Source: an uncultured virus (IMG/VR IMGVR_UViG_3300038828_000071)
Taxonomy: Duplodnaviria; Heunggongvirae; Uroviricota; Caudoviricetes
Virus record (IMG/VR): IMGVR_UViG_3300038828_000071
Coordinates: 1-64,000 of that record
DNA length: 64,000 bases
Reading direction: 5' to 3' (one strand)
Part shown: piece by piece, positions 1 to 64,000 of the stretch
How the letters are laid out: every line of letters starts with the position of its first letter
How positions within the stretch are numbered: the stretch's first letter is position 1
The notes under the pieces: model-generated
Databases searched by the model: none
Told to the model about the DNA's origin: nothing
Seen by the model: only the letters and a program-made list of their open reading frames with translations
Made by a program: the position numbers and the translations under genes

Positions 1-531
1 AACAACCCGAATTGGTGTAATTCCTGCAACAATGGAGCCGGATCCATCATGTGATGATGTAAGAAGAATATACACTTCTGTTGGATCATCAATTCCTTTA
101 ATATCTATATGATGCGGCATCTTTGCAGTAAGGAATATTCGTTCACCCAATCCAAGAGCTCCGGCTGTTTCAAAAATAGCATCTTCTTCGGTGTCAATAA
201 CATTGTCAAAAAATGAAAATACATCTTTATTTTGAACGATGTGATATCTCTTTTGAACTACGCCTAATACATCACCGGTATCTGTACGCATTGTTGCAAA
301 ATGCTCTTGAAGTCTTTTAGGGTTTAATACTAATTCGCTTTGTAATGGTGAATCGTATTTATCAATAAATAAAGATTTTAATTTTACTTCAAAATCTAAA
401 TGCGCTAATTCAATAGCTTCTGCAGCTGTTTGTGCTCCTGTAACTATTTGTCCTAAATTGTGCCACGGTTTTTCTGTTGAGAAAAAAGACCATTCTTTTT
501 TGCTTTCGTTAAAATTTAAATTGTGTGCCAT
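1..531 (-). CDS. DUF932-family phage/plasmid protein (runs off left edge)
   Basis: Manual translation from ATG at 531: MAHNLNF...KPWHNLGQIV...A.MRTDTGDVLGVV..RYHIVQN...FETAGAL..GERIF...LLTSSHDGSGS...TPIRVV, typical DUF932 motifs. Confidence 0.85.
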   Translation of the reverse strand, partial: MAHNLNFNESKKEWSFFSTEKPWHNLGQIVTGAQTAAEAIELAHLDFEVKLKSLFIDKYDSPLQSELVLNPKRLQEHFATMRTDTGDVLGVVQKRYHIVQNKDVFSFFDNVIDTEEDAIFETAGALGLGERIFLTAKMPHHIDIKGIDDPTEVYILLTSSHDGSGSIVAGITPIRVV

Positions 532-576
532 TGTTTAATATTTATTTATTTTCGTTAATAATAATTTATATTTATT

Positions 577-933
577 TTATGGATTTTTTATTATTTCTGA
601 TTCATGAAATCCATTTAATAATTCATCTACTTCTAAATAACCTACACCTGTAAAATGAGTTCTTGAATCTTCCATATCAGCAGTCCAATCATATTGAAAT
701 CTTAATCTTACAAATCCTTTTTTTGAAATTTTAAAATTATTAAATTTATAAAATCCTTTGATATGTTTAGATAATATTTCTGTCATTTCATTAAATGCAT
801 TCAAATGATTTTCATCCCATTTTGATTTATCAGGATATTCATATCCTTCATTTTGAAATGTTAATAATGGATAGCTTTTTTGAATCTCCATTATTCTATC
901 ATACTGTTCTTGTGTTATTAATGTGATTGTCAT
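577..933 (-). CDS. hypothetical phage protein
   Basis: 118-aa ORF in tightly packed minus-strand operon. Confidence 0.6.
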   Translation of the reverse strand: MTITLITQEQYDRIMEIQKSYPLLTFQNEGYEYPDKSKWDENHLNAFNEMTEILSKHIKGFYKFNNFKISKKGFVRLRFQYDWTADMEDSRTHFTGVGYLEVDELLNGFHESEIIKNP

Positions 934-940
934 AATTTGT

Positions 941-1168
941 TTAAGTTAAGTCTATTTCAAAAAATTTAATATTATTTTCAATGCAGAATTGTCTTGTATT
1001 AAATTCCAAATTCTGCATTCCAATAAGTTTTGCAAATTCTTTTAAATAAATTATTTCACCATTATATAAACATTTATAAAATAATCCTGTTTTATAATGC
1101 ACTATTACAGATTCTATCAACAATAAATCTATTTCAGAATTAAGTTCTTTTTTTTTATAATAAATCAT
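941..1168 (-). CDS. hypothetical protein
   Basis: ORF track; packed operon. Confidence 0.45.
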   Translation of the reverse strand: MIYYKKKELNSEIDLLLIESVIVHYKTGLFYKCLYNGEIIYLKEFAKLIGMQNLEFNTRQFCIENNIKFFEIDLT

Positions 1169-1682
1169 TTTTTAATTCTTTATTTGCTTTATGAATAATT
1201 TTTATACTACATTCTTTTCTATAAGCATTTTTACATTGCTCAAAGTATTGTTCTGTTTCAAAATCAAATGATTCTAAACTATTTGCAAATTCCCAAAATT
1301 CATCAGATTCATTATTCAAATTCATGATGTTTTGATATTCGATTGTTTCTCGAAGTTCATCAGGAAAATCACTTAAAAAATCATATCCAAATTCATTTGA
1401 AAAAATAGTTTCTAATTCAAGAAACTTTTCTTCAAATTTATCATTTAATTTTTCAAGATAAACATTATCATAAACTAAGCAAACCTCATCATAGGAAGAA
1501 TTTTCGTATAAAAATTTTTTAATTGTAATAAAACAGATATCCTTGAATTTATCAGGTATTAAAATATTTAATTCTTTTTCGATTATTTCATTTAATACTT
1601 TTTTTTCTACTTCTCTTTTATTGAAATAATCTCCTTCTCCTAATTGTGCAAATCCTATTGATCCGATTGTGATGTAATCCAT
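1155..1682 (-). CDS. hypothetical acidic phage protein
   Basis: 175-aa ORF overlapping neighbours. Confidence 0.6.
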   Translation of the reverse strand: MDYITIGSIGFAQLGEGDYFNKREVEKKVLNEIIEKELNILIPDKFKDICFITIKKFLYENSSYDEVCLVYDNVYLEKLNDKFEEKFLELETIFSNEFGYDFLSDFPDELRETIEYQNIMNLNNESDEFWEFANSLESFDFETEQYFEQCKNAYRKECSIKIIHKANKELKNDLL

Positions 1683-1912
1683 AATTCTAATGATTTTTTG
1701 AATTTACTAATTTCCATTTCTAAAAATTTACCATTGATTCTAAAACTTATTTTACTTTCTTTTGCTCTTTTATAAGTTTCATCAAATCCTTCAAATGCAT
1801 CAATATTAATAGAAAAATCATCTACTAAAATATCTATCATTCCAACTTCTTTCCATTTTGATGGTTCCGTTCCTTTTACACCTTGTGTTCTAATTTCCAG
1901 CTTTGAATTCAT
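1655..1912 (-). CDS. hypothetical protein
   Basis: ORF track; packed operon. Confidence 0.55.
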   Translation of the reverse strand: MNSKLEIRTQGVKGTEPSKWKEVGMIDILVDDFSINIDAFEGFDETYKRAKESKISFRINGKFLEMEISKFKKSLELWITSQSDQ

Positions 1913-2121
1913 AAACTTTTGAATAATTCAGGATTTGAACTTAAATTGTAAATATATTCTCCACACTGAAGAAGTAACGCATCTTTACCATAAAATTTTT
2001 CTCTCATTCCTTTTACATTCCCAGACCGATGAAAGTTTGGATAATTATCTAAATCTAAAATATCTCCTTTTCTAACAGAAATCATTTTAAATTTTTTTCT
2101 ATTTGTATTATCGTATCCCAT
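1909..2121 (-). CDS. hypothetical phage protein
   Basis: ORF track; 4-nt overlap with next gene. Confidence 0.55.
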   Translation of the reverse strand: MGYDNTNRKKFKMISVRKGDILDLDNYPNFHRSGNVKGMREKFYGKDALLLQCGEYIYNLSSNPELFKSL

Positions 2122-2125
2122 TTTA

Positions 2126-2323
2126 TTAATTTTTTAATAGGATTCCAACACAATCATTTCTTTCGTAAGCATGATTGAGCTCTTTTAAATTAGAAACTTC
2201 AGTCAATACATTTTCATTATCTAATGAAAATACTTTTTGAGAAGTATGTTTTAAAAGATCAATTGATTGAGGTTTTGATAAAACTAAAAGTTTTTGAAAC
2301 AAGGTTTGTTTAATGAATTTCAT
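2126..2323 (-). CDS. hypothetical protein
   Basis: ORF track. Confidence 0.45.
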   Translation of the reverse strand: MKFIKQTLFQKLLVLSKPQSIDLLKHTSQKVFSLDNENVLTEVSNLKELNHAYERNDCVGILLKN

Positions 2324-2373
2324 TTGTTTGTTTATTAAGTTTAATAATGATTAATTATTTAAATAATTATTTA

Positions 2374-3201
2374 TTAAATTTTTAATCCTGTTATTTCAAA
2401 AAATACATCAGAATCAAAATTTGGTAAATTTTTTAATAATACAATATCATTTTCTCTCGCTTCTTTAAAAGCATTTTCCCAAGATTCTTTGTATGATAAA
2501 GTTTTTAAATAGCCATTTGATAGATATGCTTTTGGATTGTTTATTTTTTCATCTTCTGTCATTTCTTCAAATGATATCCATTTTGTTAAAATTAAATTAT
2601 AAATAAATTGTGGTTTTTTCGATTCATTCCATATTTCAATTGAACAAGGTTTATTAAATACATTAATTAATTTAGGTTGTTCTGAATTAAAATATCCAGA
2701 ATTCATATTTCCAGAATTCCAATTTCCAGAATTCCGATCTCCAGAATTGAAATCTCCAGAATTCCAATCTCCAGAATTCAAATCTCCAGAATTGAAATCT
2801 CCAGAATTGAAATCTCCAGAATTTTTATTTCCAGAATTCCAATCTCCAGAATTCAAATCTCCAGAATTGAAATCTCCAGAATTGAAATCTCCAGAATTTT
2901 TATTTCCAGAATTGAAATCTCCAGAATTTTTATTTCCAGAATTCATATTTCCAGAATTCCAATCTCCAGAATTCCAATTTCCAATATTAAATAAATTTGA
3001 TAAAGATAATCCAAATAATTCTATAGATATTTTATCATTTAATGCATGATTATTTTTAATCCATTTAGCATTTAAACGAACTATCAGTATCAGCTCGTCT
3101 AAATTTTTAGATTCTTCAAGTTTTTGAAGCTCAGATTTGCAAGCATTTTTTTCTTTTGCTATTTTTATAGCATAATCTTTAATTTTATTAAATGTTTTCA
3201 T
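2374..3201 (-). CDS. pentapeptide-repeat (NSG[DN]x) phage protein
   Basis: About 19 tandem NSG(D/N)x units, then C-terminal GYLK...W...LPNFD..VFFEITG domain typical of this phage family. Confidence 0.85.
   Translation of the reverse strand: MKTFNKIKDYAIKIAKEKNACKSELQKLEESKNLDELILIVRLNAKWIKNNHALNDKISIELFGLSLSNLFNIGNWNSGDWNSGNMNSGNKNSGDFNSGNKNSGDFNSGDFNSGDLNSGDWNSGNKNSGDFNSGDFNSGDLNSGDWNSGDFNSGDRNSGNWNSGNMNSGYFNSEQPKLINVFNKPCSIEIWNESKKPQFIYNLILTKWISFEEMTEDEKINNPKAYLSNGYLKTLSYKESWENAFKEARENDIVLLKNLPNFDSDVFFEITGLKI
2690..2985. repeat. 15-bp coding tandem repeat (tccagaattNNNatc/att)
   Basis: Directly visible tandem array. Confidence 0.95.
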
Positions 3202-3568
3202 TTGTTTGTTTTTGGTTTATATAAATTTGATGTTTAATTTGATTTAATATAGTCTGAATGGCTCCAATTCGTTCGGTTAAGCTATCAGCATAACTTTGTA
3301 ATTCTAATACGTCAGAAGTCCTATAATACCCTTTTGAAGTGGCAATTATGTCCGGCAGTAAAAAAATACGTATGTAGTGAATGATTGCTCTCATACGAGA
3401 ATCAGATATTTTGATATTGTACTTTGTCAATAAAGCTTTACAAATCTCTTTATTTGTAATTGCTGTATTTTTTCCAACTCTGAATTGAAGACCGGTTTTT
3501 ACTAAGTTTGCAATATTTATTTCTTGCTCAGTGAGATCATGTGTATATTCCTCAAAATTGTTTATCAT
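3188..3568 (-). CDS. putative winged-helix DNA-binding protein
   Basis: GK..AIT..EI...ISD..MRAIIH.IR...IIATSKGYY pattern. Confidence 0.55.
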   Translation of the reverse strand: MINNFEEYTHDLTEQEINIANLVKTGLQFRVGKNTAITNKEICKALLTKYNIKISDSRMRAIIHYIRIFLLPDIIATSKGYYRTSDVLELQSYADSLTERIGAIQTILNQIKHQIYINQKQTNENI

Positions 3569-3569
3569 T

Positions 3570-3836
3570 TTAAATTTCTTTATTTAAAAGAATATTCAAT
3601 TTTTTTTCCATTAAATAAATTGCAAATTCTTCATTTTCAATATGACTTAATAATTCTTTTTTTAAAAGAATAGAAATTTTTTCTTCTAAAGATATTTTTG
3701 AATATATTTTACTTTCTATACTAATTTTAAAATAATTATCAAAACATATCTTTTTAATTGCATTAATATTTGATTTTTTATTAAATATATCTTTTTTTAA
3801 ATTTTCAATTTCTTGTATAAATAATTCTGCTTTCAT
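3570..3836 (-). CDS. hypothetical protein
   Basis: ORF track. Confidence 0.45.
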   Translation of the reverse strand: MKAELFIQEIENLKKDIFNKKSNINAIKKICFDNYFKISIESKIYSKISLEEKISILLKKELLSHIENEEFAIYLMEKKLNILLNKEI

Positions 3837-3837
3837 T

Positions 3838-4158
3838 TTAAAGTTCGTATTTAAATGTNNNNNNNNNNTTTTTTGTTGTTTTAATATAAGAATTTCTATT
3901 TTTTAAAATTTTAAAAATATCTTTTTTAGAAATTATATTAAATGATATTATTAAATTGGAAATTGGTACATAAATAAAATCTACAGATTCTGTTTTTATA
4001 ATAATAACTTTTAGTTTAACCGGTTGCCAATCTGATTCAGTAATCAAATAATCACATTGTTCGCACCTATGGTTATACGAGTCAAAAATAATTGTTTCTT
4101 TTATGTATGCCGGTTGTATATGGCCACACTCTGGACATTTAATAAATTCTGTTTTCAT
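3838..4158 (-). CDS. zinc-ribbon protein (3' end uncertain, spans N gap)
   Basis: CPECG...H.CEQC motif; gap at 3859-3868. Confidence 0.55.
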   Translation of the reverse strand: MKTEFIKCPECGHIQPAYIKETIIFDSYNHRCEQCDYLITESDWQPVKLKVIIIKTESVDFIYVPISNLIISFNIISKKDIFKILKNRNSYIKTTKXXXXTFKYEL

Positions 4159-4164
4159 TTTACT

Positions 4165-4365
4165 TTAAACGAATATGGGTTCTTCACCCTTATCTTCAAT
4201 TGTTATACATAATCCAAACATTTTTTCTTTTTTATGCTTTTTTAATTTTATTTCTTTAACTTTTATTTCTTTTACCTCTAAATACTCACCAAGATAACCC
4301 CTACCGCCTATTATCATATTTTCAGGCAAATCCTTAATAATTAATTTTAAATCCTTTATTGTCAT
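4165..4365 (-). CDS. hypothetical protein
   Basis: MTIKDLK.IIKDLPE start typical of small phage ORFs. Confidence 0.5.
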   Translation of the reverse strand: MTIKDLKLIIKDLPENMIIGGRGYLGEYLEVKEIKVKEIKLKKHKKEKMFGLCITIEDKGEEPIFV

Positions 4366-4502
4366 GATTTTAAATTGATTATGAATAAGTCCTGTAAAAT
4401 TACCTTGTGAATCATACCATAAACCTTGTTCTGTTTCTATGTTTCCTACTCTATAATTTGAATATGCATTTTATGTGTTTTTTAGTCATAGGATGACTCA
4501 AT

Positions 4503-6458
4503 TTATACAACTCTGTGTAATTTATCAAAAACGAGTTTCCTCAATCTCGTATAATTTAAAACCTCCTCAATTTGTTCTCTCTCAGGATGTTTGTCTTTGA
4601 TGCTTTTCATAACTGCTTTGATTTTTTCATCAATCAAAACTCTACGCAAATTGAGAATAATATCGGTTACTTGTTTGGAGATGTACGTTTCTTTAGGTTT
4701 TACAACTATATCTCGACTTTCCCATTTACTCAACACATATTTGTCTTCTTCCAGGACAATATCGGAAGCCAATTGAGCAATCAGTGGATTTTCGTGATTA
4801 GTGAAATGTTTGATATTGATATTTTGATTCAAATTGAATTGAGTAATCAAAATGGAATAAATATTCTTAAAAATGTCTTGTGTAAATTCGATTTCATCAT
4901 CTTGCAGGTTCAAATAGATTTCCTGAGCAACTACATTTTCATAAATCTCTTTTTTGATTTCCAATTTTCCCATTGCATTTGGTTCTTCAATCCAATCCGT
5001 AAACTCAGTTTTGAGATTTCCAAATAAAAGCAAAGTTTTGATAATTTCCTTTTCGTATTTTTCTAATTCATTGAGGTCTTCAGGTTGCAATTGGCTTTCC
5101 TGAACAACTTCCATACGTACAGGTTCATCAATTCGTTGTTCGCCATCTTGCTTGCGATTGCTGACAATTTGTTGTGCCAAACTGCTGTACAAAACTCCTT
5201 CCGAAATCTCCATGAGTTTGGCAGTTTCTTGTACGTAGATTTCCCGTTGAATACTGTTTGGAATAACCGAAATACTCTTGATGATGTCTTTGACCAATTC
5301 CGCTTTTTTGATGGGGTCATTTTCAGTTTCTTCCATCAAAATACTGATTTTAAACTTGATAAAATCAGTGGCGTTATGGGTGAGATATTCTTTTAACTCT
5401 TCCGAACTCACCTTACGGGCATAACTATCGGGATCATCTTGATTGGGAAAAGTCAGCACTTTGACATTGAGATCTTGTTCCAAGATCAAATCAATTCCTC
5501 TAAACGAAGCTCTGATTCCGGCGGCATCTCCGTCGTATAATACGGTAATATTGGGTGTAAGTCTCTTGATCAACCTGATTTGATCGGGAGTTAAAGCCGT
5601 TCCACTTGAGGAAACCACATTTTCAATTCCCGATTGATGTAAGGTAATCACATCGGTGTATCCTTCTACCAAATAGCAATTGTTTTCTTTGGCTATGGCT
5701 TGTTTGGCATAAAAAATACCATACAAGACTTTGCTTTTATCATAAATATCACTGGCAGGCGAATTGAGATATTTGGCTGCTTTTTCGGTACTGTCCAAGA
5801 TGCGTCCTCCAAATCCAAGTACCCTACCGCTCATACTGTGAATAGGAAACATCACCCGACCTTTAAATCGATCGATATTTCTATTTTCTTTGACAATGGT
5901 CAGACCTGTTTTTTCGAGGTATTTGAGATCGTATCCTTTGCTCAAAGCTTGATTTGTAAAAGCATCCCATTGATTGAGTGAAAATCCCAATTGGAATTTC
6001 TTAATCGTTTCTTCTCTGAATCCTCTTTCCTTGAAGTACGTCAATCCTATACTTTTACCTTCTTCATTTTCAAATAGATTTTGATGAAAATAATCTTTGG
6101 CATAATTGGATACCACATACATACTTTCCCGCTCATCTACCAATTGTTTTTGTTCTTCATCGAGTTGGGTTTCCTCTATTTCAATATTGTATTTTTTGGC
6201 CAACCAGCGCAATGCTTCCGGATAAGTGTAATGTTCGTGTTCCATCAAAAATGAAACAGCATTGCCACCTTTACCACTACTGAAATCCTTCCAGATTTGC
6301 TTGACAGGCGACACCATAAACGAAGGCGATTTTTCTTCTGTAAAAGGACTTAATCCTTTCAAATTGGTTCCGGAACGTTTGAGTTGCACAAATTCCCCAA
6401 TAACCTCTTCAACACGTGAGGCTTCAAATATTCGGTCTATGGTTGATGCAGTAATCAA
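4503..6458 (-). CDS. dnaG: DNA primase DnaG, bacterial (Flavobacteriaceae-like) type
   Basis: GLSPF.EEKSPSF.V...KQIWKDFSSGKGG zinc-binding-domain variant; GFGGR, AKYLNSP, VEGYTDV, DGDAAG, DPD TOPRIM motifs; TTG start. Confidence 0.95.
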   Translation of the reverse strand: MITASTIDRIFEASRVEEVIGEFVQLKRSGTNLKGLSPFTEEKSPSFMVSPVKQIWKDFSSGKGGNAVSFLMEHEHYTYPEALRWLAKKYNIEIEETQLDEEQKQLVDERESMYVVSNYAKDYFHQNLFENEEGKSIGLTYFKERGFREETIKKFQLGFSLNQWDAFTNQALSKGYDLKYLEKTGLTIVKENRNIDRFKGRVMFPIHSMSGRVLGFGGRILDSTEKAAKYLNSPASDIYDKSKVLYGIFYAKQAIAKENNCYLVEGYTDVITLHQSGIENVVSSSGTALTPDQIRLIKRLTPNITVLYDGDAAGIRASFRGIDLILEQDLNVKVLTFPNQDDPDSYARKVSSEELKEYLTHNATDFIKFKISILMEETENDPIKKAELVKDIIKSISVIPNSIQREIYVQETAKLMEISEGVLYSSLAQQIVSNRKQDGEQRIDEPVRMEVVQESQLQPEDLNELEKYEKEIIKTLLLFGNLKTEFTDWIEEPNAMGKLEIKKEIYENVVAQEIYLNLQDDEIEFTQDIFKNIYSILITQFNLNQNINIKHFTNHENPLIAQLASDIVLEEDKYVLSKWESRDIVVKPKETYISKQVTDIILNLRRVLIDEKIKAVMKSIKDKHPEREQIEEVLNYTRLRKLVFDKLHRVV

Positions 6459-6489
6459 GATGATTTAATTTATTCTGAAATTCTTTTTT

Positions 6490-6840
6490 TTAACCAAAAT
6501 TTGCTTCAATAAGTTTTAATTTTTGTAATAGGTTCATATCTTTTTTTAATTTCTTTAAACAAGACTGTTTATTTAAAGCCCAGATATGAACATTGGATGG
6601 ATTTATAAATGCTTTAAATTTTTCTTTGTTATCAATCTTTCCATTTAACTTTTCTAATACAAGCTCTTTTTTACATTCAAGTTCTATTTCAGTTACCACA
6701 AAGGTAATAATATCCATTTCAAAAAGTTTTGCATTTTTAAATGGTTTTCTACCGGAACCTAAATGATTAAACTTTTTCTCTTGCTCTTTAGCGGCATGAA
6801 TTTCAGTATTGATTTTTATTGGGTTTAATTCGTTTTCCAT
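6490..6840 (-). CDS. hypothetical protein
   Basis: ORF track. Confidence 0.55.
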   Translation of the reverse strand: MENELNPIKINTEIHAAKEQEKKFNHLGSGRKPFKNAKLFEMDIITFVVTEIELECKKELVLEKLNGKIDNKEKFKAFINPSNVHIWALNKQSCLKKLKKDMNLLQKLKLIEANFG

Positions 6841-6881
6841 TTGTTGTAAATGTTAAGTTATTTTAAATTAAAGTTTAATAG

Positions 6882-7091
6882 TCAAACACAATCTAAGCTA
6901 TCAGTGAGTATCTTATTGACTAATAAAGATAGTCTTATTTCGTAATACTCTTTCACAATATCTTCCTGCTTTATAGTACCTGATTCGATTATAAGGAATA
7001 AGTTGTTCAATCTCTTATTTATTAATCTTCTATCTTTCTTTAGCTTTATTCTTTTGAAGAATTTCCACGTATTAAATATTAGTGTTTTCAT
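6882..7091 (-). CDS. hypothetical protein
   Basis: ORF track. Confidence 0.45.
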   Translation of the reverse strand: MKTLIFNTWKFFKRIKLKKDRRLINKRLNNLFLIIESGTIKQEDIVKEYYEIRLSLLVNKILTDSLDCV

Positions 7092-7117
7092 TTTAATAAA
7101 ATAAAATTAATTTTTGG

Positions 7118-7558
7118 TTATAAATCTCCATCATCAGCAAAGGAACAAAAATTGTTACTTGTAATAATCAAATGATCTGTTATTTTTATATCAAACAGTT
7201 TCATTGCTTCTGTAATCTTTTTAGTAAGAGTTTTATCAGCATCGCTTTTTTCAACATTACCGGATGGATGATTGTGGAATAAAATAAATGATGTAGCCAA
7301 GGATTTAATTAGAAAGAATGCCATAAGTCTTATGTCAACTATTGTTGATGATATGGATCCTTCAGATACTTTCATAAAACCATTAGTCTTATTAGATTGA
7401 TTGAGAGCAATAATATAAAAGTACTCTTTTACGTTTATATCTATCTGTTCTGATTTAATAATCTGCCTTATGTATTTATTACAAGAATCAGAATCTTTGA
7501 TTTGGGTTCTTTCTATTGTAGTTTCTTTTGATACTATTCTGAATTGTTTTTCGTTCAT
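7118..7558 (-). CDS. radC: RadC-like JAB/MPN domain protein
   Basis: E.F..I.LN..N...G.I.ST.VD...HNHPSG...S.AD..LT..I......I...DHLII. Confidence 0.92.
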   Translation of the reverse strand: MNEKQFRIVSKETTIERTQIKDSDSCNKYIRQIIKSEQIDINVKEYFYIIALNQSNKTNGFMKVSEGSISSTIVDIRLMAFFLIKSLATSFILFHNHPSGNVEKSDADKTLTKKITEAMKLFDIKITDHLIITSNNFCSFADDGDL

Positions 7559-7565
7559 TGTTTAT

Positions 7566-7997
7566 TTATTTATCTTTAGGATGTAATTTACAAGCATAAT
7601 TATTCAATAAATCTCTTTCGCGTTTTGATAAATTAAAATATTTCGAAAGACTATAAGCAGAATCATTGATAGTTTGTCTTATAAGTGGCTTATCCGTTGG
7701 ATGATTTAATTTAACATCATCAGAAATATTTTTTAATAATTTCTTTGTTTGTTGATAATTACTATTCACCTTGTTCATCTCTTTGATGAAATCTTTTACC
7801 GGTCTATGAGGTAATTGATTTACATCATTACAACCAAAAGAATCATTATAAATTCTACTTCTAAAGTAATAATTAAACATTGCTGCTGTTTTATTATAAC
7901 CTCCAAAAACGTAATTTAATACTTCGATTAATTCTTCTTTAGTTCCATTATTCCAAATGGACAATTTAAAATCAAGTACTTGTTGTTTTAATTTCAT
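7566..7997 (-). CDS. hypothetical phage protein
   Basis: 143-aa ORF. Confidence 0.55.
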   Translation of the reverse strand: MKLKQQVLDFKLSIWNNGTKEELIEVLNYVFGGYNKTAAMFNYYFRSRIYNDSFGCNDVNQLPHRPVKDFIKEMNKVNSNYQQTKKLLKNISDDVKLNHPTDKPLIRQTINDSAYSLSKYFNLSKRERDLLNNYACKLHPKDK

Positions 7998-7999
7998 CG

Positions 8000-8612
8000 T
8001 TATCTACTTTTAATATAATTTCTTAATATAATTTCGCCCATCAAACCAATTAACTGATTATCAGCGCTTTACAAAATCCCCACCCTATACAACTATATAT
8101 TACTATATATAACTAATTACATACAACATTACACCCAAAAATAAGCCCAAATGACGACCGATTGACATATAGTTACTGTTATGTAATTGCTTATATTTAT
8201 GCGACGAAGGAGCATGAATATGAGCTATTACTATAACTATTCAACGTGAGCGCGCGCGCGTATGCGCAGGCGCCAGGCGCACGTGTGCGTGTGCGTATGC
8301 GTATTATAAGCTATTAATTGGTAATAAGTTGTTAATAAAGTGTTAAAGTTTTAATTAATTTACGTATATAATATAACTAATTGATATATAATTAGTTACT
8401 AATTAGTATATAGTAGTATGTAATGATATGTAATGGTATATAACTGATATACAATTAGTTATTAATTAGTATATAATAGTATATAATATAACATACCGCC
8501 ACTCGCTGGGGCGGTGGCGGTGTTACATTATGTATTAAATATATAATATATAATATTATATATTAATACTACATATACGTGCGTGCGCGTGTGTATGTGT
8601 ACGCGTGCGAGG
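8000..8612. other. structured non-coding island (hairpins, palindromes, alternating purine-pyrimidine tracts, AT-rich core); candidate origin/regulatory locus
   Basis: No ORF; inverted repeats at 8162-8244, 8375-8399, 8496-8521; (CG)/(TG) tracts at 8244-8303 and 8572-8609. Confidence 0.6.
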
Positions 8613-9167
8613 CTATGCGATGTTGATTCTTTTGAAAAATTGAGGTGCTTTAAATTTCAAAGTACCATCAGAGTTTCTCTTTGGAATGTAGTAAAGTTTC
8701 TCTTCTCCGGTAGAGAGATCAACTCTTGCAATTTTTCTTGCAGGAACATTGTTGACTAACGACACGGACCATATGCCATCTTGATTGCAAGTAATCTCGA
8801 ATGGATTGGCATAGTAGTCAGGTAGATTGTTAGGAATTGATTTAAATTCAATTGCGGTTACTTTAGTATCTTGATTGATACCAATTTTTGAGAGGAATCT
8901 TTGATAGCCAGTTTGAAATTTAAAAGCTGATGTATCATCAATTTTGATGTTACGTTTAAGTGTTAACCAATCATAGAGATTAGGATTAATGAATGCTTCG
9001 ATTTCAAAAGTGCCTTTGTTTTTACCCAATTTGTAATTTACGGTAATGAAAGCATGTCTTGACTTTTGATCAACGGAATTCCATTTGATTTGGATAAGAG
9101 TTTCATTTGAATTTAAAACAGATTTTAAAGTTTGATCAATAACTGGATTTTGGATTGTTGTTTTCAT
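8613..9167 (-). CDS. hypothetical protein
   Basis: 184-aa ORF. Confidence 0.65.
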   Translation of the reverse strand: MKTTIQNPVIDQTLKSVLNSNETLIQIKWNSVDQKSRHAFITVNYKLGKNKGTFEIEAFINPNLYDWLTLKRNIKIDDTSAFKFQTGYQRFLSKIGINQDTKVTAIEFKSIPNNLPDYYANPFEITCNQDGIWSVSLVNNVPARKIARVDLSTGEEKLYYIPKRNSDGTLKFKAPQFFKRINIA

Positions 9168-9271
9168 GTTTAAAATATTTAAAAATTAATTGATTTTGCC
9201 TTGCTCTTTTAATTTAAATAGCGTGGCATGATAAAAGTATTGTTTAAAAAAAAATAATTGATTAGAGAGCC

Positions 9272-9541
9272 TTATTTGGCTTTTCTCTTTTTCCAAGGTT
9301 TGAATAGTTTTTGGTATTCTTTGTCTATAGAATACCAATAGTCTATTCCTTCTGGAGAATCTTTAAAAATGAATGAAGTTGTAATAGCATCTTTATTTTC
9401 TTTATCAATCATTTCGCAACGATCAAAGAAATCTTCATTAACGGTTTTGCAATAATCAAATATGTTTTTGCAAAACTTCGTTTTTATTTTCTTTTCTTTT
9501 AGAAAATCTTCGAGCTTATCATTGAATATGAATGTTTTCAT
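9272..9541 (-). CDS. hypothetical phage protein
   Basis: F.F..SPEG..YW motif seen in small Bacteroidota-phage proteins. Confidence 0.55.
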   Translation of the reverse strand: MKTFIFNDKLEDFLKEKKIKTKFCKNIFDYCKTVNEDFFDRCEMIDKENKDAITTSFIFKDSPEGIDYWYSIDKEYQKLFKPWKKRKAK

Positions 9542-9543
9542 TT

Positions 9544-9807
9544 CTATTTTGTGCTTTTAAGTTTGTAACCCCAAACGATATAGAATATTCCGGCTCCAAT
9601 CATGAAGTAGAACATGCTGTAAGGATATTGGTCTAAATCTCTTGTGAAGATTCTAACCAATAGCAATGCAGTTCCTGAAACAAGTGATAGTATGCCTATC
9701 ATATAAAAAAACAATTTCAGCCTGTTAAGCTGAAATATTTCTTCTATTTCCTGAATGTTTTTTTTGTCGAACCCATCATAATGTGGGTATTTTTTAAATA
9801 GTCTCAT
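9544..9807 (-). CDS. small membrane protein (2 TM)
   Basis: Two hydrophobic segments. Confidence 0.55.
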   Translation of the reverse strand: MRLFKKYPHYDGFDKKNIQEIEEIFQLNRLKLFFYMIGILSLVSGTALLLVRIFTRDLDQYPYSMFYFMIGAGIFYIVWGYKLKSTK

Positions 9808-10109
9808 TGTGATAAAATTAATTTGTTATTGAATTTTTCTTGTTTAAAAATCATCCTATTTATTTCGGATAGTAAATATCCAACCTTGCGTTCTTTTTGT
9901 GATACGGTTTTGAAACCTTGTTTATTTTCCAACACTTCTTTAACAAATTCTAAGTTTGTTAAAGAGTTGGTTTTCAACATTCCTAACTTATATTCCAAAT
10001 GCGATTGTTTTAATGCATAGGACATACGAGCTTGGTAGTGACCTTCCAACTTACGAGCAATAGCATGAGCTCGCTTCATGATTAAAGACATTGGTTTACT
10101 TTGTAACAT
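9804..10109 (-). CDS. hypothetical phage early protein
   Basis: IMKRAH.IAR...MSYALK pattern common in small phage proteins. Confidence 0.6.
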   Translation of the reverse strand: MLQSKPMSLIMKRAHAIARKLEGHYQARMSYALKQSHLEYKLGMLKTNSLTNLEFVKEVLENKQGFKTVSQKERKVGYLLSEINRMIFKQEKFNNKLILSQ

Positions 10110-10151
10110 GATTTGTAATGTTCAGTGTATCGCTGTTCCCCGCGTTAATTA

Positions 10152-10484
10152 TTAAAACTTTATATACCTGTTTTTGCTTACAGGTTTATTCCTTTTCTCT
10201 ATCTCATAGAGATAATTGAGATAAGGTTTATAAAATGCAGTATAACCTAACCCTGCTATGGTTAGGCTTGCTGCTATGGTAACTCCAAATTGTGCCGTAG
10301 CAAATATGCTAAACACAAATATGGCTATATCTATCAGGTTTGATGTACGCATTACAACCCACTTAAGGGTTGGTACACTTTCAATCATCGCTACCAATCC
10401 AAGTAGCGTGATTAGACCGAAAAACGTATAGGTTGTAAAGATTAGCAACCCAATTATCATGACTAAGAATATTAAGTATTTCAT
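10152..10484 (-). CDS. membrane protein
   Basis: Several hydrophobic helices. Confidence 0.6.
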   Translation of the reverse strand: MKYLIFLVMIIGLLIFTTYTFFGLITLLGLVAMIESVPTLKWVVMRTSNLIDIAIFVFSIFATAQFGVTIAASLTIAGLGYTAFYKPYLNYLYEIEKRNKPVSKNRYIKF

Positions 10485-10490
10485 AGTTTG

Positions 10491-10925
10491 TTATTTATTT
10501 GGCATTATTATCTCAACTTCTACTGTTGGAGTAGTATTATGTATCTCTGATTGCTGAGATACAATATGTTCTTTGCCTTTTAGTTTTGCTAAGGCATTTG
10601 TCACCGTATCCTTATAGAATGTTTCGGTGAATTCACCATCTCTGGTTACGATTACTAATCTATCTTTGAAGAAGTAGAAGGTTTTACCGTCAATGTATTG
10701 AACAGTATGTTGTCCTACTTTATTTCCTGCATAGGCTGAAATCATGCCTATGATAATTGTTCCTATTACTCCAATTGATTTAACTCCCAATACTAATATC
10801 AGGAATTTTTTCAATGTGAAGAATGCCAATAAGAATGTGATGCCGATTGCACCATATTCGATTAGGTTTGTTGTTGATTGTTTTCTCTCTGTGTAAGTGT
10901 AAACGATTTGATTTGACTTTGTCAT
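10491..10925 (-). CDS. membrane protein (2 TM plus soluble tail)
   Basis: Hydrophobic N-terminal half. Confidence 0.6.
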   Translation of the reverse strand: MTKSNQIVYTYTERKQSTTNLIEYGAIGITFLLAFFTLKKFLILVLGVKSIGVIGTIIIGMISAYAGNKVGQHTVQYIDGKTFYFFKDRLVIVTRDGEFTETFYKDTVTNALAKLKGKEHIVSQQSEIHNTTPTVEVEIIMPNK

Positions 10926-10957
10926 TTGATTTGGTGTGGATTGTAGAGCCCACGTTT

Positions 10958-11167
10958 TTATTGATTAATTAATTCATTTACTTTATCAATAGCTTCTTCT
11001 ATTTCAGAGTATCTTAATGTATAGATATCTTTAAAGTAGTTTTTTTCTGTTTCTAATAATTTTTCTTTCTCTTCTATTTCCATTTGTTTTTTTAATGCTT
11101 CTATTTCTATTTCGTACATAGATAGTCTTAATTCTTCATACTGTTTAATTAATTCTTGTCTTGTCAT
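10958..11167 (-). CDS. small coiled-coil protein
   Basis: E/K-rich heptads. Confidence 0.55.
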   Translation of the reverse strand: MTRQELIKQYEELRLSMYEIEIEALKKQMEIEEKEKLLETEKNYFKDIYTLRYSEIEEAIDKVNELINQ

Positions 11168-11204
11168 TGTTGATTGTGCAAGTTGTACCTTGCTTGTTTG
11201 TTTG

Positions 11205-11273
11205 TTAATTAAATACTATTGCTACGGCTATAACCAATAGCCATATGTAAATTATTAATACTTTATTTCTCAT
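11205..11273 (-). CDS. 22-aa single-TM micropeptide MRNKVLIIYIWLLVIAVAIVFN
   Basis: Manual translation; start overlaps end of upstream ORF (ATGAGAAATAA). Confidence 0.5.
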   Translation of the reverse strand: MRNKVLIIYIWLLVIAVAIVFN

Positions 11274-11436
11274 GGCGAAGTTTCATGTATTTTGTTAATA
11301 CTATTTCATCCTCGAAGTGGATTTCTCCACTCTTTTCTGTGGCATTGTACAACCCTAAGACCGTTGGATCAGTCTTGGATAGTTCTTGGATTAAATAATT
11401 AATCTCTGATTGCGTAGTAAATACTAATCGTATCAT
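11263..11436 (-). CDS. 57-aa hypothetical protein (not in ORF track)
   Basis: MIRLVFTTQSEINYLIQELSKTDPTVLGLYNATEKSGEIHFEDEIVLTKYMKLRHEK; preceded by conserved leader motif. Confidence 0.55.
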   Translation of the reverse strand: MIRLVFTTQSEINYLIQELSKTDPTVLGLYNATEKSGEIHFEDEIVLTKYMKLRHEK

Positions 11437-11492
11437 GTTGCGTGATGTTCAGTATTATATCCCTGTCCCCGGTTTTAATTGTTTATTGTTTA

Positions 11493-11711
11493 TTAATCTG
11501 AACTTGTGGAACAATTCCATGTTGTTTTTGATTCATTACTTTTAAATTCGTATAAGCCATAGCCATGCGGATTATAGCCAATTTTATCTTGGATGATTTC
11601 CGCTTCTGTTTGTGTTATAACAGTATTACAGCTAAATAATACTTTGTTTTGCCTTGTTTTATAGGTTACAGAAATTAACCCATATTTTACTGATTTGAAT
11701 TCCTTTGTCAT
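11493..11711 (-). CDS. hypothetical phage protein
   Basis: Q...GY.P.GYG.Y.F......T.W.CS.S.D pattern. Confidence 0.6.
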   Translation of the reverse strand: MTKEFKSVKYGLISVTYKTRQNKVLFSCNTVITQTEAEIIQDKIGYNPHGYGLYEFKSNESKTTWNCSTSSD

Positions 11712-11802
11712 TATCGTAGTGTCTGATTGTAGAGCCAGACTTATTTAGTTATTATTATATTAATCGCTCTTTTGAGTGGCATTATATTATTTATGACACT
11801 TA

Positions 11803-11855
11803 TTCTGTTTCATCCTTTTGGAATCATCAGTCGTGATGCACATCACGATACAGAA
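11803..11855 (-). ncRNA. type III hammerhead ribozyme
   Basis: Minus strand UUCU-GUA/UCGUGAU-GUGC-AUCACGA-CUGAUGA-UUCC-AAAA-GGAU-GAAA-CAGAA: complete core, three stems, GUA cleavage triplet. Confidence 0.88.
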
Positions 11856-11858
11856 AAT

Positions 11859-11886
11859 TGAACAGTTTATACACTTGTTCAGGTGT
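11859..11886 (-). ncRNA. H-type pseudoknot immediately 5' of hammerhead
   Basis: ACAC-C-UGAACA-A-GUGU-AUAAAC-UGUUCA (S1 ACAC/GUGU, S2 UGAACA/UGUUCA). Confidence 0.65.
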
Positions 11887-11892
11887 TAGTAA

Positions 11893-12069
11893 TTAGAAAT
11901 CAATTGTATCTTCAAGTGGTCCTATGAAATATTCAGATTCAATAGGAGCTTTGACTAAAGAACTATTAAAAGATTGTTGTCTAAAATAAGACTCTATCCT
12001 TTTTTTTGATTCTTCTTGCTCTTGTAATTTAGCATATAATTGCCAAATACCAGGAAGTTCTACCCACAT
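11893..12069 (-). CDS. 58-aa hypothetical protein (not in ORF track)
   Basis: MWVELPGIWQLYAKLQEQEESKKRIES...LEDTIDF. Confidence 0.45.
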   Translation of the reverse strand: MWVELPGIWQLYAKLQEQEESKKRIESYFRQQSFNSSLVKAPIESEYFIGPLEDTIDF

Positions 12070-12219
12070 AATATTCTATATCCATAGATCACCGATGGAC
12101 TTGCGGATTAAAGAGAATCATTACAATGAAACTCTCTTTTCCGTGGCATGAAAAACACCCCCCGATACCCAAAAATAGAAAACGGGTACGGGTAGAATAT
12201 GAGTATAGTCCACCCCCCA

Positions 12220-12330
12220 CATTGATTTATTATATCATGTAGATTACCCCAAACATCAATTTATTATATTATTGTATTATCTACCGGCATTGATTTATTA
12301 TATCATGTAGATCACCGCGCGCATCAATTT
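12220..12330. repeat. 34-bp-period tandem repeat at the strand switch
   Basis: Units start 12220, 12254, 12288, 12322; cattgatttattatatcatgtagat exact at 12220 and 12288. Confidence 0.85.
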
Positions 12331-12395
12331 TTATAGCGTCGGACATATTTATTTAATTTACAATAATTTTGTTATTAAGTTAAATAAATACATTA

Positions 12396-12403
12396 CTTTT
12401 GTG
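12396..12403 (+). promoter_or_regulatory. Bacteroidota -7 promoter element TAnnTTTG
   Basis: tacttttg upstream of first plus-strand gene. Confidence 0.5.
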
Positions 12404-12544
12404 GTGTTATAATAAATCTGATTAGTGGTGGATTGGGTTTAATTATTGGTTAATAATGGGTTTATGGTCCAATTATTATGGGATGATCACCACGTAATTA
12501 TCTTATAATTTTTGGGCTATTTTTATTAATTTAAAAGAGTCTTT

Positions 12545-12934
12545 ATGTACAAATTGAGTAATTTAACGTTTTGTTTAATTGATGGTTTTGAGAGTGATTT
12601 TGGGAAGTTTGGGTTAGAGTTTTTGGATAATTTGAGGGCTTTTGTTGGTGACTTGGCTGTTTCAGAGCATACGTCTTTGATATTACCGGAGAAGACGTTG
12701 TTTGAGATGTATGAGAGTAGTCGTTCTGGAAAGTTGAGTATGGGTGAGAGTGCTGATATGTATAGAGGATTTATGTATGATTATGATGATAAGTCATTTT
12801 ATTATGTTAGTTATCGACCTATGGCTGGTTCGGATATATATCCAATAGAGATGAGTATAGGAGATAGGATGTTTGCTTTGAGATTATTATCGGATGATGA
12901 TGTTTTATGTTTAATAAGTACAAATAAATTTTAA
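12545..12934 (+). CDS. hypothetical protein
   Basis: First plus-strand ORF, 129 aa. Confidence 0.55.
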   Translation: MYKLSNLTFCLIDGFESDFGKFGLEFLDNLRAFVGDLAVSEHTSLILPEKTLFEMYESSRSGKLSMGESADMYRGFMYDYDDKSFYYVSYRPMAGSDIYPIEMSIGDRMFALRLLSDDDVLCLISTNKF

Positions 12935-12937
12935 GAT

Positions 12938-14590
12938 ATGGGAAGTTCAATTAAGAGTGGCTTAGAGGCTAAGAGTAGGTTAATATTCGCTATCAATAAG
13001 ATGGCAGATGCTGTAACGAGTACATTGGGTCCGGGTGGTAGAAATGTGATGATAGATACGGGAGGTATGGATGGCATCCATATAACTAAGGATGGAGTAA
13101 CTGTTGCTCGTAGTATCTATTTTAAGGATCCGGTAGAAAATATGGCGGCACAGCTATTAAAGAGTGTTAGTAATGGTTCTGATGCGAATGTTGGTGATGG
13201 TACAACGACATCTGTATTATTGGCACAGAGCATGATTAAGAATGGATTTAGTGTTATGGATAATGTAACATCTATACATGGGTTTATGAAGGGTATGGAG
13301 ATTGCTAAGGCTAACATTTTAAATTTATTTGAAAAACATCGTTGTATTATAGATTATGACAGTAATAATGGGAAGGATATGTTGAGAAATATCTCAATGA
13401 TCTCGAGTAATAATGATAAGGAGATAACAGATGCTGTAATGAAAGGATTGGAAATGGTAGGTAAAGAGGGAGTGTTTAAGATATGGGATAGTGGTACCCA
13501 CCAAACAATTGTTGAGAAGAAAGAGGGAATGCATTATTACAATGGCATGGTAAGTCCTTATTTTGCTAATAATAAGGCAAAAGTGATGTGGGAGTATGAC
13601 AATGTAGATATTTTGATTTACGGTGGTAAATTAGAGCGTTTTAAACAAATCGAAACCATTATGCGCACTAAGTTTATGGGTGATGGTAGTAATGATAATG
13701 CTATTATGATTATTGCCAATGAGTATAGTGATGAATTCACTAATACTGCAGTTGAGAATTTCGTTTATAATAAGATACCTATTGTTTTGGTAAATGCTCC
13801 GGGTTATGGGTTAGAGCAAAAATCCTATTTAGAGGATATAGCTGTAATGACCGGCGGCACTTCTATCATGCCGGAAAAGAATATGAAGATTGAGACTTGT
13901 GGAATTGAGGTTTTGGGACGCGCTTCAAGGGTAGAAACAGGTATGAAAAGTATGATTATTATGGGTGGTAAAGGAAAGCCGGAAGATATTGAAGCTCGTC
14001 GTCTTGAGCTTAAGATGTTGGAAGAAAATGAGACTGATCAATATTATAAGAATAGATATAATGAGAGGTATGCTAAGTTTACCAATGGTATAGCTTTGAT
14101 TAAATTGGGAGCCTATTCAGAGGTTGAGCTTCAAGAAAAGAAATTTAGAATGGAAGATGCCTTAAAAGCTGTAAAGAATGCTATTATCAACGGTTATTTG
14201 CCGGGTGGTGGATTTATGTTTTGGTATGCTAATGTCCATCCAGATATCCTTACTTTTAAAAGTGATGATAAGAATATAATGTACGGTTATGGAACAGTGG
14301 TTTCATCATTATTTGATCATCCTAAAAAGCTTTTTGATAATGTTGGGTTAAACTTTGATGATTATGTACGTGGTTATGCTACCATGGATGGTAAGTATCT
14401 GGGAATTAATTTAGAGACATTAGAAAATGTTGATTTGATTAAAAACGGGATTATTGATCCTTATATGGTGGCTGTTTCCGCATTGAATTATGCGGTATCG
14501 GTAACAAAAACGATACTGACAACAGAGGCAGTTATATATGAAGACGTTGAAGTTGATCCAAAAAGAGAATTAGGAATTTTACAACCATAA
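12938..14590 (+). CDS. groEL: phage-encoded GroEL-like chaperonin
   Basis: TLGPGGRNV, ITKDGVTVA, GDGTTTS, APGYG, EDAL.A, PGGG, GIIDP motifs; no C-terminal GGM tail. Confidence 0.93.
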   Translation: MGSSIKSGLEAKSRLIFAINKMADAVTSTLGPGGRNVMIDTGGMDGIHITKDGVTVARSIYFKDPVENMAAQLLKSVSNGSDANVGDGTTTSVLLAQSMIKNGFSVMDNVTSIHGFMKGMEIAKANILNLFEKHRCIIDYDSNNGKDMLRNISMISSNNDKEITDAVMKGLEMVGKEGVFKIWDSGTHQTIVEKKEGMHYYNGMVSPYFANNKAKVMWEYDNVDILIYGGKLERFKQIETIMRTKFMGDGSNDNAIMIIANEYSDEFTNTAVENFVYNKIPIVLVNAPGYGLEQKSYLEDIAVMTGGTSIMPEKNMKIETCGIEVLGRASRVETGMKSMIIMGGKGKPEDIEARRLELKMLEENETDQYYKNRYNERYAKFTNGIALIKLGAYSEVELQEKKFRMEDALKAVKNAIINGYLPGGGFMFWYANVHPDILTFKSDDKNIMYGYGTVVSSLFDHPKKLFDNVGLNFDDYVRGYATMDGKYLGINLETLENVDLIKNGIIDPYMVAVSALNYAVSVTKTILTTEAVIYEDVEVDPKRELGILQP

Positions 14591-14600
14591 AATTATAAAG

Positions 14601-15002
14601 ATGAATTCAAAAACAAAACAAACTTTAGAGAACTTACCATTTTTAGAATTGATAGAGATTCAAAGATCTTTATTGGATATGGTAAATAGACAAATTGAAT
14701 TGTCTAATTTTGGAAACAAACTTATTGAAAAGATTGAGGACAAAGAGCATGAAGATATTAAATCGATAGAAAAAGATTTATCTTTTCACAATAGCGATAT
14801 TGGACAGCTTCAAGATGTGGCATTGATTATTGATGAAATTGTCGGTAATAAGATTATGACATTAATTGGTTTTCATGCTTCTTTCGAAGATTATTTCATA
14901 TTTGTACATAAGTCAAGAGAGAACATGATGCGAATTTTTGAACGTCACAATCCGAATAATAAGGATAATGATTCTAAGGTTAGGTCTTTAAAAATCGAAT
15001 AG
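14601..15002 (+). CDS. hypothetical protein
   Basis: ORF track. Confidence 0.55.
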   Translation: MNSKTKQTLENLPFLELIEIQRSLLDMVNRQIELSNFGNKLIEKIEDKEHEDIKSIEKDLSFHNSDIGQLQDVALIIDEIVGNKIMTLIGFHASFEDYFIFVHKSRENMMRIFERHNPNNKDNDSKVRSLKIE

Positions 15003-15008
15003 TTTTTC

Positions 15009-15326
15009 ATGAGCATTACATTTAAAATATTAAAGTTTCCTGGAATAATAAACAACAAGCAAAATGTTTTAAATACATTTGATGAAATGAATGATGTTAT
15101 TTCTGAAAATGTAATAAATGATGTTAAGGTTATTATGGCTCAGAACCGTATTAAGAAAGGTGATTTATTTGCTGTTGATAACAAGTTAAGATTTAATGAG
15201 CATGATTATGACATAAATGTTTTAAATGATGATCATTCAAAGATGAAATATCTATTTTCTATTAATAAAAAGATAGAATTTGTAGATGGAGATTATAATC
15301 AGGACGTAAAATTTTATATCAAATAA
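15009..15326 (+). CDS. hypothetical protein
   Basis: ORF track. Confidence 0.5.
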   Translation: MSITFKILKFPGIINNKQNVLNTFDEMNDVISENVINDVKVIMAQNRIKKGDLFAVDNKLRFNEHDYDINVLNDDHSKMKYLFSINKKIEFVDGDYNQDVKFYIK

Positions 15327-15327
15327 T

Positions 15328-15894
15328 ATGTATTTAGTTGAGATATCTCAAAGGACAGGTCTTATTAAAGAAGATCCATTGTTGGATGGTTTTATGGCTA
15401 TACAATCATTTAGGAAAGTTGTAGAGACATTAGGATTGGAAGCGATGACAGTAATTGCAATAGCTTGTGATTATCAAAGTCCTTTGAGGTATTATACTAT
15501 GAAAGACAGACCTTATGCTGCAATGAAATTTGTAACCGGATCTAAGAGCAGTTTTATTTGGGAGCAAGATATAGTTCAAGAAGCCATGAATGATTATCTT
15601 GATTTACAAAAAGACCAAATCCTTGAAGAAGGAGTATTATTGCGGGACTTAAAAGAAAGTCAATTAATAAAAATAAAGAATGAAAAAGACACTGAAAAGC
15701 AGACATCCTTATTTAAAGAAATGGGAGCTATAAACGATTTGATAAAAAAATATGATCGAGATAATAAAGAAAAAGATATCTTTGCATCATCGCCAGTAGT
15801 AAACGGATATAAATTATCCAGATTAGAAAATAAAATAACCGATAAAAACTCATTCTATTATGACAAAAATCAAAACAAACCCAGAAGTAATTGA
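15328..15894 (+). CDS. conserved protein upstream of terminase (possible terminase small subunit)
   Basis: D..SP motif plus helical C-terminus; position-based inference. Confidence 0.45.
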   Translation: MYLVEISQRTGLIKEDPLLDGFMAIQSFRKVVETLGLEAMTVIAIACDYQSPLRYYTMKDRPYAAMKFVTGSKSSFIWEQDIVQEAMNDYLDLQKDQILEEGVLLRDLKESQLIKIKNEKDTEKQTSLFKEMGAINDLIKKYDRDNKEKDIFASSPVVNGYKLSRLENKITDKNSFYYDKNQNKPRSN

Positions 15895-16414
15895 AGTTGA
15901 TCAACCAGTAGTTGATCCTTCAGTAGAAAATGCAGTACCTGAAATTCCAACTGAAGATTTAAGTGATGTTGAAGAATTGCAAGAACATGGAATTTCTGAT
16001 GAAGGTTCTGATATTCCAGATTTATTATCAGATTTAATTGAATCTGAAATAGATTTAACTGAATCTAAAATAGATTTAATGACTAAATCAATTGATCAAA
16101 AAACAGATGGAGATCTTATAGAAGGTGATGATATTTCAGTAGTTGCTCCTTCAGTAAAAACCAAAACTCCTGTTGAAGAAATTCCTAAGACTGATCCGGC
16201 TCCATATGAAGAAGAACCTGAAAAGTTGCATTCTGATGATTTTTATGCCGAAGCTTTTAAAATGAAAGATTTGGAATTAAAAAGACTGCAAAGACAGTTT
16301 GATGAATACAAAGCAACGGTAGCTGTAAAGGAAGTTGATTATCAGCTATTGGAAGCATTGAAAGAAAGAAATCTTAAACTGAAAAAAGCTCTTGCGGAGA
16401 TACAAGAGAAATAA
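15860..16414 (+). CDS. acidic low-complexity/coiled-coil protein
   Basis: D/E/P-rich N-terminus, coiled-coil C-terminus. Confidence 0.6.
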   Translation: MTKIKTNPEVIEVDQPVVDPSVENAVPEIPTEDLSDVEELQEHGISDEGSDIPDLLSDLIESEIDLTESKIDLMTKSIDQKTDGDLIEGDDISVVAPSVKTKTPVEEIPKTDPAPYEEEPEKLHSDDFYAEAFKMKDLELKRLQRQFDEYKATVAVKEVDYQLLEALKERNLKLKKALAEIQEK

Positions 16415-16450
16415 AAATCTTTTTTTTGGTTTATTGCTCTTTTGAGCATT

Positions 16451-16484
16451 GGGTTGGATAGATAATATTCAACCCTTTTTTTTT
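16451..16484 (+). terminator. intrinsic terminator
   Basis: gggttg...caaccc followed by T-run. Confidence 0.7.
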
Positions 16485-16485
16485 A

Positions 16486-16493
16486 TAACTTTG
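16486..16493 (+). promoter_or_regulatory. Bacteroidota -7 element TAACTTTG
   Basis: 4 nt before terminase ATG. Confidence 0.55.
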
Positions 16494-16497
16494 CCTC

Positions 16498-18663
16498 ATG
16501 ATTATTTATTCAGAAAACATTCACAATAAATCAAAATCATATCAGCCATTGCTATATGAACCAATTCCTGATGTTAATCCAGGAACATTATTATATGATG
16601 ATTTTTGGGATATGCAAGATGATAGATTGCTTAATGGCTATACGCCTGATGGTATGTCTTACATTACAGGAAGCCATTACTACTATTTAAATGATTGTAA
16701 AATATACTTATTACCACAAGGATCTAAAAAGAAAAGGTACGAATATCCATTTTATCGCGAATTAGACAGAAGATTAAGCTATGAATTTAAAAATGCCGAT
16801 GACTATGGTTATAATCTAATTATAGGAAAGCCTCGACAGGTTGGATTATCTTGGTTCTCAGTAAAGGAAGTGTCATATGATTCAAAATTTAACTTAAATA
16901 ATCTTACAGGTGTAGCTGTAGGTGTACAAGATAAAGGTGATGAATTTGCAACAAAGCTTAGAAACTTAGAGGATAATATAAGACCAGAGTATAAAGTATC
17001 TCTATCAAAAAAAACAAATGAAGAATTTCAATATAATTACAATTACAGTGAAAATAAACAATCGTTATTAGGTGGACCAAATTCATCTGTATTTATACAA
17101 ACGATGTTTCAAAGTGCCGGTAGCTTTGAAGGTAAAAACTTTAAAAAAGTATTCTTTGAAGAAGCCGGTTTATTTAAAAATCTAAAAGCTTCTTATCGAG
17201 CAACAGAACCGGCATTAAAATCTGGAGCTATTCAATATGGAATATCGGTAGTATTTGGTACCGGTGGTGAAATTGACAAATCATCAAAAGATTATATGTC
17301 AATGTGGAATTTTGCAAGTTATGTTAATTGGCAAAATACTCCGTTTAATATGAANNNNNNNNNNGTATTTATTCCTGCAAATGAATTTTTCCCCGGTGAG
17401 ATAAGAGATACTGATGGTAATACAATTGACTTTTTCAATTATGAAAATGGAACTACAAATAAAGCTGCAGCAACAGACTTCATATTAAAACTACTTGAAA
17501 GAACTAAAAAAGATGTTGAAGGCTATATTAAAGTAGTCCAAACATATCCATTGAAAGAAAGCCATATATTCCAAAAAACAACCGGTGGTGTATTGGATAT
17601 TGTAAAACTAAATTTACAAATACAAAGAATAAACGAAGAAGATATTCCCGTTAAAATAAAAAGAGGACATTTAGAATGGGTAGATAATGAAGTAGTCCAA
17701 CGATTGCTTCATAAAGCTAAAGACACAAAAGAAAGAGCTAAGATTAGAGTTTTTAATGGTTCTACTGTAAAATTTATTGAAGATAATGAGTATGGAGTTT
17801 ATTATGAATTAGCACCGCCAATCAATAAAGATTCTATGCAGCACAAACCAGATATAGGAGGCTGTGATAGTTATGATGAAGAAGCAATTGAAGGCAAATC
17901 ATCAAATGGTGCAACTGTTTGTTACCGTACTTATGCCGGACCAAGTATAAAGTTTAATTATCCCGTTGCTTATCTTGCTGAAAGAGGTGATGCAAGTAAT
18001 GATGACACTTTCTATGAGAATACTTTAAAAATGGCTATATACAGAAATATGGAAGTATTGGTTGAGTATTCTAAGATATTTATAATAAAATATTTTCAGG
18101 ATGTTGGTGCTGATAAATACTTAAAAAATAAATTAGATCTTCGCGCTCATTTAAATGATAGAGCTCGAAATGAAATAGGTCAAAGAATGACCGGTGAAGT
18201 TAAAAATCTTGTAACAAAATTATTAAAATCAGAGATTAGAGATAATTATTCAGAGTATTGGTTCTATGATATGTTAATGGATTTAACTGATTATGGAGAT
18301 AAAAATACGGATATAGCAATGGCTCTTGGTATGTGCTTATTGTTTAAATTAGAGCAATTCGATTATATATCTGATGGAGTAGAAGAAGATTACTCGAATG
18401 ATAAAAGCATCTATGATATAGATTATTATTATGTGGATATCAATGGTAATTTAAAAATGACAAATTTTGGACAAACATCATCAACTCAAAACATTGAAAC
18501 CTTTAATCCTGAATATGATTTAGGAACCGATAATTCGTATGTAAATGAGATAATAATTAAAAAAGAAAATGAAAAAAATGAAGCCGAAAAATTATTACAA
18601 GATTTAAAAAATAAATATGGTAAAGATTATTACGAAATGTTATTATTAGGTAAAATTAATTAA
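16498..18663 (+). CDS. terL: terminase large subunit
   Basis: GKPRQVGLSW (Walker A), VFFEEAG (Walker B), FGTGG, IGGCDSYD nuclease, D..MA; spans N gap 17355-17364. Confidence 0.92.
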   Translation: MIIYSENIHNKSKSYQPLLYEPIPDVNPGTLLYDDFWDMQDDRLLNGYTPDGMSYITGSHYYYLNDCKIYLLPQGSKKKRYEYPFYRELDRRLSYEFKNADDYGYNLIIGKPRQVGLSWFSVKEVSYDSKFNLNNLTGVAVGVQDKGDEFATKLRNLEDNIRPEYKVSLSKKTNEEFQYNYNYSENKQSLLGGPNSSVFIQTMFQSAGSFEGKNFKKVFFEEAGLFKNLKASYRATEPALKSGAIQYGISVVFGTGGEIDKSSKDYMSMWNFASYVNWQNTPFNMXXXXVFIPANEFFPGEIRDTDGNTIDFFNYENGTTNKAAATDFILKLLERTKKDVEGYIKVVQTYPLKESHIFQKTTGGVLDIVKLNLQIQRINEEDIPVKIKRGHLEWVDNEVVQRLLHKAKDTKERAKIRVFNGSTVKFIEDNEYGVYYELAPPINKDSMQHKPDIGGCDSYDEEAIEGKSSNGATVCYRTYAGPSIKFNYPVAYLAERGDASNDDTFYENTLKMAIYRNMEVLVEYSKIFIIKYFQDVGADKYLKNKLDLRAHLNDRARNEIGQRMTGEVKNLVTKLLKSEIRDNYSEYWFYDMLMDLTDYGDKNTDIAMALGMCLLFKLEQFDYISDGVEEDYSNDKSIYDIDYYYVDINGNLKMTNFGQTSSTQNIETFNPEYDLGTDNSYVNEIIIKKENEKNEAEKLLQDLKNKYGKDYYEMLLLGKIN

Positions 18664-18679
18664 TGATTGATTTTTTATT

Positions 18680-18687
18680 TACTTTTG
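18680..18687 (+). promoter_or_regulatory. Bacteroidota -7 element TACTTTTG
   Basis: Upstream of portal ATG 18703. Confidence 0.5.
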
Positions 18688-18702
18688 TTAAAAATTTTAA
18701 AG

Positions 18703-20946
18703 ATGTACAATTTTCCAGATCAAGACATTCCAAAGTCAAAAAAAACAAAAGATTGGCACAAACAACATGTTCAAAATGCTGTATCATTTATTCAAAGTAA
18801 TGAGTATGGTAGAAGCAATGAAGCGATTACAAGACTATTCAATAGTTACAATGGAATATTAACGCAAAAAGAAACAGAAATCATTAAACTAACATTAACA
18901 GATCAATATGGAACAAATCTTGGAGTTCCATATATGGTTTATCCTCTTATAAAAACTAAAATAGACCAGATTGCAGGGATATATGCAGAAAGACCGGTCA
19001 AAAAAAGAGCTTATGCCATCGATAAAGAAAGTGTAGCTAAAAAATTAGAATATAAATTAGACCTTATTGAAGAAGAACTTTTTAGAGAAAAAAATGAAGA
19101 ATTTAAGCAATATACCGGAATTGAATTAGATACTAATAATCCACAAATTAAATTGCCAAATGATATTGAAGAATTTATGGCAAAGGATTATAAGATGATG
19201 GAAGAAGAAATTGCTAATGATGTAATAACCAATTTCCTTGAAGTAGAAAAAAATAAAAGACTGATTTTATCAATGCTTAAAAGCGTTTTGATATCTGAAC
19301 AGGTTCATGCAAAAATTTATGTTGATAATGGTGTTATTAAATGGAGAATGGTACATCCGAATAATGCCATATTTGATTTGGACCCAAAATCAGACGTAAA
19401 TGAAAATCAAAATTTCTTTATTGAATATGTTCCAATGAGCGAGAATGAAATTTTAAATACATTCACTCTTGATAAAGAAACAAAAGCTTTAGTTAAATCA
19501 TATTTCAAAAATGATTACTTTACAAATGCTACAAGAGGTGGCATAGATATCAATGGATGGTTTTCAACAGATAATAAGACCAAAAGAGTTAATGTGGTTG
19601 AGCTCGATTGGAAATCTCAAAAAAACGTAAGATTTATAGAAGATGAAAATAAGCATACCGGAGAACCAATAGTTAAAAAATTAGATGATGATTATGAATA
19701 TAAAAAAAGAGATAAAGAACGGTTAAGAACACTTGAAGTGTTTGAGCATAGATTCTGTATTATGCTTGGTCCTGATATCGTTCTTGATTATGGAGAAAGA
19801 GAATATAGAAATTCTCGGAAATCAAATCCTCGCGATATATTGTTAGATAGTGTAACCTTAAAACTTAATAACACTTTAGGTGAAACAGGAATACAATCTA
19901 TCGCGGCATTGCTATTAAAATTACAAGATTTTGCATCAGAACTTCTTTTTACATTAAGGTTAACCGCTAAAAAAAATAAAGGAAAAATAATGCTTTACGA
20001 TGTGGCTCAAACGCCAAGGGAATATTTTAAAAACGGTGATCCTCAAACAGCTTTAAATAGAGTATTGCATCATGCCGTAAAAGACAGTATGGTTCTTATT
20101 AACTCCAAAGATAAAAGCCAAAGACAAACTTTTAATCAATTTACAGCAATTGATTTAGGCACTAAAGAAATGCTACAAGACATTATAAACGCATTAGCAA
20201 CTATTGAAATGTTGGCTGATAAATGGATAGGATTATCACCAGAGGCACAAGGGAATGTTGGTCAATACCAAACAGCATCCGGTTCAGATAAAGCCGTTAA
20301 AGGCTCTCTAATTCGCTTAGAGAATATTTTCATGCCTTTTGATAATTTTATTCAGTCATTATTGGATAAAGTAATTATCAAAGCTAAACAAACTTATAAA
20401 GACAATGATGTTACCCAATTCATATTTGGAGATTTAAAATCTAAAGTAATTGCATTTTCAGAAAAATTCTTCTTAGCTGATTATGGCATGTACTTTGGGT
20501 ATCCTAATGTAGATCAGCAAAAAAAAGAAATTATCAATAGAGCAGCTGAAATGTTACTTTCCAATGCGCAAAGTGATGAATTGATATTATCAGCTATAAG
20601 AATATTAAATGAAGATACCAGCTCGGAAGCAGAAGCTATATTGGTAAAAGCAATTGAAAGTAAAAGTAAATTACAAGAACAATTGCAACAATCTCAAATG
20701 CAAGCAATGCAACAACAACAACAAGCTATGGCAGAAGAAAAGGATAAGGATAGACAAGTATCCAGGGATGGTCATCTTAAAGATGTTATTGTCGCGAATA
20801 TTTATGCTGAAAACAAAACCAATGTTGAAAAAATAAAACAAGGAAACGAAAATAATAGAACATTGGCAGATATAGAAAAAGAATTTTTAGCAGCTAAATA
20901 TAACTATAAACAATCAGAAAAAAATCAAAAAACAAAAAGTGAATAA
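18703..20946 (+). CDS. portal protein
   Basis: FP.Q.IP...KTK.W start, YP.IK.KI..I.G, G.SP..QG.VGQY.TA, Q-rich barrel; follows terL as in crAss-like phages; ATG 18703 preferred over TTG 18667. Confidence 0.85.
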   Translation: MYNFPDQDIPKSKKTKDWHKQHVQNAVSFIQSNEYGRSNEAITRLFNSYNGILTQKETEIIKLTLTDQYGTNLGVPYMVYPLIKTKIDQIAGIYAERPVKKRAYAIDKESVAKKLEYKLDLIEEELFREKNEEFKQYTGIELDTNNPQIKLPNDIEEFMAKDYKMMEEEIANDVITNFLEVEKNKRLILSMLKSVLISEQVHAKIYVDNGVIKWRMVHPNNAIFDLDPKSDVNENQNFFIEYVPMSENEILNTFTLDKETKALVKSYFKNDYFTNATRGGIDINGWFSTDNKTKRVNVVELDWKSQKNVRFIEDENKHTGEPIVKKLDDDYEYKKRDKERLRTLEVFEHRFCIMLGPDIVLDYGEREYRNSRKSNPRDILLDSVTLKLNNTLGETGIQSIAALLLKLQDFASELLFTLRLTAKKNKGKIMLYDVAQTPREYFKNGDPQTALNRVLHHAVKDSMVLINSKDKSQRQTFNQFTAIDLGTKEMLQDIINALATIEMLADKWIGLSPEAQGNVGQYQTASGSDKAVKGSLIRLENIFMPFDNFIQSLLDKVIIKAKQTYKDNDVTQFIFGDLKSKVIAFSEKFFLADYGMYFGYPNVDQQKKEIINRAAEMLLSNAQSDELILSAIRILNEDTSSEAEAILVKAIESKSKLQEQLQQSQMQAMQQQQQAMAEEKDKDRQVSRDGHLKDVIVANIYAENKTNVEKIKQGNENNRTLADIEKEFLAAKYNYKQSEKNQKTKSE

Positions 20947-20993
20947 AAAATATATTACTTTTGTTCAGAATTTAAACCAAAAAAAACAATATT

Positions 20994-22022
20994 ATGACAA
21001 CTAACGACGATTTATTTAAAGACTTTGATATGCCGGAAAATCCAGAAAATCCAAATAATAATTTAGATTATCAGGATAATTCTTTAGAAAATACATTGAT
21101 TGATGAATTATCAATTAATGATTTATTGGATAATGATGATGATGATGTTACTATCTTACAAGATTTTGTAGGAAAACAAGAACCGGCAAAACCAGCTCCA
21201 GATAATACTCCATCAGAAGAAGATGATTTTGTAAAAAAATACAATGAAGAGTTTGGTACCAATTTCAAAGATAAGGTTGAATTAAAGCAATCTTTACAAA
21301 ATCAAACTCCGGCTAAAGTTAGTGCTTTAACCGAAGATCAAGAAAAAGAATACGAGCGTAATACAGCTACAATAAACGCTCTTTCTGACGTTTTAAATAA
21401 GTCAAGTAGGGAAATACTCACAATGCATCATCTATCTCTTAAGAAACAAGAAATGGGTGAGCATTTTGATATTGATATTGCAAAGGATGAAGTAAAAGAT
21501 AAATTGGATAAATGGGAAGATAATGGAACTCTTGATTTCAATGCCAATAATTTGAAGTCTGAAATTAAATCAGAACTTCAAAAACTTCAAGACAAAAACA
21601 AAGGTCTTGAAGAAATAAGAGATTCCGAAAAAATTGCAGAAGCCGAAAAAAAAGTTGGAGCAATCCAAAATAAAATAATTGATATTTTTAAAAAGCAATC
21701 ATTCTTTGGCATTAAACCAGAGAAAGATGTCTTAAACAAAGTATATGCTGATATTGTAAATAACGAATTTTCAAAGCAACTTAATCAAAATCCAGAACTA
21801 TTAGTTGAGTTGGCGATTATGCACGCTTATAAAAGCGAAATCGAAAAGCGAGCATTGCGTCCAACAGCTGATCAAGGAAGAAAAGAGGTTCTTGATGAAT
21901 TAATACCTAATCATCAAAAATCTACAACCCTTAATCAAGCCAGAGGTGGCAGTACAACTAAAAAATTAGGTGGCGATGAACTTGTAGATCTATTCCTTTT
22001 TGGAAATACTGCAAAGCAATAA
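20994..22022 (+). CDS. putative scaffolding/head assembly protein
   Basis: Acidic N-terminus, helical; between portal and capsid; TACTTTTG at 20956-20963. Confidence 0.6.
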   Translation: MTTNDDLFKDFDMPENPENPNNNLDYQDNSLENTLIDELSINDLLDNDDDDVTILQDFVGKQEPAKPAPDNTPSEEDDFVKKYNEEFGTNFKDKVELKQSLQNQTPAKVSALTEDQEKEYERNTATINALSDVLNKSSREILTMHHLSLKKQEMGEHFDIDIAKDEVKDKLDKWEDNGTLDFNANNLKSEIKSELQKLQDKNKGLEEIRDSEKIAEAEKKVGAIQNKIIDIFKKQSFFGIKPEKDVLNKVYADIVNNEFSKQLNQNPELLVELAIMHAYKSEIEKRALRPTADQGRKEVLDELIPNHQKSTTLNQARGGSTTKKLGGDELVDLFLFGNTAKQ

Positions 22023-22135
22023 GACCAAATTAGGAACTACATGATTTGTTTATGGAACTCATTTAAAGGCAAAGCCGGTGATAATGAGCGACAAAATATC
22101 AAAAGTTAATTTAATTAATTTTAAAACCTAAACAA

Positions 22136-23821
22136 ATGTCAGGAACAATCCTTAGAGGGCCGCAATATAATTATAACCCTCAAATCCATACCGAAGCTAA
22201 TTCTTTAACTCATAAGATGGCTAAACATATGGAAATTAGAAAAAAAGCATTCGACCTTAATGCTCGATATGCTAAAGTAAGCTCTTTTGCCGCATCTGCC
22301 GGAATGGTAAATTCAGGAGCGATGAATGGTAAAGTAAAAAAAGATAGTGAAGGCATTTACGATAATGCTTATCGCGTTCATTATGAAGGTGCTTTATTCA
22401 CTCCATCATTAGCATCCGGTTCTGTAAGAATTGGAGAATGGTATGACGCCTCAAATCCAACCCCAGATATGTTGACCGGAAATGTTGGTGTAACCTTTGT
22501 TTCTCCATTGACAGAATCAACATTGACTACAGATACTTTAATAAGTATTGCTGTTCAACATGATCCAGCTAATGGAATTGACGGTAGTAAAATTCAACCA
22601 CACGAATCTATTATCTTAGATAATAACCTTGGGACTGAACTAATCGTTGCCAGAGGTGGTAGAAAAGCATCTACCGGAGATCATTATGTTTATGATGGTA
22701 AAATTATGGGTGGTGCGTCGTTGTTTAAATCAGCACATTTAGCTGAAGGAACTGTACTTACTTATGGTGGTACTCGTTTTGGTGAAGGTTCTTTGTATGG
22801 TAATCAAAAAACATATACCAACAAATGGAGAATTAACTACTCACATATCCAACGTTATACTTTGACAATGACTCTTGAAGCTTCAAAACAAAAAGTGTCA
22901 ATGCTTTATAATGAAGGAACAAATGCTTCAAGTGGTCTTTGGGAATACACAGAAGTGCTTAAAGCTGAACAACAATTCGCTTTAGGATTGGAACAAGGTT
23001 TGAGAGTTTCTCGTATGACTATGGACCCAACAAATCACAAATGGTTTGAAAACTATGGTGCCAATACTTTAACTCTTTCAGGGTTTACAGCACAAGGTGG
23101 TTTAACTGCTCCAATGAGTGGCGATGGTTGGATTCCTCAAATTGAAGAAGCCAACTTATTTGAATACGGTGCCAATACAGGTGTAGAAGTTGCTTATTTT
23201 GAAGCTATCATGAATGTATTATCACAAAGATCTCCAAAAGGATCTACAGGTAACTTGTTCATTTTGGTTACTGATAGAATCGGTACGATGGTTGTTGACA
23301 AATCATTAAAAAAACTTACCGGTTGGGCACAAACTACCACTACTAACCAAGCAAGTAGCATCGTTGTAAATGTTACTACTGGTGCAGAAAACAAAGTAGG
23401 ATTCTCTTTCAATAAATATCATTATTTAGGTAATGACTTTGTTGTCTTTGAAGATGAATTGTTAAACAATCCTGCAATGTATCCTACCAATGGTGGTATT
23501 ACCGGTTCAGGAAATATTTATATCATAAATGCAAGTCCAATTGATGGTGTTCCAAACTTTGATATTTTGAATAGAGCTGGTTCAGCTTATATCAAAAAGT
23601 ATGAAGATGGTTTAACTTCATTTGATCCTGCCGGAGAATCAGCAAAAGTTAGTTCAGGTTTTGCTGGTAAGAAAGTACACCTCTACTCAGAACAAATGGC
23701 AATGGTGTATGCTCAAAAAGCATGTGGTATCTTGAAAAATACACAAGCTTACAATGGAGGTGCATTAGCCGCATCACAATGGTTAACTGACAATCCAGAC
23801 AGCAGAAGCTTTTTATTTTAA
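22136..23821 (+). CDS. major capsid protein
   Basis: Synteny, GEGS..G and G.GW.PQIE motifs, strong terminator downstream. Confidence 0.78.
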   Translation: MSGTILRGPQYNYNPQIHTEANSLTHKMAKHMEIRKKAFDLNARYAKVSSFAASAGMVNSGAMNGKVKKDSEGIYDNAYRVHYEGALFTPSLASGSVRIGEWYDASNPTPDMLTGNVGVTFVSPLTESTLTTDTLISIAVQHDPANGIDGSKIQPHESIILDNNLGTELIVARGGRKASTGDHYVYDGKIMGGASLFKSAHLAEGTVLTYGGTRFGEGSLYGNQKTYTNKWRINYSHIQRYTLTMTLEASKQKVSMLYNEGTNASSGLWEYTEVLKAEQQFALGLEQGLRVSRMTMDPTNHKWFENYGANTLTLSGFTAQGGLTAPMSGDGWIPQIEEANLFEYGANTGVEVAYFEAIMNVLSQRSPKGSTGNLFILVTDRIGTMVVDKSLKKLTGWAQTTTTNQASSIVVNVTTGAENKVGFSFNKYHYLGNDFVVFEDELLNNPAMYPTNGGITGSGNIYIINASPIDGVPNFDILNRAGSAYIKKYEDGLTSFDPAGESAKVSSGFAGKKVHLYSEQMAMVYAQKACGILKNTQAYNGGALAASQWLTDNPDSRSFLF

Positions 23822-23830
23822 TCTAATTTA

Positions 23831-23869
23831 ATAGTTAAGGGGGTAGCAATACCCCCTAAGCTATTTTTT
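23831..23869 (+). terminator. intrinsic terminator after capsid gene
   Basis: agggggta-gcaa-taccccct followed by T-run. Confidence 0.85.
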
Positions 23870-23897
23870 ATTATATAAACCAAAAAATAATAACATT

Positions 23898-24749
23898 ATG
23901 TCACAAGCAACAAAAACAGAGTTAATTGAGGGTAAGAAATTTTATAAAGGATCTGTAACCGGAAGATGGCAGCTTTCTGTAAAATTAAACAACAATTTGC
24001 CAAACAAAACAGATGGATTTTCAACGGCTTTAATCAGCAATTACGATGATCCATTTACAGGTTTATTAAGGGTTCTTTTAGATGGAAATAAAAAGCCATT
24101 ACTTGGATTTCAATTAACCACTCCAACAATCATTCTCAATCCTGATAAAAATGCATTCCATAGAAATGTAGTAAACTTTTTGTTAGGTCATCCCGAAGTT
24201 GGTGTTGATGGAGTTAATTTGGAAAATGAAGTCATTACAACAAAACAAGGAAATCCTCGATATAAATTGATATCGTTGGATAATCAAGAAAACGTAAAAA
24301 TGGATAATGAAGAAGTAATCGATAAGGTGATATCTCGACTTATCGCTGATGGCCCAAAAGCTATTGGAATTGATAAAATCAGAGGTATATTAGCTGTCCT
24401 TGATTTGAATTATATCAATAGAAGATATTATGGTAATGTAAGTTCTGAAAAGAAAATACTTGTTTCTACTTTAAAGAATTTCATTCGCCAATCTATTAGT
24501 AATGCCAAAAGGGTAGATGAAATTCTTAATGACATTGAATTCACTAAATATATTCTTTTGGTTAAAGAAATGATAAGATTTGAAAAGTTGAAACATACTT
24601 TCAACTCTTACAAGTACCAAGGGGAGCCAATTGGAGTTGATTTGCCAAGCGTTTGTAAATGGTTTGAAGATAGACCTGATGAATTCAATTTCATTTCAAC
24701 AGAGATTAAGAAATTGCAAGACAAAGAGAAAGAGATCAATATCGAATAA
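23898..24749 (+). CDS. conserved head-module protein downstream of MCP
   Basis: Synteny with crAss-like capsid module. Confidence 0.55.
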   Translation: MSQATKTELIEGKKFYKGSVTGRWQLSVKLNNNLPNKTDGFSTALISNYDDPFTGLLRVLLDGNKKPLLGFQLTTPTIILNPDKNAFHRNVVNFLLGHPEVGVDGVNLENEVITTKQGNPRYKLISLDNQENVKMDNEEVIDKVISRLIADGPKAIGIDKIRGILAVLDLNYINRRYYGNVSSEKKILVSTLKNFIRQSISNAKRVDEILNDIEFTKYILLVKEMIRFEKLKHTFNSYKYQGEPIGVDLPSVCKWFEDRPDEFNFISTEIKKLQDKEKEINIE

Positions 24750-24762
24750 ATAAAATTTCATA

Positions 24763-25380
24763 ATGTATTCATTAGAAGAAACATATTATTTAATATTACA
24801 AAAAGCCGATAAAATCGGTTCAGATTTTTTCCAATTGCCTGTCATTCTGAACCGATTTCGTTCGGCAACTTACGAGTATTTAGATGCCATCAAAAAAGTC
24901 CTTGAAATGAATCAAGGAATTACTGATGACATAAAACCATTAATAGTTCCTAAAAGGTTTCCGTTACTTGCTGATGCAGATTTAGGAGGTATGAAAGGAC
25001 CATTACCAAGTGATTATTATTACTTAGCGAGTATAAAACCTATTTATTTAGGTAATACTACACCAAGACAGACAAGGGTTGTTAGAATTGGACAAGATGA
25101 AATCATGAAGATTGATCCATTTAATAAACCAACATTGGAATATCCTCATGTTTACCAATATGAAAATTTTATAAACATTCAAACTAACGATGTTGAAGAA
25201 GCCATCGAGGTTTTAATTTTATACATTAAAAAACCGGTATTCGCGAATTTAAATGAACCGCAAGTAAGAATTGTAAACTTACCTGATAATGTTATTGAAA
25301 AGATAATTGAAATAACGGTTAAACAATTATTTGCTTCAACCGCAGATCAAAGAGTCCAGGTACCTAATTCTGATTTCTAA
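24763..25380 (+). CDS. putative tail ring / head-tail connector protein
   Basis: LP.DY, DPFNKP, Y.KKP, LP pattern typical of crAss-like ring proteins. Confidence 0.6.
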   Translation: MYSLEETYYLILQKADKIGSDFFQLPVILNRFRSATYEYLDAIKKVLEMNQGITDDIKPLIVPKRFPLLADADLGGMKGPLPSDYYYLASIKPIYLGNTTPRQTRVVRIGQDEIMKIDPFNKPTLEYPHVYQYENFINIQTNDVEEAIEVLILYIKKPVFANLNEPQVRIVNLPDNVIEKIIEITVKQLFASTADQRVQVPNSDF

Positions 25381-26051
25381 TGACAACTACCGAAGAACAA
25401 ATTGTATATCAAATCCTCAATACTGTTAAAAACACAGAATTGAATAATGATGAAGTCATATCAGAAAGATTGATTCGCTCTTATATCCATAAATATAGAG
25501 CTGATCTATTAAATAAGAATTATTTCTTTGGAATGACAATTCCAGATGAAGTGTTTCAAAGAATAAGCCTTAATTCGTTTGAAATAGTAAGTACTACTGA
25601 ATTAAAACACGAATTACCACCATTCATATCATTTGAAGAAAATTTTGGCTTAAAGATGTCTAAATATGGAGAATTTATTCCTATTATAAATTCAGAAGAA
25701 TTTAGAACTTCTATAAAAACAAGATATGGGAAAACACAAGTTAAAGCAACTGTTGAGCAAAGAAAATTAAAATTGTATAAAGGTAATTTGAATTGCTGTA
25801 TTGATGATAATTCAATACAAGCTAATTTAATAAAACATTTTAATAATATCAATCCAAGTGCTGAGTTGGAAATTATTTTAGTAAATCCAGATGATGATCC
25901 GACTTATAAATGGACAGAAACACCATTTCCATTTCCATTTGAATTGATTCAAAAATTAGTTCAATCAATATTAGCTTTAGAATTTAATATCATATTACAA
26001 ACTAAGGCTGATAAAATAGGAGATCAAAATGCCAAAAATACTGAAGAATAG
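25380..26051 (+). CDS. putative tail ring protein
   Basis: IS.R.I...I..YR..L, LP, P.D, FPFP; synteny. Confidence 0.55.
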   Translation: MTTTEEQIVYQILNTVKNTELNNDEVISERLIRSYIHKYRADLLNKNYFFGMTIPDEVFQRISLNSFEIVSTTELKHELPPFISFEENFGLKMSKYGEFIPIINSEEFRTSIKTRYGKTQVKATVEQRKLKLYKGNLNCCIDDNSIQANLIKHFNNINPSAELEIILVNPDDDPTYKWTETPFPFPFELIQKLVQSILALEFNIILQTKADKIGDQNAKNTEE

Positions 26052-26505
26052 TGTACAGTGGAATATCAGAGATGTATATAACAATACAAATCCATATAAT
26101 ATAACTTATAGTGCTCGAAGAATTTTTGAAAATGGAGACAAAAAAAGAGTTGTAATGCCTTATGGTTTGTTTAGAAAAATAATCAACACGTATCTAAAAA
26201 TATGGATACGTGATTTTTTTTTCGCAGAAACTTTATACTTTCCTATTGGCGGTCAAGTTCAAAAAAGGTTATATAGACCAGAAACATTAAGTAAATATAA
26301 AATCAATAATCAAAAATCACTACCAATTGTAATGCAATGGTTTAATAGAGAGTTATTGTATTTTGTAAACTATTTTACATTAAATTTGAATCGCGGGAGT
26401 TATGCTGATTTCTTTTATAGAGAAAAGATGAAATTCCTTAATTTTGTTGACCAAGACAAGTTAAATATAAAATATTGGATTAAAAAAACTAATAGAAACG
26501 ATTAA
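26029..26505 (+). CDS. IHF/HU-like basic protein of crAss-like tail module
   Basis: Y..F.KII..Y...P.GG...K pattern; synteny. Confidence 0.45.
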   Translation: MPKILKNSVQWNIRDVYNNTNPYNITYSARRIFENGDKKRVVMPYGLFRKIINTYLKIWIRDFFFAETLYFPIGGQVQKRLYRPETLSKYKINNQKSLPIVMQWFNRELLYFVNYFTLNLNRGSYADFFYREKMKFLNFVDQDKLNIKYWIKKTNRND

Positions 26506-26507
26506 AG

Positions 26508-27548
26508 ATGCATTCAGGATTTGTAACATTTGACGAAATAATTCTTAGAGTTAAAGATGAAACCGGTATAACCAATCTTGTTCCATATTACGAAAGGATT
26601 AAAAGAATGATCTTTCAAGCCGAAAGACAAATAGGCTATTTTGGTTCTGTTGTTAGAAAAAGAATTAAATATACTGTGGCCAACAATACATTTAATGGAA
26701 TACAGTTTCAGGTTCCCAAAGATTATGTAGAATTTGAGGGTATAAGTTATGAAAACGATGAAAACTATTTTCCTGCAGAAGCTTTCAATGTAAATACATC
26801 ATATGTTACATTAAACATAAGCCAAAAAGAAAAAGATGAAATATATTTGACTTATACCGGAATGGTTTGTGATGGCTTAGGAAATCCAATAACAACTATG
26901 AACCATGAAGAAGCTGTTGTTTCATATATAGTTTGGAAACTTTATAATGTAAAAGCTTTTTTAGACGTTGGAAGAGGTAGCAAAAATTATGTATTTCAAC
27001 TCAAAATGGCATGGGAAGATTATAGAGATGCAGCAAGAGGTCATGATGCATTTCCTAACAATTGGAAAGATTTTCAAAAATTGGGCATGTTATTCAATTC
27101 TTCTCCATTAGAAGCAATGATGTTACCAAATGATAATGGTAATAATCATTATGAAACTCCAATCGCATCTTGTGTATTAAATGGATATATTGAAATAGAT
27201 GAAGTCCAAAGTGGTGTTTTAATTTATTATTGGCAATACGATAGTCCTTCGGTTCCGGCATCTATTATAAATAGTATTAGTGAGGATTTTATAAATCTTC
27301 AATTATTTAATACTTTAGAAAACTTTAATCAAGGTATTTTAATACCATATATTTCAATCGGAAGATTGGGTTTTGCTATTAAAAACGCTACAATTGAAGA
27401 ATATAAAATTCTTGATGTTTTGGAACAAGACATTACAGATATTGTATTTGATAAGGTTTATTTTGAGTCTTTTAATACAACTGTATATGTCAGCAAAGAG
27501 CATTATTCTTATTCCAACTTAATGTTTAAATTCTTGAAAAATGAGTAA
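26508..27548 (+). CDS. putative tail tubular/ring protein with C-terminal extension
   Basis: P.D, Y.G...D..G.P....EEA...YI.WK motifs; synteny. Confidence 0.55.
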   Translation: MHSGFVTFDEIILRVKDETGITNLVPYYERIKRMIFQAERQIGYFGSVVRKRIKYTVANNTFNGIQFQVPKDYVEFEGISYENDENYFPAEAFNVNTSYVTLNISQKEKDEIYLTYTGMVCDGLGNPITTMNHEEAVVSYIVWKLYNVKAFLDVGRGSKNYVFQLKMAWEDYRDAARGHDAFPNNWKDFQKLGMLFNSSPLEAMMLPNDNGNNHYETPIASCVLNGYIEIDEVQSGVLIYYWQYDSPSVPASIINSISEDFINLQLFNTLENFNQGILIPYISIGRLGFAIKNATIEEYKILDVLEQDITDIVFDKVYFESFNTTVYVSKEHYSYSNLMFKFLKNE

Positions 27549-28731
27549 TCCAACATCAAACATAATTAAATCGTTAAGCGTATCAGGACAGTTTGTTTTA
27601 AACAACAAATTGTATTTTATTGATTTGGAATCAATGCGTAATTTAGGTTTAAATAATAATCTTGCCTATACTTATTACAAAGGCATGATTGTTTTTTGCC
27701 TTGAAACGAAAAAAGAATATATCTGGGATGAAAAAAATACTATTATTTATTTACCTGGAGTGCTTAGTACTGATTTTGTATATGCTGATGGAACAATTTC
27801 TAATGAAATAGATTATAGTAATAAATTGTATAACTTCTATGAGTACAATGAGTATTATCATATAAATGTAATAGATATTTCAAGCAATGTAAATCTAAAT
27901 GATTATTTAGAAATTGGAATGTATGTTTTTACATCTAAATTAAATCAAGAGTTCCTATTTTCATATCAAAATGCTTATGGTCCAAACGAAGATTTATATC
28001 CTTTATCTTTTAATGGTATTTATAAAAATACTACTTTCCTTAAAGTCGAAAAAAATATTGATATAGTTAATCAGGAAGAATATTCGGTTAGACAAACTAT
28101 TATTAATTATTTCAATGGAGAAGTATATTCAAGAATTGTTTGGAGAAGTGATAAAACTGGTTTACCATGGTTTCGTAATTATAACGTTATCCCAGATTGG
28201 AATCAATCTAATTCAGAAAAACCAGATTACATAAAAAACAAACCAACCATTCCATCATTTTCACAAACACAAAGCGATTGGAATCAAAGTAATAATGCTT
28301 CTGTTGATTACATTAAAAATAAACCTGATATTCCATCATCACAAATACAAAGTGATTGGAATCAAAGAAATAATGCTGCTCTTGATTTTATTAAAAATAA
28401 ACCTGCCATTCCAAACACAACAACACTTGGAACCTATATTAAAATTGACATAGGCGCTTGGGATGTTAAAAATCAAAGTTTGTTTGTAAAAACATTATCT
28501 TTATTGGAAGCTGATTTGGATAAAATTAGATCAATTGAAGTTGTATTAAAGCCGGATTACTACGGAACATCAAAAACAATTCTTACAACTTCATATATTC
28601 AAATTGCAAAAATTGAATATAAAGGAACTTGTCAATTGTTTTTAGAAAGAACTGTAAATGATATTTGGGACAATTACACAAGTACATCTGTAAACAGAGG
28701 ACATGTATTAATACATTTTTTCAATGATTAA
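27541..28731 (+). CDS. tail fibre/structural protein with DWNQ...D(Y/F)IKNKP repeats
   Basis: Three repeats at about 28195-28406. Confidence 0.65.
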   Translation: MSNPTSNIIKSLSVSGQFVLNNKLYFIDLESMRNLGLNNNLAYTYYKGMIVFCLETKKEYIWDEKNTIIYLPGVLSTDFVYADGTISNEIDYSNKLYNFYEYNEYYHINVIDISSNVNLNDYLEIGMYVFTSKLNQEFLFSYQNAYGPNEDLYPLSFNGIYKNTTFLKVEKNIDIVNQEEYSVRQTIINYFNGEVYSRIVWRSDKTGLPWFRNYNVIPDWNQSNSEKPDYIKNKPTIPSFSQTQSDWNQSNNASVDYIKNKPDIPSSQIQSDWNQRNNAALDFIKNKPAIPNTTTLGTYIKIDIGAWDVKNQSLFVKTLSLLEADLDKIRSIEVVLKPDYYGTSKTILTTSYIQIAKIEYKGTCQLFLERTVNDIWDNYTSTSVNRGHVLIHFFND

Positions 28732-29638
28732 TGGATTTAAAATATTAAAACTACCTAAATATCATTTATTGGAAATTAATTCAATCAGTGCTATTGAAAA
28801 TCTTTATTACGATATTAGTGATTATGACAATATGAAGCTAATATCTAATGGAGTAAAAGGAATTTCTATTGACCAAGTAGATGTTTGTTTTATTTATGAA
28901 ACTGAAAAGAGTGAAAGAAAAGAAATTAAAAAAACTATTTTTATAAATAATAAAGTTGAGGAAGATATATGCACATCGGTAGATAATCAAGTTGATGTTA
29001 ATGCCGGTGATTTTGTTTTTTTATCAGATTTAATAGCCTTATTTAATAACTCTGTTGACAGAATTAAGATTATAAGTAAAAGCAATAATCTTAATTTAAT
29101 GGACCTTGATGGTAATTCTTTTTATAAAGATGAACTTAATTATTTAGATTTACTAAATTCAAAAATAAAGAGTTTATCATTTGGTGACGAAATATGGTTT
29201 ACGTATATAGTTGGAAATCACATTGGATATAATGAATCTAATATTTATACATTTTCAATATCAACCGGATCATTAGCTAAAATAGAAATTATTAAAGAAG
29301 AACTTTTAGTTGGAGAAAAATTAAGTTATTTATTACTTATATCTAATGGAAATTCTAATAAAGTGTGTAATTTTGAATTTACATTGTCAGGTACATTATT
29401 AAATACAAATGATAATTACGTTTCTATAGATAATGAGTTGTTTAATCAAAATGATTCTGGCAATAGAAATGTAACTTTGGATGATAATGGTAGTTTCTAT
29501 TTAAATATAGAAATTGGAAACGTAGAACAAATACAAGTAGAAAGTATAGATATAAGCATAACATTAGTAAGTATTGATTCCGATACGAACATTGTTGATC
29601 AAGATAATAAAACAATAACAATCTCTAAAACATTATAA
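28724..29638 (+). CDS. putative structural protein (beta-rich)
   Basis: Tail-region ORF. Confidence 0.45.
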   Translation: MINGFKILKLPKYHLLEINSISAIENLYYDISDYDNMKLISNGVKGISIDQVDVCFIYETEKSERKEIKKTIFINNKVEEDICTSVDNQVDVNAGDFVFLSDLIALFNNSVDRIKIISKSNNLNLMDLDGNSFYKDELNYLDLLNSKIKSLSFGDEIWFTYIVGNHIGYNESNIYTFSISTGSLAKIEIIKEELLVGEKLSYLLLISNGNSNKVCNFEFTLSGTLLNTNDNYVSIDNELFNQNDSGNRNVTLDDNGSFYLNIEIGNVEQIQVESIDISITLVSIDSDTNIVDQDNKTITISKTL

Positions 29639-29639
29639 A

Positions 29640-29888
29640 ATGAAAAAATTATATTCAATAGATAATTACATTATTTATGAGGACAATGGAGTTCAAGCAA
29701 TATTTCCAAAAAAAGAAAGTTTTTATGACGTTGCCGGACCAGAGACATTTTCTTTAAATCATTCTATTACTGGTAATAAAGTTATCTTACCAAAAAATGG
29801 TGGTAATATCTTTGATAACTTCGGGAGTGAATATAATGATTCTAAATTATTAGAATTCCTTCAAGGTCAAACATCGATATATAAATAA
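29640..29888 (+). CDS. hypothetical protein
   Basis: ORF track. Confidence 0.5.
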   Translation: MKKLYSIDNYIIYEDNGVQAIFPKKESFYDVAGPETFSLNHSITGNKVILPKNGGNIFDNFGSEYNDSKLLEFLQGQTSIYK

Positions 29889-29896
29889 TTATTACA

Positions 29897-30232
29897 ATGA
29901 TTAAATTTCATAATCCGACAATAATAGATAAGGTTGTAGTAGCAACCTCAAACATATCTAATGAGGTGCGTTTTAAAAGCACCACAGCATTTAATACGTC
30001 TATTGTTAAAGTAGTTGTTTCAGATGACTTTAATGTTATCAAAGAATATACATTAGAAAATGGATTATTATCTTTTGAAGATGAAAATAAGATTGTAAAA
30101 TATTTTTACAATGGATCTGATTTTCAAAATTATGCCGGTAAAGAATTGAATGTTGAAATAACTTTAATTGTTTCCGGACAAGTAGAAATAAAGCATAAAT
30201 TAAAAATTGAAAATACAAGAATAGATGGTTGA
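29897..30232 (+). CDS. hypothetical tail-region protein
   Basis: ORF track. Confidence 0.5.
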   Translation: MIKFHNPTIIDKVVVATSNISNEVRFKSTTAFNTSIVKVVVSDDFNVIKEYTLENGLLSFEDENKIVKYFYNGSDFQNYAGKELNVEITLIVSGQVEIKHKLKIENTRIDG

Positions 30233-31133
30233 TAATATTGAGATATCGCAACAAATTAATAATGTAGAAGTAATAGAAAAAAATGTTAATATTAATCTTA
30301 ATGTTAATGTTGAGCCTATTATTAATATAGTTAATGTTATTAAAGAAGAAGCGGTTATACAATATAATATCGAAGTAAATCCTTTATATTTAGGAGTCCC
30401 TGGGGCCCCTTTTACCTACGACGATTTCACTCCTGAGCAACTCGCAGCATTAAAAGGTAAGGATCAATATCAATCATATCTAGACACAACAACCGACGTA
30501 CCTCCACTTAGTGAAGCTGAATGGTCTGAAAGTTTTGACTTGTTGCAAACTATTGATGCGCTACCCGAAGCCACAACAATAGCACCAACCGACAAACTAA
30601 TGGTTTTGCAAGGTGGGGAGTTGAAAAGAGTTGAGAGTAGTTTGGTTCAACAAAAAATGATTAAAAAAATTCAATTTAATCTAAACGTGTCATGTAATAA
30701 TACAGCGAATTATATAACGGCTAACGATTCTACAGGATGGCTAGGAAACAATGAGCATTTACAATCTATTGGAACTAATCCACTTTCTTTTTCAGGAAAT
30801 GTCCCTGTGCTTTTTTGGTGCAAAGAAAATTTAACTATTAAAAAATTTAGTGGTTTTTTTAAAAGTTATTTGGGTTCAAATTTTACACTGACTATTGTAA
30901 AGGCAAATTTATCATTAAATAAAGAAAATTACATCAATCCTGTTATTATATTAGATAATTATGCAATAATTACGGCACACGGTAGGCATGAAAATTTTGA
31001 AATAACAAATTTTATTGCAAACGAATTAATCGCGGGTGATTTACTTTTTTTATTTTTTCGCACACCAACGCCAAACGGAAATAATCAAAGGTTTTGGCAA
31101 TCATACGGACAAATTGAACTTGAACAAATATGA
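30225..31133 (+). CDS. tail fibre / receptor-binding protein
   Basis: G.PFTYDDFTPEQLAALKG and SYL.TT.D.P.LSEAEW fibre motifs, LPEAT...TD.L repeat, beta-rich C-terminal head. Confidence 0.7.
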   Translation: MVDNIEISQQINNVEVIEKNVNINLNVNVEPIINIVNVIKEEAVIQYNIEVNPLYLGVPGAPFTYDDFTPEQLAALKGKDQYQSYLDTTTDVPPLSEAEWSESFDLLQTIDALPEATTIAPTDKLMVLQGGELKRVESSLVQQKMIKKIQFNLNVSCNNTANYITANDSTGWLGNNEHLQSIGTNPLSFSGNVPVLFWCKENLTIKKFSGFFKSYLGSNFTLTIVKANLSLNKENYINPVIILDNYAIITAHGRHENFEITNFIANELIAGDLLFLFFRTPTPNGNNQRFWQSYGQIELEQI

Positions 31134-31513
31134 AAACAAGATTAATTAATGGGAAAAAAACAGGAAACTATTCAGATGAATGGTTATCTAAAAATGCGAA
31201 TGAAATCATTAACGGTCAAAAAGTTTCAGAATGGGATTTGATTGATTTTGTTGATGAAGAAGAAAAAGCAACTTATATGTTTGCAAAAAACATGAAATTC
31301 CGTTTAGCATTGATAAAAATAGGAATTTCGATTAAAAGTATAGACGACGCTATTGATCTGATGCCAGAAGGCAAAAAAAAAGAGATTATTTATACATTAT
31401 GGAATTATTCTGATTTTCTTGAGCGTAATGACTCAAATCTGATAGAAATGGCAGAACAATTCGGAATATCTAGCGAGCAATTAGACCAACTTTTTAAATT
31501 AGCAAACGAATGA
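31130..31513 (+). CDS. putative tail-fibre assembly chaperone
   Basis: FRLAL...W.Y....R....I..MA...G.S.EQLD.LF..A pattern; follows fibre gene. Confidence 0.6.
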   Translation: MKTRLINGKKTGNYSDEWLSKNANEIINGQKVSEWDLIDFVDEEEKATYMFAKNMKFRLALIKIGISIKSIDDAIDLMPEGKKKEIIYTLWNYSDFLERNDSNLIEMAEQFGISSEQLDQLFKLANE

Positions 31514-31959
31514 AAATACTTATAACATTATCAGTTATAGCAATAATAGTACTATTTTATGGCGTGGTATTATCTATGCTTGCCAAATTGTTAGGGATGA
31601 TTCTTACAATTCCTAACATTATTATTGTCGCTTTTAAATATAAAAAAACAAATGGGTATTTAAAAGCATTTAATAATTATAATTTTCAAGATGCACTTGA
31701 GACAGATATTTTCCTACATTATAATCTTAGAACTTTTTGGAACACTACCCTTTCAAAAGGAGGTGTGAAGTTTGGCTTTAAAACTGAAAATCACGATGAA
31801 GAACTTATAACTCTTTCAGCAAGGATTGGTGAAAAGTATTTAGAAAAATCTTTGTCAATTACAGGATTAGTGTTGTATTATTTTCTGTATGTTATTGATT
31901 TTGGAAAGTGGAAAAATGGAGGACATTGTATTAATGCGTATAACTCAACTTTAAAATGA
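31510..31959 (+). CDS. membrane protein
   Basis: N-terminal TM; FG....T.S...G...L...D......HC pattern. Confidence 0.55.
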   Translation: MKILITLSVIAIIVLFYGVVLSMLAKLLGMILTIPNIIIVAFKYKKTNGYLKAFNNYNFQDALETDIFLHYNLRTFWNTTLSKGGVKFGFKTENHDEELITLSARIGEKYLEKSLSITGLVLYYFLYVIDFGKWKNGGHCINAYNSTLK

Positions 31960-31968
31960 TTAATTAAA

Positions 31969-32436
31969 ATGAAAAAACTATTATTAGTATTTATATTATT
32001 TATAACAATAACAACCTCCGCTCAACATCAATTCAATATTAGTGTTGATGTAAAAAATCTAATTATAGGAAGTGAACCAACTCAAAATAATCCTGCATTA
32101 GATTTAACCTTAACTTATAAGGTTAGACAAAATAACTTTGAGTTGTTACTAACATCAGAATTATTCCCAACAATAGATTACTATGACTATACGATAGGAG
32201 TAGGGTTCTATCAAGGTCAAAAGTTTGTAAAATATGCTAACTTTAATGTTGGTCAAATAATTCGTGGTAACGTAGGTTTTGGAAACTATGAAATGAATAT
32301 TGGCTTAGAATATTATTTCAATAAAATTGGATTTGGAATAGAAACGAATATAAACCGTAGGATTGATTTACACGTTATGTACGATGTTTATCAGCCTGTG
32401 ATCACAAATAATGTTACAATTATTTATAAATTATAA
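31969..32436 (+). CDS. putative outer-membrane beta-barrel protein
   Basis: Sec signal peptide ending SA-Q, amphipathic beta strands, C-terminal IIYKL. Confidence 0.6.
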   Translation: MKKLLLVFILFITITTSAQHQFNISVDVKNLIIGSEPTQNNPALDLTLTYKVRQNNFELLLTSELFPTIDYYDYTIGVGFYQGQKFVKYANFNVGQIIRGNVGFGNYEMNIGLEYYFNKIGFGIETNINRRIDLHVMYDVYQPVITNNVTIIYKL

Positions 32437-32556
32437 AAGATAATAAATCAATGATAAAATTTCATAATCCGAATATTATTGACTTTACTAAATGAAAAAA
32501 AGAAGTACATTGTATTAATGCTTATTTACAAACAAAAAATAATTAATTAATTAAAA

Positions 32557-33111
32557 ATGAAAAGACTTATGACAAATTTTTTTTACTCCCTATTAGTAGC
32601 AAGTGATGGTAGATTTGAAATTATAGACAGAACCATAGCATGGTTAAAAATTGCTATATTCTCTTTTATTACATCAGGATTTATAATCTCACTTCAAAAC
32701 GAATTTAATGTTTGGTTTAGTGATAATCAAAAATTTGTAAATGGATTTATTATCGTAATGATTGCGAATATCATTTTAGGAGGTATAAGGCATCTAAAAA
32801 CAAAAACATTCAGTTGGCATCAATTCCTTGTTAAAAATTCAATCATGATGTTCGTTGTGTCTATAGTGTACTTATTATTACATCGATTACATTTATCGAG
32901 TGGTGATAATATGTTGAGCAATGGATTTGAAAGCTTTATTCAGGTTCTTACACTATTTTATCCAATTTCAAAAGCTATAAAAAGTTTATACATTATAAGC
33001 AATGGAGATTACCCACCTAAGTTTATAATGGAAAAAATATATAACTTTGAAAAAGATGGAGATTTAAAAGAACTATTTTCTCAACCAAATAAGAAAGAAG
33101 ATGAATCTTAA
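32557..33111 (+). CDS. holin
   Basis: Several TM helices directly upstream of endolysin. Confidence 0.7.
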   Translation: MKRLMTNFFYSLLVASDGRFEIIDRTIAWLKIAIFSFITSGFIISLQNEFNVWFSDNQKFVNGFIIVMIANIILGGIRHLKTKTFSWHQFLVKNSIMMFVVSIVYLLLHRLHLSSGDNMLSNGFESFIQVLTLFYPISKAIKSLYIISNGDYPPKFIMEKIYNFEKDGDLKELFSQPNKKEDES

Positions 33112-33667
33112 TCAAAAACATACATTTCAAAGAATTCAAGTTTCAAAAAATTGGTACTTAGATGAATTTGTTGATCCAGAGACATTCTTTACAGAAGTAG
33201 ATAATGGTAGGTCTAAAATTGATGATAACATCATAAATATAGCCCAACAATTAAGAAATGATGATGGTAGAACAATGACTTGTAATACTTGGTGGGGATA
33301 TTACATTAAACATAAGGATAAAAAAACATTGGAAGAAATATTGAAAGATATTCTTTCAATTGATTCTATTAAAAAGTGGTCCGGTTTAAGAACCAATAAA
33401 TGTAAAATCGGTTCTCCAACTTCCGCCCATAAAATTATTAAAGGAAGAAATTCAAAATGTTTGGCATTAGATTTACGTAGTAGATATAAAGAATATCATT
33501 CAATCATAATGAATAACAAAAAAAGCTATTACAATTTAGGATTAAGAAGAATAGAGGACTTATCCATTACTGTAAGTTGGCTTCATGTTGATTGCCTAAA
33601 CAAAAATACAATAGCAAATCACTTAAGAATTATTTTTAAAACAAAAGCATATAACGTTAAAATATAA
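33101..33667 (+). CDS. endolysin, peptidase M15 family
   Basis: SGLR...SAH......LALD...WLHVD zinc-peptidase motifs. Confidence 0.8.
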   Translation: MNLNQKHTFQRIQVSKNWYLDEFVDPETFFTEVDNGRSKIDDNIINIAQQLRNDDGRTMTCNTWWGYYIKHKDKKTLEEILKDILSIDSIKKWSGLRTNKCKIGSPTSAHKIIKGRNSKCLALDLRSRYKEYHSIIMNNKKSYYNLGLRRIEDLSITVSWLHVDCLNKNTIANHLRIIFKTKAYNVKI

Positions 33668-33671
33668 ACCA

Positions 33672-34049
33672 ATGACTAATAAAAAAATCTTTTACGGAAT
33701 AATTATTTTATTACTTATCTCTTTATTTAGTAATTTTGGACTTTCAAATTATTACTATAAAGAAAATAATAAAATAAAAAAAGAAAATATAGATTCCATC
33801 AAAAAGTTAAATCAAGAAATTGATAAATTAATTTTAGATCGAGTTTATATCCAGGGACAAAAACAAGAATTAGAAAATAAGTACAATAAAAAAGAAAAAG
33901 AAATTGAAATCATTATCAATAAATTAAACCAAATCCATATTCAAAATGAAAAAACTAAAAATATTTACAACAATTCTTCTGTTGATGAACGTATTAAGTT
34001 ATTCACAGACCTATCAAGATACAATTATAAGCCCAGAGATACTTTATAA
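33672..34049 (+). CDS. i-spanin-like protein
   Basis: N-terminal TM plus coiled coil after endolysin. Confidence 0.55.
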   Translation: MTNKKIFYGIIILLLISLFSNFGLSNYYYKENNKIKKENIDSIKKLNQEIDKLILDRVYIQGQKQELENKYNKKEKEIEIIINKLNQIHIQNEKTKNIYNNSSVDERIKLFTDLSRYNYKPRDTL

Positions 34050-34428
34050 TGGATTACCTAAAAAAGTTTCTCTAAACGAACAAAAAGGGTTATTCATTTC
34101 CTTTTATCTAATGGATAGCATATCTAATAAATTGATAGATTTGAATTCATGTGTAAATGAAAATTACTTATTACAAAAACAAATCGAAAAAGAAATAAAA
34201 GCAAAAGAATCCCTACGAGAATATATTTCATTAGATAAGGTAGAGATAGCAAATCTAAATAAAGAAATAAAAGATCGTGTTGAAATAGAAAAAATAAATA
34301 ATGAAACAATTATCGCTCTTGAAAATGATATAAAGTATTTCAGAAAAAAAGGTAATGTAAAATTAATTAAGGGCGTTTTGATAGGTGTTACGGCAACCGG
34401 ATTATTAATATTAGGATTATCTTTATAA
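33946..34428 (+). CDS. spanin-partner-like protein
   Basis: Overlaps previous gene; signal peptide, coiled coil, C-terminal hydrophobic helix. Confidence 0.5.
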   Translation: MKKLKIFTTILLLMNVLSYSQTYQDTIISPEILYNGLPKKVSLNEQKGLFISFYLMDSISNKLIDLNSCVNENYLLQKQIEKEIKAKESLREYISLDKVEIANLNKEIKDRVEIEKINNETIIALENDIKYFRKKGNVKLIKGVLIGVTATGLLILGLSL

Positions 34429-34429
34429 T

Positions 34430-37400
34430 ATGAATTTTAATGCATTACATACATTCGTAAAAGGTTTACAAGGTGATTTTGTAAACAATGCAGAAACTAA
34501 TGAAACATTTCAAAAAGGTGTTAATGGTAGATTAGTTTCTAAAAATGGTATGTTGTCATTTAGTTCTATTCAAGGTAATAAAAAAGTATATGAAAACGAA
34601 AATATTATAAAATATCTTGGGTATGAAGCTTTCATTGACGAGCTTATCATATTTGTGAAATTAAAGTGTGATCAGAATGAAATAATATCTACTGAAACAA
34701 TCACTGAAGATATTGTTACAATAGATAATATTCCAAATGCCGAAATTGTCGATGGTGAGTTTAATTTTCAATTTACAGATGTAGAAGTAACAGAAAGTCA
34801 AATTGAATATGAACAAATCGTAAATAATAATACTATTGGAGAATGTGAAGTATCTATTGAAAGCTTTGATCCTTCTAATTTATATTCTATCAATAATAAC
34901 GTTCCTAATTTATTAGCTTGTAATCAAGTTGATACAAGTATTCCAATAAACAATCAGGATTATTGTGATGCTATATTTTCATTAAAGTATGATGCTTTAA
35001 ACCAACTTCAATCTACTCTTATATGGAAAGGGTATCAGAATTGGGATATAAATAGCAAAATAGTCTGTTTAGGAATTAAAGAAACCCAAAATATTAAGAG
35101 TATTTACTATACTGATTTTCTAAATCCTTTTAGAAAAGTAAATATAAAAAATACCGGAACCGTAACTCAAAATGCCGATGACTTTTCTTTATTTCAAAAT
35201 ACTCCATTGATAAATCCAAAGTTTATTGAATACATTGATGGATCATTATTTGGAATGTCTGTATTTTATACATATAGGCTTATTGCTAAGAATGGTCAAC
35301 TAACAGAATTTAGTCCATTGAGTAATGCTGTTATCATTCCAAAAAAATATACAAATGATGAATTTGAAGGATCGGAACCGGAAGAAATAACTTCTTTTGG
35401 AGTTAAGATAAAATGTGAAATTTTAAATACTAACAATTATATTGAGGTAGAAGCTTATGCAATCGAGTATCAAGCTAAAGATGTTCCAACAGCAATAAGA
35501 AAGTTAGGCACCAAAAATATTAATGGTGTGGTTGAATTTAATCACACCGGTAATGAAGAAGAATATTCAAACTCAACAACAATTATAGATTTATTAAACA
35601 ATAAGTCAAATTGGCAATACTGTTCTGCTTTAGAGCATAAAGATAATATGCTAATTGTTGGTGGAATTAGAAATAATCCAATTAGTAAAATAGAAGATGA
35701 ATTAAGGTCTGATTTTAAATTAAAAGCATGGGATCAATATTCAAATACATTTGAAGGATGCCAATACAATCCGGACCCTAAATTGTACAAATATATTTTT
35801 CCGGGATTCACAGAAAAACTAAAATTGACAAAAGAGATACATTATAAATCTATAAGAGTATATGGAAACTATAATGTTAAATTAAAAAATTCTTTATATG
35901 AAATATCATTAAACGTTATTAATTCTAATAATTACAATGAAAATATAACCTCTATAAAGAATTGGTTAATTGAGCAATCCTTGACAAATGATTTTCAAAC
36001 ATTGTTTAGTAATCTTAAAATATCTTTTGTAGATGGTGTATTAGTATTTGGAAGAATTGATGAAAATATACTTACCGATTTAAATGATTATGAATTTACA
36101 TTTTCAACATTGCAAGTTCAAATAGACAGTGAGTATGTTTATGATTTTAATTCAAATACTCCTACCGGGCAAAAAGTAAATGGAGCTATTTCATATGGAT
36201 TTAATTCAGGTAATGGCATTAGAATATCATTTACTACAGAAGATGAAAAAGTATTAAAAAAAGCAACTGAAACATATGAAGGAAATGATAAAATATTTAA
36301 TCTTTATTTACCAAACTTAAAAAAAGGATTTTTTAAGAATGAGATATATAGACTGTTTATTGAATTTAAAACAAATCAAGAAAAACTATTTGCTATACCA
36401 TTGGGAGATATTTGTATTCCAAAAACAGATGAAATCATATCATTTATAGATGAAGATGGAAATGCCGTAATAACCACGAATAAATATGTAAATCAATTTA
36501 CAATTAACAACGATTTATATGTACAAAAAATAAAAATTAAAATAGAAGTACGTTTAAATTGTAAATTCAAAAAAGATATCAAAACATATCAATTGATGTA
36601 TGTTGAAAGAACTGAAGATAATAGAACCATATTAGCGCAAGGTATTTCTGCTCCATTGATGAAATTCCAAAGAACATCTAAATATTTAAACTATTTTTTC
36701 AATAAAGAAGAAACACTTGTTGATCATTGGCTGTTACCATATGCCGGTGGTCCTGCTTATGAATTATCAGGATTCCAACAATATGATGAAAATGGAAACT
36801 CTTATGATGAAGAATTATGGTCTGGTGATTCAACATCAAGTGAAGGAATAGAAGTTGCTCGTAAAAGAGTAATTTACAGTCGTAATTTAATGTATTTTGA
36901 CGCTCCAGATATAATATTTGGTGGTGTATCATCAAGATATGTCTCAGGAAGTAAATTAAGTCTTATAGGCATTGTTTCTACTGATGAAGAAAATTCTATT
37001 ATTTCTAAATCGGGACGAACAATAAATAATGTTATAACTAATGAAGTTATTAATTTAGAAACATATCCAAAGTTTTCAAGGAAAATTTATTGGGAAAAAA
37101 CAAGCCTTAATGAAAATTTGCCTTATCCAAGGATAGCGCATACAGACTTTCAAGATTATTGGAATAATGCATCCGTATTCTCAAATATTAAATATTTAGA
37201 TGCCATTCATTCAGTCAATAGTAATATTGAATTAAATCCCGGAGAAGTTACTTATAAAGATGAATTAAATCTTTCTCATAACATCGCGAATAATGCCATG
37301 TACACACCAATGAACCAATCATGGTTTTATGGTCGAGCTCAAAGATGTTTTTCTCAATTAGGTGGTGATTGTGATGATGAATTTAAATATAAGGTAATTA

Positions 37401-39073
37401 TAAATTCAGTACGAGCAAAAGGTAAAAGCACAGTAATGATTAAATCAGATACTGATTTATTTACAAATAATTTTACTTCTTATTTTCCAAATACAATTAA
37501 AGTAAACCCCAGTATTAGTCAGGGTTATAATGATTTTAATGTAAGCACTAATCATGCTATAATCAATATTTATAGAAATAATGATGCAAGTGTTTATGGA
37601 GGAAAATCAGAAGAAGCTTTTTCTAATAATATTATCATTCCATTAGGTAATCTGATGCCTGTTCACCAATCAAGTAATGCTGCACAAGTATCAATAGAAG
37701 ATGGAGATACTTATACAACATTATTCATTAGAACAAAGACCGGCCATAGTACAAGTGAGTATAGAGAAAGTGATAGAGTTTTTAATGGCGGTACAAATTG
37801 CTCTAATATGGGCGATAATAATATTTATGAATACAAAAGATTACAAGGTGGATGGGTTTATGCTGTAGTATTAGAAACTATGTTAGAGCCTAAACTATCT
37901 TATGATGCAAGAACAGATCTTGGTGAAAAACTTTCTTTTGATATTGATTCTGGCGATAATATTATTTCTGGTTATCTACAACAAAGAAATTTGAAAACAT
38001 CAAAAAGTAAACCATTTAGATTTACTGATGATCCAGAAATGGAAAACATTGTTGCTATTTCAAAAACAAAATTATATGGAGATTATTATGATGCCTGGAG
38101 TGAATTTTTATCAAATGAATTTCATGAATTAGATAAGGATAAAGGTCCAATTACAAATTTAATTATTAATGCCGACAATTTATACGCTATTCAAGCAAAA
38201 GGAGTTGCTTATATCGGAGTTAATGAAAAGAACATTGTACAAACCGACAAAGGAGAATTTACAATCAATTCAGGTAACGGCACTTCTATAAGCGCTCATA
38301 AATACGTATCTGATTTTGGAACATCAATCAGAAGAAATGTAATTTCAAATTTGTTTGGATTTACTTTTTATGATGAAAATAAAAATGAATTAATAAAGGA
38401 TTTAAAACCTTTATTTATTGAAAATAATAATTCATTAGTAATATCAGAATTATTTGAAAATGATAAAGTAATAGATGCCGAAATATACTTTGACTTTAAA
38501 TATAAGGAAACAAACATTCGATTAGTAACACAAAATGGTAAAGTTTATTTAATTTCTTATAATGAATTATTGAAAGTATTCAATGGTAATTATGAATATG
38601 ATCATGACGTTTATATGGAGTTTAAAGAAAAAATACTTGCTCCAAAAAAACAATTATCATCCGGTGAATTAATCAATAAAGATTTAATGTCTTTAAATGA
38701 TGGAAATGTTTTAAATATAGATGATAATTTAAAGTCTGTATCAATAGGTTTTGTTTGCGCTATTCAATCCGATTTCAATAAGATATACAAAACTATAGAG
38801 TTGATTACAAATATTGATTACAGAGTCAATTTTGTAAAAATAACTACTAATTTAAACGAGGAAAGAATTATATCTGGAGATCATTTTTGGTATAAAATTA
38901 GAGAAGGTAAGCATTCTATTCCTTTAAAAAATCAAATGATTCAATTTGATATTGATGAATACAAAGACATGAGAGGATCATGGGCATATATTGAAATTAA
39001 TGTTTCAAGCCAATCCAATAAAAAAATAGATATCTTTGCAGTAGATGTTCAACTTCGTAAATCATATAGTTAA
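34430..39073 (+). CDS. tail stabilisation / muzzle protein (P22 gp10-like)
   Basis: 1547 aa; F.KGL..D start, IYYTD..NP.R, Y.YRL....G..T.FSP.S, F..NEIYR, S.TK..G...D.W..F, D.MRG.W; crAss-like synteny. Confidence 0.75.
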   Translation: MNFNALHTFVKGLQGDFVNNAETNETFQKGVNGRLVSKNGMLSFSSIQGNKKVYENENIIKYLGYEAFIDELIIFVKLKCDQNEIISTETITEDIVTIDNIPNAEIVDGEFNFQFTDVEVTESQIEYEQIVNNNTIGECEVSIESFDPSNLYSINNNVPNLLACNQVDTSIPINNQDYCDAIFSLKYDALNQLQSTLIWKGYQNWDINSKIVCLGIKETQNIKSIYYTDFLNPFRKVNIKNTGTVTQNADDFSLFQNTPLINPKFIEYIDGSLFGMSVFYTYRLIAKNGQLTEFSPLSNAVIIPKKYTNDEFEGSEPEEITSFGVKIKCEILNTNNYIEVEAYAIEYQAKDVPTAIRKLGTKNINGVVEFNHTGNEEEYSNSTTIIDLLNNKSNWQYCSALEHKDNMLIVGGIRNNPISKIEDELRSDFKLKAWDQYSNTFEGCQYNPDPKLYKYIFPGFTEKLKLTKEIHYKSIRVYGNYNVKLKNSLYEISLNVINSNNYNENITSIKNWLIEQSLTNDFQTLFSNLKISFVDGVLVFGRIDENILTDLNDYEFTFSTLQVQIDSEYVYDFNSNTPTGQKVNGAISYGFNSGNGIRISFTTEDEKVLKKATETYEGNDKIFNLYLPNLKKGFFKNEIYRLFIEFKTNQEKLFAIPLGDICIPKTDEIISFIDEDGNAVITTNKYVNQFTINNDLYVQKIKIKIEVRLNCKFKKDIKTYQLMYVERTEDNRTILAQGISAPLMKFQRTSKYLNYFFNKEETLVDHWLLPYAGGPAYELSGFQQYDENGNSYDEELWSGDSTSSEGIEVARKRVIYSRNLMYFDAPDIIFGGVSSRYVSGSKLSLIGIVSTDEENSIISKSGRTINNVITNEVINLETYPKFSRKIYWEKTSLNENLPYPRIAHTDFQDYWNNASVFSNIKYLDAIHSVNSNIELNPGEVTYKDELNLSHNIANNAMYTPMNQSWFYGRAQRCFSQLGGDCDDEFKYKVIINSVRAKGKSTVMIKSDTDLFTNNFTSYFPNTIKVNPSISQGYNDFNVSTNHAIINIYRNNDASVYGGKSEEAFSNNIIIPLGNLMPVHQSSNAAQVSIEDGDTYTTLFIRTKTGHSTSEYRESDRVFNGGTNCSNMGDNNIYEYKRLQGGWVYAVVLETMLEPKLSYDARTDLGEKLSFDIDSGDNIISGYLQQRNLKTSKSKPFRFTDDPEMENIVAISKTKLYGDYYDAWSEFLSNEFHELDKDKGPITNLIINADNLYAIQAKGVAYIGVNEKNIVQTDKGEFTINSGNGTSISAHKYVSDFGTSIRRNVISNLFGFTFYDENKNELIKDLKPLFIENNNSLVISELFENDKVIDAEIYFDFKYKETNIRLVTQNGKVYLISYNELLKVFNGNYEYDHDVYMEFKEKILAPKKQLSSGELINKDLMSLNDGNVLNIDDNLKSVSIGFVCAIQSDFNKIYKTIELITNIDYRVNFVKITTNLNEERIISGDHFWYKIREGKHSIPLKNQMIQFDIDEYKDMRGSWAYIEINVSSQSNKKIDIFAVDVQLRKSYS

Positions 39074-39661
39074 ATGGCATATGACAAATATAACACCGAT
39101 TATTTACCACCTTTTGTAAGGTATCAAAAACCGGAATGGTTAGATTTTGATGTTTCGACGCCTAAAACCGTTGAACCTTTAAAAGCTAAAACATCAGGTA
39201 TTGATGAAAGTATTTTTAAAACTACTCCAAAAGAAAATTTAAACACACAAATTTCCGGTCAAGAACCGGTTGAAAAATCAGAAATTGGAAAAAATGCTCT
39301 CAACAATATAGATGGCATTATTGATTTTGGAGTAACTGCATATAGCTCTATGAATGGTGTCGCTTCGTCTAAAAAAGAGAATACAGCAAACACTATTAAA
39401 ATGACTTCTAAAGGTGCTGAACTTGGAATGACAGTTGGTGGACCAATTGGAGCAGGAATAGGTGCTGTTGTTGGATTAGGAGCTGGATTAATTGATGGAG
39501 CTCATGATTCAAAAATTAGATACCAAAGGATGCTAAAAGACAATGCTCTTAAATTTGATAATGCTATTAAAAGCGAGGACAATCAGCTTAAAATAGCTTC
39601 AGGAGAAAAACTATCTATTGCAGATCAAGCAACATATAACAAGCAAAAAAGATTTATATAA
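39074..39661 (+). CDS. virion cargo/ejection protein with glycine-zipper segment
   Basis: GAELGMTVGGPIGAGIGAVVGLGAG. Confidence 0.65.
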   Translation: MAYDKYNTDYLPPFVRYQKPEWLDFDVSTPKTVEPLKAKTSGIDESIFKTTPKENLNTQISGQEPVEKSEIGKNALNNIDGIIDFGVTAYSSMNGVASSKKENTANTIKMTSKGAELGMTVGGPIGAGIGAVVGLGAGLIDGAHDSKIRYQRMLKDNALKFDNAIKSEDNQLKIASGEKLSIADQATYNKQKRFI

Positions 39662-42543
39662 TGGATCCAATTACGAAAAATAGTCTTGACTTAAAGCGCC
39701 TAAAAGAATTATTTAAAATAAGACTTCAAGCGACTGAAAGTGCCAATTATAAAGCTTTTAACGATAATGCTGATGATAAAGGTCGTAAAACTTATGCAAT
39801 CGGTAGGTATCAATATTTACCAACATTGCATGGTAAGAGTATTATTGAAATGGCTAAAGAGTTTTATGGTCCTGATTATAAAAATAAAATATCAAAAGGA
39901 GCTCTTGCAAATAATAAGACAACTAAAAAAGAAGATTGGCAGTGGTTTCTTAATGATCCTACTTTCCAAGAACATGTATTTGATAAAAAGTTTGATTCAT
40001 TTATAATAGATGATGTTATTAAAATAGCTAATACTGAAAACCTTAAAATTCAATTTGACAGCCTTGATGAAATTGCTCAAATAGTTCACTATCGTGGTGG
40101 CGCCGGAGCTAAAGATTATTATATAAATGGAAATACAAAAGTCGAAAGCAATAACATGGCTTTTGATAGTTATAAAAATAAAGGTAAGAATGCTATTATT
40201 GCATCAGGTAAAACACCATATTCTGTAAGTCAAACCATTCCTTATCAAAACAAATTAAAACTTGCTAAAGAATACAAAAAACAAGTAGAAGAAATAAATA
40301 AAAATGAAGATTATGACTTCGATTATAAAAAAGCATTAATTGAAGATTTACAAAACAAATACACAAAGAATGAAAAAGAAAGTATAAATGAAGTTATTCA
40401 AAATAGATATTCTTTGGAAGGATTTGAAACATCTAAAGAAAGAATTGATGCCTATGTAGCTATAAAAGAATTCATGAGAGATAATAATATGTCTTATGAT
40501 GATATTCAGAAGAAAACTGTTTGGGACACTAAAGTACCACAAGAAATTAAAGACCAATGGAAAAACGCTTGGGGTAGAGATATGTTAGCAAAAAACTCAA
40601 AAGGAGTTTATGAATCATATTTAAGAGCTGTTGAAAAAGGTGGAAATGTGGAATGGAACGATGGTAAAAAAGTATATTTACCATCTGTTAATGAATTAGC
40701 AGAAGATTTATATGGGCTTGATGAAAATGGAAAAAGATATGATATTGTTAAATCTTTTTCTTTTGAACCATATAATGAAAAAAGTAATACAAAAAATCTT
40801 CAAAAAGAATATAGAGATGCAAAATTAGCTAATGGTAATAGTGAAGTATCTACATATTTACAACATCTTATTGTTCCTGAAGGTCAACAAGAAAGCTATG
40901 TACTTGAAAATAAAAAAGAAATTTTTAAAAAAGAACAAGATAAAACCAAAAATTGGCTTAATAATCATTATGATCAAAATAGAACATTGTCATTAATAGA
41001 GAATCCACAAGAGGAAGTTGTAACTCCACCTGATGATAAAGAAAATGATTATAAAGGTAATGGCAATGGAAACGGTAATGGTAATAGTAATGGTAATTCA
41101 AATAATCAAAATGTTCAAGTTTCTAATGATAAAAAGAGTGATGAAGATTTAAAAAATGAATCATTATTAAACGATGTAAATAAATGGCAAAACTTTTATG
41201 GTAATATGGAAACTGGAGAACCCGGTGCCGCATATGATAAAAATAATTTCAAAAAAGAAATTCCTTTTGAAGCATTAACCGGTTTAGCAGTTGCATTAAA
41301 TGGTAAATCAAAAGTAGATACAAAAGTTCCATTACATGATGAACAAATTGGAATTGGTTTTCTTAATTATATTGCTGATTTAAAAAAAATCAGCGATACT
41401 GGATTACCACCAGAAGTTGAAGCGGCATCAAAACAAAAATTAAATGAAGCTTATAAATTAGCACAGGATAACATAGTTAAAGCATCTGCCGGAAATCGTA
41501 ATCTTGTGCTTGGAAATCAAGCTCCATTAGAAGCTGCAAAAATGCAAGGATTGATTGAACTTCAACTTGCAGATTATGAGGCAAAGGATAAAGCATTTTC
41601 TGCTTACGGGGAAGCTATGAAATATGTTTCTGAATTTGAAAATAATAAAGAACATCAGAATACTGTACTGCAACAACAAATGGCATTACAAAAAAGACAA
41701 GAAGGACAAGAAGAAATGAATGCCGGTTTAGCATATATTACACAAGTATTTAAAGATTATAAAGACAATGCTCCGGGAAGTTTTAAACACCAATTACAAT
41801 CAAGTTATCTTCAAGAGATATATCGTTTTGATCCAAACATGAAAGATAATGGAAATGGTGATACTCCAGGAACAAAATCATATCATGAAAAACAAAGACA
41901 AAATTTAAAGCAAAGAAGAGACAATGCAAATTCTATTTCTAAAACATTGTCATTATTAACAGATGAGGAAAAGATTAAAATGAGCCCTGCAATCAACCAA
42001 GTATTAAATTACTATGTTGATGATTTAGGAAAGGCTAATACCGTCTTAGAAACTCTTATTCCATCGATTAAAGATAGAACAATTAGTCAAGGCGATGTTT
42101 CTAAATTTATACAAACAGGATATAAGGGTTATTTAACAAAAGATGACTATTCAGTAGATGAACAAGGTGTTTTAAAATTAAATGGGGCGGAAGCTCAAAA
42201 AAGATTCTTTGATGATGAAATGTTTTTTGGTAAAAATGATACCAATAATACTTTTCAGGAAACTCAAAATCTTGTTAATTTACTTAGTGAAGAAGATACT
42301 AAATATAGTAAGTCAAGTGGAAACGCTTCATATAGTGATGAAATAGATAAAGACAAAAAATTAAAAATAACAGAATTGTTTACATCAGGAAAATACAATA
42401 ACCAAACTATGGTTCCTCAAAGTAATCCCGAAGGAGAAAGTAAAGTATTACAATGGGTTTCTGCTGAAAAAGTAAAAAATCCTAATTTTGATTCTGAACT
42501 ATTCCTTAGCGAATATTATAAACAAAACCCTAAGACTAATTAG
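39661..42543 (+). CDS. virion cargo protein with N-terminal lysozyme-like domain
   Basis: ES.NY.A.N...A.GRYQYL...P..QE. Confidence 0.65.
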   Translation: MDPITKNSLDLKRLKELFKIRLQATESANYKAFNDNADDKGRKTYAIGRYQYLPTLHGKSIIEMAKEFYGPDYKNKISKGALANNKTTKKEDWQWFLNDPTFQEHVFDKKFDSFIIDDVIKIANTENLKIQFDSLDEIAQIVHYRGGAGAKDYYINGNTKVESNNMAFDSYKNKGKNAIIASGKTPYSVSQTIPYQNKLKLAKEYKKQVEEINKNEDYDFDYKKALIEDLQNKYTKNEKESINEVIQNRYSLEGFETSKERIDAYVAIKEFMRDNNMSYDDIQKKTVWDTKVPQEIKDQWKNAWGRDMLAKNSKGVYESYLRAVEKGGNVEWNDGKKVYLPSVNELAEDLYGLDENGKRYDIVKSFSFEPYNEKSNTKNLQKEYRDAKLANGNSEVSTYLQHLIVPEGQQESYVLENKKEIFKKEQDKTKNWLNNHYDQNRTLSLIENPQEEVVTPPDDKENDYKGNGNGNGNGNSNGNSNNQNVQVSNDKKSDEDLKNESLLNDVNKWQNFYGNMETGEPGAAYDKNNFKKEIPFEALTGLAVALNGKSKVDTKVPLHDEQIGIGFLNYIADLKKISDTGLPPEVEAASKQKLNEAYKLAQDNIVKASAGNRNLVLGNQAPLEAAKMQGLIELQLADYEAKDKAFSAYGEAMKYVSEFENNKEHQNTVLQQQMALQKRQEGQEEMNAGLAYITQVFKDYKDNAPGSFKHQLQSSYLQEIYRFDPNMKDNGNGDTPGTKSYHEKQRQNLKQRRDNANSISKTLSLLTDEEKIKMSPAINQVLNYYVDDLGKANTVLETLIPSIKDRTISQGDVSKFIQTGYKGYLTKDDYSVDEQGVLKLNGAEAQKRFFDDEMFFGKNDTNNTFQETQNLVNLLSEEDTKYSKSSGNASYSDEIDKDKKLKITELFTSGKYNNQTMVPQSNPEGESKVLQWVSAEKVKNPNFDSELFLSEYYKQNPKTN

Positions 42544-42545
42544 AT

Positions 42546-44534
42546 ATGGCATCACTTATAGGCTTATTAGGTCAACAAAATGACAATATGCAACGCGAGA
42601 ATGTACAAATGCAATATCTCGCGCAGCTAAAAGCGGATTCCGATAAAAAGAAAGAAGATTCAGTTAAAATGCAATTAGCTGAACAATCTTTTTATGATAA
42701 TCTAAACAAACAAGCTGAGGAATTATTGCCATATGACAAAGCTAAAATACAAGAAAAATCAAAGTTTCTACAAAGACAAGTAAGAGAACAAATAAAAGCC
42801 TATGGCGGTTCTCGCACAGAGTTTATGAATAATGGTGGCGCTTCTTTAATGGGACAATACATGAATAACTTAACAGGAAGCGAAGAGTTTGCTACATTCA
42901 AAGAAAATAAAAAAAACATGACAATGTTGCTTGCGGCTTTATCAAGTCCAGAAACAGCTCATTTAGTAACTCAAAAAGACATTAATTCATTAAAATCATA
43001 TAACAATAATAAAGGTGGTAAGATTAGTTATTCAGGATTACTACCAGAATTAAAAATGCCGGATGCTCAAGCATATGATTATGGAACCAAAATACCTGAT
43101 AATGATATAATCTTTAATGAAAATAATTACAATGCCTTAAAAGCAAGAATGATTATTGAAGAATTTTATGTTGGTGATCCAAGTAAAATAACTCCCGAAC
43201 AAGTAAAAGCTTATTTCAATACATTAGGCGTTTCCTCAAATGGACAAAACGTTGAAAAAATTAAACAGCAATATGAATATAATAAAGCAGAAATGCAAGA
43301 AAAATATAAGTTTGCTACCAAACAATTAGAAACTTCTGGTAAAGAAGAAACAGAAGATTCTAATTATAATATCATAACGGATTTAGTTTCTGCAAAAGAA
43401 AATATATCTACAAGCGGTATCAATATAAGCGACATATACAATGTTTATGAACAAGGTGGAGATATTAATAAGCTCTTAGCAGAAAAATCAAATACGGACC
43501 AATTAAACAGTGTTACAAGTGAAATTAATTTTGATGCTCCATATATCGCTTTAGATGAAACTGGTTTTGATTTGAATTTTGATAAAGTTTATGAAGGTAG
43601 AAGATATAAAATAGCCGGTGGTAGAACTATTACCACAAACGTAACACAAGGAGTTGTTAGTCAAATGGCGGGTGGTTATAAAATTAATGAATTAGGAACT
43701 ATTACCTATGATCCTGGTAAATCATCAACAGCTTATCGATTTGATGGAGTTAAGTTATCAGGTAAAAGAATGCTTGAAGCAAATGAAATAAATGGTGAAT
43801 ATAGACCTATTGCCATGGTGGCCGGTTATACCGGTAAAACAACCGATGGAAATAGAAACGGTCAGGAAAATGGAACAGAATCTATTATTACCGTTAAATT
43901 AGATAAACATGGAAATCCAGATAAAGAATTTATTAAAAATTCTAAATCAGGATATAAAAATGGTTCTACCGAATTAAAATACTTTGTAGCTTTAAAAAAT
44001 GAAGAAACAGGCGCCGTATTTTATGAAGAAATAGATGTTGATAATGCATCTGTTCAAGAAGCTTTAGGTAATGAATTAAAAGAAATGAATTATTCTAAAA
44101 CAGCAAAATCACAAAAATCAAAACAAAAAGAAAAAGATGCAATAATGCAATATCAACAACAAAGAGTTCAATATTTAAAACAACAAACAAATGCTTTAGA
44201 TCAAACTGTATTTAATAATTCAAGTTTTACCGGTAATGTAAAACAATATGTAAATCCAGGAACCGGTAACTATGGTTCGAGAGCAAAACTATTAAAAACA
44301 ATGCTTATTGCTTCTGGTCATGATCAAAATGATTTACAGAATTATTTAGGCACCATTATAATGGGTGGTGGTATTTCAATACTACTTGCTAAAACAGAAG
44401 GCAAATTACAATCATGGAAAGGTAGTAATGAAGAATTTGTTGATCAATGGCTCATAGACCATAATAGAGGTCAAGATGAAGCTTCTATTCAAGAAAATAA
44501 AATAATGGCGGATATATGGAAAAGCCTATTATAA
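42546..44534 (+). CDS. virion cargo/ejection protein
   Basis: Q-rich helical N-terminus; between cargo and RNAP genes. Confidence 0.55.
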   Translation: MASLIGLLGQQNDNMQRENVQMQYLAQLKADSDKKKEDSVKMQLAEQSFYDNLNKQAEELLPYDKAKIQEKSKFLQRQVREQIKAYGGSRTEFMNNGGASLMGQYMNNLTGSEEFATFKENKKNMTMLLAALSSPETAHLVTQKDINSLKSYNNNKGGKISYSGLLPELKMPDAQAYDYGTKIPDNDIIFNENNYNALKARMIIEEFYVGDPSKITPEQVKAYFNTLGVSSNGQNVEKIKQQYEYNKAEMQEKYKFATKQLETSGKEETEDSNYNIITDLVSAKENISTSGINISDIYNVYEQGGDINKLLAEKSNTDQLNSVTSEINFDAPYIALDETGFDLNFDKVYEGRRYKIAGGRTITTNVTQGVVSQMAGGYKINELGTITYDPGKSSTAYRFDGVKLSGKRMLEANEINGEYRPIAMVAGYTGKTTDGNRNGQENGTESIITVKLDKHGNPDKEFIKNSKSGYKNGSTELKYFVALKNEETGAVFYEEIDVDNASVQEALGNELKEMNYSKTAKSQKSKQKEKDAIMQYQQQRVQYLKQQTNALDQTVFNNSSFTGNVKQYVNPGTGNYGSRAKLLKTMLIASGHDQNDLQNYLGTIIMGGGISILLAKTEGKLQSWKGSNEEFVDQWLIDHNRGQDEASIQENKIMADIWKSLL

Positions 44535-44556
44535 TTATTTGACATAAAACAATATA

Positions 44557-44592
44557 AAACCCAATAACTTAAATCTATTGGGTTTTTTTTTT
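44557..44592 (+). terminator. intrinsic terminator abutting TAATTTTG -7 element (44592-44599)
   Basis: aaaacccaata-acttaaatc-tattgggtttttttttt. Confidence 0.7.
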
Positions 44593-44616
44593 AATTTTGC
44601 TTTAAAATTATTCACA

Positions 44617-47600
44617 ATGCCAAGCTACAAAGATTTAATCAAACAGTTTACCGAAGAAGGTTCAAAACAAAATCCAGATTCACCTCAAAATCCACAAGAC
44701 GTAAATTTTGACGTTTTATATGATGAAAATTTTAATCATAGAAAAATAGATGTTACTGCTGCCGGAAACGAAGAAGATATAAGAAAAAGAGCGTCTCAAA
44801 TGGAAGCTGAACGATCTGTTCCATTATCATATAAAGCATCTCAAATAGAAGCCGTAGCAGATAACCAAAGTTTTTCACCTGAATTTTATGATGCAGGATT
44901 TTTTGAAACCTTTGGAAGAAGTATGGCAAAAGGATTAGGTGATCACGTAATTAAAGGAACCGGTGATATGTTANNNNNNNNNNCAAATTTAATTGGCGGT
45001 GATATGTCCGATGATGGTACTGTAGTATCAAGAGCATTACAAGAATGGGGAACAAAAATAAAAGACAATAATGAAGTTTTTATTCCTGATGAATTAAAAC
45101 CTGAAAACATCACTTGGAAAGCGTTTTTTAATCCTGATGCTTGGTCAATACATTTTGCTGAATATATTCCTCAAATAGCCCAATTTATTATGGGTGGAGA
45201 AATTGCATCTGTTGCTACTAAAGGATTAGCAAAAGCCGGCGGTAAAATGTTCCTTGAAAAAGCTATTGCTAAAAAAGGACTTCAAATGCTTAAATCACCA
45301 ATTACGGGAGAAATGGTTGCCGAAGCTGGTTCAGGAATTGGTTTAATTGGAAAAGCTTTTACATCTGCCGGAGAACTTACTGAAGCTGGTGCTTTTTGGT
45401 CCGGCACGATAGGAGCCGGCGTAGTTAACAATTTTGCAAGTGGATTATTAAATGCATCTCAATTTGTAAATCAATATAGAGGTAAAGGAGTATATACAGA
45501 TGAACAATTACAAGAAATGGCAGTTGATATAATGCAAAGAAATGCTTTATGGATGCCAGTGGAAATGGCTTCATGGGGATTAACTTATGCCGGTGGATGG
45601 AAAGGTGTTGGAAATGCATTTAGAGCCACAAAACCCATTATGAAACCCGGAGAAGAAATTGCTAAAGGTATGTTTAGCAACTTTGCTAAAACTACATCTA
45701 AATACATTAAACCTTTAGCATTACCTTCAAAAATTGCATTTGAGGGAGTTGAAGAAAGTTTACAAGAAACATTTGAAGATTGGACTCAAATTAAAGCTGA
45801 AGAAATGCAAACCGGCTATAATAAATATACAAGTTATATGGATTATTATATGTCCGATGATTCAAGAGCAACAAGAATTATATCTGCAATGGCTGGTGTT
45901 GGTGGTGGTGCATTTGGTAATATTAGAGCAGCAATTAATCAAAGTGCTGATGAAAACTTTGATATATTAAATGAAACATTAATGCTACAAAATCAAATAG
46001 ATAGTGGATTTGATGAAGGAGTTGAAATGCAAAAAACACATAGGTCTAATAAATTAATGAGATTAGCATTTAATGAAAGAAATGATATTGCCGGTGGTTT
46101 TATACAAAACTCTTTAGATAAAAATTTAATAAGCCAAGAAGAAGCTGATGATTTGACTGATGAATATAATGGTTATGTTGAAGCGCAAAGCAAAGGAAAA
46201 ACTCTCGGTCTTAATGTAAATGGTCTTTATAAATTCATGGAATCTAAAAAGATTATCCATGATACTAAAAGACGTATTAAAGATGCTCAAGAAAACTTTA
46301 AGATTAAAAATCAAGCGATGCTTGAAGAACCCGGATTGTCTGTTGATGAAAAACTTATTTTAGAAAAAAAACAAGAAGAAGAATTAAAAATATATCTAAC
46401 AGAACAATTGAAACATATTGCTTTTGCTGAAACTAACATAGGTAATATTCTACAAGGTAAAAAAGCAGAAATTAGTCAAGTTAATTCAACTGTTTCAGAT
46501 TACTTCATAAAAAATGAAGGTAGAAAATTTGGAGAACAAGAAGTAATTGAAACACAAGTTCAAGGATTGTCTGATGAAGATTATAATGATTCATATGTAA
46601 AAACTGATGAAGAAATATTTGCTAAAAATAAAAAGGCTTTAGAGCCTAAAAAAATAACTTTAAAAGGTAGAGCTTTAGATTTATTTGATAAATTGAAAGA
46701 CAGCACTTTTAATAAATTATTTAAAAAGGATTCTCAACCAGAACAAAATATACCTGCAGAAAAACAAAAAAATGTTATTGTAACTCCAGATGAAGCTTTT
46801 AGTAAAGATAAGGCTTTTTCTGATTTTGTAAAAAAATCCAATGAGGATGATTTTAATAATTTTGCTAAATTGGAAGATGATATGAAGCAAAGTTATTTCT
46901 CTAATTACAATAAGCAAAACAATATGGAACCAAACAAAGGTTCTAATGTAAATTCTAATCCTGATAATGAAAAGGAATTATTAGATAGGAAAGATGTTTT
47001 AGAAAAAGAGCTTGAAAGTATTAGCGATGATAATAATCCGCGTATTGAAGAAATTGATAAAGAATTGACAGAGATTGAAACAAAATTAAAACCTGTTGAA
47101 ACAAAAAATAAAACAGTAGAACCAAAATCTGTTTCTGCCAATTCTAATATAGAAATTGATGAATTAGAATCGTCTGAAATTACTGATACGTTAGAAGCGG
47201 TTGATATTGCTACCGGAAGAAAAAAAGCAAAATTAAGTCAATTAAAATCTGTTGCTAAGTTTTTAAATGAAAATCCAATAGAGGAAATTCGTAAAAAAAA
47301 CAAACCAACAGAAAAAGAAAATATTGCTAAAATTATTTATAAAAAGTATAAAAAAGAAATTGATGATTTAATTGATCAACAAGAGCTTACCGAACAAGAA
47401 AAGAAAATAGTAGAAAGAAAAAGTTCTACTAAAGAAAAATTGTCCGATAATAAAAACAATATAGATGATGTTGTTTTTGATAAAAATAAATCTACAGATG
47501 ATGATTTAATGGAGAGTTATGAAGAAAAGAAAACTAAAGAAAAGAAAACTAAAGGAATGAAACAAAAATCAGATACAGATGATGATGTATCAATTCCTAC

Positions 47601-50600
47601 ACATGATGTCCTTAGAACTCAATTGCTTTATGCCGAAAAGAATGCTTCTAACATAGATAAAACTAAATTAGAAATAGCACAGTCTAATTACTATGAATAC
47701 ATAAAAGCCAAACATCAATATGGATTGAGAGTTGGAGATAAAATGTATGCTATTAGTAATAGATTAAAAGTATTGTTTCCAAATCAACAAATCAATGTTT
47801 CTCTTGTGGATAACATGATTGATGCTATTGGAATAGATAGTGTCGGATATGCTTTAGGAACCACTATTTATTTAACTGAAGATGCATGGAATAATAGTGA
47901 AACATTTATGCATGAGCTTATGGGCCACGTATATTATTCAGCCGGATCTAATGAACCAATTGTAAAAAAGATAACAAACATAGGTATCAAAAGAGGTTTG
48001 TATAAGGAGATTAGAGAAAACTATCCAGAGTATGTATTAATTAAAGATGCCGATGGAAATGTAAACACATTGGGTAATATTTTAATTGATGCCGGTAGCA
48101 TAGATCCTAATACTGCTTCAATAAGAACTCTGGAAGCTATGTTAAATGAATTAAAAAAGGATGGATATGTAGAATTGCCACAAGAAGAACAATCGTTTAT
48201 TACAGAGGAAGTTTTTGCCAGAACAATACAATCTACCGGAACTAAAAAGTTTGATAACTTCTTTAATGCACAAGATAAAATTGCAACTAAATCTTTTTGG
48301 AATTGGTTTACAAAATATATGTCTAATAACTTAGAAAAAGATAAAGATAAAGTTAATTATGATAAAATCATAATGGATTCTGAGAATGGTAAATATTTCT
48401 CTGATGATGAAATAATGGATGCTTTTGTTAAAAGTTTTCCAGAAGAATTTAATAAGAAACAAATCAACTACGGTTCCGGTGAAAGACTTTCATTCTTAGG
48501 CATGAAAATGAAAAAGAAAGTTGATGAACAAAAAGAAAAAAATACCATAAGAAAAGAAATAGATAAACAATTAACTAATGCTTATAAATCAGGTGAAAAT
48601 GTTTTATCTATTCCAGAAAAAAATGAGAATGAGTCTATTGAAGATAATCAATATTCTTATGAGCAAAGACAAAGCATTTATGAGGAAAGCTTACAACAAA
48701 AACTTTTAAAAGCCACTAAAATATTAGATAACTTCGTTAAAAGTTATAATAGAATTTCTCGTAAAATTAATTTTCAAAAAGAAGAAAATGTTGAAGGAAT
48801 TTTAGATGGTGTTGTATTTAAAAATGAAATGTCATTGTTAGCAAGAAATTCCGACAATTCAACTGATTTTATATTTATACTTGAAAATTCAAAACTTCAA
48901 GAAATGCAAGCTTTTATGGAATGGATGGATTACGCATTCAAACCAAATACTAAATATGCCATATTAAGCCAAATGCAAGCTATTTATTCAAACCTTGAAG
49001 ATCATTCCGGAATGAAAACATTCTTAAAAGAGAATGGTGAAATAGTGCTTGAAACAGCTCTTTCTAAAAATGAAATGAGTCAAGTCGATTACATAATGGG
49101 ACGATTAAGTGACTTTAGACAAGGCTCTATTGATGTAGCAAAAAGAAATAATCAAAATCCTTTAGAAACGCAGGTTCAAATAGAAAGACAAAATTACCAT
49201 TCAAAAAAATGGAAAGAGTTTGTTGCTGCTATAAATGATTTAAAAAATAATACTAATGTAGATGAATCATTGAGAATCATTTTAAGAGCGTTGGGAGATA
49301 CAAGTTATATAAATTTAGGAGAATTGGCTAAAAATGGTCAATTGGTAATAGGTAATAAGCAAATGCCTATATATGCTGTAATTAAAAACTTTGTCGATAA
49401 GGATATGCACCTTACTAAAGAAGGTAATTATGCCGGTAAAATATCTCCAGTCAATTTTAGACCTCTTATTCAAGCAATAGTAAACACAAATAGAAGATAT
49501 CGTTTTGATAGTATTGTTAAAAATGCCGAAGGTAATAATACTCCTGTTAAAGCAATTGGAAGTACTTTAACAAGAGAGTTAAAAGAAATGAAATCATTTT
49601 TAGGAACCAATAAAAGTTTAAATACTTTTCTAAAAAGATATTCAGGAATTCTTGCTAAAAAAGGTATAGAAAATCAACTTTTAGTCGATATATATAACTT
49701 TTATAAAAAAAATGGAACATTCCCAGAGCTGATCCAAGATTTGGGTATTGAAGTTCAAAATAAAGAGTCAGGAACCTTATTTAAAGAATCAAGTTCAAAT
49801 GAACAATTCTTACAAGGATTGAATAGATTTTTAATTTCTAAAAATGATACTTATCTCCAACAAATACAATTATTTGGAGACAGCCCAAGAGCATTCATGC
49901 TTTCTACCACTAAATATAAAAATTCAGATATAGATAAACACCTTAAATCTGTTTATCAAATTTATAAAGAGAAAGGTGGTGAAAACATAAGTTTTAATAA
50001 ATTTAAACAAAGCGTTTATAATATTCAAAGTCATGTTGATTTTCTAAATGATAATGCCAATCAATTATTTAAATATGCTCCATATAAAGCATTGTTTTCT
50101 AATGTAAATGGTAAATTAACATTAAACCAAAAAGGAATAGATGAATTAAGTAATTATGTAGCAAACTCAACAATTAACTCAATGTTCTTGTCTGATGTAT
50201 TAACACCAAATGTTCCATTTAAAAAAGAAACAAAAGTTGGTAAAAACTTATCATCACCAGGTTTTGTATTTGATAAAAAACATAAGATTGGAACTATTTT
50301 CGTTGCCGATCCAAATAAAGATATGGATGGGCAGCAATTCATATTAGAAGAAGATGCCCAAAAATGGGGATTAACTGCCGGAAACATTATGGATTTAGGA
50401 AATGGATTCAAGTTCCTTAATCACTCCATAGAAAGAGATAATCAACATCTTAAAGGAGTTAATCAATTGAAGTCATATACAATTATACTTAATGATGATT
50501 ATGTTGATCAAAATCCTAAATATAAAGGACTTTATGAATTGATGAAAAAGGAAAAAGCAAAATATGAACAGTGGTTTAAAAAGACTTATCCAAATAAAGA

Positions 50601-53600
50601 AATTACCAATGTTTTAAATGATGGCGAAGAACACCACACCGTAATAGCTACAACAGAAGGTTCTGTAAAAACTAATACAATTCCTTCTCGTTTAGGTAGT
50701 GTTGATTTTTATACAAATAATGGTGATGGAGTTAAAACAAGCCCATTTACATTAGATGCTTTAAATCAAAGTACTGTAGATGCTGAGAAGTACTTAAACA
50801 GATTAAACTATAACAATCGTGGAAACTTTGTTGGAATAAAAGGATCTGATTTAGAAGTTCAAAATAAAATGGATAAGATTACTAAAAGTGTTCAAACTCC
50901 AATTCAGTTAATTGACAATATTTTAACTTCTGCAGGAAGTTTAGATATGGAGATTGCTGAAAAAATTCAAAGTCTCTTTACTTCTTCCATGCTTGAAAAA
51001 TTTAGTGAAATTACTAATAAGCTTGATAAAAATGATCCTGAGTTTTTAGAAAACTTTGTCCTTAAAAACATGAATAGGGATGAAATGGATCAAACGCAAA
51101 GATTCTTAATCGAAAATATTGGAATATTTGGACCAAGAGTAAATACTATTGTAAACAATCAAATAGCAAACTCATTAAAGAAAGCCGGTAATAAATTGCT
51201 TACCAATGGTACATATGCTCAACCTAAATCAGATTCAGGATATTTATCTAAAGATTACCATACAAGTAAAACCGGACCTTCTAAATTAGCAAATTATGGA
51301 ATAAATAGCGATGGAACCACAAGAGAAATGGAAGCTATTTTACCGGCTCATATGGAAACTGATGGTATTAATAAAAGAATGATAATTGCATTAGACAATA
51401 CTGCCGGAAAAATGGCTATTAAAAATTATAGACATGCTCAATCTAAAAAGAATAATGCTAAAATAGATGAATTAGAAAAACAGGGCTATAAAGATTTAAT
51501 TCCATTATATTATGCTGCCATTGATGAAGCTAAAAAAAGACATTCAAAAGCAAATGATGAAAATATAAATGATTATGTATTTAATGCTTATGATGATAAT
51601 GGGAAACTTGTTGGATATTTTGTAAAAGGAGATACTGTTGTTGCTACACGCGTACCATCACATGGTCCATCTTCTACAATATGGTTAGAAGTTATTGATT
51701 TTGATAAATCAAAAGGTAATCAAATTACTGTTTCCACTAAATACAAAGATATTACTGGTGGTGATTATGACGGTGATGCATTATTTATTCAATCAAAAAC
51801 AAATAGTAATTCTAAGATTAATACAGCTATACAAATGTTACAAGATTTATGGCTTAGTCCAGAATACCATAAATTGATAACAACAAAATTAGACTTTGTT
51901 GATGAAACACAAAAAATAACTGATGATGTTAATGCAAAGTTTAATAGAAAAAATGAAATTATTATTCCTGGAACTCCAAAATCATTCATGAAAAATTTTG
52001 ATGATTACATTATTGCTAATAGAAATATTGGTTCAGGATTTAATTTGCATAAAATTTTAGGATTATTGTCGGCTTATGATACTGAATATAAAACAGGTGT
52101 TAGCATTAATGGTAAATCATTTAAAATATTAACCAATAAACAAGATAATGGTTTACATGGTGATGGAATAGAAAGTAGAAATATGAAATCTGCAATCTTA
52201 GCAAACATTATCTTGGATAATAAAACTTGGCAACAAGCTAATGACTTAGGAATAAATGATAATACTATAGTTGTTGTATCTCAATTAACAAACCTTGGAG
52301 TTCCATTAAAAGATATTTCATTTATAATGAATCATCCAATAGTTAAAAAAATGAGTGATAAACTCGATAATGGAAAATCAGAATTATTGGAAAATGTAAA
52401 TCCTTTTACTATTACAGATACTTTGAAAGTTGGAAATAAAAAAGCTGGTTTAACAATAATATCTGATCCGACAAATAAAGAGTTTTATAGTGATGCAAAT
52501 GCTAATGCAATATTGGAAATGTTTAAATATTTAGGTAATGCCAATAGCCAATTACAAAAAGCAATTAAAATATTGTCTGGACATAATAAAATAGAAAATA
52601 ACCCATTGTTGTTAGAACAACAAATAAGTGATTATTTAAGTTTTATGAATAATAGCTTAGAAGGTCAAGAATTCATTATTAAAGAGAATGTAAAGAATAA
52701 TCCAAATAATAGAAAATTCTTGACTGTAGCTCAAAAAACACTTGATACTTTAAAGAAATCAAGCTTTTATTATCATCCAAAAACAATAAAGCTACTTGAA
52801 AACATTAAAGATTCAATTAGCTATAATGGATTGACAGATAAAAGAATTTATTCTTTGACAAAAAATATTGAAACATTTATGAATTCCAGATTACTCGGGA
52901 TGAATAATATTTCAAAATCCATGTATGATCAAGTATTAGATAAAAATCCTTTGTCGGAAGAAAGTGTTTATAATGAACTTAGAGATCATATAAAAGACAT
53001 TAAAAAAGAAAAAAATGGTTATGGGAAATTCAAAAGCAATTTACTATTATCAAAAGCATTGATATATAATTTTTATGGAGATAATAAATACATATCTATC
53101 AATCCATCTTTCTTTAATGATTCCTTAAGTGATAAAGAATACAATCAGGTTCAAGAAGAATTTAATCAATTACCAGATAGACTGCAAAAAAGACTTTTAG
53201 TTTATGATATTATTAAAAATGGATTTTCTTCTCCATATTCATTAACTCCAATATTTGGGTTTTATAATGAAGCTATGGAGTTTAAAAGAAAAAATCAATA
53301 CATTGATAAATCATCCGGTAAATATGATGAAATATCAAATAGTGTAATTGATAGACTTCAAAAAATATTGACAGATTATGCTTTACTAAATGAAAGATCA
53401 GGCGTTCCAGAATTAGAACTTACTAAAGAACAATATTCAAAAAATAAATTAGAAACTGTTTTAAATAAAATAGAAACTAAACCAACTTTAATTAAAAAAA
53501 TAAAAGATAAAAAGGCTTTTTATGTTAAAGTAAAATCCGGTAATGAAAGTTCAATTGTAAAGATTGAATCTATGACTGATGAAGATTTTGAGGTTTTAAG

Positions 53601-56142
53601 TTATATGAATAGAGGTCGATTTAAAGAAGATCATAGAAGAAAATTATTATTAGAAAAAGTCCAGGAATACAAGCCTGAAAATATTAATAATGATAATTTA
53701 AATATTCATATAGCATCTATTAAAGATAAATCTATTGAAGATCCTTTTTTAAATTCATATAGTAACTTGTTTAAAAAAAAAAGTAGTTCCCCAATTAGTG
53801 GAATGAAGCAAAAAGCATACATTAATTATTCTGATGCTAAAGTTTTATCACAGAATGAATTTAATGATGCTATGGAGTTTAATAAAAATTATTCTGATAC
53901 GCAGAAAAAAGCTGCTTATTTATTGTATCAGGAAAATAAAGATAAAGCTAATAAAATAGCTTTAAATTATACTCCAGACAAAGTTTCTAAGATGCCAACG
54001 GATAAGTTATTTAATGATTTTCAAATCTATGGAAATAAAGAAGCTTTTTCTTATTCTATTATTACAACTCCAATAGTTACTGAATTGGCTAATAGAATGG
54101 CTCAGGAACAAGTTAAACTTACCGGGATGAATGAAGATGGTAGTGATATAAAAGCTATAACAGCATGGATGCAATCAAATAATATACCATCAAATCATCC
54201 GGCTACACAAGCATTGGTTAGAGAGCTCACTTTAAAATATAGAGATTTTCAAAACGAAAAAAGAAATTATACCGAAAGAATTTCAAAAGCTACAAAAGAG
54301 TTGTATAAATCAAAATTTGGTTTTGATCCAACAAGCAACAGTATTAAAAATACTTTTAAAAAAATTACAAATTTCTTTTTTTCAAATAGAAAAAACTTAT
54401 ACCAACATCTATATGGAAATTTAGTCGAATACTTTGAATATACTGATGATTTTACTAATGAAGTAAAAAAAGATTTTAAAATGAAATCTTTGGGCCAATT
54501 AGATTATGAACATACAAAAAATTTGATATCTGATGCCGAATTTGAGTTTGCAAAAATATTTCACGAAACAACAGATTCTTTAAAAAAATACTCTATTGGA
54601 GATAAGCAAGGTCGAGAAGGATATATTCCTCATGTTGCCATGGGTACATTTGAGACACTATACAATCAAGGATTATTAGGTGTTTTAATAAATTCTAAAA
54701 CAGAAGATGAAAGATTAGGTGATGTTAAGCTATTTTTTGCAGAAGATGGTGAAATGGTTTTAATGCCATTTAGTGATATTAAAAATCATTTCATGTCTCA
54801 ATCAGGCAATTTTGAAAACACAAAAGATTTCATTACCTTAAAATACAAAGCAATGAAATTACTTAAGAAAGGACAAAATGAAGATGGTACTCAAATTGAA
54901 TATTCTGATGTAGAAATAAAATCAGCAATAGGTCAATCCGGGTTAATGAATAGATTTAGTAATCAAAGAAGTAATAAAGCTATAATGATTCCTTCAATGG
55001 ATTTACATAAAGCATTGACACAATATGTTCATAGCACATTATTTGTTAATGGTAATGATAAATTTGAAGGATTTAAGAAGCTTTTACCTCTTGTTGATGG
55101 TGTTCTATCATACAACCAAAAAAGAAGCTTTGATAACATAAATAAATACGTTAAAACAGTATGGAAAGATTACTTCTTTACCGGTAAAAAACAAGAAACT
55201 TTTGGTAAGCTTGGTGATCAGGTATTAAAAAAATCTGTATTTGCCAACTTACTATGGATACTTGGATGGAAAGGACTTGTAATTGGTAAAGGTCTTTATG
55301 CAATTAACAATGTTGTCAATGGTAAATACATGCATATTAAAAATACCGGCAATTGGATTAAAGGTGAAAAAAGATATTGGGGATTGGATCAAAGCATTTT
55401 AAATCCTTTTGATATTATCAATCGGAATAAAAGAGTAAATAATATTCTTAAAAATATGAACATGCTCGATATAAATATATACGATGATGTTCAAATAACG
55501 GAAAGCGGTGAATTGGATAATTTCGTTAGCAATTTAGCATTGATGCCTATGACGTGGAGTGAACATTGGATTCAAAATGTACAGGCATTATCAATACTTA
55601 CAGATGAAGAATTTGATAGTTTTGATGAAAATGGAAACTATAGAAAAGGTTCTATTCCAATTAGCAATCAAAGGATATTAGAAATAGAAGAAGAAATAAG
55701 AAGAAGTCAAGGTAAAGGATATCAACCAACAGACCAAAGAATGATTCAAATGTATTCTTTTGGTGAAGCAATCATGCAGTTTAATAGATTTATTCCAACT
55801 ATGTTTTGGGATCGATTTGCTAAAGAAGATATCGATATATATGGCAAAAGACATATTGGAACATTGCGAGCTGTTGGTAATGGAATAAGAGAAGCTGTTG
55901 GTAAAATGAATCCTAAAGAATTTATAAATTATAGAAATTCACTTCCACCAGAATTAAGAAAATCATTTGATTCCGGTTTAAAAGGTATCGGCATTAGCAC
56001 ACTGGCATTAATTGTAGGATCACAAATGAATAGTGATGTAGCAAATGAATTGTATAAAGATTCTAATTATTATAATAATGCAAATCATTTGCTTTATAAG
56101 TCTATACCATCATTAGCCAGAACCGTTACAGGCATTAAATAA
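44617..56142 (+). CDS. giant virion RNA polymerase polyprotein (crAss-like double-psi beta-barrel RNAP)
   Basis: ATRVPSHGPSS and ITGGDYDGDALF catalytic motifs, zincin-like HELMGH, EE..Q repeat region; ATG 44617 gives ~3841 aa; N gap 44974-44983. Confidence 0.88.
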   Translation: MPSYKDLIKQFTEEGSKQNPDSPQNPQDVNFDVLYDENFNHRKIDVTAAGNEEDIRKRASQMEAERSVPLSYKASQIEAVADNQSFSPEFYDAGFFETFGRSMAKGLGDHVIKGTGDMLXXXXNLIGGDMSDDGTVVSRALQEWGTKIKDNNEVFIPDELKPENITWKAFFNPDAWSIHFAEYIPQIAQFIMGGEIASVATKGLAKAGGKMFLEKAIAKKGLQMLKSPITGEMVAEAGSGIGLIGKAFTSAGELTEAGAFWSGTIGAGVVNNFASGLLNASQFVNQYRGKGVYTDEQLQEMAVDIMQRNALWMPVEMASWGLTYAGGWKGVGNAFRATKPIMKPGEEIAKGMFSNFAKTTSKYIKPLALPSKIAFEGVEESLQETFEDWTQIKAEEMQTGYNKYTSYMDYYMSDDSRATRIISAMAGVGGGAFGNIRAAINQSADENFDILNETLMLQNQIDSGFDEGVEMQKTHRSNKLMRLAFNERNDIAGGFIQNSLDKNLISQEEADDLTDEYNGYVEAQSKGKTLGLNVNGLYKFMESKKIIHDTKRRIKDAQENFKIKNQAMLEEPGLSVDEKLILEKKQEEELKIYLTEQLKHIAFAETNIGNILQGKKAEISQVNSTVSDYFIKNEGRKFGEQEVIETQVQGLSDEDYNDSYVKTDEEIFAKNKKALEPKKITLKGRALDLFDKLKDSTFNKLFKKDSQPEQNIPAEKQKNVIVTPDEAFSKDKAFSDFVKKSNEDDFNNFAKLEDDMKQSYFSNYNKQNNMEPNKGSNVNSNPDNEKELLDRKDVLEKELESISDDNNPRIEEIDKELTEIETKLKPVETKNKTVEPKSVSANSNIEIDELESSEITDTLEAVDIATGRKKAKLSQLKSVAKFLNENPIEEIRKKNKPTEKENIAKIIYKKYKKEIDDLIDQQELTEQEKKIVERKSSTKEKLSDNKNNIDDVVFDKNKSTDDDLMESYEEKKTKEKKTKGMKQKSDTDDDVSIPTHDVLRTQLLYAEKNASNIDKTKLEIAQSNYYEYIKAKHQYGLRVGDKMYAISNRLKVLFPNQQINVSLVDNMIDAIGIDSVGYALGTTIYLTEDAWNNSETFMHELMGHVYYSAGSNEPIVKKITNIGIKRGLYKEIRENYPEYVLIKDADGNVNTLGNILIDAGSIDPNTASIRTLEAMLNELKKDGYVELPQEEQSFITEEVFARTIQSTGTKKFDNFFNAQDKIATKSFWNWFTKYMSNNLEKDKDKVNYDKIIMDSENGKYFSDDEIMDAFVKSFPEEFNKKQINYGSGERLSFLGMKMKKKVDEQKEKNTIRKEIDKQLTNAYKSGENVLSIPEKNENESIEDNQYSYEQRQSIYEESLQQKLLKATKILDNFVKSYNRISRKINFQKEENVEGILDGVVFKNEMSLLARNSDNSTDFIFILENSKLQEMQAFMEWMDYAFKPNTKYAILSQMQAIYSNLEDHSGMKTFLKENGEIVLETALSKNEMSQVDYIMGRLSDFRQGSIDVAKRNNQNPLETQVQIERQNYHSKKWKEFVAAINDLKNNTNVDESLRIILRALGDTSYINLGELAKNGQLVIGNKQMPIYAVIKNFVDKDMHLTKEGNYAGKISPVNFRPLIQAIVNTNRRYRFDSIVKNAEGNNTPVKAIGSTLTRELKEMKSFLGTNKSLNTFLKRYSGILAKKGIENQLLVDIYNFYKKNGTFPELIQDLGIEVQNKESGTLFKESSSNEQFLQGLNRFLISKNDTYLQQIQLFGDSPRAFMLSTTKYKNSDIDKHLKSVYQIYKEKGGENISFNKFKQSVYNIQSHVDFLNDNANQLFKYAPYKALFSNVNGKLTLNQKGIDELSNYVANSTINSMFLSDVLTPNVPFKKETKVGKNLSSPGFVFDKKHKIGTIFVADPNKDMDGQQFILEEDAQKWGLTAGNIMDLGNGFKFLNHSIERDNQHLKGVNQLKSYTIILNDDYVDQNPKYKGLYELMKKEKAKYEQWFKKTYPNKEITNVLNDGEEHHTVIATTEGSVKTNTIPSRLGSVDFYTNNGDGVKTSPFTLDALNQSTVDAEKYLNRLNYNNRGNFVGIKGSDLEVQNKMDKITKSVQTPIQLIDNILTSAGSLDMEIAEKIQSLFTSSMLEKFSEITNKLDKNDPEFLENFVLKNMNRDEMDQTQRFLIENIGIFGPRVNTIVNNQIANSLKKAGNKLLTNGTYAQPKSDSGYLSKDYHTSKTGPSKLANYGINSDGTTREMEAILPAHMETDGINKRMIIALDNTAGKMAIKNYRHAQSKKNNAKIDELEKQGYKDLIPLYYAAIDEAKKRHSKANDENINDYVFNAYDDNGKLVGYFVKGDTVVATRVPSHGPSSTIWLEVIDFDKSKGNQITVSTKYKDITGGDYDGDALFIQSKTNSNSKINTAIQMLQDLWLSPEYHKLITTKLDFVDETQKITDDVNAKFNRKNEIIIPGTPKSFMKNFDDYIIANRNIGSGFNLHKILGLLSAYDTEYKTGVSINGKSFKILTNKQDNGLHGDGIESRNMKSAILANIILDNKTWQQANDLGINDNTIVVVSQLTNLGVPLKDISFIMNHPIVKKMSDKLDNGKSELLENVNPFTITDTLKVGNKKAGLTIISDPTNKEFYSDANANAILEMFKYLGNANSQLQKAIKILSGHNKIENNPLLLEQQISDYLSFMNNSLEGQEFIIKENVKNNPNNRKFLTVAQKTLDTLKKSSFYYHPKTIKLLENIKDSISYNGLTDKRIYSLTKNIETFMNSRLLGMNNISKSMYDQVLDKNPLSEESVYNELRDHIKDIKKEKNGYGKFKSNLLLSKALIYNFYGDNKYISINPSFFNDSLSDKEYNQVQEEFNQLPDRLQKRLLVYDIIKNGFSSPYSLTPIFGFYNEAMEFKRKNQYIDKSSGKYDEISNSVIDRLQKILTDYALLNERSGVPELELTKEQYSKNKLETVLNKIETKPTLIKKIKDKKAFYVKVKSGNESSIVKIESMTDEDFEVLSYMNRGRFKEDHRRKLLLEKVQEYKPENINNDNLNIHIASIKDKSIEDPFLNSYSNLFKKKSSSPISGMKQKAYINYSDAKVLSQNEFNDAMEFNKNYSDTQKKAAYLLYQENKDKANKIALNYTPDKVSKMPTDKLFNDFQIYGNKEAFSYSIITTPIVTELANRMAQEQVKLTGMNEDGSDIKAITAWMQSNNIPSNHPATQALVRELTLKYRDFQNEKRNYTERISKATKELYKSKFGFDPTSNSIKNTFKKITNFFFSNRKNLYQHLYGNLVEYFEYTDDFTNEVKKDFKMKSLGQLDYEHTKNLISDAEFEFAKIFHETTDSLKKYSIGDKQGREGYIPHVAMGTFETLYNQGLLGVLINSKTEDERLGDVKLFFAEDGEMVLMPFSDIKNHFMSQSGNFENTKDFITLKYKAMKLLKKGQNEDGTQIEYSDVEIKSAIGQSGLMNRFSNQRSNKAIMIPSMDLHKALTQYVHSTLFVNGNDKFEGFKKLLPLVDGVLSYNQKRSFDNINKYVKTVWKDYFFTGKKQETFGKLGDQVLKKSVFANLLWILGWKGLVIGKGLYAINNVVNGKYMHIKNTGNWIKGEKRYWGLDQSILNPFDIINRNKRVNNILKNMNMLDINIYDDVQITESGELDNFVSNLALMPMTWSEHWIQNVQALSILTDEEFDSFDENGNYRKGSIPISNQRILEIEEEIRRSQGKGYQPTDQRMIQMYSFGEAIMQFNRFIPTMFWDRFAKEDIDIYGKRHIGTLRAVGNGIREAVGKMNPKEFINYRNSLPPELRKSFDSGLKGIGISTLALIVGSQMNSDVANELYKDSNYYNNANHLLYKSIPSLARTVTGIK

Positions 56143-56173
56143 AAAAAAAGCCGGATAATTAAATCCGGCTTTC
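56141..56173. terminator. bidirectional terminator at convergent junction
   Basis: A-run-gccgga-taattaaa-tccggc-tttt. Confidence 0.8.
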
Positions 56174-56226
56174 TCATGAAATAAAGGAAAAAAGTATAAA
56201 GTACAAGAGCGAACAAATATATGCAA

Positions 56227-56883
56227 TTATATTAATTTGACAATATATTGATTAATATAATTTATATAATTGTTTCTTTCTCTCACAAAATCCAATAACG
56301 TCTTAGTTTTGAATTTAATAGTTCTAACCGCTTTACCGGCATCAGTAAATAGAAATCTATTTGGTGTAAATGTGTTTGGAAATAATGATACAGCTAATCC
56401 AGAATTTCTTACAGGAATAGGAACTACTTTATTTACATAGATATTATAAAGATTCATTACAATGCTTTGGTTTATAGGAAAAGTTGCATACGAATTGAAA
56501 CTTCCTGAAAACTGAGCTGCAATTGCCGGTGGTTTTACATCTACAAAACTAAAATGATAACCATCCTTTTCATTTGCTAAAAAGAATGTATTGTATTTTA
56601 GTCTTTCTTCAGTTATAACTTCGTAAAATATGCTTTCAGCCAATTTGGTCCAATAAATTAAAAAATCAGGTTTATAAGTATGCTTTCCAATAAGCTTACG
56701 ATCAGATTCTTTAATGATTCCGGTTTTTGTAATCTCTTTAATTTTTTTTATTTTAATTTCTTGATTAATTTCAAATGGAGTTATCTCTTTTTCTTTTTTA
56801 AAAGATAAAATATAACCTTTGTCCTTTAATTCATTAAGATACCACTCAAAGTAATCTTCAAAAGTTGGTTTGTTTGGAGACAT
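56227..56883 (-). CDS. PD-(D/E)XK endonuclease
   Basis: E..F..YL, HTYKPDFLI, VDVK motifs; start at MSPNKP preferred. Confidence 0.65.
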   Translation of the reverse strand: MSPNKPTFEDYFEWYLNELKDKGYILSFKKEKEITPFEINQEIKIKKIKEITKTGIIKESDRKLIGKHTYKPDFLIYWTKLAESIFYEVITEERLKYNTFFLANEKDGYHFSFVDVKPPAIAAQFSGSFNSYATFPINQSIVMNLYNIYVNKVVPIPVRNSGLAVSLFPNTFTPNRFLFTDAGKAVRTIKFKTKTLLDFVRERNNYINYINQYIVKLI

Positions 56884-56884
56884 A

Positions 56885-57505
56885 TTAAAAAGTATTAATA
56901 TTTGAATCGATTTCCCAATATTCAATTTCTTCGTCTTTTGCTATTGCAAAAAATATTTCATGTTCCAGTGCTTTAATTGTGTAATAAGAGCTTGTTTGAT
57001 CAACTTTCAATTTATCAATTTTAAGTACATTACTAAATGCAGAAACAAATTGTTTTATGAATTGGAAATCCATATAATAGTTTGCTTCTTTGCTTTCAGG
57101 TGGATTTTTAAACTGAATAGTTTTTAAGATGTTTATAACATCTATAACATTAAAACCTTCTAAATAATTATAAAGGTTTTTTTCGTAACCAGATCCTTTG
57201 ATAAATAAAACATCTTCATCTTGATTGTATTCAATTAAAGATTTTTTTGTTAGCTCTTCCCAATAAGAAATTGGAAATACTTTACCCTCCATATAATTAA
57301 GTATTTCATATACTTTTTTTTGTACTTCTTCATCCTTTTCTGAGGATAAGAATAAATCTTCAAGATTACAAACTGCAATAGTTCTTGTAGTAATAACTAC
57401 TGCTGATTTGTTTAAAATAATAACACCTTTTTTATAACTAAGGTTGTTGTCTAAAGAAGTTGCAGGCAATAATTTATGTATGCCTGGAAATTGTAACTGT
57501 ACCAT
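56885..57505 (-). CDS. hypothetical protein
   Basis: 206-aa ORF. Confidence 0.6.
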   Translation of the reverse strand: MVQLQFPGIHKLLPATSLDNNLSYKKGVIILNKSAVVITTRTIAVCNLEDLFLSSEKDEEVQKKVYEILNYMEGKVFPISYWEELTKKSLIEYNQDEDVLFIKGSGYEKNLYNYLEGFNVIDVINILKTIQFKNPPESKEANYYMDFQFIKQFVSAFSNVLKIDKLKVDQTSSYYTIKALEHEIFFAIAKDEEIEYWEIDSNINTF

Positions 57506-57542
57506 TTTTTTGTTATGATTTAAAGTTAATAATGAAAATTAA

Positions 57543-57576
57543 ATAGTTGGCTAATAAATTAATATTAGCCAACTAT
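57543..57576 (-). terminator. hairpin / probable terminator
   Basis: atagttggctaata...tattagccaactat perfect inverted repeat. Confidence 0.55.
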
Positions 57577-57584
57577 AATTTAAT

Positions 57585-57938
57585 TTAGTCAAGAATACAC
57601 CAATCTTCAGAAAGCATATCTGTTTGAGATGCTAACCATCCATTTACAATTGTTCCATCAGCAGCTTTCATACAAAGATAAGGAGTAAATTTTACCTTTA
57701 TATCTTCTGGACTTTTACCATTTTCTTTTTCATTTATTGTAAAAGCAAATTGACTAATATAATAATCTTTTAAAGATTTTGGTAATGATTTTACTTTATT
57801 GATTATAAAATCAACTGATAATTCATCCGCAGGTCTTTCAAAAATAAACATTCCTTTACCGTTCCAACCGTCTCTTGCAACTCTCTTACCTTCTTTTAAG
57901 GCTTCAATTGCTTGTCCAAAATTTAAATTTGTTTTCAT
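57585..57938 (-). CDS. DUF2829 family protein (Tad2-like anti-defence sponge)
   Basis: [22 protein letters not shown]...PY..MK.ADG....[12 protein letters not shown]. Confidence 0.88.
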
Positions 57939-57989
57939 AATATTAAGATTATGGGTTTTAATTATACTGCGCCCAAACAGTTTTTAATT

Positions 57990-58229
57990 TTAAAAATTTT
58001 CAAGAGTTTCTTTTAAATATTTAAGTCTTGTTTCGATATCTGTAATTTCAGCATTTCTACGTTGTAAAATATTTTGACGAATGATATGTACCATTTCATT
58101 TTGTTCATGTGGTTCATATCCTAAAATATGTTTCACCATAGAATAAGCATCATTTTTATATGGTGATATTTTAGGATCAATAACATCAACTTGTCCTTTT
58201 TTTAAATCTTGATTTAAATTTGGTTCCAT
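57990..58229 (-). CDS. hypothetical protein
   Basis: ORF track; structured leader. Confidence 0.55.
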   Translation of the reverse strand: MEPNLNQDLKKGQVDVIDPKISPYKNDAYSMVKHILGYEPHEQNEMVHIIRQNILQRRNAEITDIETRLKYLKETLENF

Positions 58230-58338
58230 AATATTAAATTGTGGATTTTACAAAGCCCATCCAAGGCTGATTTATTTATATAATTGCGGTTATTTGAAAT
58301 TATGTTCTATAAACGAAGTTGACTTCGTTTATAGAGAT

Positions 58339-58631
58339 GTTATGTGCAAGGCTCAAAGAACTCGCACTTCAATACTGGTTTAGTCGGTGATAATTTACAC
58401 CGTTTATCCATCCAAAATTTTTTCATACATATTCCCGTCTTTTTAAATGTGTGGTCGCTTTTATAAGATTGGTGTTTACAATTCAAACAAAGCCCTGCAC
58501 ATAACAAGCGGTTAGCGTCATTGCCGAGTTTTTCGGGTATTAAAGATTCGTATTTCATATTAAAATTATTTTTAAGTTAAAGTCTCGTGTTTCAAAGTCG
58601 GCAACGAACGCCAACCGCCAAACCGTTAACA
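58339..58631 (+). mobile_element. integron-type gene cassette with attC site (58497-58631)
   Basis: GTTATGTGCAAGGCT ... AGCCCTGCACATAAC complementary ends; imperfect arms 58508-58527/58598-58618; terminal GTT at 58625. Confidence 0.65.
58340..58558 (-). CDS. small Cys-rich protein carried in cassette
   Basis: CLNCKH...C...C..F; start lies inside attC loop, stop in GTTA core. Confidence 0.55.
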   Translation of the reverse strand: MKYESLIPEKLGNDANRLLCAGLCLNCKHQSYKSDHTFKKTGICMKKFWMDKRCKLSPTKPVLKCEFFEPCT

Positions 58632-58671
58632 GATATGGTATGAAGTAGATACAGCATACCATATCATAACT

Positions 58672-59043
58672 TTAATTATTAAAAAGCCAATTTGATTTTT
58701 CTGTGCTTTTAAATTCTGCTAAATATTTTTCAAATTGCTCTCTCTCACAATCTAATATTTCTTTAGCATCAATTGAATGCGAATAATCAATATTATCTAA
58801 AGATTTTAAAGTAAATAACATATTATCCTCCCATTTTACACCTTCAATAGATAATAAAATTTCGGCTCTAATTTGTCTTTGATAAACAATTTGATACATA
58901 CTCCACCATTTCTTAAATCTATTTTCTAATTCTTCTTGTTGTGAACATTCTAAATTAGAAGCATCACTTTGAGAGTCAAAAAATAATTCTAAAGGATTTA
59001 ATTTAGCTTGAACTTCATTTGCATTAATTACTGATTTATTCAT
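58672..59043 (-). CDS. hypothetical protein
   Basis: ORF track. Confidence 0.55.
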   Translation of the reverse strand: MNKSVINANEVQAKLNPLELFFDSQSDASNLECSQQEELENRFKKWWSMYQIVYQRQIRAEILLSIEGVKWEDNMLFTLKSLDNIDYSHSIDAKEILDCEREQFEKYLAEFKSTEKSNWLFNN

Positions 59044-59153
59044 AATATTTTTAGCAATTATCCTTGCAATCGGGTTTAATTTATAATTTGTATTTTATGT
59101 TGCTAAATTGTCAAGTAAATTGATCATTAAACTTGACTTTTAATTTTTAGAAT

Positions 59154-59357
59154 TTAACCAAACCACTTATCATAAAGTGGATTAAATATATCATATAATT
59201 CGTTTAATTTAGAACGTATTTTTCTAATTTTTTCAAAATCATAATTTTTTTTGTCATTAATATCTGAATGATGTAATGACATTTCTTCATATTTTGAAAT
59301 TTCTGCTTGTAATTTTAACATTCTAAGAAAATCTGTTTTTAAAGAATTTAAACTCAT
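59154..59357 (-). CDS. hypothetical protein
   Basis: ORF track. Confidence 0.5.
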   Translation of the reverse strand: MSLNSLKTDFLRMLKLQAEISKYEEMSLHHSDINDKKNYDFEKIRKIRSKLNELYDIFNPLYDKWFG

Positions 59358-59369
59358 ATAATTGTGTTT

Positions 59370-59828
59370 TTATAATACCATTTTAAATTGTCCTTTTTTA
59401 TCTTTTAAAATAACTTCCGGGCATGGATATTGTTTTTGCATTAAAGGAATTAAAAATTGTTTATCAAAACCGGATACAATATCACTAAGCTCTTCCCAAT
59501 TTTGCATTTTCCAATATTTAACTCTATTTGATTGTTCAATTATTGGTAACATCCATGTTGGTACATCAAATATTTGTGTAACAATCGGCCAACCATGATG
59601 TTTAAATGTCCTTATAAATCCGCCATAATCTCCTAAACTTTTAATTGGAGCTACTATAAGATAATTGCTATTTCTTGCCGATACTTTTTTACGCCATAAT
59701 ACTACCATCATTGGAAATTTCAATTTATCATATTCAGTTCTCCAAACAGGAATAGGTTCTCTATTTATAAAATCTTCGAGTTCTTTATCCCATCGTTCAT
59801 TTAATTCTTTTTGAAATTGAGATTCCAT
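59370..59828 (-). CDS. hypothetical protein
   Basis: 152-aa ORF. Confidence 0.55.
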   Translation of the reverse strand: MESQFQKELNERWDKELEDFINREPIPVWRTEYDKLKFPMMVVLWRKKVSARNSNYLIVAPIKSLGDYGGFIRTFKHHGWPIVTQIFDVPTWMLPIIEQSNRVKYWKMQNWEELSDIVSGFDKQFLIPLMQKQYPCPEVILKDKKGQFKMVL

Positions 59829-59840
59829 TGTTATTTTATT

Positions 59841-61544
59841 TTATATTGCTATTGATATTTTAATTAAACTTTCAGCATTAGCTTCTACTAACTTTTTTGC
59901 TACTAATGGAACAACTGAATTTCCTATTTGTTTTTTTTGTTCTGTTTGATTTCCTTTAAGTATATAATCTTTTGAAAAGCCTTGAATTTCTTTCAGTTCT
60001 TTTATTAATAACATTCTCATTTTGATATCAATAATACCATAAATAGCCATAAACTCCTTAATCTTTATGGTCATTTCAGAATCATCCTCAAACACTGCAA
60101 TTGCAATTCTTCCTTGTTCTGCTTCAACAAGATATGGAGGTCTTTTATCCATTCTTGCAATCAAAGTGAATGCAGGACGTTCTATGCTTCCACCAGCAGA
60201 CTTATATTGCGGATTAAGAAGATAGTGCTGTTTTCTTGATGCTAAAATAGTGCCGTGTGGTTCATCTATCGATTTACCAACGTTACTAAATTGCGTGTCC
60301 ATTACCCAATGCTCAGCCGTTACAAAATTATGTTTTGGCGTTGTTGTAACTGTCCCTGCTGGATAATCTATTGAAGTACTGTCAGAATTAGAATAACTCA
60401 TCATTAAATAAGAGATTTTTGATATTCGATCCTTTGTTGTTAATGTTTGAGCAGGTAATTCAACTTCTCTATTTGTGCCATTTCCGTAATAAGACGACAG
60501 AAAATGTGACTGAACGAATGCATGATGATCTGATGTGGTTATAGTTCCAGCGGGAAGTTCTATATCTGAAACCTTTCCTTCAGGTCTGCCGGAATAGTAT
60601 TTTTTTATAAATGCAGCTTTCACAATTCCAATACGTCCTTGTGTGCTAATAGTTGGGCATGGTTCATCAACTCCTGGTGGATTATGATGTCCTGATTGAT
60701 TTATTGAATTGTACTTTAAAATCCATTTGTCCTTTCCACCTGCAACAAACTTTACTAATCCGGCATGTATTCTCTTTAATGTCGCATCTGAAAGTGGAAT
60801 TTTTCTATCAAATATANNNNNNNNNNTGCCTTCTATGTCAAAGTCTAAAACTTCTTTTACTGCTTTCCATGGTTTTTTATTATATTCAAAAAGATTTCCC
60901 ATTTCTTTTTGTTTTTTTCTCGGATCATAGTGAGTTGTTTCTGGAAATGCTATTGGAAGACCGTGTTTTGCAAATATTCCGAAGTATCTATCTCTGGATG
61001 TGTATGCGCCAAAGTCGGCTGCATTTAGCATTTTCCAATTGTAATTATATCCCATGTGCTGCACAGTACGCACCCAATACATATAGTCGCATCCTTTATG
61101 CATATCTACTGGACGTCCGTTATTATCTAATTTTCCCCAAGACATAAACTCTCTGACATTTTCAATATATAAGTAGTCCGGGTTCAAATGCTCCAGGTAC
61201 ATCATTAAATCCCAAGCCAATGTGCGACTATCTCCGTCACGTGGTAAGCCGCCTTTTGCTTTACTGTAATTTGTACATTCAAGAGAAGCCCAAATATTGA
61301 TGTAGCAATCCGGTTCTGCGAGTTTTAATTTATCAACCAAAACCTTTAAATGTTCAACTACTTTAAAATCACGAATATCTTCCGTAAAATGTAAAGTTTT
61401 TGGATGATTTGCTTTGTGTGATGCTATTGCTTTTGCATCGTGATTAACACAAGCTACAACATCTAATCCTGCCAAATGGATTCCGGTAGAAGTTCCACCA
61501 GCTCCGGCAAACAAATCTATCCAGTAAATTTTTGGAGTTTCCAT
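59841..61544 (-). CDS. DNA (cytosine-5) methyltransferase
   Basis: DLFAGAGG (I), ASLECTNYS (IV variant), IENVREF (VI), SRDRYF (VIII), R.L...EL..IQGF, KQIGNSV (X); N gap 60817-60826. Confidence 0.93.
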   Translation of the reverse strand: METPKIYWIDLFAGAGGTSTGIHLAGLDVVACVNHDAKAIASHKANHPKTLHFTEDIRDFKVVEHLKVLVDKLKLAEPDCYINIWASLECTNYSKAKGGLPRDGDSRTLAWDLMMYLEHLNPDYLYIENVREFMSWGKLDNNGRPVDMHKGCDYMYWVRTVQHMGYNYNWKMLNAADFGAYTSRDRYFGIFAKHGLPIAFPETTHYDPRKKQKEMGNLFEYNKKPWKAVKEVLDFDIEGXXXXIFDRKIPLSDATLKRIHAGLVKFVAGGKDKWILKYNSINQSGHHNPPGVDEPCPTISTQGRIGIVKAAFIKKYYSGRPEGKVSDIELPAGTITTSDHHAFVQSHFLSSYYGNGTNREVELPAQTLTTKDRISKISYLMMSYSNSDSTSIDYPAGTVTTTPKHNFVTAEHWVMDTQFSNVGKSIDEPHGTILASRKQHYLLNPQYKSAGGSIERPAFTLIARMDKRPPYLVEAEQGRIAIAVFEDDSEMTIKIKEFMAIYGIIDIKMRMLLIKELKEIQGFSKDYILKGNQTEQKKQIGNSVVPLVAKKLVEANAESLIKISIAI

Positions 61545-61556
61545 TTTATAAATTAT

Positions 61557-62021
61557 TTATATTAATTTGCTTTGCATTTCAGTCAATTCGACTTTTAACC
61601 TTTCAACTTTTAGTTCTGCATTCTTTAAACTCAATAAACCATTTTTATATGCTTCATCGTGTTCAATAGGAAATATTTCATTATAATCTTTCTTATAATC
61701 TTCAAGCCTAATTATGAATGCAGCAATCTTATTTGTGTATTCAGTTATTTTGGCTTTTTTTGCTTTGATTTTATTTTTTAATGATTTTAAAATATCATCT
61801 GGAGTTTCAGGAGTATATGTACCCCAAAATATTTCAACAAAACCTTTTGGATGATTAACTTTTTCGAGTGCTGCTCTATACTCAAAATACCATCTGTATT
61901 TGCTAAATAAATTAACATTTAAGCCATTCCAAAATAATGTTTTATCTAAAATAGAGCGTTGTTTATAATATACTTCTATTTTAAAATAATACAAATCATC
62001 AAAAGCTGTAATTGTTTCCAT
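61557..62021 (-). CDS. hypothetical coiled-coil phage protein
   Basis: WYFEYRAAL.KV..PK motif. Confidence 0.6.
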   Translation of the reverse strand: METITAFDDLYYFKIEVYYKQRSILDKTLFWNGLNVNLFSKYRWYFEYRAALEKVNHPKGFVEIFWGTYTPETPDDILKSLKNKIKAKKAKITEYTNKIAAFIIRLEDYKKDYNEIFPIEHDEAYKNGLLSLKNAELKVERLKVELTEMQSKLI

Positions 62022-62024
62022 AAT

Positions 62025-62492
62025 CTATTTAAAATTAGCTTTGATTAAATTGTTTTGATACCATCCGTATAACTTTGAAAGTCCTTCCAGAAGCTTATTC
62101 AGTAATAATACAAAAAACTCGCTTTTAAGCGATCCTTTATAAATTTGGATATATTCTATCAAGTCTTCTATTTTTTTTAAGATAGCCTTGATTATATCGT
62201 TTTCTGACATATCTTTTACATCATCCGAACTATTAAGTTTGTTATCAGATAAAAACTTAATGCGTTCATCTAAAAGTGCTAATATTTTATTATTGGATTC
62301 TAAAAATAATTCCTTTAATTCCATTCTTTCTGTTTCTTCTAAATCGTTAAATTCATCAAATGTACTTATGTTGTATAACAATAAGTATTTTTTTTGCATG
62401 AGATCATCAAGTTTAGCTATTCTAAGAAACTCAACTATCTCACCAAATTTTTGACGATTATAACTTTTTAATATGTTAAATGAATTTGTCAT
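62025..62492 (-). CDS. hypothetical protein
   Basis: ORF track. Confidence 0.5.
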   Translation of the reverse strand: MTNSFNILKSYNRQKFGEIVEFLRIAKLDDLMQKKYLLLYNISTFDEFNDLEETERMELKELFLESNNKILALLDERIKFLSDNKLNSSDDVKDMSENDIIKAILKKIEDLIEYIQIYKGSLKSEFFVLLLNKLLEGLSKLYGWYQNNLIKANFK

Positions 62493-62495
62493 ACA

Positions 62496-62915
62496 TTATA
62501 ATCCAGTACTTCCATATCCACCGGTTCCTCTTTCTGTTTCAGATAATTCTAATACAGGTATAAAGTTTATTTGTGGATATGGCATAATTATTAATTGCGC
62601 TGCTCTATCTCCAATTCTATAAATAGAATTTTCTTTGGTACCCAACATTACTGCTGTTATTTCTCCACGATAGCCACTATCGATTACTCCAACAGAATTA
62701 CTTAATATCTGTCTTTGTTTATAAATGCTACTTCGAGGAAAAACTAATCCAACATATCCTTTTGGTATTTCAATAGCAATACCAAATTTATATTGAATAT
62801 GTTCATTGTCAATTTGATTCATTTCTACTACGGTTAAATCCATTCCGGCATCACCATTTTTAGAATAAGCTGGAATTACGCTATCTTTAGATAACTTTTT
62901 TATTTTTACGTCCAT
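62496..62915 (-). CDS. dut: dUTPase
   Basis: AGMDL, PRSS, GVIDSGYRGE, AQL, RGTGGYGSTG. Confidence 0.97.
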   Translation of the reverse strand: MDVKIKKLSKDSVIPAYSKNGDAGMDLTVVEMNQIDNEHIQYKFGIAIEIPKGYVGLVFPRSSIYKQRQILSNSVGVIDSGYRGEITAVMLGTKENSIYRIGDRAAQLIIMPYPQINFIPVLELSETERGTGGYGSTGL

Positions 62916-62916
62916 T

Positions 62917-63249
62917 TTAAAAAAAGTTTTTTTTTGTTTTTAATTTATTATTATATGCTCTATTGTGTTTTTCATCTGCCAATTCTTTATGGTTTTCTGG
63001 ATATTCTAATATTTCACATTTAGGATATACATTTCTTCCTTTTCTTCTTATTTTAGAACCAATTAAAATATCACTATCATCAGATTCTTCAACTAATATT
63101 GTAAATGTATGCTGACCTTTTAAAGAACCATAACTATCTTTAATTATTGTTCCAATTATAGTTCTATCGTGAGAATATGAAGCATTTGGATAATTACCAA
63201 TAAATACAGCTTCTTTGAATTTTATTTTACAATTAACTGTTAAATCCAT
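62917..63249 (-). CDS. hypothetical phage protein
   Basis: Start at MDLTVN preferred; KDSYG...QHTFT...KGRN motif. Confidence 0.55.
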   Translation of the reverse strand: MDLTVNCKIKFKEAVFIGNYPNASYSHDRTIIGTIIKDSYGSLKGQHTFTILVEESDDSDILIGSKIRRKGRNVYPKCEILEYPENHKELADEKHNRAYNNKLKTKKNFF

Positions 63250-63250
63250 T

Positions 63251-64000
63251 TTAATTATTATTTGTAATTTGATTAATGTACATAAACATATCAGAATACT
63301 TTGTTTTAAGATATTCTTCATTACCTGTTCTTGTCTTTAATAACATCCAGTTCTCGCAAAATTTATCAATGCCTTCTATTTGTCCATGTTTTTTGATATA
63401 CTCATACATTGCTAAATTTATATAATCATCTTCATTTACTGCAGCATCTAATATTTTGGTAGCCATTACATGACCAATTCCTTGTATTCCGGTTATGTTA
63501 TCAGTAACATCACCAACAAGTAATTGATATGCCAAATTACGCTTTGCTTTATTTTGATCTACTAAATGATAATCTCCATTTTTAAAATTATAATGAAGCC
63601 CGGGAATTTGTTGCAAATCTTTATCATCAGAAATAATAAAAGTATTTTTATTGCAAACCATGGATATCAAATCATCGGCTTCAATATCATCATATTTGAA
63701 AACAATTCCATATTTTCTGAATGCGTTAGGTATAGCTGCTAAATCTTGCATCTTACCATCATACATATAAGGATCAACTTTATCAGTTCTATTGCCTTTA
63801 TATTTTTTAGTAAATCCAATTTTATCTCTGAAAGTATTTTCAGATTTACCGGAAAAGAAAAATACTAAATATTTAAATTTAATAGAATTATTTATTTCGT
63901 TTATGATGCTATCAAGAGCTTCATCTACGGTTAATTGTTCACCAGTATCTTGTATGTTCTTATAGATACGATAAGTAATTATGTATTTATACTTATCGGC
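63251..64000 (-). CDS. 5'-3' exonuclease / flap endonuclease (T4 RNase H / PolA-like), 5' end off window
   Basis: Frame open to 64000: FR...YKGNR, EADD, SDDKDLQQIPG, GD.TDNI.G..GIG...A. Confidence 0.88.
   Translation of the reverse strand, partial: ADKYKYIITYRIYKNIQDTGEQLTVDEALDSIINEINNSIKFKYLVFFFSGKSENTFRDKIGFTKKYKGNRTDKVDPYMYDGKMQDLAAIPNAFRKYGIVFKYDDIEADDLISMVCNKNTFIISDDKDLQQIPGLHYNFKNGDYHLVDQNKAKRNLAYQLLVGDVTDNITGIQGIGHVMATKILDAAVNEDDYINLAMYEYIKKHGQIEGIDKFCENWMLLKTRTGNEEYLKTKYSDMFMYINQITNNN

Follow-up and report, generated by a model that had tools for sequence, protein, structure and literature searches.

A type III hammerhead ribozyme behind a mini-pseudoknot in an uncultured phage genome: a putative cut-and-cap module for mRNA punctuation

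An uncultured phage genome of 78,535 bases (78.5 kb) carries a single hammerhead ribozyme and a single mini-pseudoknot of strict definition, and the two lie only 3 nt apart on the same strand. Both folds are conserved and covary among their relatives, and the coupling of a pseudoknot or a hairpin to the 5′ side of stem III is recurrent in hammerheads of this class. We consider it probable that the knot and the hammerhead make up a two-part, protein-independent "cut-and-cap" module of mRNA punctuation, in which the ribozyme would cleave the transcript and the knot would protect the upstream end so produced. Positions given below refer to the window, i.e. the whole stretch of 64,000 nucleotides that was analysed (positions 1 to 64,000 of IMG/VR record IMGVR_UViG_3300038828_000071), and all features are read on the minus strand.

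That phages commonly carry hammerheads has been known since 2011; to our knowledge, the role of the ribozyme there is still unsettled. The ribozyme of the window is of a kind already known from phages and is ordinary in itself; the interest lies in the architecture formed by knot and ribozyme.

Results

The ribozyme (11803..11855) was assigned to the type III hammerheads of the U10.1/U11.1 class from its match to Rfam RF00008 and to model R1, built in this analysis, from covariation, and from homology to the ribozyme of Pseudomonas phage PaP3. An earlier note on this DNA had claimed a complete type III hammerhead, and each element was found at the position given there. Stem III is formed by UUCUGU (11855-11850) and ACAGAA (11808-11803), and A17 stands at 11849, so that the GUA cut is predicted between 11849 and 11848. 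Stem I (11848-11843 with 11836-11831) is closed by loop I, UGUGCA (11842-11837), whose outer U and A are able to pair, hence the 7-bp stem I of the earlier note. The core CUGAUGA (11830-11824) is followed by U10.1 (11823), by a stem II of three Watson-Crick pairs, UCC/GGA (11822-11820 with 11815-11813), enclosing the loop II AAAA (11819-11816), by U11.1 (11812), and by GAAA (11811-11808). All the conserved positions of the hammerhead core (C3 U4 G5 A6 N7 G8 A9, G12 A13 A14, A15.1-U16.1, H17; U16.1 being 11850) are present with no deviation.

The Infernal comparison with Rfam Hammerhead_3 that the earlier note had proposed gave a divided answer. RF00008 matched the element end to end (11802-11856, minus strand; model positions 1-54) with an E-value of 7.9e-6 for 301 nt searched, but the score, 34.0 bits, falls short of the gathering score of the family, 48.5 bits. 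For this reason, the search of the whole window at the gathering score was without a match, and the hammerhead surfaces only when E-value thresholds are used. Model R1, which has the window among its training sequences, gives 76.4 bits. At 10.1/11.1, where the consensus has a G-C pair, U11823 faces U11812, and no Watson-Crick pair is formed. The description of this U.U as unusual is correct against the general hammerhead consensus, but the variant was already in print: in Perreault et al. 2011 (PMC3088659), natural U10.1-U11.1 variants are reported, U.U is the best-tolerated mismatch at this position, and the phage class bearing it is described and was tested in PaP3, whose ribozyme is shown among the active variants (Fig. 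S6). By homology to the PaP3 ribozyme, we infer that the window copy would cleave as well.

Among 99 unique look-alikes from IMG/VR, 98 are structurally perfect hammerheads. Over these 98 relatives, which are unique sequences rather than independent lineages and were aligned from pattern searches with some columns fixed, 95.5% of the cells are paired; the figure for shuffles is 67.0%, with none of 500 reaching the observed value, and pairing does not exceed 46.9% once the partner strand is slid. Two-sided changes occur in each of the three helices, the paired fraction being 99.6% for stem I (6 of 7 pairs changing on both sides), 100% for stem II (3 of 3) and 88.4% for stem III (4 of 6). The constancy of U.U in alignment A2 is uninformative because the search pattern itself fixed it. 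Where the pattern left them free, loop I (UGNG, alignment A1) and loop II (NAAA, alignment A2) are also conserved, a pattern compatible with a loop-loop contact of a type that it does not identify; loop I of the window presumably resembles that of the sTRSV ribozyme.

The exact 24-mer spanning core, stem II and GAAAC occurs in 36 stretches of IMG/VR, in 12 records of Pseudomonas phages and in 9 genome contigs, and the U.U with its UCC-GGA stem II is retained in at least 22 unique sequences. A tblastx comparison of the first 38 loci with the window gave no match at 1e-5; in their flanks, therefore, the carriers of the identical 24-mer are not relatives of the window phage. Hammerheads of the Bruynoghevirus type are present in 71 Pseudomonas phage records; model R1 gives the copies 69.7-74.4 bits, and a 45-nt stretch of the window is 89% identical to the Pseudomonas phage hammerhead. 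A cmscan search of two Pseudomonas phage loci at E ≤ 0.1 returned nothing, though R1 gives them 74 bits, which we read as an effect of filter or threshold.

Seven loci were found to be related to the window through GroEL, the two closest at 59-60% identity, and no hammerhead was present in the 665 and 1695 nt available upstream of these two, flanks that are short at so high a divergence. It follows, with limited weight, that the module is not conserved at its locus over this GroEL distance.

The element is located 3′ of ORF58, a putative upstream ORF of 58 aa taken from the ORF lists (11893..12069, with a UAA stop). Downstream, the sequence contains a putative mini-ORF of 13 codons (11741..11782), whose AUG is 20 nt past stem III; this is the bottom edge of the commonest bin of next-start distances, the first open AUG being 20-29 nt past stem III in 64 of 101 hammerheads of the U.U class. 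The next sizeable ORF of the lists, a putative one of 72 aa (11493..11711), begins 91 nt past the ribozyme. Searches of ORF58 and of the 72-aa ORF against PHROG and Pfam gave no match.

The earlier note had placed the ribozyme in the early-gene leader of a crAss-like phage, and neither part of this description fared well. The leader was an analogy with PaP3, whereas the flanking ORFs match no family and about 370 nt separate the element from the likely promoter region upstream; as it also comes after ORF58, its site is intercistronic. The term crAss-like is weak, its sole basis being a terminase 23-24% identical to those of crAss-like phages. Promoter-like sites were no commoner in a sigma-70 scan than in shuffles, a scan of 11300-12700 revealed no terminator-like site on the minus strand, and no tRNAs were found in the window. 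Nor is an intrinsic terminator, a G+C-rich hairpin with a U-run behind it, seen at the element: the knot has only four U behind it, two of which are already part of stem III. The one metatranscriptome run found, available as contigs only, contains 5% of the sampled words; its contigs include 11400-11479 and some of 12122-12390, and are absent over 11502-12113, ribozyme site included, which counts neither for nor against transcription. The locus is best regarded as a presumptive leftward transcript of small accessory genes, with the minus strand presumably transcribed.

Upstream of the ribozyme, beyond a 3-nt spacer (AUU, 11856..11858), the window contains an H-type mini-pseudoknot of 28 nt (11859..11886). 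Its first stem, S1, pairs ACAC with GUGU (11886-11883 with 11874-11871), and its second stem, S2, pairs UGAACA with UGUUCA (11881-11876 with 11864-11859); L1 is a C (11882), L2 an A (11875), and L3 the A-rich AUAAAC (11870-11865). The loop between the S1 strands is the 8-nt CUGAACAA, with U as its second base. Between the end of the ORF58 stop (11893) and the first nucleotide of S1 (11886) there is a gap of 6 nt.

The pseudoknot proposed in the earlier note is a genuine conserved fold. Its family was defined by a 4-bp S1, a 1-nt L1 (C), a 6-nt 5′ strand of S2 (UGARYA) and a 1-nt L2 and, in the 3′ half, by an L3 ending in AAAC and a 3′ strand of S2 reading UGYUYN; the window knot has all these features and fits every position of alignment A3 without gaps. 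Over the 132 sequences of the family, again unique sequences from pattern searches with some columns fixed, 93.2% of the cells are paired; shuffles give 78.4%, none of 500 reaching the observed value, and a slid partner no more than 41.8%. Both stems covary, with 3 of 4 S1 pairs changing on both sides, and G.U pairs are found in the sense of the minus (reading) strand, which marks the knot as a real fold of RNA. Loose criteria were uninformative genome-wide (52 matches, against 39-55 in shuffles), and the strict version was used instead; it gave one match in the whole genome, and 0, 0, 0, 1 and 0 in five shuffled genomes.

Judged from its sequence, the window knot is one copy of a widespread "gene-end" mini-pseudoknot of phages. 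Knots lie most often 5-7 nt past a stop triplet (counted in any frame), as 49 of 126 copies do; in the window the distance is 6 nt. Seventeen of the 126 copies lie 1-13 nt before the 5′ end of a tRNA, which is another cleavage site, and 89 have no recognized cut site, tRNA or U-run behind them. Since a hammerhead follows the knot in only 2 of the 126, the knot must serve some function that is independent of the ribozyme. Wherever its surroundings can be read, it lies just upstream of an RNA 3′ end, and the window locus is the best functional clue so far to this widespread structure. Stop-codon readthrough or frameshifting was considered and rejected, as there is no slippery site and many members of the family precede tRNAs; readthrough is further disfavoured by the in-frame extension of ORF58, which goes 22 codons into the ribozyme. 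No Rfam family covers the mini-pseudoknot, and no description of it, or of the knot-hammerhead unit, was found in the literature searched, PMC10690425 included, although the supplementary alignments of PMC3088659 may contain members of the class with their flanks.

The coupling of the two elements was evaluated in both directions. A knot is present directly upstream in 6 of 101 unique hammerheads of the U.U class, against 6 of 2020 shuffles, and directly downstream in none of the 101. A search pattern that fixed only the 3′ half of the knot and a hammerhead gave 51 unique matches: a hammerhead accompanies a perfect knot in 21 and a knot with a single S1 mismatch in 5, neither element is present in 25, and a hammerhead without a knot was not found among the 51. 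Of the 26 matches with a hammerhead, therefore, 21 form the knot with their free 5′ half, and the other 5 do so with one mismatch. In all, at least 21 unique IMG/VR sequences have the knot fused to a hammerhead and abutting its stem III. These fusions span diverse stems and several stem II classes, and their junction is fixed at 0-1 nt, against the 3-nt spacer of the window; correspondingly, the tail past the knot after the predicted cut is 5-6 nt in the other fusions and 10 nt in the window.

In most of the remaining hammerheads the position of the knot is occupied by a hairpin. An upstream hairpin with an MFE of -8 kcal/mol or stronger is present in 72 of 101 class members, its last pair lying at most 11 nt from the cut in 68 of the 72 and at most 7 nt in 54, while only 5 of 100 downstream flanks reach -8 kcal/mol in a 40-nt comparison. 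The single-copy adjacency, the fixed junction and these hairpins suggest that the slot itself is selected. A structure-capped upstream 3′ end, as envisaged by the earlier note, fits this pattern, in which most relatives have a knot or a strong hairpin right against stem III.

Discussion

If the knot and the hammerhead work as a cut-and-cap module, the sequence of events may be envisaged as follows. Once RNA polymerase had passed 11803, the hammerhead would fold, the stem I and stem II hairpins forming first and stem III last, and the conserved loops I and II would probably dock together. Self-cleavage 3′ of A17 (11849) would then leave an upstream RNA, made up of the leader and ORF58, ending in the 28-nt pseudoknot, a 10-nt tail and a 2′,3′-cyclic phosphate. 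At 6 nt past the stop, the knot is estimated to be near enough to protect the whole ORF and beyond unwinding by a terminating ribosome, and it would act as a cap against 3′-to-5′ exonucleases. The downstream RNA would begin with a 5′-OH right at the stem I hairpin, expected to be a poor entry for decay that depends on the 5′ end. Because the cut would leave a capped 3′ end on one side and a 5′-OH/stem I start on the other, the two halves of the operon could gain independent stabilities and expression.

It should be noted that some features of the window speak against a module, namely the sub-threshold Rfam score, the mismatch at 10.1/11.1, the 10-nt tail, and the distance of 91 nt to the next sizeable ORF, against 20-29 nt in the family.

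A stronger version, which we put forward only tentatively, is that the knot (or the hairpin that replaces it) and the hammerhead form an obligate cassette, in which the knot would stack on a stem III that is too short by itself, thus licensing the folding of the ribozyme, and after the cut, now almost flush with the cyclic-phosphate 3′ end, would act there as a compact RNA resistant to 3′-to-5′ exonucleases. If this were true, the knot would mirror the viral xrRNAs, which stop 5′-to-3′ enzymes, phages would own an RNA-encoded operon punctuation that sets mRNA half-lives independently of host enzymes, and the several hundred stand-alone knots would cap ends that RNase P, terminators or unknown nucleases produce.

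It appears unlikely that the knot or hairpin mainly aids the ribozyme, stacking coaxially on a short stem III and blocking invasion from upstream so that folding and cutting are fast; end protection would in this case be a by-product, and the idea is compatible with the cut-and-cap reading. Stem III is indeed short (4-6 bp in 83 of 101 class members), and the placement of S2 or of a hairpin 0-1 nt from it in the fusions gives a geometry that permits the helices to stack. However, the 3-nt spacer and 6-bp stem III of the window make stacking less natural. Moreover, in 26 of the 72 members with a hairpin, this comes within 4 nt of the cut and overlaps the 5′ strand of stem III, so that it would compete with the ribozyme, and 29 of the 101 class members have no strong upstream structure at all. 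The Bruynoghevirus copies, too, fold weakly upstream, yet PaP3 is listed as active in PMC3088659.

Rather improbable, in our opinion, is that the two elements are independent neighbours, the knot being anchored to the stop codon for a job of its own (marking of, or pausing at, the cistron end, or a terminator-like or RNase signal) and the hammerhead being anchored upstream of the next start, so that the two are bound to touch where the intergenic gap is short. The knot does track stop triplets and the hammerhead the next AUG; a hammerhead is missing behind 124 of 126 knot copies, and a knot from 95 of 101 hammerheads, and one IMG/VR locus (L210) has a knot identical over all 28 nt with no ribozyme behind it. 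Against mere neighbourhood stand the adjacency of two single-copy elements in the window genome, a junction that stays at 0-1 nt across diverse stems and several stem II classes, and the hairpin that takes the slot of the knot in most of the other hammerheads.

The knot could also be thought of as a counterpart, in the bacterial world, of the coremin-type xrRNAs, blocking 5′-to-3′ enzymes or ribosomes and so shielding or insulating the downstream RNA instead of the upstream 3′ end. The 4-bp first hairpin, the loop pairing with a conserved A-rich spacer that ends in AAAC plus U, and the H-type shape are shared with the structures described in PMC10520033 and PMC10321173. Nevertheless, we judge this very improbable: the loop consensus YGAD / YGNNAD given in PMC10520033 is not matched by the loop of the window knot, which has U, not G, as its second base; the second hairpin that these xrRNAs require is not enriched behind the 126 knots (mean MFE -4.23 kcal/mol, against -3.78 in shuffles); and the cut would separate the knot from the very RNA it is supposed to protect. 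In the window, the helices of the ribozyme follow the knot after 3 nt. Finally, that the hammerhead is inactive or very slow here, as a decaying copy or a conditional switch without constitutive processing, is hardly to be expected even with a score under the Rfam threshold, a U.U at the most conserved pair of a stem II of only three Watson-Crick pairs, and a discussion of slow, possibly regulated phage variants in PMC3088659, since the core is without deviation, stem II covaries and is kept together with its U.U in at least 22 unique sequences, and, according to that paper, U.U allows higher activity than other mismatches there and PaP3 is among the active variants.

The locus and the pattern seen across the family lead to a testable rule: a phage type III hammerhead usually has a stable structure against the 5′ side of stem III and, on the 3′ side, a start codon about 20-29 nt further on, so that the whole looks like a complete unit of mRNA punctuation. 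If confirmed, the pair of knot and ribozyme would be a compact, host-independent part for the control of mRNA stability, and it would be useful as a mark of gene boundaries in the annotation of uncultured phage genomes.

The arrangement has parallels in the intercistronic RNase III sites of phage T7 and in synthetic ribozyme insulators such as RiboJ, where cutting between cistrons gives the upstream RNA a structured 3′ end and the downstream RNA a defined, structured 5′ end. The T7 sites, however, need a host enzyme, whereas the module of the window is predicted to cut itself, and RiboJ is engineered and has its extra hairpin downstream of the ribozyme, whereas the structure of the window lies upstream.

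Compared with RF00008, the ribozyme of the window has the full core and the three helices, but U.U replaces G-C at 10.1/11.1, stem II is shorter, and loop II has 4 nt. PaP3 and the other Bruynogheviruses are closer, sharing an identical core, U10.1/U11.1, the UCC/GGA stem II, the type III topology and a 6-bp stem I with a UGUG-type loop; loop II of PaP3 is UAAA instead of AAAA, and stem I differs by compensated changes. The surroundings are different: in Bruynogheviruses the hammerhead precedes the first gene annotated in the early block (orf71 in PaP3, gp71 in DL54), with the start codon within stem III or 2 nt past it, and neither a pseudoknot nor a strong hairpin stands in front.

In haloviruses HF1/HF2, a hammerhead lies 13 nt before a start codon, and the mapped 5′ end of a transcript is no more than 3 nt from its cleavage site (PMC3088659). 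The hammerheads of polycistronic prophage and phage regions in the same paper are intercistronic, like that of the window, and were proposed to cut long transcripts into gene-length mRNAs; they occur in tandem sets, whereas the ribozyme of the window is single-copy, and in the available parts of the paper an upstream capping hairpin or pseudoknot is not described as part of the unit.

As to the knot, most members of its family stand alone or before tRNAs or U-runs, whereas the copy of the window is fused to a ribozyme. The small H-type fold, its 4-bp first stem and its size recall xrRNA-C and xrRNA-WCC (PMC10520033, PMC10321173), which differ in having an S2 of about 3 bp instead of 6; moreover, the knot belongs to prokaryotic hosts, and a second hairpin is not enriched behind its family. 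The direction of protection in the window knot is probably opposite to that of the coremin-type xrRNAs.

Structure and relatives of the hammerhead

Direct reading of the minus strand gave a complete type III hammerhead at 11855-11803, and all the coordinates assigned to it and to the adjacent pseudoknot in the earlier note proved correct. Stem III (UUCUGU/ACAGAA) pairs 11855-11850 with 11808-11803. The cleavage-site A17 is at 11849, which places the predicted cut at the 11849/11848 junction. Next comes the 6-bp hairpin of stem I (11848-11843 with 11836-11831), in whose UGUGCA loop the terminal U and A are able to pair. The core CUGAUGA (11830-11824) is followed by the three pairs of stem II (UCC/GGA, with an AAAA closing loop), flanked by U11823 opposite U11812, and by GAAA at 11811-11808.

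A search of the whole window against Rfam at curated thresholds returned no match. With E-value reporting, RF00008 aligned end to end at 11802-11856 (minus) with 34.0 bits (E 7.9e-6 on 301 nt), points being lost to the mismatch at 10.1/11.1 and to the shortness of stem II; the comparison with Hammerhead_3 foreseen earlier thus yielded a full-length alignment, but a score below the 48.5-bit cut-off. All three helices are present in the minimum-energy fold of 11895-11795, which is only modestly below shuffled sequences (z -1.94).

The decisive evidence for the predicted hammerhead is comparative. When 2 kb around the site were submitted to blastn, the sole match was a 45-nt stretch, the ribozyme itself, which 12 records of Pseudomonas Bruynoghevirus share at 89% identity. 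The 24-mer spanning core, stem II and GAAAC recurred exactly in 36 IMG/VR stretches and nine GTDB genome contigs. A looser pattern, fixing only loop I (UGNG), the core, both U residues and UGAAAC, matched at least 126 stretches; in 98 of the 99 unique sequences among the matches listed, stem I is perfect over 6 bp and four or more of five stem III pairs form. In a hammerhead alignment of 98 unique sequences (A2), 95.5% of cells are paired, compared with 67.0 ± 0.8% after shuffling (reached in 0/500 shuffles) and at most 46.9% with slid partners. Pairing amounts to 99.6% in stem I, 100% in stem II and 88.4% in stem III, with both sides changed in 6/7, 3/3 and 4/6 pairs, respectively. The window's core is complete and all three helices covary, which upholds the hammerhead proposed in the earlier note. 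Loop I (U-G-N-G) is invariant or nearly so in another hammerhead alignment, A1, where it was left unfixed, and loop II (NAAA) is conserved in A2, where it was likewise unfixed; a loop-loop tertiary contact, possibly of the sTRSV type suggested in the earlier note, would predict such conservation.

Seven of the nine GTDB contigs with the 24-mer (L366-L373 listed) are labelled as Patescibacteria/CPR MAGs (three Saccharibacteria, Woesebacteria, Paceibacterota and two others), and R1, our own model, which had the window in its training set, identifies complete type III hammerheads in eight of the nine. These contigs may be phage contigs binned with MAGs, or prophages. An identical core and stem II also occur circularly permuted as type I, with stem III closed and stem I open, at L011 1493-1543 (IMG/VR) and L374 93-143 (a Clostridia MAG); therefore, the ribozyme module exists in two topologies.

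The pseudoknot and its usual surroundings

An H-type pseudoknot (11886-11859, minus strand) begins 6 nt past the UAA stop of the 58-codon upstream ORF (ORF58) and lies three bases upstream of the hammerhead. It consists of S1 (ACAC/GUGU) and S2 (UGAACA/UGUUCA), with 1-nt linkers C and A and an A-rich loop 3, AUAAAC. In flanks of relatives, several unrelated hammerheads are preceded by the same interlocked pattern, the bases of both stems being different. A knot-only pattern matched at least 131 stretches, and 97 of 131 unique sequences among the matches listed showed a perfect 4-bp S1 and at least five S2 pairs. Pairing reaches 93.2% of cells in the pseudoknot alignment A3, which comprises 132 sequences with the window among them (78.4 ± 0.7% shuffled, 0/500; slid partners at most 41.8%). 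The three S1 pairs left free by the pattern are seldom broken, and each shows four pair types (in one column pair GC 70, AU 24, CG 21, UA 16, unpaired 1); both sides changed in two S2 pairs. G.U pairs are present on the strand that carries the knot. This covariation bears out the fold described in the earlier note. A DNA palindrome as source of the pattern was ruled out by the interleaved complementarity.

No Rfam family covered the pseudoknot in a search of the window, nor the knot in a search of 20 knot-family loci at E ≤1; the latter gave only tRNAs, two sub-threshold hammerheads and one weak S15-leader match (E 0.42) off the knot. The literature search did not find the mini-pseudoknot, including in the accessible text of a survey of phage structured RNAs (PMC10690425). 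On the strength of its covariation, the predicted pseudoknot counts as a real RNA fold; it is widespread and uncatalogued. At L210 114-149 (IMG/VR), a pseudoknot identical to that of the window over 28/28 nt occurs in another context, with no ribozyme behind it.

Contexts were counted for 126 well-formed knots, taking stop triplets in any frame. In 49 of them, 5-7 nt separate S1 from the end of the closest stop triplet upstream. A tRNA 5' end lies 1-13 nt after the knot in 17, and 12 of these are tRNA-Asp, possibly a lineage effect. A U-run follows in 18 knots and a hammerhead in two; 89 are followed by none of the three. Structure downstream of knots is not enriched (-4.23 vs -3.78 kcal/mol in shuffles). 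Knots preceding phage tRNA genes include those at L191, L196, L197, L206, L211, L215, L221, L239, L247, L254, L270, L295 and L300, and several tRNA-preceding knots have CCA immediately 3' of S2.

Genomic setting

On the minus strand, a tight row of small ORFs runs from 12069 (the start of ORF58) down to 8613, and these gave no PHROG or Pfam matches. After the ribozyme, the AUG of a 13-codon mini-ORF (11782-11741) stands exactly 20 nt past stem III, on the lower limit of the relatives' commonest next-start bin; a 5-bp hairpin (11739-11720) lies just before the next sizeable ORF (ORF72, 72 aa), which starts at 11711. The divergent plus-strand block, from 12545, opens with a 129-aa ORF and holds GroEL-like chaperonin, terminase, portal and capsid genes. 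The chaperonin (12938-14590, phrog_5725, E 3.6e-111) is full-length and adjoins structural genes; for a 3854-aa ORF (44578-56142, plus), neither PHROG nor Pfam gave a match. In 50,697 phage records, terminase relatives were confined to crAss-like phages (27 records), with 21-24% identity among the 15 records listed; the crAss-like affiliation proposed earlier can therefore be no more than a distant one.

Between the divergent gene blocks, some 370 nt upstream of the ribozyme, lies a non-coding block of ~110 nt (12125-12235, within 12115-12245) that is 74-75% identical in two GroEL-linked relatives (L041 1028-1158; L040 1-128), the three phages being otherwise diverged. It is preceded by a conserved ATATAATA, overlaps dubious 43-aa and 38-aa ORF calls, and folds somewhat better on the minus strand (-22.5 vs -15.2 kcal/mol; three sequences only). 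A metatranscriptome contig of a relative covers 12122-12211. The leftward transcript could begin with this block, as a structured leader or a small RNA. A 25-nt direct repeat with a TATAAT-like box, read from the sequence (12312-12288 and 12244-12220, minus, copies 68 nt apart), suggests tandem promoters for the leftward block, and a predicted transcript starting near 12220-12320 and running through ORF58, knot and ribozyme would fit.

Association of the pseudoknot with the hammerhead

Four observations argue that the adjacency of knot and hammerhead in the window is not accidental. The genome (78,535 bases, 99% complete by CheckV) holds exactly one hammerhead and one strict knot, 3 nt apart, and five shuffled genomes contained 0, 0, 0, 1 and 0 strict knots. 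A knot lies directly upstream of 6/101 unique hammerheads of the U.U class (type III with the U10.1/U11.1 mismatch), as against 6/2020 shuffled flanks and 0/101 downstream flanks. A pattern fixing the 3' half of the knot and a generic hammerhead start matched 60 stretches (51 unique sequences), comprising 21 with a perfect knot and hammerhead, five in which the hammerhead is joined by a knot mismatched at one S1 pair, and 25 with neither; the unforced 5' half of the knot was present in all the hammerhead-bearing matches. These fusion ribozymes span several stem II classes, some with a G-C pair at 10.1/11.1. They have 0-1 nt between S2 and the 4-5-nt 5' strand of stem III, and cleavage would create a 3' end 5-6 nt beyond the knot. 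The arrangement in the window is less compact: the spacer measures 3 nt, stem III 6 bp and the tail 10 nt.

Of the 101 class members, 72 have a hairpin of -8 kcal/mol or lower in the predicted fold of the 45 nt ahead of A17, its last pair lying at most 11 nt from the cut in 68 and at most 7 nt in 54 of these; in an earlier 40-nt comparison, 5/100 downstream flanks reached -8 kcal/mol. In 26/72, this predicted hairpin and the 5' strand of stem III overlap; after cleavage the hairpin could therefore extend and swallow the tail. Since the first open AUG is 20-29 nt after stem III in 64/101 members, and at most 39 nt in 96, the typical unit is structure, hammerhead, 20-29-nt leader and start codon. 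Many upstream hairpins (L005, L006, L007, L014, L026, L027, L032, L036 and others) share a conserved GUGUC...GACAC core; this goes beyond a mere stem, so the hairpin may also be a protein-binding or polymerase signal. It is the recurrent tight fusion of knot and hammerhead, with its counterpart in hairpins at that position, that merits experiment.

Discussion

We lean towards reading knot and ribozyme together as a "cut-and-cap" module. The ribozyme would separate ORF58 from the downstream RNA, which would start with a 5'-OH at the foot of stem I. The knot, by estimate just clear of the terminating ribosome, would shield the new cyclic-phosphate 3' end from 3'-to-5' exonucleases, which need a single-stranded tail of ~7-10 nt to engage. 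Counted against this reading are the 124/126 knots without a ribozyme, the lack of a hammerhead in the available flank of the two nearest relatives, and the one RNA run found, whose contigs do not reach the site (none over 11502-12113).

It is unlikely, although worth keeping in mind, that the main role of knot or hairpin is to clamp the fold of a short stem III, which is compatible with cut-and-cap. That the knot is an independent gene-end module and the hammerhead a gene-start module, merely touching, appears improbable, given an adjacency that is argued not to be accidental. We give very little credence to a coremin-like block to 5'-to-3' enzymes: in outline the knot resembles the coremin and Watson-Crick coremin motifs as portrayed in the accessible text of PMC10520033 and PMC10321173, but the window knot departs from the loop consensus found there, and where these motifs require a second hairpin the knot family shows no enrichment of structure (126 knots), the window having ribozyme helices 3 nt further on.

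An inactive or conditional window ribozyme is the most far-fetched of these alternatives. According to the available portion of Perreault et al. (PMC3088659), natural U10.1-U11.1 variants exist and U.U is the mismatch best tolerated at this position; a "PaP3 phage potential type3 HH at end of genome" was tested, and the PaP3 ribozyme appears in the figure of active variants, whose accessible text matches the DL54 stem II (U.U, U-A, C-G, C-G) and stem I as read from sequence. The PaP3 element, at 45419-45477 of the 45,503-bp record, lies immediately before orf71 and scores 69.7 bits on model R1; 71 Pseudomonas phage records hold it. ORFs 57-71 of PaP3 are early genes, as stated in the excerpt of PMC4707531.

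On several phage contigs, two or three hammerheads of the U.U class lie within a few kb of each other (IMG/VR 3300012936_000039, 3300008113_000328, 3300030090_000213 and 3300025102_000050), and in L121 a distance of 450 nt separates two copies; the genome of the window has a single one. Such contigs agree with the multi-copy arrangement described for prophages in 2011, in the available part of PMC3088659. From homology to the PaP3 ribozyme reported active, we infer that the window hammerhead is probably active as well. The two ribozymes have the core, the U.U mismatch and stem II in common and differ by compensated changes in stems I and III; the window hammerhead is a new member of the published phage class, and in itself ordinary.
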